Made by a program: the position numbers and the translations under genes. Below are positions 1-50,422 of a stretch of DNA of 50,422 bases, in pieces; position 1 is the stretch's first letter; each line of letters starts with the position of its first letter. The notes under the pieces are model-generated. The model worked only from the letters and a program-made list of their open reading frames with translations, had not been told where the DNA came from and made no database searches. Where the stretch lies: positions 1 to 50,422 of the forward strand of contig NW_014040358.1 in NCBI RefSeq assembly GCF_001186125.1. The letters are read 5' to 3'. This stretch comes from Sphaeroforma arctica JP610. Its lineage: Eukaryota.

Positions 1-142
1 ATTCATATTCACATACAAATATATATATATATCTATATCTATAACATATATATATACATATTCATATTCATATACACATACACATATATATCTATAACAT
101 ATATATATACATATTCATATTCATATACACATACACATATAT
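1..142. repeat. AT/AC-rich simple repeat with a ~54-bp duplicated unit
   Basis: Repeated 'tatctataacatatatatatacatattcatattcatatacacatacacatatata'. Confidence 0.8.
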
Positions 143-668
143 AGTCTACACGATTCGCTCCCGGCAGTATTTCTCTGAACCTTTCGCGCATGGCACTAGC
201 GCGGGCCTAGTATTAGTTGATTTTGTAATAGCTTTCATCACAAGATTTACAAGAGGGCTGATTCAGGCATTCATCTAAATATTATTTTAAGAGAAACTAT
301 AGACCATAGCTGCGCATGTATGTAAATATTTTGAAAAAAGTCTATGGTAATCATGATGACGTATTTCAAATACAAAAATATGCATTGCGAATCATTTCAC
401 AGTTTTTGTGCGCCTATGGATGCACAGAGCCGGGAAAATAATCAAATCTACCGCCCAAACCTCCTGGCAAACCAATACATTCTACCCTTTCAGAAAAAAA
501 GCAGAGCCTCCTGAAAGTTGAACGCAAAAAGTTGTTTGTCTGTATGTACATATACATATTTGTATGTATATATGTCTATATATGTTTATAAACACATAAT
601 AATTATACCTATGTTAAAGTCAAATCCTGCTAGGAAGATTATTGCATCTACACTTATCACAATACATA

Positions 669-1206
669 ATGCCACTTGAGAACAGAGACGAGCAGAATGA
701 AGCACTGTTGCCGCGTGCTCGCTCGGGCAGCGGTAGAGATCACACAGACCACGTAGTATGTGGTGATGGGAAAGTTGGACTAGTCGCGTCTACTGCCACA
801 CTGTTGTTAGGTGTCCTAGGTGCAGGTCAACTCACACTGCCGTTTGCAGTGAATCAGGCTGGATTAGTACTTGCAGTAGCTTACCTCGCCCTGCTAGGCG
901 TATTGGCCGTCGTTGTGCTTAAAATGCTGATGGTGAGCTCGAAATATACGGGTCAAACGACCTACGCTGCCGTGCTGGAAGAAACATGTGGGCCGAAAGC
1001 AAGGCTTGTAGCGAACACGCTCCTAGGAATTTATGCGTGGGGAGGAGCAGTTAGGTAAATTAATTTCGAAATATTTATGAGCAGAAGCAGAGACACGCAC
1101 TCGCACACGCACAACTACACACACACACACATGTGCGCACGATCACACAAACACACACACGTGAGCACGATCACACACGCACACACACACATATATATGT
1201 ATATGT

Positions 1207-1238
<32 letters not shown>

Positions 1239-4200
1239 GGNNNNNNNNNNNNNNNNNNNNNNNNNNNNNNNNNNNNNNNNNNNNNNNNNNNNNNNNNNNN
1301 NNNNNNNNNNNNNNNNNNNNNNNNNNNNNNNNNNNNNNNNNNNNNNNNNNNNNNNNNNNNNNNNNNNNNNNNNNNNNNNNNNNNNNNNTGGCTATATCTG
1401 TATCTATAGCTATAACTATATTAATTATATGTGTGTACGTGTGTGTGTGTGTTTGTATATATATATATATATACCTATATTATATATATATATACCTATA
1501 TACCTATATACGTACACAAATTTGTATGTATGTATACATATGTGTGTGCGTGTGTGTGTGTTTTTATGAATAATATATATATATGTATATATATATGTGT
1601 GTGTGTGTTTGTGTATGTATATGTATATATATATGTCTTTGTCTGTGTTCGTGTGCGTGCGAGTGTTTGGGTGGGTGTTTGTGTTTGTGTTTGTATATTT
1701 TCATATATTGATATATATGTGTATATATATATTAATATATATATAGTGTATGTATGATGTTTGTATTCATGTATGATGATGTTTATGTATGTATGTATGT
1801 ATGTATGATGTTTGTATATATGTATGATGTTTGTTTGTATGTATGTATGTATAATGTTTGTATGTATGTATGATGTTAGTATGTATGTATGTATGATGTT
1901 TGTATGTATGTATAATGTTAGTATGTATGATGTTTGTATGTATGTATGATGTTAGTATGTATGTATGTATGATGTTAGTATGTATGTATGTATGATGTTT
2001 GTATTTATGTATGATGATTTTTATATTTGTTTGTATGTATGTATGTATGATGATTTTTATATTTGTTTGTATGTATGTATGTATGATGTTAGTATGTATA
2101 TATGTATGATGTTTGTATGTATGTATGTATGATATTTGTATGTATGTATGTATGATGTTAATACGTATGTATGATTTTGTTTTTATGTATAATGATTTTA
2201 CGCGCGTGTGAATGTACGTTGCCGGAAAGTGCTTCGGCCCGCATGAATTGTCTCTGCGTTTATGAATATTGACGTGCGCAGGCGCGTATATTGCCATACA
2301 TTGCTCGTTTGTATTGTCGCTTCTTCAAGAAGATATGTCATCGAATAGCAAAGTTATAGCGTATTGGATTGAGCTTAGATTTGATCCGAATTAACTAGTT
2401 TGTGCATATACTTACAAACGAACAGTTTCCTAATTCTTGTCGCCGACGAGTTAGAAGATTTGTCTGCGGTCTTCGGATGGGACCAGCCACGCTGGATACT
2501 GATCACTATGCTCTCTGTGTGTGTAGTTTACCCCCTGTCGCTGTGCAGTAACCTAGACCGACTGAAGTTTACTTCTTATCTGGGAGCCACTGCCGCCATT
2601 TACATCAACTTTGTTGTATTTGTCAACGCTCCCTGGTTCCAGAACGGTAAAACGTTCGATACGGTATGTCCACGTAACTACTGTCCGTCGCCCTTTTTGT
2701 ACTTGATATTCTAGTCGACAATTTTATAATTTCTCTATTCGGTATCAGAACAGCGCTATGCTACGCCCAGGCAAGTGCATCGATATTAAGTTGTATAGAT
2801 GTATGTTCGCAGGGCTTGATCTCTTTATTCTTGTAAAAGTCAATATCCGAACCCTGGATGAGCGCTGACAGTTATTGCATAGCATGTCTTTCTGCCGACA
2901 TAGGCCGTATACTTCTTTTCTCGTGCAACTTGCGGCTTGGCCCAGTCAGCTTCACCCGACGGATACCATTTTAAGAAGAAGGTTCGCATGTGCTTAGATA
3001 TGAGCCCTATAAACGCTCTTAAACATGCACACAATTTTCACTTAACGTGAAAATATCCTCTCTTGCCAACAATACAGTGTGGCGGGTATGAACATGCGCG
3101 GCTTGTCGATGATCCACCCCGGTTCGATCTATTCCCAAACACCGCTCTGGGTGCCTTCAACTCGCTACCTCTGATAGCGTTTGCGCTGAACTCGGCATGG
3201 TGTTTCGTGCCGATATTGAACTCCTTGTACGAGCCCACACCTCCGCGAGTCAACAGGATGATCACGTCTGCAAACGTGATAATCCTGACCAACTATGCCT
3301 TGCTGGCTTTTGTCGGCTATTTCTCGTATTGCAGGTGCGTTGCTTGTGATCGTTAATCTGTGTTCTTATGTTCTTATTGTGCAATGTGATACTCTTCGCA
3401 GCGTACGTGCTAGCTCGCAATCTTGGGCTTGTGCCCCTTGTGGTTTCGTGCACTATCGTTGCGTCCCTTGTGGTTTCGTGCACTATCGTTGTGCCCCTTG
3501 TGGTTTCGTGCACTATCGTTGGGGAGGTATTGCCTTGTCGTCGCAAGCAGATTATTCTGTGAATATCTCACATTGTGTATGGTCGTGTCATGACAGTAGT
3601 GTTAGTTTAGATTCGGATAGTTCTATTCTTGTTCTGATTTCGATTTTGGCTTTGGCTTTGGCTTTGGCTTTGGGTTTTTCTCGGCGTGTCGCTGTTTTAG
3701 TGTCCTACAGTTTGAGAAGACGATTTCAACAACATATGTTATTCAGCCTGTAATCACCAATTTATTAGCTAAGTTGATGGTTGTTCGCCCTTGTGGCTCG
3801 CTTGGATATTTGTTTGCGACGCAAAAGATTGACGCTTGAGATGAGTGTCATAATGTACGATCTGCGTTCGCGAAGCATCACATGATGTCGATTCAATTGC
3901 AGATTATGTGTTGTGTGGCCAATGTACCGATATCCAAGAGCATTATATCATGGTAGCTTTCAAGAATTTGTATCAGATAAGCTCACATATCGTGCGGATT
4001 GACTGCTTGCATTCTGGGTGTAAGCTATGACTAAATCGCATCTCGATGTGTTCAGGTGTACGTCCCAGCGGCTTTTCTAATTCAGTCTTGTGAAATAGGA
4101 TACTCGTCCGACGCCTTTTTTTCCCCACTGGTACTCTGATAACTACAATGGCCACAACTACATGCGAGTCACTTTGATTTACAGATTGTGTACCCACGCA

Positions 4201-6334
4201 TAAGATTCTGACTACCTAGTACAACCATTTTGCAAACATACAATCATGCGCACGCATTTATCTGATTGCGAGATCGAACGCACACTTTACTTGTCCCGCC
4301 AAATGTTTTATCTCGGTATGACACATCACTTCAGGTAATTCTCTGCCATGTACAACGGCATTGGTTCACATAGAAAACTCAGCACTACCGTTTTTCTTTA
4401 CATGACCACTCTCTCATTTAGTCGAGCTAGCAATTCAATGCGGCCGGAATCACGCACAGTCTGGTTTCATTAAATCCGGATATGCGATATGTACCTCTCA
4501 TGGTTGTGATTGTATGTGTTGCTGTAGATGCTCAATCACCCTATCCTGTTGCACCCTCCAATCCACAGTAATACAAAAGACAACATCCTGGGCAACTTAC
4601 CGTCAACCCCCTTGGTTATCGTCGCCCGAGTCATGCTAATCATGCAGCTGTCCTTCGCACTGCCACTGCGCTTCCACGTGACACGCGGTGTTCTTTATGA
4701 ACAAGCACCGTTCATGCCGAGCAGGCAGCTGTCTGATCCATCCACCAGCGGTGAGAAGGTTGTTTACACGCTGAGCACGACCTTGCTGGTAGGCGTTGCT
4801 GTCATGATCGCTGCCTTGACCAGGTAAGGCTCGCTATTGCTTGCTTGAGATTGTTTGCGGACGACTCTGATCTGGATTGCTTGCTTTTGCGTTAAGTTTA
4901 GCAAAACAACCCAAAATATGTGTTTGTTTTTTTATGCGGATCGTCCTATGCGACCTTCATTGAGGCAACGCATGTATTCTTATGTACCTATCTTTGTGTG
5001 TGTGTGTGTGTGTGATTGTGTTCTCAATGGTGTTTAATTATTAGGTTCACTAAGCACCAGCCATTTGTGCCGAGCCGAAGTTGTTTATACATTAAAAGTG
5101 CATAATCGCATGTAGATCTGGTCATTTGCACAGATGCAGAGTACGTGGTTTTGACCCTGTCTATATGATGTTTTACACCTGTAAACATTCAGATCTTTGC
5201 ACTTGTACATTTGCACATTCGTCTACATGCGAATATCGTTCTTTTATAGCCATACCAGCATGGGCGTACGGCCGTGCGCAATGAAATTATATACGGATAT
5301 CTCTACGTTCAGCAATTTTGCTTGTTAGTTAGATATGCGTGTATGTGTGAGCCTACTTGTTGATGTTTCAAGTATGGTGACAGTGTCTCTTGTACCCTTT
5401 TTAGGCGTACACATGTTTGCATGCTTAACATGCCACGCACTGGTATCTTCTTAGAGATGTGGACTGATGTATGGTCTGTTATCTTTTGCCCAAGCTGTTT
5501 GTTTAAGTCATATAATGTGCTATATACGTGTTATATATACTTATACTCAAGTCATTCCTATTTGTTGGCATGTCTTCTATCTATTACAATTCACTGCTAT
5601 ATAAGTAAGTCATACAATTTAAGGATAACCATGGTTTGAGTGTGCAGGTGTTAGCCATTCAAATATGTATAGAACACATTTTTCGATTATTTTAAATCGT
5701 ATTTATTGACATAACGTACTTTTAGAGTGGGGATGGTTTTCTGGCGAAGAATCCTTGATGAAATTAAGTTTTGTACTTGTCGTGAATGATGCTTTCTAGT
5801 CTCAATGCATTACGATCCTTTCGAGGAGCTATTTCCGACCGTGGGATTCGGATGCTCACTTTTAGTTCTACCTGCTTGAATCATGCATGTACGAGTTCCT
5901 TTGAAGTTGTGCATAGATGTCAACGTAAAGTTTCGTACACACACGAACCTGTGTACTTCGGTTGTCAGGTGTATTGTCGGGCTATGTTCTCTATGCATCC
6001 TTATAATATACTAAAATACGTAGCTGAAACTCCCTGGTGGTACCGCTAGATTCATAAATTCACCTGTCAGGTACTTGTCTTCATATGCTACAGCAACCTA
6101 CACGTGGTCATCGGTCTCACGTCGGCAGTTTGTGCAAGTTTTACTATCTACATCTTCCCGGCGCTGAGCTTCCGGATCGCGGTAGCCCACAAAGAGCCAC
6201 ACACTAACGGAGAGAAGTTCTTTATGAACATTGCACCTTACATTTGTATAGCTACGGGCGTTGCCGTTCTCGTGCTGGGTACCGGAGCTATATTAGTCGA
6301 AGTTGCATTTGGTATGAAAGTGACTGGGGGATAA
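669..6334 (+). CDS. Amino-acid transporter, SLC38/AAAP (Aa_trans) family; join(669..1054,2426..2663,3078..3334,4569..4823,6094..6334), 458 aa
   Basis: Five hydrophobic ORF segments joined by GT..AG introns with consistent phases (2,0,2,2), total 1377 nt. Family-typical motifs: 'LLLGVLGAGQLTLPFAV', 'YPLSLCSNLDRLKFTSYLG', 'LPLIAFA', 'VGYFSY..NTKDNILGNLP', 'SFALPL', 'VIGLTSAVCASFTIYIFPAL'. Confidence 0.9.
1092..2190. repeat. Intronic microsatellite block ((CA)n, (TA)n, (TG)n, (TATG)n variants) containing an N-gap at 1241-1388
   Basis: Directly visible. The ORFs called here are low-complexity artefacts. Confidence 0.9.
3431..3520. repeat. 30-bp tandem repeat x3 in transporter intron 3
   Basis: Unit gtgccccttgtggtttcgtgcactatcgtt. 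Confidence 0.9.
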
Positions 6335-7649
6335 GTAAGTCAAGTAACGAACCTTACGATAGCATGACACTTGGAGTATAGTCTACACTTGAGGACGAGT
6401 TGTACTTTTTAATAATAAGAGATAGCGGCATACATCAAGCTACTCTTGGACATATGTATAAATTTAAGACTAGATTCGCTGAATTATTGTTTTATTTTTT
6501 TATTGTATACAAATGTGGTGGAAGCAGCATGTTTCAATTGTTCATTTACTAGCTCTGCTATACATACAATCGTTGAGACTACCAGCAGATGCTAAATTGT
6601 TAAACTGCCAAATGCCTGGTCTAGAAGATAAAGTCTTCCATCAACTGAACACAGCAGCGAAGAAGGGTAGGCTAAGCTTGTACCATTTGAATGTCAGACT
6701 GAAACGTATATTCAATTCGACGGCAGCACAGCAGAGCTCTTACTTAGCCATTAACGCTTGAGACCTCCACTAGATACACAAGCGGATGACAGCACGGACT
6801 ACGTGTAGGAAGTCTCGGAGCAAAGGACATTACCCAGCCATCTATACTAGATCCTCGGTCTTGCTGACATGTGAAATAGTTCCCATAGTATTAATAAATT
6901 GCGCAACACTACTGAACATACCAGTATCTTTTTCACTGTTAATATCCAGATAACTCATGGTTTCGAGCTCTTAGATCGGAGAAGGTCACACACTGCTTAT
7001 ATTCATACAAAGGACGGGAAATTAGAAATCGACTCTACGATGACACAAATCATATGGCAAGAACAGATATGAGTTGTAAAGCACATCTAGGGCAAAAAGG
7101 GATGGACTAAAACCCTCCATAAATGTTTCGCCACCAGGGTTCTTCGAGGACTCTTACAACTCAGATTTTCCATTACCGAAGGCAATTTTGCACAAGCGCA
7201 ATAATTAGCAATGCACACCAGAAGAACCAGACCAAAACAATCGCCGAGACGTCCGCAAATGAATCAGAAAACCTGAGCTACGAACCTCCTGCTGTATAAA
7301 AGCATGGCACCAAGTTGAGTCTCTAGAACAAATGGTGACATTATAGTCACAAAGACCTGTTCTCACCTTTTTCTCCTCGTTATTAATTATACTTGTTTCA
7401 AATAAGTTCTAATAGTTCAGGCAAATATTTCAAGTGTACGATTCTTAGACATACCACCACCAGCGGCAGGCATCGCTTGGATATGAGCAGGCTATTTAGT
7501 TCGGTGGAAAATTCAACACGTTGTAGCTTAGTCGGCAATATATATGTTCCCACTCATTTATAAGTCTTCATTTTACACTACATGGTAAATTTGGATCACT
7601 TTCAGGGTTATTATTTATCGGAAATTCTGTGCTTGGCTTTTCCAGTACC

Positions 7650-8870
7650 CAGATGCCCCCCAACTTTTTACTAGTGAGACTGTAAGGTGCTCTGGAGATT
7701 GATGGTTTTTACAAGGAAAAACTTGTCCATTAAGAATATAAAAATTCTGCCTCCATTAAATGTCCTTACGTATTATCTAATTTAGTATGCTATTACAGGA
7801 GTTCTCAGCCACGTTCGTCAGTATATCTTGGCCTGTGCTCTCGGCTGGCATCAACTTGGCTTGAAGAAATACTTCTCAACTATGCCTCTACAATCAAGTT
7901 TTGGGCAGAGCATGCTACAAAGTGGGATAAGTGGGAGTGGCCCCTGGTATCGGCGAACTTTGGTTAAAGATACCTGTCTCGTGTGCTTCGTGCTGCTCAC
8001 TGTTCGCGCGTCCCTGGCCTATGACCTTGTCGCTGTTCTTCGTTCTGTCTGTTTGCGTTTGTGCCGTATGCTTCGGCGATAAGGTGTAAGAACATCGACG
8101 TCCGCTATGACCCTCTCGTGTGCCCACGTTCTTTCTTCGACTGCCCAATGCTGTGGGTACCCTTGTGATAATTTCTGTCACCGCTGCAGTATGGAAGTAA
8201 ATTGTGTCTATTCATTTGATTATTAAGAGTGAATTTCTCCGCCCCATTTACAGTCTTATATAGCTCTATCAATTCATCATTGACTGAGTTCGGATATTTT
8301 GGAGCTTCTGCGCCATCTAGGTTGCAGACAAAGAACTCGTCGCCCTCTTTCTTGGCTTTTTTTTATGGACCTCCGTACCTCCGTAGGATGCCGTCATTTT
8401 GCTCATTTTGTACACCTTCGTATTGGATCATGGCTATGTCTCCTCCACGGAAAATATCGTATTATCTTTTAAACTTCCGACTATAAGCTGCTCGCACTTT
8501 ATCTTGGTATTGAGCAACACTGTTCCTTAGCTACGACCCAATGGTCATTTTTAGCTATTCCGATCGTTCTTGCCAAGTCACACCTGTGCTGTGTGCTTCA
8601 ACTCTTTTGTCATAATAAGTGAATTGGTTTGTCTTTGTCCGAAGCATGCATTAAATCGGAATCTGTGTCTGCGTGAGGATCGCAGGCTATGTTCTATCTG
8701 TACAAACGGTGTTCCTGAACACCAGTTGTCTGGGCTTTGTTTCCCAAATTTCCGTAGTACGAGTGTCAAGTCTCTGTGTGAGCGATCATTCGCTTCTAGT
8801 ACTTTGGGTGGATATGTTCGAGATACAATGTGTTGTGTCGAAGCTTGTGCTGTAAATATCGGTACGACCG
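7650..8870 (-). mobile_element. Degenerate Ty3/Gypsy 3' remnant (integrase core C-half, GPY/F-like region, polypurine tract)
   Basis: Minus-strand 'HIVSRTYPPKVLEANDRSHRDLTLVLRKF..PDNW..TPFVQ..' matches the integrase segment containing the catalytic E. It is followed by 'FRGGDIAMI...RRYGGP'. A G6 tract (plus-strand cccccc 7656-7661) lies at the distal end. Confidence 0.6.
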
Positions 8871-9136
8871 CGACAGTATAGTAGGACTTATGACGAATTG
8901 TATCGGTAGTATTTTGAAGTAAATACAGTTTGATAGTCGGATAATAAGACAGGTATACATTGTGAAATATCGGTATCCTAGAGGGATTCAAGTCTGAGAC
9001 AGTGCCTATAAAGAATCTCTCGGATACTAATTCGTTTTGTCTTCTTTGTTTGTACAACGAAATCAAGTATTCTTGATTTCGCTCCTCTATACCTAGAATG
9101 CTACTAAAATCTTATATTCGAAAGTGAATGAAGCTT

Positions 9137-9237
9137 AAGGGTTTTTAGGGTTTATGGTTTAGGGTTTTAGGGTTTAGGGTTTAAAGGGTTTAGGGTTTAG
9201 GGTTTTAGGGTTTAGGGTTTAAAGTTTTAGGGTTTAG
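9137..9237 (+). repeat. Interstitial telomere-like (TTTAGGG)n degenerate array
   Basis: About 13 units of tttaggg/ttttaggg/ttaaaggg. Confidence 0.85.
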
Positions 9238-10025
9238 AAAGTCCCTTCTGTCTCTAGAGACCCTTTATTACTCTAGTCTACTGTCTGGTCACTTATCTAG
9301 CTAAGGGGACCGCCATTCCAAGCTGAATATCGGCTATTCTGGTTGGCCGACGGGTGAAAGACTTAACAACGTTAATAGTCGCCCAAGTCAACCTGTTTCA
9401 GTGAACCACCTCGCTACTGAAATGTTTGTATGATACTGAAATATAGTGGGCCTTTAAATAGATCATATCTGATTTTGGTAATTGAAATGGTACTATAAAT
9501 AATAGTTTATGAATAAACGGACTTCTTAAAAGTGTACGTTTATAATCTATAATTCTATTGCGGATACTCATGATTTTTGAAGTGTAATGGGGAATGGACA
9601 GAATATCATTCACATATTCCGTGCCTTGTAAAGTAATCAAGAAAGCTTCTTCTGTCTGTAGAGGCCCTTCATTGCTCTAGTCAGGGTCTGATCACTTAAA
9701 TAGAAGGTCCGCCCTTCCAGGCTCAATATTGGCCTTTCTGGCTGGCCGACGTAGGAAAGACTTAGCAACGTTATTAGTCGTCAAATCAAACTGTTTCAGT
9801 GAGCTACCTCGTTACTGATGTGTTTATATGATACTGCAATATAGTGGTCCATTTAATAGGTATTTAAAAATATGTATTTAAAAATATCTAAGTTTAGTTT
9901 TGGAAAGGTATTTGTATATAAAAGTTTATGAAATACTGCCTATATTTTAATTCTATTGCGGATACCCGCTATTATTGAAGTGTAAGGACGTTGGAAAGAA
10001 TATCATTCTCATGTTCCGTGCCTTG
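9237..10025 (-). repeat. Diverged ~400-bp tandem duplication related (reverse strand) to the LTR of the 22674-30423 element
   Basis: Units start at 9237 and 9641 and both end in ccgtgccttg. 'tctggttggccgacgggtgaaagacttaacaacgttaatagtc...gaaccacctcgctactgaa' aligns with the reverse complement of LTR 22935-23025. Confidence 0.65.
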
Positions 10026-10879
10026 GCTCGTCCGTATTACGTGTGGACAGCCATGTTCACACCTGATTAGAACCCATGTTTTGACCACGTGCCTGTTGTG
10101 TTGTCCACCATTGGTCTGAGCATGCCATACCATGAGTGAACACTAAGCCTTAATAGGACCATATGTGTTCACCCCCAATTACATTCGTCTCCTGGGAACT
10201 CTGCTGATATCGATTACAGTCGGTGAAAATCCTTTTTGTATAATTTGTTGTATTTTTCGAACAAAGTACACACCCATCTGTGCACTTTCGTACATGTGTC
10301 TGTCTCTGTCTATTCGTCCCTTTTTGTATATTTTATTTCATTTCTCGAATATGGTACACCATCTGTATACTTTCTTACATGTGTTTATCTCTGTCTATTC
10401 CGATCATCAGCTTATATTTCTTTATCGTTTCTTCATAGGTGTAGTGGCTCACTGTGTGGTGAGATTTGCTCGTTCCTCATATGTGGTATGACTAACACTT
10501 CGAAGTCAAGAACTGTTCTTTCTGTTAGAAGTATAGTTACTTCAGACCCATTATTGTAGCCACTAGTATGGTTTCCAATGGTGTTTCAGCGCAAGTTTCT
10601 TTCTCAACTAACACTGAGTCTTTTGCCAGTAAGGACAGGAAGCGAGAAACAACGTTACATTTGGGTAATATGGCACAATTCAATTACTTTACCTAAGACC
10701 TGTTCTATGGGTTCCCACAGCGAGTTAGCCATAGCGAAGAAGAAAAAAAAGCCATTTTTGCGATGAGTTATCTCAATTTTGTGTGTAGTTTTTATTCGAG
10801 TGCGATTTATATGCTTTTTGAAATTGATCCACTGTGAACTTGACAAATCTCTTTCCCACCTCCTCTTATGCAGAGTTTG

Positions 10880-11165
10880 AGAGTGACTGATACGATTCGA
10901 CCAAAGGGTACAATAAACCTCTTCTCAAGCGCAAATACCTCAGCTAGGCAAAAGCCCTAGGCTGATGGATTCGCATTCAGTCTTTGTTCGTGGTTTGTGT
11001 TTCTTCACTATTCTCAAATTCTACTTGAGTATTTCTCTAATACCGGTATCATCTACCGGTTCTACCGCTATATTTCTGAAGACTCTAATATCAGGAATAT
11101 TGCATCCGGACCCAAAACTCGGAATTTGATCATCCTGGGTTTTGGAATCAGTTGGCTTTTCTGAG
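10880..11165 (-). repeat. Dispersed repeat copy A; inverted, diverged partner at 14350-14640
   Basis: Reverse complement 'ccaaaacccaggatgatcaaattccgagttttgg...tcagaaatatagcggtagaaccggta...cttgagaagagg' matches 14350-14640. Confidence 0.7.
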
Positions 11166-11299
11166 AATCTGGTACCTAAATGATACCCGTAGAATCTGGG
11201 GTGTGAAGTTTCCAACTTATGGCTGAGACTCATGTCGGAATATTTGTTCCTAAGTCAGCTAATCCGGATTATTGTGTGTATTTTATTTTGCTCTTTTAG

Positions 11300-11702
11300 T
11301 ACTTCTGGAACACGGCACTCCCGTGTTCTGGAAGTCCCCAGAAATAACGGACTACGGCACTCAGCTCGGCCGTGCAGAATACATCGTCTCGTCGGGACCG
11401 CACAATATCCTCGTGGCCATGTGCATGCCACTTCCTGGCCCTACTGCCCTTTGGGCTGACTGACAATCAGTCGGCCATAAAAATCGCTCTCGGCATCGGG
11501 ACGCCTAAGGGCCAAAAACACATACTTATCCTGTACCATTATGTCCGTCACTGTGTACAATAAGGCCTACTTACTATCACATACATATCCACTAACGACA
11601 ATCTGGCCGATCTTCTCACCAAATCACGTGGCCACGACAAGCACGAATCATTCCTCGACCAACTTATGAGAGATATATCTCCTAAGTTTCCAGGGGGAAG
11701 GG
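11300..11702 (+). mobile_element. Ty1/Copia RNase H remnant with 3' polypurine tract
   Basis: Frameshifted 'GTPVFWKS...AEYI...TDNQSAIKIA...KHILILYHYVRHCVQ*GLLTITYISTNDNLADLLTK', followed by agggggaaggga. Confidence 0.85.
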
Positions 11703-11994
11703 AGTCATCGTCAACTTACTATACATACACCTAAATATAGTTTTTCTATGATATAGATACTGATTGCTTGACATCCGCAATATTACCTTGGATACTAAAT
11801 AAGATCAGAACCTTGCACATACACACACACGTCTTATATATTCTTAAAAACAAATAAACAGAAAATTAAATACAAATATAAAAAGTTAGCTGTTCTGTAC
11901 TATTTCAGATGGTTATTGCTAGTTGTTCAAGTAAAAGAATATTCGTACACAGCATCGATCGAGGACCCTTAAGACCTCTGCCACTACTCCTAGT

Positions 11995-12200
11995 ATTCTT
12001 GTACACCGCTGCTATGCTTAACAATCAAGACCTCAGCCACTGAACTCAACATTCTCATACACTGCCGATATGCCTAACATTCTCATACACTGCCAATTAT
12101 ACCTAACATTCTCGTTCACCGCCGCTTAAACCCAACACTATCGTACACCGCTGAATAATACACCACTATCGCACACCTTCTAATATAAACACCCCTGTCG
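11995..12200. repeat. Degenerate ~28-bp tandem repeats, possibly subterminal repeats of the Mutator remnant
   Basis: Recurring 'ctcatacactgcc....cctaacatt' / 'cgtacaccgctg'. Confidence 0.55.
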
Positions 12201-12832
12201 CTCAACTCCTCTATACCCAAAATTATTTTTGTCAACTCAACCGTTAAAAATTGAACATGATATTTTTTTCATATTTTTTTCATAATTTATTCATAACGGA
12301 CACACATCACGTACTGCTATACCAACATATGTCACATGAGCAACATATATCATATACTGCCATACCAACATTTGAACATATATCACATACTGCCATACCA
12401 ACATATGCTATCAATCGCGTAGGTGTAGTTGAATGGTGTATACAATATAGCACATGCAACAGGATGATCGTTTATATTCGAGCTGTGTAAACTTGTATAC
12501 TTGGAATTGTAACAAAAGTTAGTAAGAACAAAGCAGGACAGGCTATACTAGCGTCTACACCAAATAAAAGTGGTAGAGCTGCCGATGTTGGTGACCCCGC
12601 GTCGTTCAGCTAAATCAAAGAATCTATATTGCACAAATTATGATCGTGGAGACGAAAAAGACAAAGGCAAAGAAGATGGCAACCGGAAGAGTAAGTCCGA
12701 TGACACGGATGATAGCCTGCTACGGAGAGGTCTTGATCTTAGAGGCGATGAAGGCAATAGTATAGAGGACAACGAAAAGGGTGACAAGGGTAAGGGAGAA
12801 AATCTAAACTCGCTAAAGTACCCTATGAAAAA

Positions 12833-13108
12833 TTGAAGCATGCGTACGTACACGAGTTTGGAACAGGTACTGTGTCTTTACTGCTCGATGGCAATCTGTA
12901 CCGTGTCCAGAATGTTTTAGGGGATGGCAATTGTCTTCCAAGAGCAGCCTGTGAGCATCCCGAACTATCGAAGATGGGTGTCAAAGGCCACGAGAAGTTC
13001 AGGGAAAACGTAGGACGTGTGTCCGAGCCTTATTCTTGGAGTATGCGGAAACTGTATTCTTTTCGACTACCCCAGACTGGAAGCAAGCTCTGGCGAACTG
13101 AAGGATGA
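12833..13108 (+). pseudogene. OTU-like cysteine protease fragment, probably part of the Mutator element
   Basis: 'LYRVQNVLGDGNCLPRAACE...HEKFRENV' matches the OTU catalytic GDGNCLxRA motif. Confidence 0.6.
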
Positions 13109-13724
13109 CGATGTCGAAGTCCGGTAGCTGGATGATGGACTTGTATTTCTTCGCCATGTTTGTTATGTAATGCATCGGTATCTGTACGTGGCGAGTACGA
13201 TGTTTCTATCAAATGTATTTTGTCGTTTTATAACACACCAATACATATCTTCAAATCCACTCCCTGTATGTGAAACAAAGCTTTAGAATACTTTTAACTC
13301 TAAATGTGAATTTGTGTACTACTTCTATTCAGAATGCAATAAGACATACACTCGAAAATAACATACCCCAGCAAACTCTATGACAGTATAAGATACAGGT
13401 CTTGCCATCTTATGTAGAGGTCAAGCACTTTTGCACCTGGCGAGGACATTTCGGAATGATCCATCGAAGAGTTTGTGAAGATGGCAGAATGTGAAGAAGC
13501 TATGAATGCGTAAGTCTTAAAAGTTTAAACCCGTAAAGAATAAAAATTATTACCTCTAATCCTCACCTCCGATATATAAAGATGTACAACTATAATCTTC
13601 ATCTCTCTCTGATCATAACCTCTGATCCTCATCTCCGAGATATATAAATGTACAACTATAATCCTCATCACTAATCCCCACCTCTAGTCCTCGCCTCAGT
13701 AGCGACTTTCTCAACTTCTTCAAG

Positions 13725-14279
13725 TTGGCGCAATCCATGGACCCTAATATGTATGTACGCTCTCTGCGCGACAAAGATACTAACGTTTTAAGACGCGTTC
13801 TATGGATGACTAATACAATGCGTAAAAATTACCAAAAGTTTGGTCGTATAGTCAGTATGAATGCCCGCCATACGGGAAACGACAATTGGGGGTGGCAGAT
13901 ATTGATATTGGTAGGGCTGGGCAACGACGGGAAGATCAAGTACTTCGGTGCTATGCTTTTCTATCTGGAGACGAAGGAAATATTCAGATTTGTATTAGAT
14001 TCTCGTCAGAAGCTTATGGGCCAGAGGACGCCGTTGAAAACTCAGATAGTTTTTGTCGACAGTTCTTTAAACCAATCCGACATTAGAGAAGGTCAGTTCT
14101 ATTTCGCAGATATGTACCACACCAAGCAGAGTATCAGTAATTATCTTGGTAAGTACTTGAGTGCGAGGGTGGGATTAGCGGGGGACAAAGCTTTTTGCCA
14201 AAAACTCAAGAAAGGTGTCGCCATTACCTTTACATTGCTATCAACATACTGTCAGGAAAGAATGCTGCTACAGGGGTGA
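13725..14279 (+). mobile_element. Mutator-like (MULE/FAR1-type) transposase remnant
   Basis: 'LRRVLWMTNTMRKNYQKFGRIVSMNARH..NWGWQILILVGLGNDGKIKYFGAMLFYLETKEIFRFVL...IVFVD...DMYH' follows the MULE DDE domain layout. The first catalytic D appears as N and the C-terminal part is lost. Confidence 0.75.
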
Positions 14280-14349
14280 AATCCTTGAATAAGATGTGCC
14301 AACACATGTGTGACTGAGGTATAGCTGTGTAGCATCTAAGGACTAGATT

Positions 14350-14640
14350 ATCAAAAATCCAATCCGAATCCCAAAACCCAGAATCATGAAATATTGAGTT
14401 TTGGAATTAGGATTCAAACATTCCTAATGTTGGAGTCATCAGAAATATTAGCGGTAGAACCGGTAAGGTATACCAGGGCTCCGCGTGCGAGCGAAACACT
14501 CCCATAGAACCCTGAGTCTAGTGAATTAGAAAACACAAATAAAGACTCAGTCCGATTCTCTCAGACTAGGGACTTTCCTAGCTGATATAACCGTACTTGA
14601 GAAGAGGTCTATTGCATCCTTTGGCTCGTACTTTTCAGCT
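14350..14640 (+). repeat. Dispersed repeat copy B (inverted partner of 10880-11165)
   Basis: See copy A. Confidence 0.7.
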
Positions 14641-17276
14641 TCTCTCCATACTCTACATTTTTTTCTTCGATTTCCTTACTTAGATAAGTCAAATAAGAAC
14701 AGAACTCACATATGGTAATATGGTATGGAGCATTCAGTGAGTGAAAGAAAATGGTCACCTAGAACCGTTTACTTTATTAAGCACTATTACGGAACAAGTT
14801 TGAAGAAACAATATAAGAGCGGAGACGAGACCACAGCCAGGAGGCAGGCAAGAAGCTGAGAAACAACACTCAGCTGGTAGGAAAAAGAGAACAAAGGAAG
14901 GCAAGGAATAAGTAAGAAACTGACGCACGTTCTCCACTGCCATTCGATAATAACAAGGTCAGTTTTTGGGAAGTTTCAAGAAGTGTCTCACAGTTTGTAG
15001 AGAAGAAACACCCAAAAACTGTCAAGGTGATATAATTATCAATGTTGGGGTGAGAATTAAGGAAAAAGTATCATTAGTGATTTTCGACCAAGAACATTCA
15101 GTAGGTCATAACACATCCCAAAAAAAAGTGAAGAGAGACCTTTGTCTAATAAATGATACTAGCCCTAGCATTAGTATAACGATATAGAATATCATTACAT
15201 TAACCTAGTCAAAGTATATGAAGGTAAACAAGTGAAGTGAGGTTCAGACACTCATGCTAGTAGGGTAGCAAGAAGCATCTTTCAAGCATATATGTATAAG
15301 CACAAAAGATCATTGAATTTATCCGAGCATAACATTTAAAAAATTAGTAATGCAAAGCAACTGTTAATCACTCAAGACTTAGTATTAGTAAGAAGAACAA
15401 TAAGGCTTAGTATGAATAAGAAAAGCAATAGAAACTAAGAGTGTTCAACAATCTCAAAGGCACAAGATATCTGGGTGAAAAATAAATGTGCAGGGCAATT
15501 CACCCGCAAGAACATTTAGCATCAACAAAGCTTGGATCAACGAGCAAAAGATTGAGACCTACGAGCATTAGAATAAAATGCGGGATTGCACACTAAAGAA
15601 ATAATGCCTCTCGTGAGCCCTAGGCACAAGAAACACTCGATCAAATACGAGTCTTCAAAGGAAAATACCTCGGAAGAGATTTCAAGTCACATCTTGTAGT
15701 AATTAATATAAGGGCGTATACTACAAGAGGGGCTAAGGGGTAAAAGTGCCACCAAGGATAACCAACAGTAAAAGAGGTTTATAAAATATTATCAAAAGAT
15801 TCACAGAGTCCAGACAACAGAGTCGACAGGTTTCAACCATAAACAGAGGAAATCATCTTATAACACAATGCATACCCAATCGTATAGTGCACATATAATA
15901 GTATAAAAAAGGTACAAATATCCTTCACGAACAGTGGGGAGAAACAAGGGAGTCTCACAAGAAACGATAAAGGGCACAAAGTGTTAGAGTGCAATGTAGT
16001 AGACTTTAAATAAAGTGCAAATGTATGTATTTATTTCTGACCTCACCTTTGGTTATATAACCTAAGGTGTTTGTGCTAGTGTTCAGCCGCTTGGGCTGGC
16101 CACGGTAAAAACTCATATGGTCAGTATGAGAAACCTTATGCAGAACACTTTAACACTTCGATGCTATTCTATTTCAACTTCTTGCAACTAAATCTCATGC
16201 TGATCACATGATGTCTTTCCTGCATAGGTTGCGACTCATATAGAACCGCAGCTATTTTTAGAATGCTGCGGTCGACAGGCTTAATCCACTCTCGAAAATC
16301 GGTTGAGAAACTTAATCTGCTATCGGAAGTCGATTAAGTAATAACTCAAATCTTGGGAGTAATTTAAGCAACTTGATTAGCTCTAGGGAGTGAGCTAACT
16401 CTGATAACTTAGCTCTCGAGAGTGAGTTAACTCTGATGACTTCCATAAATCAAAGAGGGTTTCTTGCTGTAAAATCTGGCCTGAGACCTGTAGTCTCTCA
16501 CAAAGCACTATAGAACATAGGGTACAAACGTTTCTGGAACTAGATCAGACCCAATACGAGATTAGTGACATTGAATTAGGAAATAGCTCAAGACACACAT
16601 AATAAAGTTTATAGGGACAATCCAACCCGTAACTATACATAAACAAAGCACCAACGACCCGATTGAGTATGCTAAATACTGAGAACAATCAAGAAAGGTA
16701 GCTTGGACGTCTAAATCAATAAGTGACATCGAAATCACTCAGAACATTGAATCAGAATCAGAGTACGATATACTTAAGCACAACAATTCTTGAGGGATAT
16801 ACCAACCCATAAGAACACACAAACCAAGGATAATACAATTCATAAGAAAGCATAAACAAATCAACGAACACTTGATTGAGTACGCTGAGTATTATTAAAA
16901 CAATCAACAGATGTGCATGGTGGCATTCAAATCACGAGAATACATACTAGTTGCCACACATGGCATTAAAAGAAGTACAATGAGCAAGTACAAGCTTAAC
17001 AACACAATCACACCAGAGTGAAAGTAAACGAACTTTCTATAGGAATAAAAGCATTTATATCCCACCATATACAAAAAGGAAGACGTACACACAGCACATT
17101 ACAAACAAGTACACATGTATAACGCAAGGACACATGGCAATAAGTCAGTTCGGGACAAAGACACATAGTACGATATCACACATGAGAAGTGTAATATACT
17201 AAACAAGTGAGGTCAAAGAGACCAAATATCACAAGTGAGTTGATAAGTCCGAACGTCTCAAGTGTTGTCAACAGGA

Positions 17277-17508
17277 TGTGGTCAGAATACAAGTACTTAG
17301 GTTTTAGTTGTTTATTTTAGTTATTATAGTTTTTTTACAGTTTATCAGAATAATCTGATAACCCTTGTTTTTGCTGACTATTACAGCACATGTCTTATGA
17401 CTCACTTTTTGAGTCACTGATTTTACAATTACTAATAAATGAACAACGTCTCCCTCTCTACGGAGGGAGAACGTTGCGATACAGTTATTGAAGCGTTCGT
17501 TTACCACG
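17277..17508 (+). repeat. 5' LTR (~232 bp)
   Basis: tgtggt...accac(g) inverted termini, AATAAA at 17434-17439, internal hairpins. Confidence 0.8.
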
Positions 17509-20083
17509 GAAGTTGTGAGTTTATTAGTAATTAGGAAATAAGCTACCTTATAATAATTGAATGAATTTTATTAGATTTTTCTACAGGAATACGACGAACG
17601 GAGAAAGAGAACACCGATTGTTATAGTAGCGGAAGTAAGATGGCGCGACAAAATGACGAAATCTTTCAGAATCTACCCGCGGTAGAAGACGATAGTGGGT
17701 ACACAAGTAGTGACGCTAGTGCCACAATGCCATCATTGATGTCGAGTAGTGGCAGCGAAGAGGAAGAGACGCCGAGACCAAACGATCAGCACGACCGATG
17801 GAATCAGCAAAAGGAATCTGAAGTGAACAATGGACGCTTCAGGCTCAATAGAATCAGTATGGCTAGACAGCTCGAACGTTTCAGGCTTCCTAGACAGGTA
17901 TCTAACTTTACTGTGGCTCCAAGAACGGAGGCAAACAACGACACTACGACCGAACCCAAGGAGCCCACGACCGAACCCAAGAAGTAATCAAATCAGGAAC
18001 AGACATCTGAAGTACAAGAACGAAATGAGCAGGACAAGAAGGGCCAAACGGCCAAGACGAGGGTCCAGCCAGACGATCAGTTAAGTAGAAACAATCGTGC
18101 AAAATAGTTCGGTGATTATATGTTGTAGAAACAAATAGTATGGGTGAAATTGTGGGTTAAATATCGAGTTAGAACCCTATTCTGGAAATATTTTTGGTTA
18201 GAGGATGCTCAGTAGAAACTGCGTTAGAGAAATGGAACCAGTGTATATAGTGAGTAAGATCTAAGGGGTTGTATGCATAGAAGCAATCGGGAACAGAATT
18301 AGGAATGTTGCTCCTACGGTAGATGGGGCAGGTAGATATAATACTACAAGAAATACGTCCTAACTCTAGGCATAGACAAAGGGAAGAGTTAGGTAGTTCG
18401 CAGTGTCCCAGTTAGAAGATACTGAAAGGGACTAAAACGAAGGTTAGAAAGCAAGTAAGGACATAAAGAATAAGTCAGCGTAAACAATTATAGATGTACA
18501 CTATGATATCATAAGCATAGTACGTTACTAACGTGGTATGAGAGATTCTTCTTGACGAAATTGAGAGATCGAAGGGGTAGAGAGTATGTACATATTTAAA
18601 TGGTACCCAGGTATATTGAACAAAGAGGTTAGCAATAGGATCGTGGAACGATACTGTAAATCAAAGAACCACCTTAGAAGTTACAGTACATAGACAAGGA
18701 CGATATCTGGTAAACTAGGGGATGCGAGGTAAGAATTATAGTGCACAGTTAGAATCCACAGAGGCACTAGGAACTACTTGTCTAAGCATAACTTTGTGTC
18801 AGAGATGCTCGAAAGAAAGTACCAAGCAGGATCTAGATGTAAACAGAGGGGTCCGTAGGGCACGACAGGCCGACAATAGGCAGTTACATATCGATAACCG
18901 CAACGGCACATGCAGCTGCACAAGGGAGCAAGATTAGCAAAGGAAGGGGAGTAAAGCGAGAGAGGTGGAGCTCTCTAAGGAGCAAAAGTATGTCGCCGAA
19001 GAAGGATGTGACTACACTAGGAGGTTGGAGTAGCACCCAAAGAGTGTAGGGTGAACCCGACAAGTATTTCATCGAAGGATATACGGCACCATAGTCTGCT
19101 GGAGGCATGAGCAGGATTCGTGTACTAATGTGCCACTCTGAAAAGGAACGTAGTGAAGGGTACGGAATATATCTTTCCGGGCAAACAGTGTCGAGACTTG
19201 TTGAGATGAGAAATGATCTCTATGACGGAGAAATATTTATACCCGACCTATTTCGAGGACGTTTACATACATTTCCAATCCTCCCCACGCTAGAGTCCCG
19301 TCCAGTGGAAAATCGTCCGGTACCATCACCTCGTACATGGCCCGATTGGCCCTCGAATAGATACCACCTCCACAACATCATGGAACGGGACACGAAGGGG
19401 GCTCTACTGGATGTTTTTAAGAAGGCGCAAATCGCAAGGTTAGATGAGAGTTGGAGCCTTACATGGTTTCACTATCTTACTTTAAGGCTGAGAAGTTAAC
19501 ATTAGATTACATACGTGACAACTCTGAACGATTGAAGATGTGGACGCCACAACTACAAATCGAACAGATTTGCTCGCACGAGACTCAAGCCACTGTTGAT
19601 CCCACGTTTCGTAAGCTTGCCAAGGGCCACAACCGCAACATGCACACCCCTATTATGGAACAAATGACACAACTCATGGAGAACTACAGGAGGGCACGTG
19701 AACGATGCCAGACGGAGGCAGACTTCCAACAGAATTTATTAAACCACTGCATTGTTCAACTGTTGGAGGAAGCTCTCAACGGCCGTACGTATGAACGCAC
19801 TCTACAATTGCATCCCAAATGGTAGTTAATCAAGACTCACGAGCTTCTACAGTTGTTGGGTCCCGACATTCAGAACGCACAGCAGCGCACTGCGGCGCGA
19901 CTCCAGAACCGGAATAATCGCGAAGGTCCACCAAGTAATGGGGCTCGTGACTACACCAATAGCCGCCCTAACCCACAGACGGTTCGACGACAGTCACAGA
20001 ACTGGGCACAGCGACCCCAGCCGACATTACCTACAACGTGTGCTGGATGTCGGGCACAAGCACCGCCAGGTTCACGTCATATT

Positions 20084-20211
20084 TTACAGCACATGACTTA
20101 TGACTCACTTTTAGAGTCACTAATTTTACAATTACTAATAAATGAACACCGTCTCCCTCTCTACGGAGGGAGAACGTTGCGATACAGTTATTGAAGCGTT
20201 CGTTTACCACA
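20084..20211 (+). repeat. 3' LTR, 5'-truncated
   Basis: Near-identical to 17381-17508. Confidence 0.85.
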
Positions 20212-20639
20212 AGGATAGGACATCTCAGGTGATATCACAATCACGAAAGTTCGGTACAGGACCGAACATTCACAGGTGACGTCAATAAGACTGAACATCC
20301 ATAGGGGACGTCAATAAGACCGGACATCTTTGGTAACATCACTAGGACCAAACATCAAGCTAATATCACTTACATGAGAAAATACTTTCACATATGACAA
20401 AATAAATACTAGTAAGTCCACACGTGACTAAATAAGCCTGACTAACAAACACTACCTAAACCTTCTCAAACACAGGAAGGAACGCAACAACCTACTGCAC
20501 CACAAAGAAAGGTAAACACTTCCCACGGAAGTACAGCAAAGCGTGAGAACGACAAAAGTAAGTAAGATAAATTACTTTTTTTTTACTTATACAATTTACC
20601 AGCAAAGACAAGGGGGTGAAGTGCGTATTCGCACAGAAG

Positions 20640-20642
<3 letters not shown>

Positions 20643-20717
<75 letters not shown>

Positions 20718-20718
20718 A
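20643..20718. repeat. (TA)n(TG)n microsatellite
   Basis: Directly visible. Confidence 0.95.
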
Positions 20719-22673
20719 GATACATATATTTATATAGATATATCTTGTAAAACAATATATTTAGAGTTACTTCAAGAGGTACGTGCAGTAGGTACGTGTA
20801 TAGGTATTCATCTTTATCCACATATGTATTTTAGTTGTCGGACGATACTGTTACATAGATAGCCAGGCGTACGTGAAGGTATGAATATTTAGTAGAGGTG
20901 CCTATAACATTGTACGCGTATATGGGGAGTGAGAGGTGGATGTGCCAGATTAGTATATACGTGTTGTTACATATATATATATATCGATATAGTTGTGTAC
21001 TTAAAATATATCTACCTATACATGAATATGTATAAAGGCGGAAGCTAGATATACTTATTATATGGGTACAAAGGTTTATATGTACAACATGGTATTCCAG
21101 TTGACTTGTCTTGACACGAAACACATCTATATGCGTGAAAACAGGCATTGGACTATTAGGTCTCGTTTATAGCATTGCTTCTACGTGCTGCGGCATGATA
21201 CTGACACGCCCATGCGCACTATAAATGCACCGTACGGCATATCTCGCGAATTAACACCAACGAATATCTACGCCATACATATATACACGTACATATAAAT
21301 ATATACGTGTATGTGTTCATTGGATATATGTATACATGTACATGCTCGAGTATATATGTATACATACCAGCGTACATCTAGTCGAGTATGTTATATTCAA
21401 ATATATATATGCGGATAAGTACGCCCACATTATATATATAGGTGTGGGTGAATGTATGTATTTTTCAGGTCTAGACGTGAGGAGCGATCTGATTCGTTAG
21501 GAGGCGAGTCCGTTGAAGTAAACATAGGTGAATGGCTCTTGTAGATGAACGTGTTGATGTGCAAGCATATATCTTAGATGATATATATATATATATATAT
21601 ATACTATAGTTGTATGCGTACTTATACATGTACATGTGTGCGTGTGTTTAGGTAAATAAACAAACAGATGTGTGTACACCTATGTGATGATGTGGATGAG
21701 TAGGATAGATATACATGTACAAGAATAGGATATGAGCACCTGTCCCAGGAAGATCACCGTGCCTATTAGGGTAAGGGGGTTGCACGTTCTAGCTGTATGT
21801 TGCCGAACCGCATACTGTATCCGTAGGTGATACAAGAGTGTATCAATTATCGCCGAGCTATCCGCAGTACATATTAATGGTTGTGAAGCGACACATTGGT
21901 GTCGTGCTGTATTCCGGTGCAATGCCGCACTAAGGTGCGATGCAACATTGTGTGAAGTGATATGCTGCGCTGTAATGCCACATATCTATAGACTGTGAAA
22001 CACTGGCTCCACGTCGAGTCTCGTGGTGGAGAAAAGTCGCTTGGATTCATAGTATGTCACGAGGAGGCGGGTGTAGACTCCTTGTTGTCTATGGATATGA
22101 TCAACCAGTAGTCGTCGTTTGAGTTCCCACGGTGTATAGTTGCTATAGGTATTTCGGTTCCTGCGACCGTTGATGAGACGAGCTGCGGGAGAGCGCATTT
22201 GACTAGCAAGCGATCAATGAAAATAAATATGCACACGCGGTAGGAACTCTCGTCGCCCGATAAATATCGGTTGAACTACAGATGAGTTACATAGGCGTAA
22301 GGTAGCATTATTACACGGGGTAAGTTTCCGTGTGCGAGTTGACTCTTGTAACGCTATAATGTTACATCTTCATTCAATGTATCTGATGCGACCAGTCGAG
22401 ATAACTACAAGTCAGTTGATAGTGAGTCATGTGCCCTGCGGCAAATTGCTGCGATGGTTGACCAAAGTGTGTGTACTATTCAACATTCGAGTGACCTAAT
22501 AGCTGTCCGTCAACTCTCGTAGCTAGTGGCATCGATTGAGTTTATCATGTCTGTTTAGTATGCGAGCGAGAATTCTTGTAAACTCACGTGACCGGAAGAT
22601 ATCAATTGAGTTCACACAGACACCTGCGAGTGATTGGAGTTGTTTTAGATACAATCACGTGGCACACTCAGTA

Positions 22674-23442
22674 TGTAATAGCCGGGCCTCCACATTAGAC
22701 TCTATGATATAAACGTACTCTTAAGCAGTACGTAAACCATAAACGTACTCTTAATAGTACAAGGAACTTAAGTTTCCTAAATGGGTTTTAACGGTTTTAT
22801 TAATTAATACCTTTTCACTTTTACATATCAGATATTTGGACAAGGCCATTAAAAGGCCCCAGTAAAATACCAAACATATGATTTGGTCTAGTTCTATTGA
22901 TAGAACTATATTTACTTTCCAAATCTATTTATATCTGAATACTTCGGTAGTGAGATGGCTCAACCGAACATAAGTTTCTAGGACTATTAGCGTTGCTTAG
23001 TTTATCATCCGTTCAACCAACCAGATGTGCCAGTTGGATGAAGGCTAAGTCGGTAATTCTTGATAAGTGGCAAGTTATTGGTTAATTCAATAACTATGGA
23101 CATCAGGAGTTATTTTTCTTTTTTCTATTCTTTTTTTCTTCTAAAGATAGGATTTTATGAGTCTCTCGGATTCGCCCCAACGAAACATACCTTAGTTTCT
23201 AATAAAGTGACACCGAAACACCAAATAAAATCCCTTCGGCGAAAACAGTACTGAGAGGAATGTGTATTGGCAATGTCTCAGCCTCAAAATCCCTCAGAGT
23301 ATTGCTGTTTTCACGAGGCATACCTAACTTTACCAAAAGACTCGTTTCGTTTATTTACTTCGAATTTCACGATACTTAGACTTAACCTATGCGTTTAATT
23401 ACTCTAAGGCGTTAATATCGCCTTGATAGACCGAATCTTACC
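22674..23442 (+). repeat. 5' LTR
   Basis: tgtaatagccgggcctcc...gaccgaatcttacc; direct repeat of 29651-30423. Confidence 0.93.
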
Positions 23443-23544
23443 CATTTTAAAGTTAGCAAAGGTATTAACTACTTAGACTACTTGAACGTAAAGGTAGATT
23501 TTTTATTCCTTAAGAGAAAAAGACTGAAGCCATAAGTTAAGACT

Positions 23545-25939
23545 ATGACAAAAAAAGACAATAAACCTTCAAAGAAACGCAAGACTGAACGTAAGAAGAT
23601 GGAGAGAGAAGCCGCTAGCGCTGCCGCAGAAGCAACCGCCGCTGCTGCCAATGCGTTTAACCGCACCGTAGCCGAAGCACTTGTCTCTGACAATAACAGT
23701 CAACAGGATAATGCTTCGGATAAGGATGTAGCCGCTCCGATTAAGGAGACTACTTCTACAGACAGAGCCCGAGGGCCAACTATTGCTTCCACTTCAAAGC
23801 TTGCATTTACGAAACCAAGAAGTGAAACAAGGGACACGTCTCAAGACGCCCCAACCAATTCTTCTGACGAAACTCAGAAAGAAAAGTCCCCAATTATAGG
23901 GGACAAAGACGAATCTCAGAAGGTACCTATACCGGAACCAGAAGAGGAGGCAAGCTCAAGTGGCAAACCCGAATCTACATCCGAGACCACTGAACCAACG
24001 CGCATATGTAAGTTAATTACTGAAAACACTGATCTTAAGAATCAGTTAGCCACCCTTATGAAAGACTTGACTGTTGAACATGTAGATCGAATGTATAGAT
24101 CACGAAAACATACACAGCACTTACGCGAGCATGTTTCTCCGGGCATTACTGAATCCCTGCAGAAGTGAACAGAACGTCGACAGGCAATTCCGCCCGAAAA
24201 GCGTAAAGGCCTGAGCGCTACACCTGTGGCAGATGTGGCAGATGTGCTTAGCGTATCTATACCTTACGAGATACTACCACCAGAACTTCAGGTTAATTAC
24301 TCGCCTGTTCTAACACCCGGCTATGAGTCGCCCGTCCTTGAAGGTATTATAGACCCAGAGGCATGTAAAAATACTCCGCCACCTTTACTCAACTGGGATG
24401 ACAATCGTCGAAAACCAGTTAAGACTGGGTATGTTATCCACCCAAGAGTATAATACCAACTACTATCCGAGGAACAGAGCACCGAAAGGCCTAAACCATG
24501 GACTTTACAATGGGTAATAAACACCTCCGTAAACGTGTTAACGATGTCGAATTTAATCGCTTCGATCGCACAGCATTACACCAGCCCGCAGAGGATTTCC
24601 ACTCTGACGAGGTGACCGAACTTAATAAATCGGTCGACGATTACACCAATAAGATGGAAATCGCCCATGACGAGCACCGTGCTGATGACGTATCATATTT
24701 TGCTAATATGATCGCGATCAAGCAGAAGCGCATCGATCAGCTACTTCAGGCCCAACGTGGGCAAGACCACAGGGATACCCCCGCAGAGGATTTCCACTCT
24801 GACGAGGTGACCGAACTTAATATACCGGTCGACGATTACACCAATAAGATGGAAATCGCCCATGACGAGCACCGTGCTGATGACGTATCATATTTTGCTA
24901 ATATGATCGCGATCAAGCAGAAGCGCATCGATCAGCTACTTCAGGCCCAACGTGGGCAAGACCACAGGGATACCCAGAAGTACAAGTGACAGATCAGTCG
25001 ACTTAAGTCGAACTGGGATGCCAACAGCAAGCAGGTCGAGTTTATAAACAACCATGACCTCGACACGTTAACCTGTACGCTTAATGCGTTTACGGTCATG
25101 CTGGAGACGAATGATATCGCTCCAATGGATTTCCGCTTTAATGCAGTCGTTTGACCCTACAGGAACAAGTTACTTGATCTTGCAACGACACCAGCATGAG
25201 CTAGACATTTGTCGTGACTGGCCAGCTGTGTGTTGGTTGGATACGTTCTTATTAAGCAAGGTCATGCGAAGTCCAGGACTGAGTTCAATCTTAACTGAAC
25301 CAGTTGAGAATACTCCTATTCAGAGTTATATTCTGAAACTCGATGCTGACCTTAAACGTCCAGATATAACAAAGGACAAGGCACAGCGATGGCACGAGTT
25401 CCTGGTTATGCATGTTTTATGTAAGAACATAGGGAACAACGACCGTGAAAGTCTGTACACCGAGTTGCAACGTAAATACGCTACTGAGGCTCGAGACAAG
25501 GGACATGAAACAAAGTTTCATCTATCCCGACTTACGTGGGAACAGTTTTATGATACTGTATCCACTCTTTTCCCGCATACCGAGTAACCTCGAAGGGAAA
25601 GGTGGTAAATAAGAAAAATCGGACACCTCTCACGCCAGACGTCAGGTGATAAACCTCGTCAGACGCGTCCTAACCAGACACGTGCTCGTGACTCCACTCA
25701 ATCAACGCAACCCAATGTACGGGCACGCGCGGAGGCGAAGGACAAGGAACCTTCATTCAAGGAGATTAAGAAATGTGCCGACACACAGTGTGGGTATGAC
25801 ATGTACCAATTGACCCCTAACGGTTATTGGAATGGCAGACATGCACCCACACTTTCTTACTAAGTGTGACAAGTGTGAGAAGACCAATGGCTATCACGCC
25901 AAGTCTTGTGACAGAAAGCCCGACATTAAGTTGGAGTGA
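23545..25939 (+). pseudogene. gag: gag region (fragmented) with C-terminal Cys/His knuckles
   Basis: Run of same-strand ORF pieces (23545-24168, 24226-24453, 24498-24989, 25084-25587) between the 5' LTR and protease. 'KCDKCEKTNGYHAKSC' occurs at ~25862-25909. Confidence 0.65.
24585..24974 (+). repeat. In-frame 195-bp (65-aa) tandem duplication inside gag
   Basis: Units 24585-24779 and 24780-24974, differing only around NKS/NIP. Confidence 0.95.
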
Positions 25940-25989
25940 AAGTATCACCAGGTACAATCGTTACAAAGGAAATACAACGACTCGTTAGA

Positions 25990-26338
25990 CGAGCGTGTAA
26001 TAATACCTGTATATTGCAATTGAGATAAAGTCCTTGCATTGATTGATCCTGGTTCAGAAATTTCATGCATATCCGACCGCTTTGCATTAATGAAAGACAT
26101 TGAAAGGCGCACTCAAACTACTCACCTAATCTTAGCAGATGACAAAACTTCTAAGTGTGATACCATGGTCACAGATGTTAAAATCTCCCTGGCCGATGAT
26201 AGAAATATCACTACCCAAGCTGTGATAGTTAAGATGTCACAGAAGTACGACTTAATAGTCGGAATGAGTGACTTACTCACTCTAGGTATAACCGTAACTG
26301 GTTTACCAAATAACATAGATCCATTAAGGGATCAATAG
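25990..26338 (+). pseudogene. Retropepsin-type aspartic protease
   Basis: 'VLALIDPGSEISCIS...LILAD...YDLIVGMSDLLTLG'. Confidence 0.85.
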
Positions 26339-26479
26339 ACGATATCTGTCTGAAACCATATAAGCCCCCGTCAGACACAGTCAAGGCATTAATACCTGAC
26401 TTTGCGGACAAAATTATGGATCTGATTCTAGTAAATAGGAAGATAAAGATCACAGATTGGGCAAATTTTTGTTTTCGCA

Positions 26480-27244
26480 TTGGCCAGGCGAGTCCTGCAG
26501 AGACTCAACGAACAAAATTTCAAGATTAACGAGACGAAATGTCACTTCGCCATGAGCGAAATACAGCTCTTAAGCTACCGTATATCTGGGGAAGGTATTA
26601 AAATCGACCCCGGTAAGGTGGAACACCTGTTAGATTGGCGAACACCAACTACAGGAAGAGATGTGAACAGCATGTGTGGGTTTGTAAACTTCTTTTCAGA
26701 TGGAGTACCACATTTGGCTGATTATCTTAAACCCTTTAAACACTTAAGATGTCATAAAGGCAAACTAGGAGACTTGTGGACTAAAGAGTTTGATGACACA
26801 TTTAAAGCGCTCAAGAACGCAGTCCAACAATCCCCTGTTGTACAAGGACCAGTCGATGGCGTGCCTTTTGAAATAGCAACGGACGCATCAGACTTAGCAC
26901 TCGGAGGTGTACTATACCAGGATATAGATACTAAACCTAGGTATATGCAATTCTTTAGCCGAGCAATGAATGCATCACAGTTGAATTATCCAACTGTGAA
27001 GCAAGAGCTACTAGCCATAGTAGCAGCTTTAACACACTTCCGCGAATACTTATACGGAACAGCTTTTACGCTGATGTGTGATCAGAAGTCCCTTCAATAT
27101 ATGAAGGAAATGAAGCCAGACTCTCAATTACTGAGCCGATGGCATGATACACTATCAAAGTTTCATTTTGATATCAAACATCTACCAGGGATACATAACC
27201 ATTTACCGGATATTTTATCACGCTTTGTACCGTACTTTAATTAA
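26480..27244 (+). pseudogene. pol: Reverse transcriptase C-terminal/thumb plus Ty3-type RNase H
   Basis: 'VLQRLNEQNFKINETKCHF', 'CGFVNFF', 'IATDASDLALGGVLYQ', 'NYPTVKQELLAIV', 'CDQKSL', 'NHLPDILSR'. No YxDD-containing core is present upstream. Confidence 0.92.
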
Positions 27245-27680
27245 ATCCGTACGTGAGTTACTAGCCACTGATTGGAAATGTAACCCCAGGTGGTTTGAAC
27301 TGGCTCAAAAGATATTTGGGCCACACATAGTTGACATGTTTGCTGCACATCATAATGCACAACTTAAGAATTACAGGACTTTAAATCATCCTATGGGAGA
27401 CTCCTTTCAACTAGACCTCCCCGAACATAATGCGTGGGCCAATCCACCATGTCAGTTAATTGTCCAACTACTAAATTATGTTCATATACACAAAGCTACC
27501 ATCACGTTGTGTTGCCCATTACGGAGTAAAGATCTATGGCTCAATACATTAATAAGCATGATACAATGCGAGCCAATATATTTAGATAGGGAAGTAGATA
27601 CTTTCCTATATCAGGGTACCCGAGCCGTCCAGAAGACGCCCTGAAGACATATAGGTCCCATTGGAACAACCAAATGAACC
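27245..27680 (+). pseudogene. DNA N6-adenine methyltransferase domain (DIRS1/phage Dam-like) within pol
   Basis: 'DWKCNPRWFELAQKIFGPHIVDMFAAHHNAQLKNY...DSF...NAWANPPCQLIVQLL...ITLCCP....W'. The SAM-binding DxFA..N motif and catalytic NPPx (27441-27452) are both present. Confidence 0.85.
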
Positions 27681-28079
27681 CCTTCTGAGATCTTCCTTAA
27701 CAAGGTCAAAGAATATGAGATTCCACTCTCAACTAAATTGAACGTTAAGCAGTTCAAAGGCAACACAGCATTTGATACAATCTACTAATGACACTACAGT
27801 TAAGAAGCGCCAGTCGCTAGCTAGGACTCTGTTTAATAACATAAAGTCCAAGACCGAAGTCTTTCAACCTCTATTTTTAAAGGGATTAATGAAAGATAAT
27901 CCTGAAACATATACACATATAATGCGACTATTAAATAAGTCAGGTGTATCAAACGCACACGAGCGCACTTATGACGCTCATGCAAAAGCAGGACAGGAGT
28001 ATGGAAACACTACAGACTTAGAGACCACGCAAGTGGATTCTCAACACTCTACCTTTATTCTGGAAGAGCAGAATGATGA

Positions 28080-29473
28080 AAACATTCTTGCTTGGCTGAA
28101 GCAAAGTCATAAGCTGAAGCACCAGAACGTAGTAGAAGCACTTAAAGATGCTAAGCGACATGGGATCGCGCACCCTAAGCTGGCAACTTTAGTTGACAGA
28201 GTATATCAGTCATGCACAGACTGTGATCTCAATCAGATCAAGCGCTATGGCTTCGCACCACTTAAGAGTGTGACTGAAGATGTTCCATGGCGCAGGGTCA
28301 TCATTGATCTGGTTGACCTGCCTACGTCCGAGCACACAGGCGACCGTTACATATGCCATTTCTTTGATGTGGCGTCACGGTATAACTTGCTCTATCCATT
28401 TAAGGCCAGAGTACGCAGACCGTGGCAGAATTATGTTGCCAAGTCTTTGCTGACCACGGGTGGCCAGGTATAATGTGTACTGATAACGGTAGCGAGTTCT
28501 GCGATGACGTAATATAATCGTTAGTACTCGTATCAGGCATGTGCCATAAAAGGGGTGTACCATATAAACCGCAAACACAAGGCGCGAATGAAACGCGCCA
28601 TAGAAGACTTAAGTTCTTCTTACGTACTGCATTAACGGATGATGCAGATGATTGACCGTACCACCTTAAGTGGGTACAAACACAAATGAACGAGTGTGCT
28701 GATCCGGTTACTGGTACAACACCCACTCACTATTTTCGTGGCAGATAAAGTGAGTTACCAATACCTTTTAACAAGGACGAACCTAATCACCATGGGCTAC
28801 CATGGTTTGAGAAGGAACAACGTATTTATAACGTTGTATATCCTTGCTTGCGAGGAACACGCAATATTGCCTTATTAAAAAGGCAAAATTGATGGAATTC
28901 TACCAAAAAAGATAGCAGAGTATCAGGTTGGAGACAGAGTTAACATCCGTCAACGTAATTCCGATGCTACTGTATTAACATCTAAATGGATAGGACCATA
29001 TATAATCTCTGTAGCTGACGTTAAAAGTGAAACCTACCAGGTTAATAACCCCGACGGTTCCCAGTGTTTTAAATATAGGCACTAGTCGGATTCAGACTAC
29101 TGAGATTATTCTCGCAAGTAGACATGACTCTAATGCCCCTCTTGATCGTTCTGAATTTAAAGACATTATATGGAGAACGGATAAGGGAGGCTATACATAC
29201 TATCGTACACGCTTTATAGACGGTACAATCGCTGAGTTGACTTCAGATGCTTTCGATAATCAAGACTATTTAAAAGCCTTTAATCGAAAATGGCGTAAAC
29301 GCCTTTTTAAGTCACAAACTGAAAAAGATAGCATGTTTCCATCGTCTGAAGGCACGAAAGTTAAAACTTACCCGCCTACAGCATTTATCCCGAGCTTTAA
29401 TGCTCACCCTTCATATGTGCTTAAGACACTGAAGCGTAAGAAACGTCCAGTCGACCATCACGGACCTACTTGA
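28080..29473 (+). pseudogene. Integrase (HHCC, DDE core, GPY/F, chromodomain-like tail), frameshifted
   Basis: 'HKLKH...CTDC', 'PWRRVIIDLV', 'TDNGSEF', 'PYKPQTQGANE', 'YQVGDRV...KWIGPY', 'FKDIIWRTDKGGYTYYRTRFIDG'. Confidence 0.9.
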
Positions 29474-29650
29474 CCTAAGCCCAAAACTCAAAGGGTGACC
29501 GAGATCGCTTAACTTCTCCGCCTGAGAAACATTAATTATACGTTATGCTACTTAATGTTTTCGACCCGTTTTCCTTTCTCGCTTTTTGACCCATAATCAG
29601 CTTGAGTGAGCAACTTGCTTCTCCTGGGTCTCAAAGCTGGGTGGGGGCTG

Positions 29651-30423
29651 TGTAATAGCCGGGCCTCCACATTAGACTCTATGTTCTAAACGTACTCTTA
29701 AGCAGTACGTAAACTGTAAACGTACTCTTAATAGTACAAGGAACTTAAGTTTCCTAAACGGGTTTTAACGGTTTTATTAATTAATACTTTTTCCATTTTA
29801 CATATCAGATATTTGGACAAGGACATTAAAAGGCCCCAGTAAAATACCAAACATAAGATTTGGTCTAGTTTTATTAATAGAACTATATTTACTTTTCAAA
29901 TCTATTTATATCTGAATACTTCGGTAGCGAGATGGCTCAACAGAACATAGATTTCTAAGGACTATTAGCGTTGCTTAGTTTATCCTCCGTTCAGCCAACC
30001 AGATGTGCCAGTCTGATGAAAGCTAAGTTGGTAATTCTTGATAAGTGGCAAGTTAATGGTTAATGCAATAACTATGGACATCAGGAGTATTTTTCTTTTT
30101 CTTCTTCTTTTTTTCCTTCTTTTAAAGATAGGATTTTATGAGTCTCTCGGATTCGCCCCAACGAAACATGCCATAGTTTCTAATAGAGCAACAACGAAAC
30201 ACTAAATAAATTCCCTTCGGCGAAAACAGTACTGAGAGGAATATATATAGGCAATGTCTCAGCCTCAAAATCCCTCAGAGTATTGCTGTTTTCACGAGGC
30301 ATACCTAACTTTACCAAAAGACTCATTTCGTTTATTTACTTCGGATTTCACGATGCTTAGACTTAACCTACGCGTTTAATTACTCTAAGGCGTTAATATC
30401 GCTTTGATAGACTGAATCGTACA
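29651..30423 (+). repeat. 3' LTR
   Basis: tgtaatagcc...gactgaatcgtaca, preceded by the polypurine tract at 29639-29647. Confidence 0.93.
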
Positions 30424-31391
30424 CGTATATGGGGAATGAGCTCTCGTAGCCTGAGAATCAACGATTGAGTGCGAAGCGGCACACAAACGGTATTCTCCTG
30501 CTGATTAATATATAGGATAACAGCATCAGAGTCCGTGTACTCTGTTCTCGAAGATCGAACTCCAGCTCGGAAGTATAAATCAGCAACGCTAGCTCCCAAG
30601 AATAAACCAGCCACTATATCTCCCGAGTATAAACCAGCCACTCTAGCTCCCGAGTATAAACCAGCCACTCTAGCTCCCGAGTATAAACCAGTCGCTCTAG
30701 CTCCCGAGTATAGACCAGCCACTCTAGCTCCCGAGTATAAACCAGCCACTCGAGCTCTTGAGTATAACACAGCGATATCTACTAGACAATTCCTTGGGCT
30801 CTGTTTGGAATCATCGGGTTAACTGGTTTGCACGGTTTCTGCTATTGGTAGTTTTTCTCCGACACAGGTATAGTTCTATACTGTACTTGCCAGAACGCAT
30901 ATATGGTGTCACTAATCAACAGTTGTCTCAAGTATTCAGAACGACGGATTACTCGAGACGTACACCTCGGGTCCTCTAGCTCTCAGAGGTAAAATGCCAG
31001 CACGATGCTCTAGCTCTCGAGGATAATGCCAACACACTGCTCTAGCTCTCGAGGATAATGCCAGCGGATCCCTCTTGTTCGTGGAGATAAAATTAGCGTC
31101 CCAGATATTTGTATATCTTCATTCCTGAAGCTCGCACACGTTTCGTGCTTCAGCTTGGGGGGGTTGTGGTCAGATATACGATTTAGGGTTATTAGGGTTT
31201 TTGTGATCAGATATATGATTTAGGGTTATTAGGGTCTATTTGTGGATCGGTCATAAACCCAGTTTAGGGTTTTGATCCGATTACGCACATGCGCTAATTG
31301 ACCAGATGTTAATCGAGTAATGTTCAATAAATATCCAACGACTCACCTCTGATGAAGGGAGTACGTTGAGATATAGTTATTATTTACCACA
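30424..31391 (+). mobile_element. 3' portion of a 'tgtggtcaga'-family LTR element (3' internal repeats, PPT, LTR 31165-31391)
   Basis: G7 tract at 31157-31163, then tgtggtcaga...tttaccaca. Termini and AATAAA-hairpin layout are the same as the LTR at 17277. Confidence 0.75.
30563..30770 (+). repeat. 27-bp tandem repeat (~7 units)
   Basis: Unit ccagccactctagctcccgagtataaa. Confidence 0.92.
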
Positions 31392-31800
31392 GGATGCTTA
31401 ATAAGAATTAGTTTAGCCTCGCTCAATCAAGATGGGGTCCATTTATTATTGATATGTTCGCCGCAGAACATAACAAACAGGCTTTTGATTTTAGGTCGTT
31501 GACTCATCCTAAAGGTGATGCCTTTCAACTTGACTTATCAAAGCATAATGCGTGGGCTAAATCACCTGGACAACTTATCGCACAGTTGTTAAATTATGTT
31601 AATATTACTAAATCTACCACTACGCTGTGTTGTCCCTTACGTGGCTCCGACCCATGGATACGTGATTTAAATAATATGATACAAGACGAGCCTATCTATG
31701 TCAACCGTGAAACCGACACGTTCTTGTATCAGAGATCCTATTCTATTAAGAAGACACCTTGGAAACACACCATCGTTTGTCGCATCGGTCCTGCAGGTAC
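31392..31800 (+). pseudogene. DNA N6-adenine methyltransferase domain, copy 2 (catalytic NPP degenerated to KSP)
   Basis: Collinear with 27270-27680 along its whole length. Confidence 0.8.
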
Positions 31801-33820
31801 CACTAAGTGCAAGCCCTCAACCGAGTTCTTAGCTAAACTAGAGGAGTCTAAGGAGTTTGAACAAAAGCTCAAGACTCATACAACACATGCATCCAACAAG
31901 AATGCGGTCGAGGTGATGCCGATTGAGACGGCATTAGATCATAAAAAACATGGAACTAGCTAAGGCCATGGATCAAAGACTCAAAGCTCTAAGGGAACCT
32001 GAAGCTCGCACTCAACTACTTAATGCGCTGCTTAAAGAACAGGCAGGAGTTGTGAAACAACTGAAGAAGATACTTCAACAATATAATGTTGTTAATTACG
32101 TATCTCAGGAGTCTACCCCTTCTGATACTGAAGTTGCCCTATCTAACGGGACTATGGTTCATCCAGCCAGCGTTACACAGAATCTGACTGACTTAGAGGA
32201 GCTCGAGAGTAAAGTTAAAATAATACATAATTTAACTCATCGAGCATATGAACATACTTATAAGATGGCTATTCGTGCAGGGCTTGATCACCCGGCGTCG
32301 AAAGAAACGATACGTAATGTATACCGACGCTGTACTGATTGTGAAAAGAATCAGATCAAGCGCTACGGTTGGGCACCCCTAAAAAGTGTGACAGATGACC
32401 AACCGATGCGCCGAGTCCAAGTCGATTTGGTTAAACTCCCGCGATCCAGGCACACTGGCGATGTATATATCTGTCATTTCTTATGTGTAGCTTCGGGCTA
32501 TAACTTGCTTTATGCAATACCAAACAAACGCCCGCAAACAGTGGCAGATTTATGCTATCACGTCATTAATGACTTCGGTTTCCCCCGAGTATGATAACGG
32601 TAGTGAGTTTTGTACCGACGTAATGGAGACACATATACTCGTATCAGGCATGACCCATAGGCGTAGTGTTCCTTATAAACCTCAAACGCAGGGTGCAAAT
32701 GAGACACGTCATAGAGAACTAAAGAAGCTATTGCGTACTGCACTAGATGACGTTGAGGATATGTGGCCTTATCATTTAAAATGGGTTCAGACTCAAATGA
32801 ATAACTGCATGAATCTTCAAACTGGAACACTCCCGTTTTACTACTTATTTGGCCGCTATAGTGAATTACAAGCAACGTTTGACAAAACTGCCCCGAGAAA
32901 CACGTTACTCCATGGCTACAAAAGTCGAGCATGCAGAACGTTGTTTACCCTTGTTTACTCGAGCACAAAAATCGTGTCCTACTTAAAGCGTATAACCGAT
33001 GGATTAACATTAAAAACATTGTTCAGTTCAAAGTTGGCGATTATGTTAACATTATAAATCGCAATGCCAACGTTTCCGAACTCTCTTCTAAGACAATTGG
33101 GCCTTCTGTTATTTACTACCATGATGAGAAGAGTGATACTTACGAAGTGAATAACATAGATGGTACTAGCGCAACTAATCTAGGCACTCACCGTATCCCT
33201 ACCTCCGAACTCTTATTCGCTCGCTCATTTGACTCTGATGTCCCAGTTATGGAGTCACAAGTCAAAGATATAATTGACAAAACATTCGAAGACGGCTACA
33301 CTTACTACAAGACCCGTTTTATGGATGGGACAGTAGCTTGGCTAACCTCCGATGCATTTCGGGAATTTTGCGACTTCCTTCGAATTTTTAATAAGAAAAG
33401 GAACAAGTGTCTACATAAGAACACACGAGATAAACGGAAAGGGTTTCCTCAGGTGACTACAAACCCTGATGGATATGAAATTCCCTATTTGCCACATACT
33501 TCCTATGTGACTAAACTTTCTGATCTGCTTACCAACAGAGCAGAACTTCGAACTTACTTTCTAATGAAGAACAACCTTTGGCTATTACCTTATCAAGTAA
33601 TAAACGTAAGGCGCCTGCATCGGAAATGGTTACTGGACCAAATACTAAACGACATAGAGTACAACATGAGTCTTGAACTCGTACATATAGGCACATACTT
33701 ATTCGATAAGTCATGACCGAAACCGGGTTACTTTGGTTTTCGCTTTACGAACTAGATTGTACCTTCACGTACGTCCGTAGTCCTAAAAGCTACTGGGGGC
33801 TATGTAAAAATACGGCCTCC
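31392..33820 (+). mobile_element. Second, diverged, 5'-truncated copy of the methyltransferase-carrying Gypsy family (MTase-integrase-chromo-like, PPT, start of 3' LTR at 33803)
   Basis: '(W)MLNKN*FSLAQSRWGPFIIDMFAAEHN...NAWAKSPGQLIAQLLNYV', 'HNLTH..CTDC', 'RVQVDLV', 'DNGSEF', 'PQTQGANE', 'FKVGDYV', 'VKDIIDKTFEDGYTYY'. It ends ggggg-cta-tgtaaaaatacggcctcc, resembling the first element's LTR start. Confidence 0.88.
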
Positions 33821-35959
33821 GGTCAGTCTAAAATATCAAGATCAAATGAGATAACACACTGGTTTTTATTTGCATTTAAATTTTTTTAATACAATTTCTT
33901 TTTCCAATATTTCCAAAGTGTTCTAAATTCACTTTGATGGCTCCAATAGCCTGAGTATTTGGTATGACTCATTTACTTGTACCTATTTGAGACGATAGTA
34001 GATGTAGGATACTATAAACTAAATTTTATAATCTCTGAACTACTATTTATAGGTTTTGGTCTTCCCGCCAATCTCCAAAATCCAATAAGTCTTTTTCATT
34101 TTTTAACCTTTCTTCAGATGGAACTTTATTTATATTAGTTAATGTATTAACTTGACTTACATTCTTATATCTATCTACAAATTAGACGTGTGGTCATGAA
34201 CACTTAGTACTTCTAGTGAAAATTATTCAATAAAGAACTGCTAGAGGTACGTTCTGTGTGATAAAGGATATTAAGGCTCTTACCAACAGGCAGTCCCGAT
34301 CATTCTTGCACAAGCTACCACTGCTAAATCCTAACTGACTTAAATTGTATCTTAGTTTATACAACATAGTTTAAAACATTGAAATATCCATCGAAGTTTA
34401 CACGGATGAGGGTACGGTGGTTGTTCTACATGCTGGAGAAAAGATCCAAGGTGTTCGTGTAGAGTCCAGATACCGTGGAAATCGTGGCGCTCCTGTAATT
34501 GCTGGAGATGGTCAGGGCCAATGGGCTGCAGTTTCGGGCCTACTAGGATGCGTCGAATCAATTGTTGAATGCAGGTAAAGTGGCTGGTGGTGAATTTGTG
34601 GCCACCGGGGCAGACAGGGCAGAGACAGTCGTCGGTGCGGTAGTCGAGCAATGTGAACATGTACGTATTCGTTACAATCATAGCACAGAGCCGGATGATC
34701 AGTGTAGGCTCGGAGCAGTGGTTGAAGCTGTCGTGTCTGGCTTTGTCCATTTTTTGAGGTTGGCGGGTTACCCATGACCATTTGGTAGTAGTAATGGTGC
34801 CAGGCCATTGTCGCGATCTTCTTGTTAGACCAGCGTTTTGTCGAGTTCTTCCTGATGTCGTCACAGCGTAGGCGGAGGGCTACATAATCGGGTATACCCC
34901 GTGGTTTTGTGTACAATTTTCAGCGCAGTGGTGGTTTGTCGTGGGCCCAGGCGGGTTACGTCAGAGGGGCGAGTGGGTTTGTGCTGGCCAATGTTTGGGA
35001 AACTTAGCGTATTTAGTGGTCGTGATGATAGCTGCTGCTTGAGTGAGTGCTGAGTATAGCGCTCGAACAGGGAGTCCAGCACATCCTTTCATATAGGCGG
35101 AGCCCAGGCAATAATATTTAGGCCATATATAGCAGTGGATGGGATGAATGTTTTGAACAGCACAAGTCGGTTGCGGGAGTGTCACCAGCTGAAGCCATGA
35201 AAGCCATAAGCGCGGAAAGAGCACAGCCGACACCCAGAAACAATACTGCAACCAAGGATTCCATAGGTCTGGCGAGGTTGATCCCTGGTATTCCGTGAGA
35301 GAGTAGGGAACCCCAGACATTTGGAGAGTTTATGCTTGGCATATGTAGGCGCCATCTTCAGGGCAAGGTAACGTGTGTTCCATGGTGCTTCTGTGAGCGT
35401 CGGCGTGATAAGCTCACCATTTATACGGAGGGTCCCGCCGCGTGACATCAGGAGAGGGTTCGGTATCCGGTGGAACCAAGTACGGGTTTGTAGAGTTGAA
35501 TAGGGCCTCAAAGTAGCCAGCGAGGGTAGCGCCTGTGTCATCGGTACCCGGTATGCAGGGTTGGCGCGGAGACCGTCGTTGGTACGCAATATCTTTGAAC
35601 TTTTGAGCATTGCTTTGGGCGATCAGACGTGGGCGGAGCAAGTTGTTTTGGCAGCCACTGAACCCAAGGTCTGTTTAAGTCATAGTAGAACCCTCCAAAC
35701 ATTTGTGGGATAGTGGCATAGCGCCAGATGTGGTCGAGGATTTGTAGCAGCCCTTTCGCTGGTCCATGTAAAGTGAGATACGACCGTAGTAGGATCTGAT
35801 GCGCCCGGATTTTGGCTTGGAATAGGCGCACGCTAGATTTGTTGCGTAGGTGATACAGTCGATGGCGATATTGGTTATATCCATGGGAGGGGAGGCGTTG
35901 GTCCAGAGGCGGCGGCATTGCTGGCATTTGTTGGGGCCGACGGATTCGATTTGTGGGAA

Positions 35960-36582
35960 GTATCTGGAAATCGAGTCCAAAGGTGTGGTCACCACAGATA
36001 CCATGGTCCGTCAGCTTATAAGTTTGGAGGGAGGTGGGGGTGGTAGATCGATGATACGCATGTTCAGTACCAGTTGAGCCGCCAGTACAGAGGTAGTCCA
36101 AGTGCCACGTATTACGCAGAGTAGTCTCAATCGTTTTCATACGTAGTCCGTGATTTGTAGATGCGTGGCCATACTTCCGGGCTTTGAAATTGAAATCTCC
36201 CCACACGACATCTGGTTGGAAACCGCCAATCTCGGGGGGATTCATGTATCGCCTGACGTCTTCTTCAGTAAGCGATTTGAGTGGAAAGTAGAACACGGCC
36301 ATATGAACGCCAAAGCACACAAAGAACACCGCGTACGGTGAAGAGTGTACCAGTTGAAAATTCAATGGGTGGTGTTTGGAAAAGATACCAATACCACAGT
36401 GTGAAAGGTGTAAGATATTATGCCGTATAGTGTGATGTAGTATATGATAGCGTGTGTTCGAGCGTATATATTTAAGAAATGTGGTGTTATGTCAGGTTTC
36501 AACCACACACATAACATCAACCTGACTTAAAATCGATATAACGTTCAAAAACTTTTTGTGGGTTGAAGAGCGTTATCCTCAT
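35960..36582 (-). pseudogene. APE/EEP-family endonuclease domain of LINE ORF2
   Basis: Ordered EEP motifs N, ET, YxP, GDFN, DH. Confidence 0.8.
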
Positions 36583-36705
36583 TGGTCCTAACATTGTTCA
36601 GTATCGGTCAATACTACTGGGCTCTCCTCTTTGACGATGTCAGCCATTTCTATATCATTGCCTGTTGTCGAAGAGTCTGTCGTGGAAAGCTGAGGCTACA
36701 TATTG

Positions 36706-50422: not shown

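What the first reader, a model, noticed from the sequence alone, without database searches (positions are those of the whole stretch)
27245..27680. Ty3/Gypsy LTR retrotransposon whose pol carries a DNA N6-adenine methyltransferase between RNase H and integrase
Seen: directly after the RNase H end motif 'NHLPDILSR' comes 'DW.CNPRWF....FGPHIVDMFAAHHNAQL..Y...DSF....WANPP..LI..LL......TLCCP....W', and only then the HHCC/DDE integrase, all inside a normal direct-LTR/PPT element. Known: this motif string is the Dam/phage-like adenine MTase domain that follows RNase H in DIRS1-type tyrosine-recombinase retrotransposons. Canonical Ty3/Gypsy pol (PR-RT-RH-IN) has no such domain. Inference: this is a Gypsy lineage that gained a DIRS-type MTase at the same RH-adjacent position. 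It may mark its own cDNA or insertion site with 6mA, to escape silencing or to mimic active chromatin. This copy is decayed (frameshift near 27240, NPPC, stop at 27642).
Basis: partly seen in the sequence, partly recalled or inferred. Interest (0 to 1): 0.92.

Follow-up and report, generated by a model that had tools for sequence, protein, structure and literature searches.

The report
Decayed Gypsy retrotransposon carrying Dam-like methyltransferase
This is a broken copy of a Gypsy-type jumping gene whose family carries an adenine-methyltransferase domain between RNase H and integrase; the domain likely marks new copies with methyl-adenine, but this kind of element, likely this very lineage, was described in a 2026 preprint.

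Summary
Observation confirmed. A 7.75-kb direct-LTR element (22674-30423; LTRs 93% identical, 4-bp target duplication) carries a Dam-like domain (Pfam PF05869, E 6.5e-5, under the curated cut-off) between RNase H and a DDE integrase. This copy is dead: most of RT is deleted, with a frameshift, NPPC and stops. The domain is integral: two intact relatives encode RT-RH-MT-IN in one ORF, other copies read NPPW without the stop, and a confident model (pLDDT 94.6) matches phage N6-adenine methyltransferases and PCIF1. It is not new: bioRxiv 10.64898/2026.05.21.726589 describes these 'DAM-LTRs'. The domain groups (100/97) with Abeoforma whisleri and Sphaeroforma arctica proteins, the preprint's ichthyosporean lineage; the host is likely Sphaeroforma. 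This scan has found the class on other DNA (23 notes, at least 3 genomes). Activity is unproven: the preprint's E. coli assay was negative. Two small additions: the lineage keeps a divergent chromodomain-like tail that the preprint calls absent, and the closest solved fold is the RNA cap methyltransferase PCIF1, leaving an RNA substrate open.

The parts
22670..22673 (+). 5' copy of a 4-bp target-site duplication (AGTA; the 3' copy at 30424-30427 reads CGTA)
   Evidence: an empty-site joint 22670->30425 skips 7754 nt = 7750 + 4, one contig each in runs X6 and X14
22674..23442 (+). 5' LTR (begins TGTAA)
   Evidence: 71 contigs of run X1 run on into unlike sequence behind 23441
23545..25950 (+). 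broken ORFs at the gag position, with a 195-nt tandem duplication (24585-24975); gag identity inferred from position only
   Evidence: no Pfam match at a meaningful score
25955..26335 (+). aspartyl protease
   Evidence: PF13650 E 2.5e-4; 48% to P0002
26323..27238 (+). RT remnant with an internal deletion of about 185 residues at about 26480-26493, then RT C-terminus and Ty3-type RNase H
   Evidence: P0001 residues 138 and 323 adjoin in the window; PF17917 E 3.6e-30; loose ends at 26465/26476 in other copies
27243..27680 (+). Dam-like N6-adenine methyltransferase domain (motifs VDMFA and NPPC); out of frame with RNase H here, stop at 27642-27644
   Evidence: PF05869 E 6.5e-5; 70% and 63% identical to intact P0001 and P0002; model of the P0001 domain pLDDT 94.6; fold matches
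27742..28275 (+). poorly conserved linker, then integrase zinc finger (H near 28105, CTDC 28213)
28276..28745 (+). DDE integrase core, one frameshift near 28405 and two stops
   Evidence: local integrase profile, E 4e-10 and 4e-40
29150..29299 (+). degenerate chromodomain-like block at the integrase C-terminus (link to chromodomains is transitive, through other members of the clade)
29633..29650 (+). G-rich polypurine-tract-like sequence
   Evidence: seen in the sequence
29651..30423 (+). 3' LTR (TGTAA...TACA)
31394..33673 (+). second, 5'-truncated element of a sister family: MT (motif decayed to KSPG) then integrase; probable LTR start at 33803
   Evidence: 73-93% to P0002; 89% over 90 residues to S. 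arctica SARC_08637; rve E 8.8e-4
7986..11256 (-). third, heavily decayed MT-integrase remnant of a more distant family
   Evidence: pieces 25-72% identical to P0011, whose MT groups with S. arctica SARC_09892

Best explanation
This is a dead copy of a Ty3/Gypsy LTR retrotransposon family whose Pol carries an integral Dam-like N6-adenine methyltransferase domain between RNase H and integrase, and in intact copies the domain likely methylates adenines on the element's own new cDNA or RNA:DNA intermediate so that insertions would keep the host's active-chromatin 6mA mark. Shown here: the architecture, the single ORF in relatives, the methyltransferase fold, the NPP[WF] motif in the lineage, selection on the domain, and kinship with Abeoforma and Sphaeroforma elements. 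Inferred: that Pol is packaged and cut as in other Ty3/Gypsy elements (established knowledge), that the small domain, which has no target-recognition part, gets its substrate by being tethered to RT and integrase, that it is catalytically active, and that the host enzyme AMT1 then maintains the mark (the preprint's model). I put the architecture and lineage at about 0.95 and 0.9, and the DNA/hybrid self-marking mechanism at about 0.5.
For: Intact single ORFs RT-RH-Dam-IN, with protease ahead: P0001 (1376 aa, NPPW; its protease end aligns to the window's) and P0002 (1400 aa, CPPW). 17 of the 150 listed profile hits carry the domain followed by an integrase in one protein. In DNA runs other copies read Trp where this copy has Cys (63,626 of 64,148 summed depth in X6; 512.9 of 512.9 in X16) and no stop at 27642-27644 (all depth in both); summed depth does not dip over the domain. 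No inverted repeats in 22000-34500. The domain is as conserved as its neighbours between P0001 and P0002: MT 69%, RH 72%, RT 61%, integrase core 57%, linker 31%; between the two window copies synonymous sites are saturated (pS 0.79) while pN is 0.24. 15 of the 16 non-window rows of the clade keep NPP[WF]. Model pLDDT 94.6 matches phage N6-adenine methyltransferases (E 1e-8 to 1e-6, TM 0.68-0.76) and PCIF1 (Z 10.9, rmsd 2.8, 137 aligned; E. coli Dam Z 8.2). RT-RH is closest to Ty3 among solved structures (E 3e-71) and the RT tree splits 16 LTR-type from 14 DIRS-like rows (100/100). The preprint reports more 6mA and more expression on DAM-LTR insertions than on other LTRs in S. arctica and A. 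whisleri.
Against: No methylation activity has been shown: the preprint's expression of DIRS, DAM-LTR and adintovirus domains in dam-minus E. coli gave no 6mA increase. The Pfam scores of this family are under the curated cut-off (23.1, 26.2, 22.9 against 28.1). P0002, an intact ORF, has CPPW. Iyer et al. judged DIRS1 copies of the domain likely inactive and placed them with PCIF1 (PMC4738411, passage). The 6mA enrichment is a correlation and could follow from transcription or insertion-site choice. Sequence searches against solved structures found nothing for the domain. The host is inferred from relatives, not shown.
Confidence: 0.5

Rival explanations
1. The domain is a PCIF1-type enzyme that N6-methylates RNA (the element's genomic RNA, for instance near its cap, or the RNA strand of the RT intermediate), not DNA; the 6mA seen on insertions would be a downstream effect of host AMT1.
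For: Best solved-structure match is PCIF1/CAPAM by both aligners (Foldseek E 1.2e-4; Z 10.9 against 8.8 for the next row); ranks 2-9 are mostly rRNA adenine methyltransferases. Iyer et al. put DIRS1 domains in the PCIF1 clade. A DIRS-like hit has a weak PCIF1 family match (P0017, E 5e-4). It would explain the negative DNA assay in E. coli; the preprint's main text does not mention PCIF1.
Against: Predicted phage proteins annotated as DNA N6-adenine methyltransferases match better (E 1e-8, TM about 0.75) than viral PCIF1-like ones (E 6e-5, TM 0.67), so the PDB ranking may only reflect which relatives were solved. The model of 145 residues covers only part of the 482-residue PCIF1 chain. A shared fold shows no substrate.
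Confidence: 0.2
2. The domain is kept as a non-catalytic module (nucleic-acid or SAM binding, particle assembly, or spacing between RNase H and integrase).
For: Negative E. coli assay; CPPW in intact P0002; Iyer et al.'s view; earlier scan notes report DAM-LTRs with lost catalytic motifs but conserved domains (unchecked).
Against: NPP[WF] kept in 15 of 16 non-window rows of the clade, and the D-x-F/M/I-A motif as well; family copies read NPPW.
Confidence: 0.25
3. The segment is a nested DIRS fragment or an assembly chimera, not part of the Gypsy element.
For: The RH and MT frames are offset in this copy; most of the 150 profile hits with an RT look DIRS-like.
Against: Intact one-ORF relatives, three MT-integrase elements of different families in this window, continuous depth, no termini of its own, MT and RT trees both group it with LTR-type elements.
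Confidence: 0.01

Closest known systems
Ichthyosporean DAM-LTR lineage (Fernandez-Moreno et al., bioRxiv 10.64898/2026.05.21.726589; whole main text read, supplements not seen)
   Same: Ty3/Gypsy organisation with a DAM domain; the domain groups at 100/97 with three A. whisleri proteins and S. arctica SARC_09892; no Pfam chromodomain match in this family; NPP triplet.
   Different: The preprint says the lineage lacks chromodomains; a profile comparison finds a divergent chromodomain in 10 other members of the clade and a degenerate counterpart in this family. Whether this exact family is among the preprint's sequences could not be checked. This copy is dead.
DIRS1-type tyrosine-recombinase retrotransposons with an MT domain (PMC3783388, passages)
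   Same: Same PF05869 domain directly after RNase H in Pol.
   Different: Here there is a protease, a DDE integrase, direct LTRs and a target duplication; no inverted terminal repeats; RT groups apart from DIRS-like RTs.
KnitGypsy-Dnmt3 of Klebsormidium (PMC5890265, passages)
   Same: A Gypsy Pol that has taken up a DNA methyltransferase domain.
   Different: That is a cytosine C5 enzyme of unrelated origin.
PCIF1/CAPAM cap adenosine N6-methyltransferase and phage PF05869 N6-adenine methyltransferases
   Same: Closest folds.
   Different: 11-22% identity; stand-alone enzymes; substrate of the retrotransposon domain unknown.

Membership tests
Ty3/Gypsy LTR retrotransposon | Direct LTRs with TG...CA ends, polypurine tract, short target duplication | tested here: met
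   (5' LTR ends TTACC, one letter off; 4-bp duplication with one mismatch)
Ty3/Gypsy LTR retrotransposon | Pol order PR-RT-RH-IN with a DDE integrase | tested here: met
   MT lies between RH and IN
Ty3/Gypsy LTR retrotransposon | RT of Ty3/Gypsy type | tested here: met
   by proxy of intact P0001 (RT mostly deleted here): best solved match Ty3, E 3e-71; apart from DIRS-like RTs 100/100; no MT-free Gypsy references were in the tree
DAM-LTR (preprint) | PF05869-type domain inside the Pol of an integrase-encoding LTR element | tested here: met
   note that the window copy's E 6.5e-5 would miss the preprint's 1e-5 threshold while P0001 (7.4e-6) passes, if their database size was comparable
Ichthyosporean DAM-LTR lineage | DAM domain in one supported clade with Abeoforma and Sphaeroforma elements | tested here: met
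   18-row clade, 100/97 (SH-aLRT 99 in the larger quick tree); RT clade of 12 rows with two Abeoforma proteins, 95/98; names
Ichthyosporean DAM-LTR lineage | Ichthyosporean host | tested here: inconclusive
   second element in the window is 89% identical over 90 residues to S. arctica SARC_08637, which points to Sphaeroforma; no host gene was placed
Ichthyosporean DAM-LTR lineage | No chromodomain (as the preprint states) | tested here: inconclusive
   no Pfam Chromo match in P0001, P0002 or the window, but a chromodomain-like block is present across the clade (97.7%) and this family's block matches it (95.7%) while not matching chromodomains directly (1.1%)
DIRS1 retrotransposon | Inverted terminal repeats; no protease or DDE integrase | tested here: not met
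DIRS1 retrotransposon | Tyrosine recombinase ORF | tested here: not met
   no such Pfam match in the element's ORFs scanned or in P0001/P0002
Active DNA N6-adenine methyltransferase | SAM-dependent fold with NPP[YFW] motif | tested here: met
   in the family; not in this copy (NPPC, stop)
Active DNA N6-adenine methyltransferase | Methyl transfer to adenine in DNA | not testable with these tools
   the preprint's E. coli test of representatives was negative

The most novel reading that the evidence does not exclude
The retrotransposon 'DAM' domain is a PCIF1-type RNA methyltransferase that marks the element's own RNA genome or RT intermediate rather than DNA, which would explain the failed DNA assay; and the ichthyosporean lineage is a chromovirus-like line with an eroded chromodomain, so that it may share one capture of the domain with chromodomain-bearing DAM-LTRs.
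Probability: 0.2. Interest if true: 0.6.

Novelty: already known. Interest (0 to 1): 0.18.

Why it matters
If the domain is active, a transposon would be writing the host's own 'active gene' DNA mark onto its new copies, a direct way to exploit host epigenetics. That idea is already in print as a preprint and awaits a biochemical test. This window adds a dead example, two intact natural relatives with differing motifs (NPPW and CPPW) that suit such a test, and two points the preprint's main text does not make: the chromodomain-like tail and the PCIF1 fold link.

Tried and rejected
No whole genome is held for this window, so copies could not be counted genome-wide; public runs were laid instead. 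Sequence and profile searches of the domain against solved structures: 0 hits. Homologue search at 70-254 residues with the 4-row alignment: 0 of 685 candidates. Related loci in metagenome and viral contigs: none confirmed. Phage records by tblastn: only weak matches (E 0.07-0.1) to two Pasteurella phage DNA methyltransferases, among 8 records. First structure model from a 4-row alignment was poor (pLDDT 46) and was not used. The ESM Atlas gave mostly unnamed clusters and one with Dam on 11% of members: a lead only; two other Atlas requests did not complete. Expression: no RNA holder listed; runs guessed to be RNA show low-depth contigs over the domain in X18 and none in X19; not used as evidence either way. 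Single-contig joints that skip parts of the domain have unknown sequence between the sides and were not read as deletions. The 68-row tree did not finish its careful search; a 39-row careful tree was built instead, leaving out 28 of 44 DIRS-like rows, one duplicate (P0158) and one long branch (P0089), and adding P0015; hits that could not be classed as LTR or DIRS-like were left out of both. The RT tree used 14 DIRS-like rows of those available. The trees hold only the best 150 of 2014 hits and are unrooted, so they do not show the donor or the number of captures. A telomere-motif literature search for the host gave nothing useful. No tRNA gene in the window and no tRNA primer site was identified.

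Full report
Observation. RNase H (PF17917, E 3.6e-30) ends at 27238; in the next frame a 128-residue stretch from 27258 runs to TGA at 27642-27644 and matches Dam PF05869 at E 6.5e-5, 23.1 bits, under the curated cut-off of 28.1, with weaker matches to phage methyltransferase profiles. A zinc finger and a DDE core follow. The LTRs (22674-23442, 29651-30423) are 93% identical (K2P 0.077). Contigs in two runs join 22670 to 30425, a skip of 7754 bases, which equals the 7750-base element plus a 4-base duplication. The copy is dead: besides the frameshift, NPPC and stop, about 185 residues of RT are deleted and the integrase is broken.

Integral or nested. A search among longer proteins returned 2 hits of 64 candidates, P0001 and P0002, 70% and 63% identical to the domain. 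Both are single ORFs with RT, RNase H, Dam and integrase in that order, behind a protease (Pfam match in P0002; P0001 begins within it). In two DNA runs, other copies read Trp at the NPPC position and no stop at 27642-27644 (63,626 of 64,148 and 512.9 of 512.9 summed depth; 81,407 of 81,407 and 236.9 of 236.9). The frameshift is less well covered by contigs (one base fewer in 84.8 of 88.6 depth in X16, one contig; 1,084 of 10,850 in X6, where other contigs end at that place). Summed depth does not dip over the domain (depth is not a copy number). There are no inverted repeats in 22000-34500. The domain is under selection: 69% identity between P0001 and P0002 against 72% for RNase H, 61% for RT, 57% for the integrase core and 31% for the linker; pN 0.24 with saturated pS 0.79 between the two window copies. 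Two further MT-integrase elements of other families lie in the window (31394-33673; 7986-11256 on the minus strand).

Fold. With 82 aligned sequences the P0001 domain folds at pLDDT 94.6. Among predicted viral structures the best matches are phage DNA N6-adenine methyltransferases (E 1e-8 to 1e-6, TM 0.68-0.76), then PCIF1-like giant-virus proteins (E 6e-5). Among solved structures the best is PCIF1/CAPAM (E 1.2e-4; Z 10.9, rmsd 2.8, 137 aligned), ahead of rRNA adenine methyltransferases (Z 8.3-8.8) and E. coli Dam (Z 8.2). The domain is an N6-adenine-type methyltransferase fold; its substrate is not shown by this.

Kinship. A profile search found 2014 relatives, of which the best 150 were listed. 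With local profiles, 17 of these 150 carry the domain followed by an integrase; most others with an RT look DIRS-like, ending soon after the domain (the DIRS label is my inference from architecture). The top hits outside this family include three Abeoforma whisleri proteins; S. arctica SARC_09892 and SARC_08637 are also hits, and the latter is 89% identical over 90 residues to the second element in the window. In a careful 39-row tree the window domains, P0001, P0002, the Abeoforma rows and SARC_09892 lie in one 18-row group (100/97); the RT tree gives the matching group of 12 (95/98) and separates LTR-type from DIRS-like RTs (100/100). The RT-RH of P0001 is closest to Ty3 among solved structures. 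The host is therefore likely Sphaeroforma or a close ichthyosporean; this is inferred, and no host gene was placed.

What is known. A full-text search found bioRxiv 10.64898/2026.05.21.726589, whose whole main text I read; its supplements were not seen and may list this family. It claims the first report of DAM domains in non-DIRS LTR elements, defines five lineages, among them an ichthyosporean one in Pirum, Abeoforma and S. arctica, finds more 6mA and expression on DAM-LTR insertions in S. arctica and A. whisleri, proposes methylation of RNA-DNA intermediates followed by AMT1 maintenance, and reports no activity in E. coli. The term DAM-LTR occurs in that paper only (other searches). Passages read elsewhere: the DIRS MT domain (PMC3783388; PMC6338049), Gypsy-Dnmt3 (PMC5890265), the PCIF1 clade and the view that DIRS copies are inactive (PMC4738411), and absence of 5mC in Sphaeroforma (PMC11244446). 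Earlier notes of this scan report the class in at least 3 other genomes (seen after I had found the preprint); none matched by sequence.

Mechanism. Most likely the domain travels with RT and integrase in the particle and methylates adenines on the new cDNA or hybrid, so that insertions start with the 6mA mark of active genes. Architecture, fold, motif and selection are shown; activity, substrate and benefit are inferred, about 0.5. Rivals: a non-catalytic module (0.25), an RNA methyltransferase of PCIF1 type (0.2), a nested fragment (0.01).

Two additions. First, the preprint says the ichthyosporean lineage lacks chromodomains, but the integrase tails of 10 other members of the clade match a chromodomain profile from 5 DAM-LTRs at 97.7% (30 column shuffles: at most 2.5%), and two of them have sub-threshold Pfam Chromo matches (E 0.001, 0.055). 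This family's block matches those members (95.7%) but not chromodomains directly (1.1%), so here it is a degenerate relic. The block was picked by eye before the test. Second, the PCIF1 link is absent from the preprint's main text.

Verdict. Real, integral and well supported, but already described; interest 0.18.

Noticed in passing
window 31394-33900 (+): Second, 5'-truncated MT-integrase element of a sister family (about 80% to P0002, 89% to S. arctica SARC_08637); a G-rich tract and TGTAA at 33803 resemble the first element's 3' LTR start.
   Followed up: partly
window 7986-11256 (-): Third, heavily decayed MT-integrase remnant of the P0011/SARC_09892 family, interrupted around 8850-9980 where a TTTAGGG tract (9125-9236) lies.
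   Followed up: partly
window 29150-29299 and 33255-33407 (+): Degenerate chromodomain-like block at the integrase C-terminus; clearer in other members of the clade.
   Followed up: yes
window 27297-27444: Contigs in runs X14 and X6 go back from about 27444 to 27297 with two extra letters, which would be a 150-nt in-frame tandem duplication of the first half of the methyltransferase domain in some other copies.
   Followed up: no
window 26476-27188: In two runs guessed to be RNA (X18, X19) the deepest contig over RNase H stops at 27188 and continues into the reverse complement of the LTR end: probably one rearranged copy.
   Followed up: no
window 23458-23468 and 22804-22814: An 11-base stretch 15 bases behind the 5' LTR is complementary to a stretch inside the LTR; no tRNA primer site was seen, so self-priming as in Tf1-type elements (recalled) is possible, but chance is not excluded.
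   Followed up: no
P0019, P0071: Two long relatives have the methyltransferase domain ahead of RT; P0019 also has an endonuclease/exonuclease/phosphatase domain before it: another arrangement.
   Followed up: no
window 618-1058 (+), 13662-14279 (+), 47494-47838 (-): Amino-acid transporter exon (PF01490), a ZSWIM/RNase H-like ORF (PF21056, possibly a MULE-type transposon piece) and a TMEM170-like exon.
   Followed up: no
window 30532-30800: 27-base tandem repeat just beyond the 3' LTR, in sequence that is itself repeated in the runs laid.
   Followed up: no
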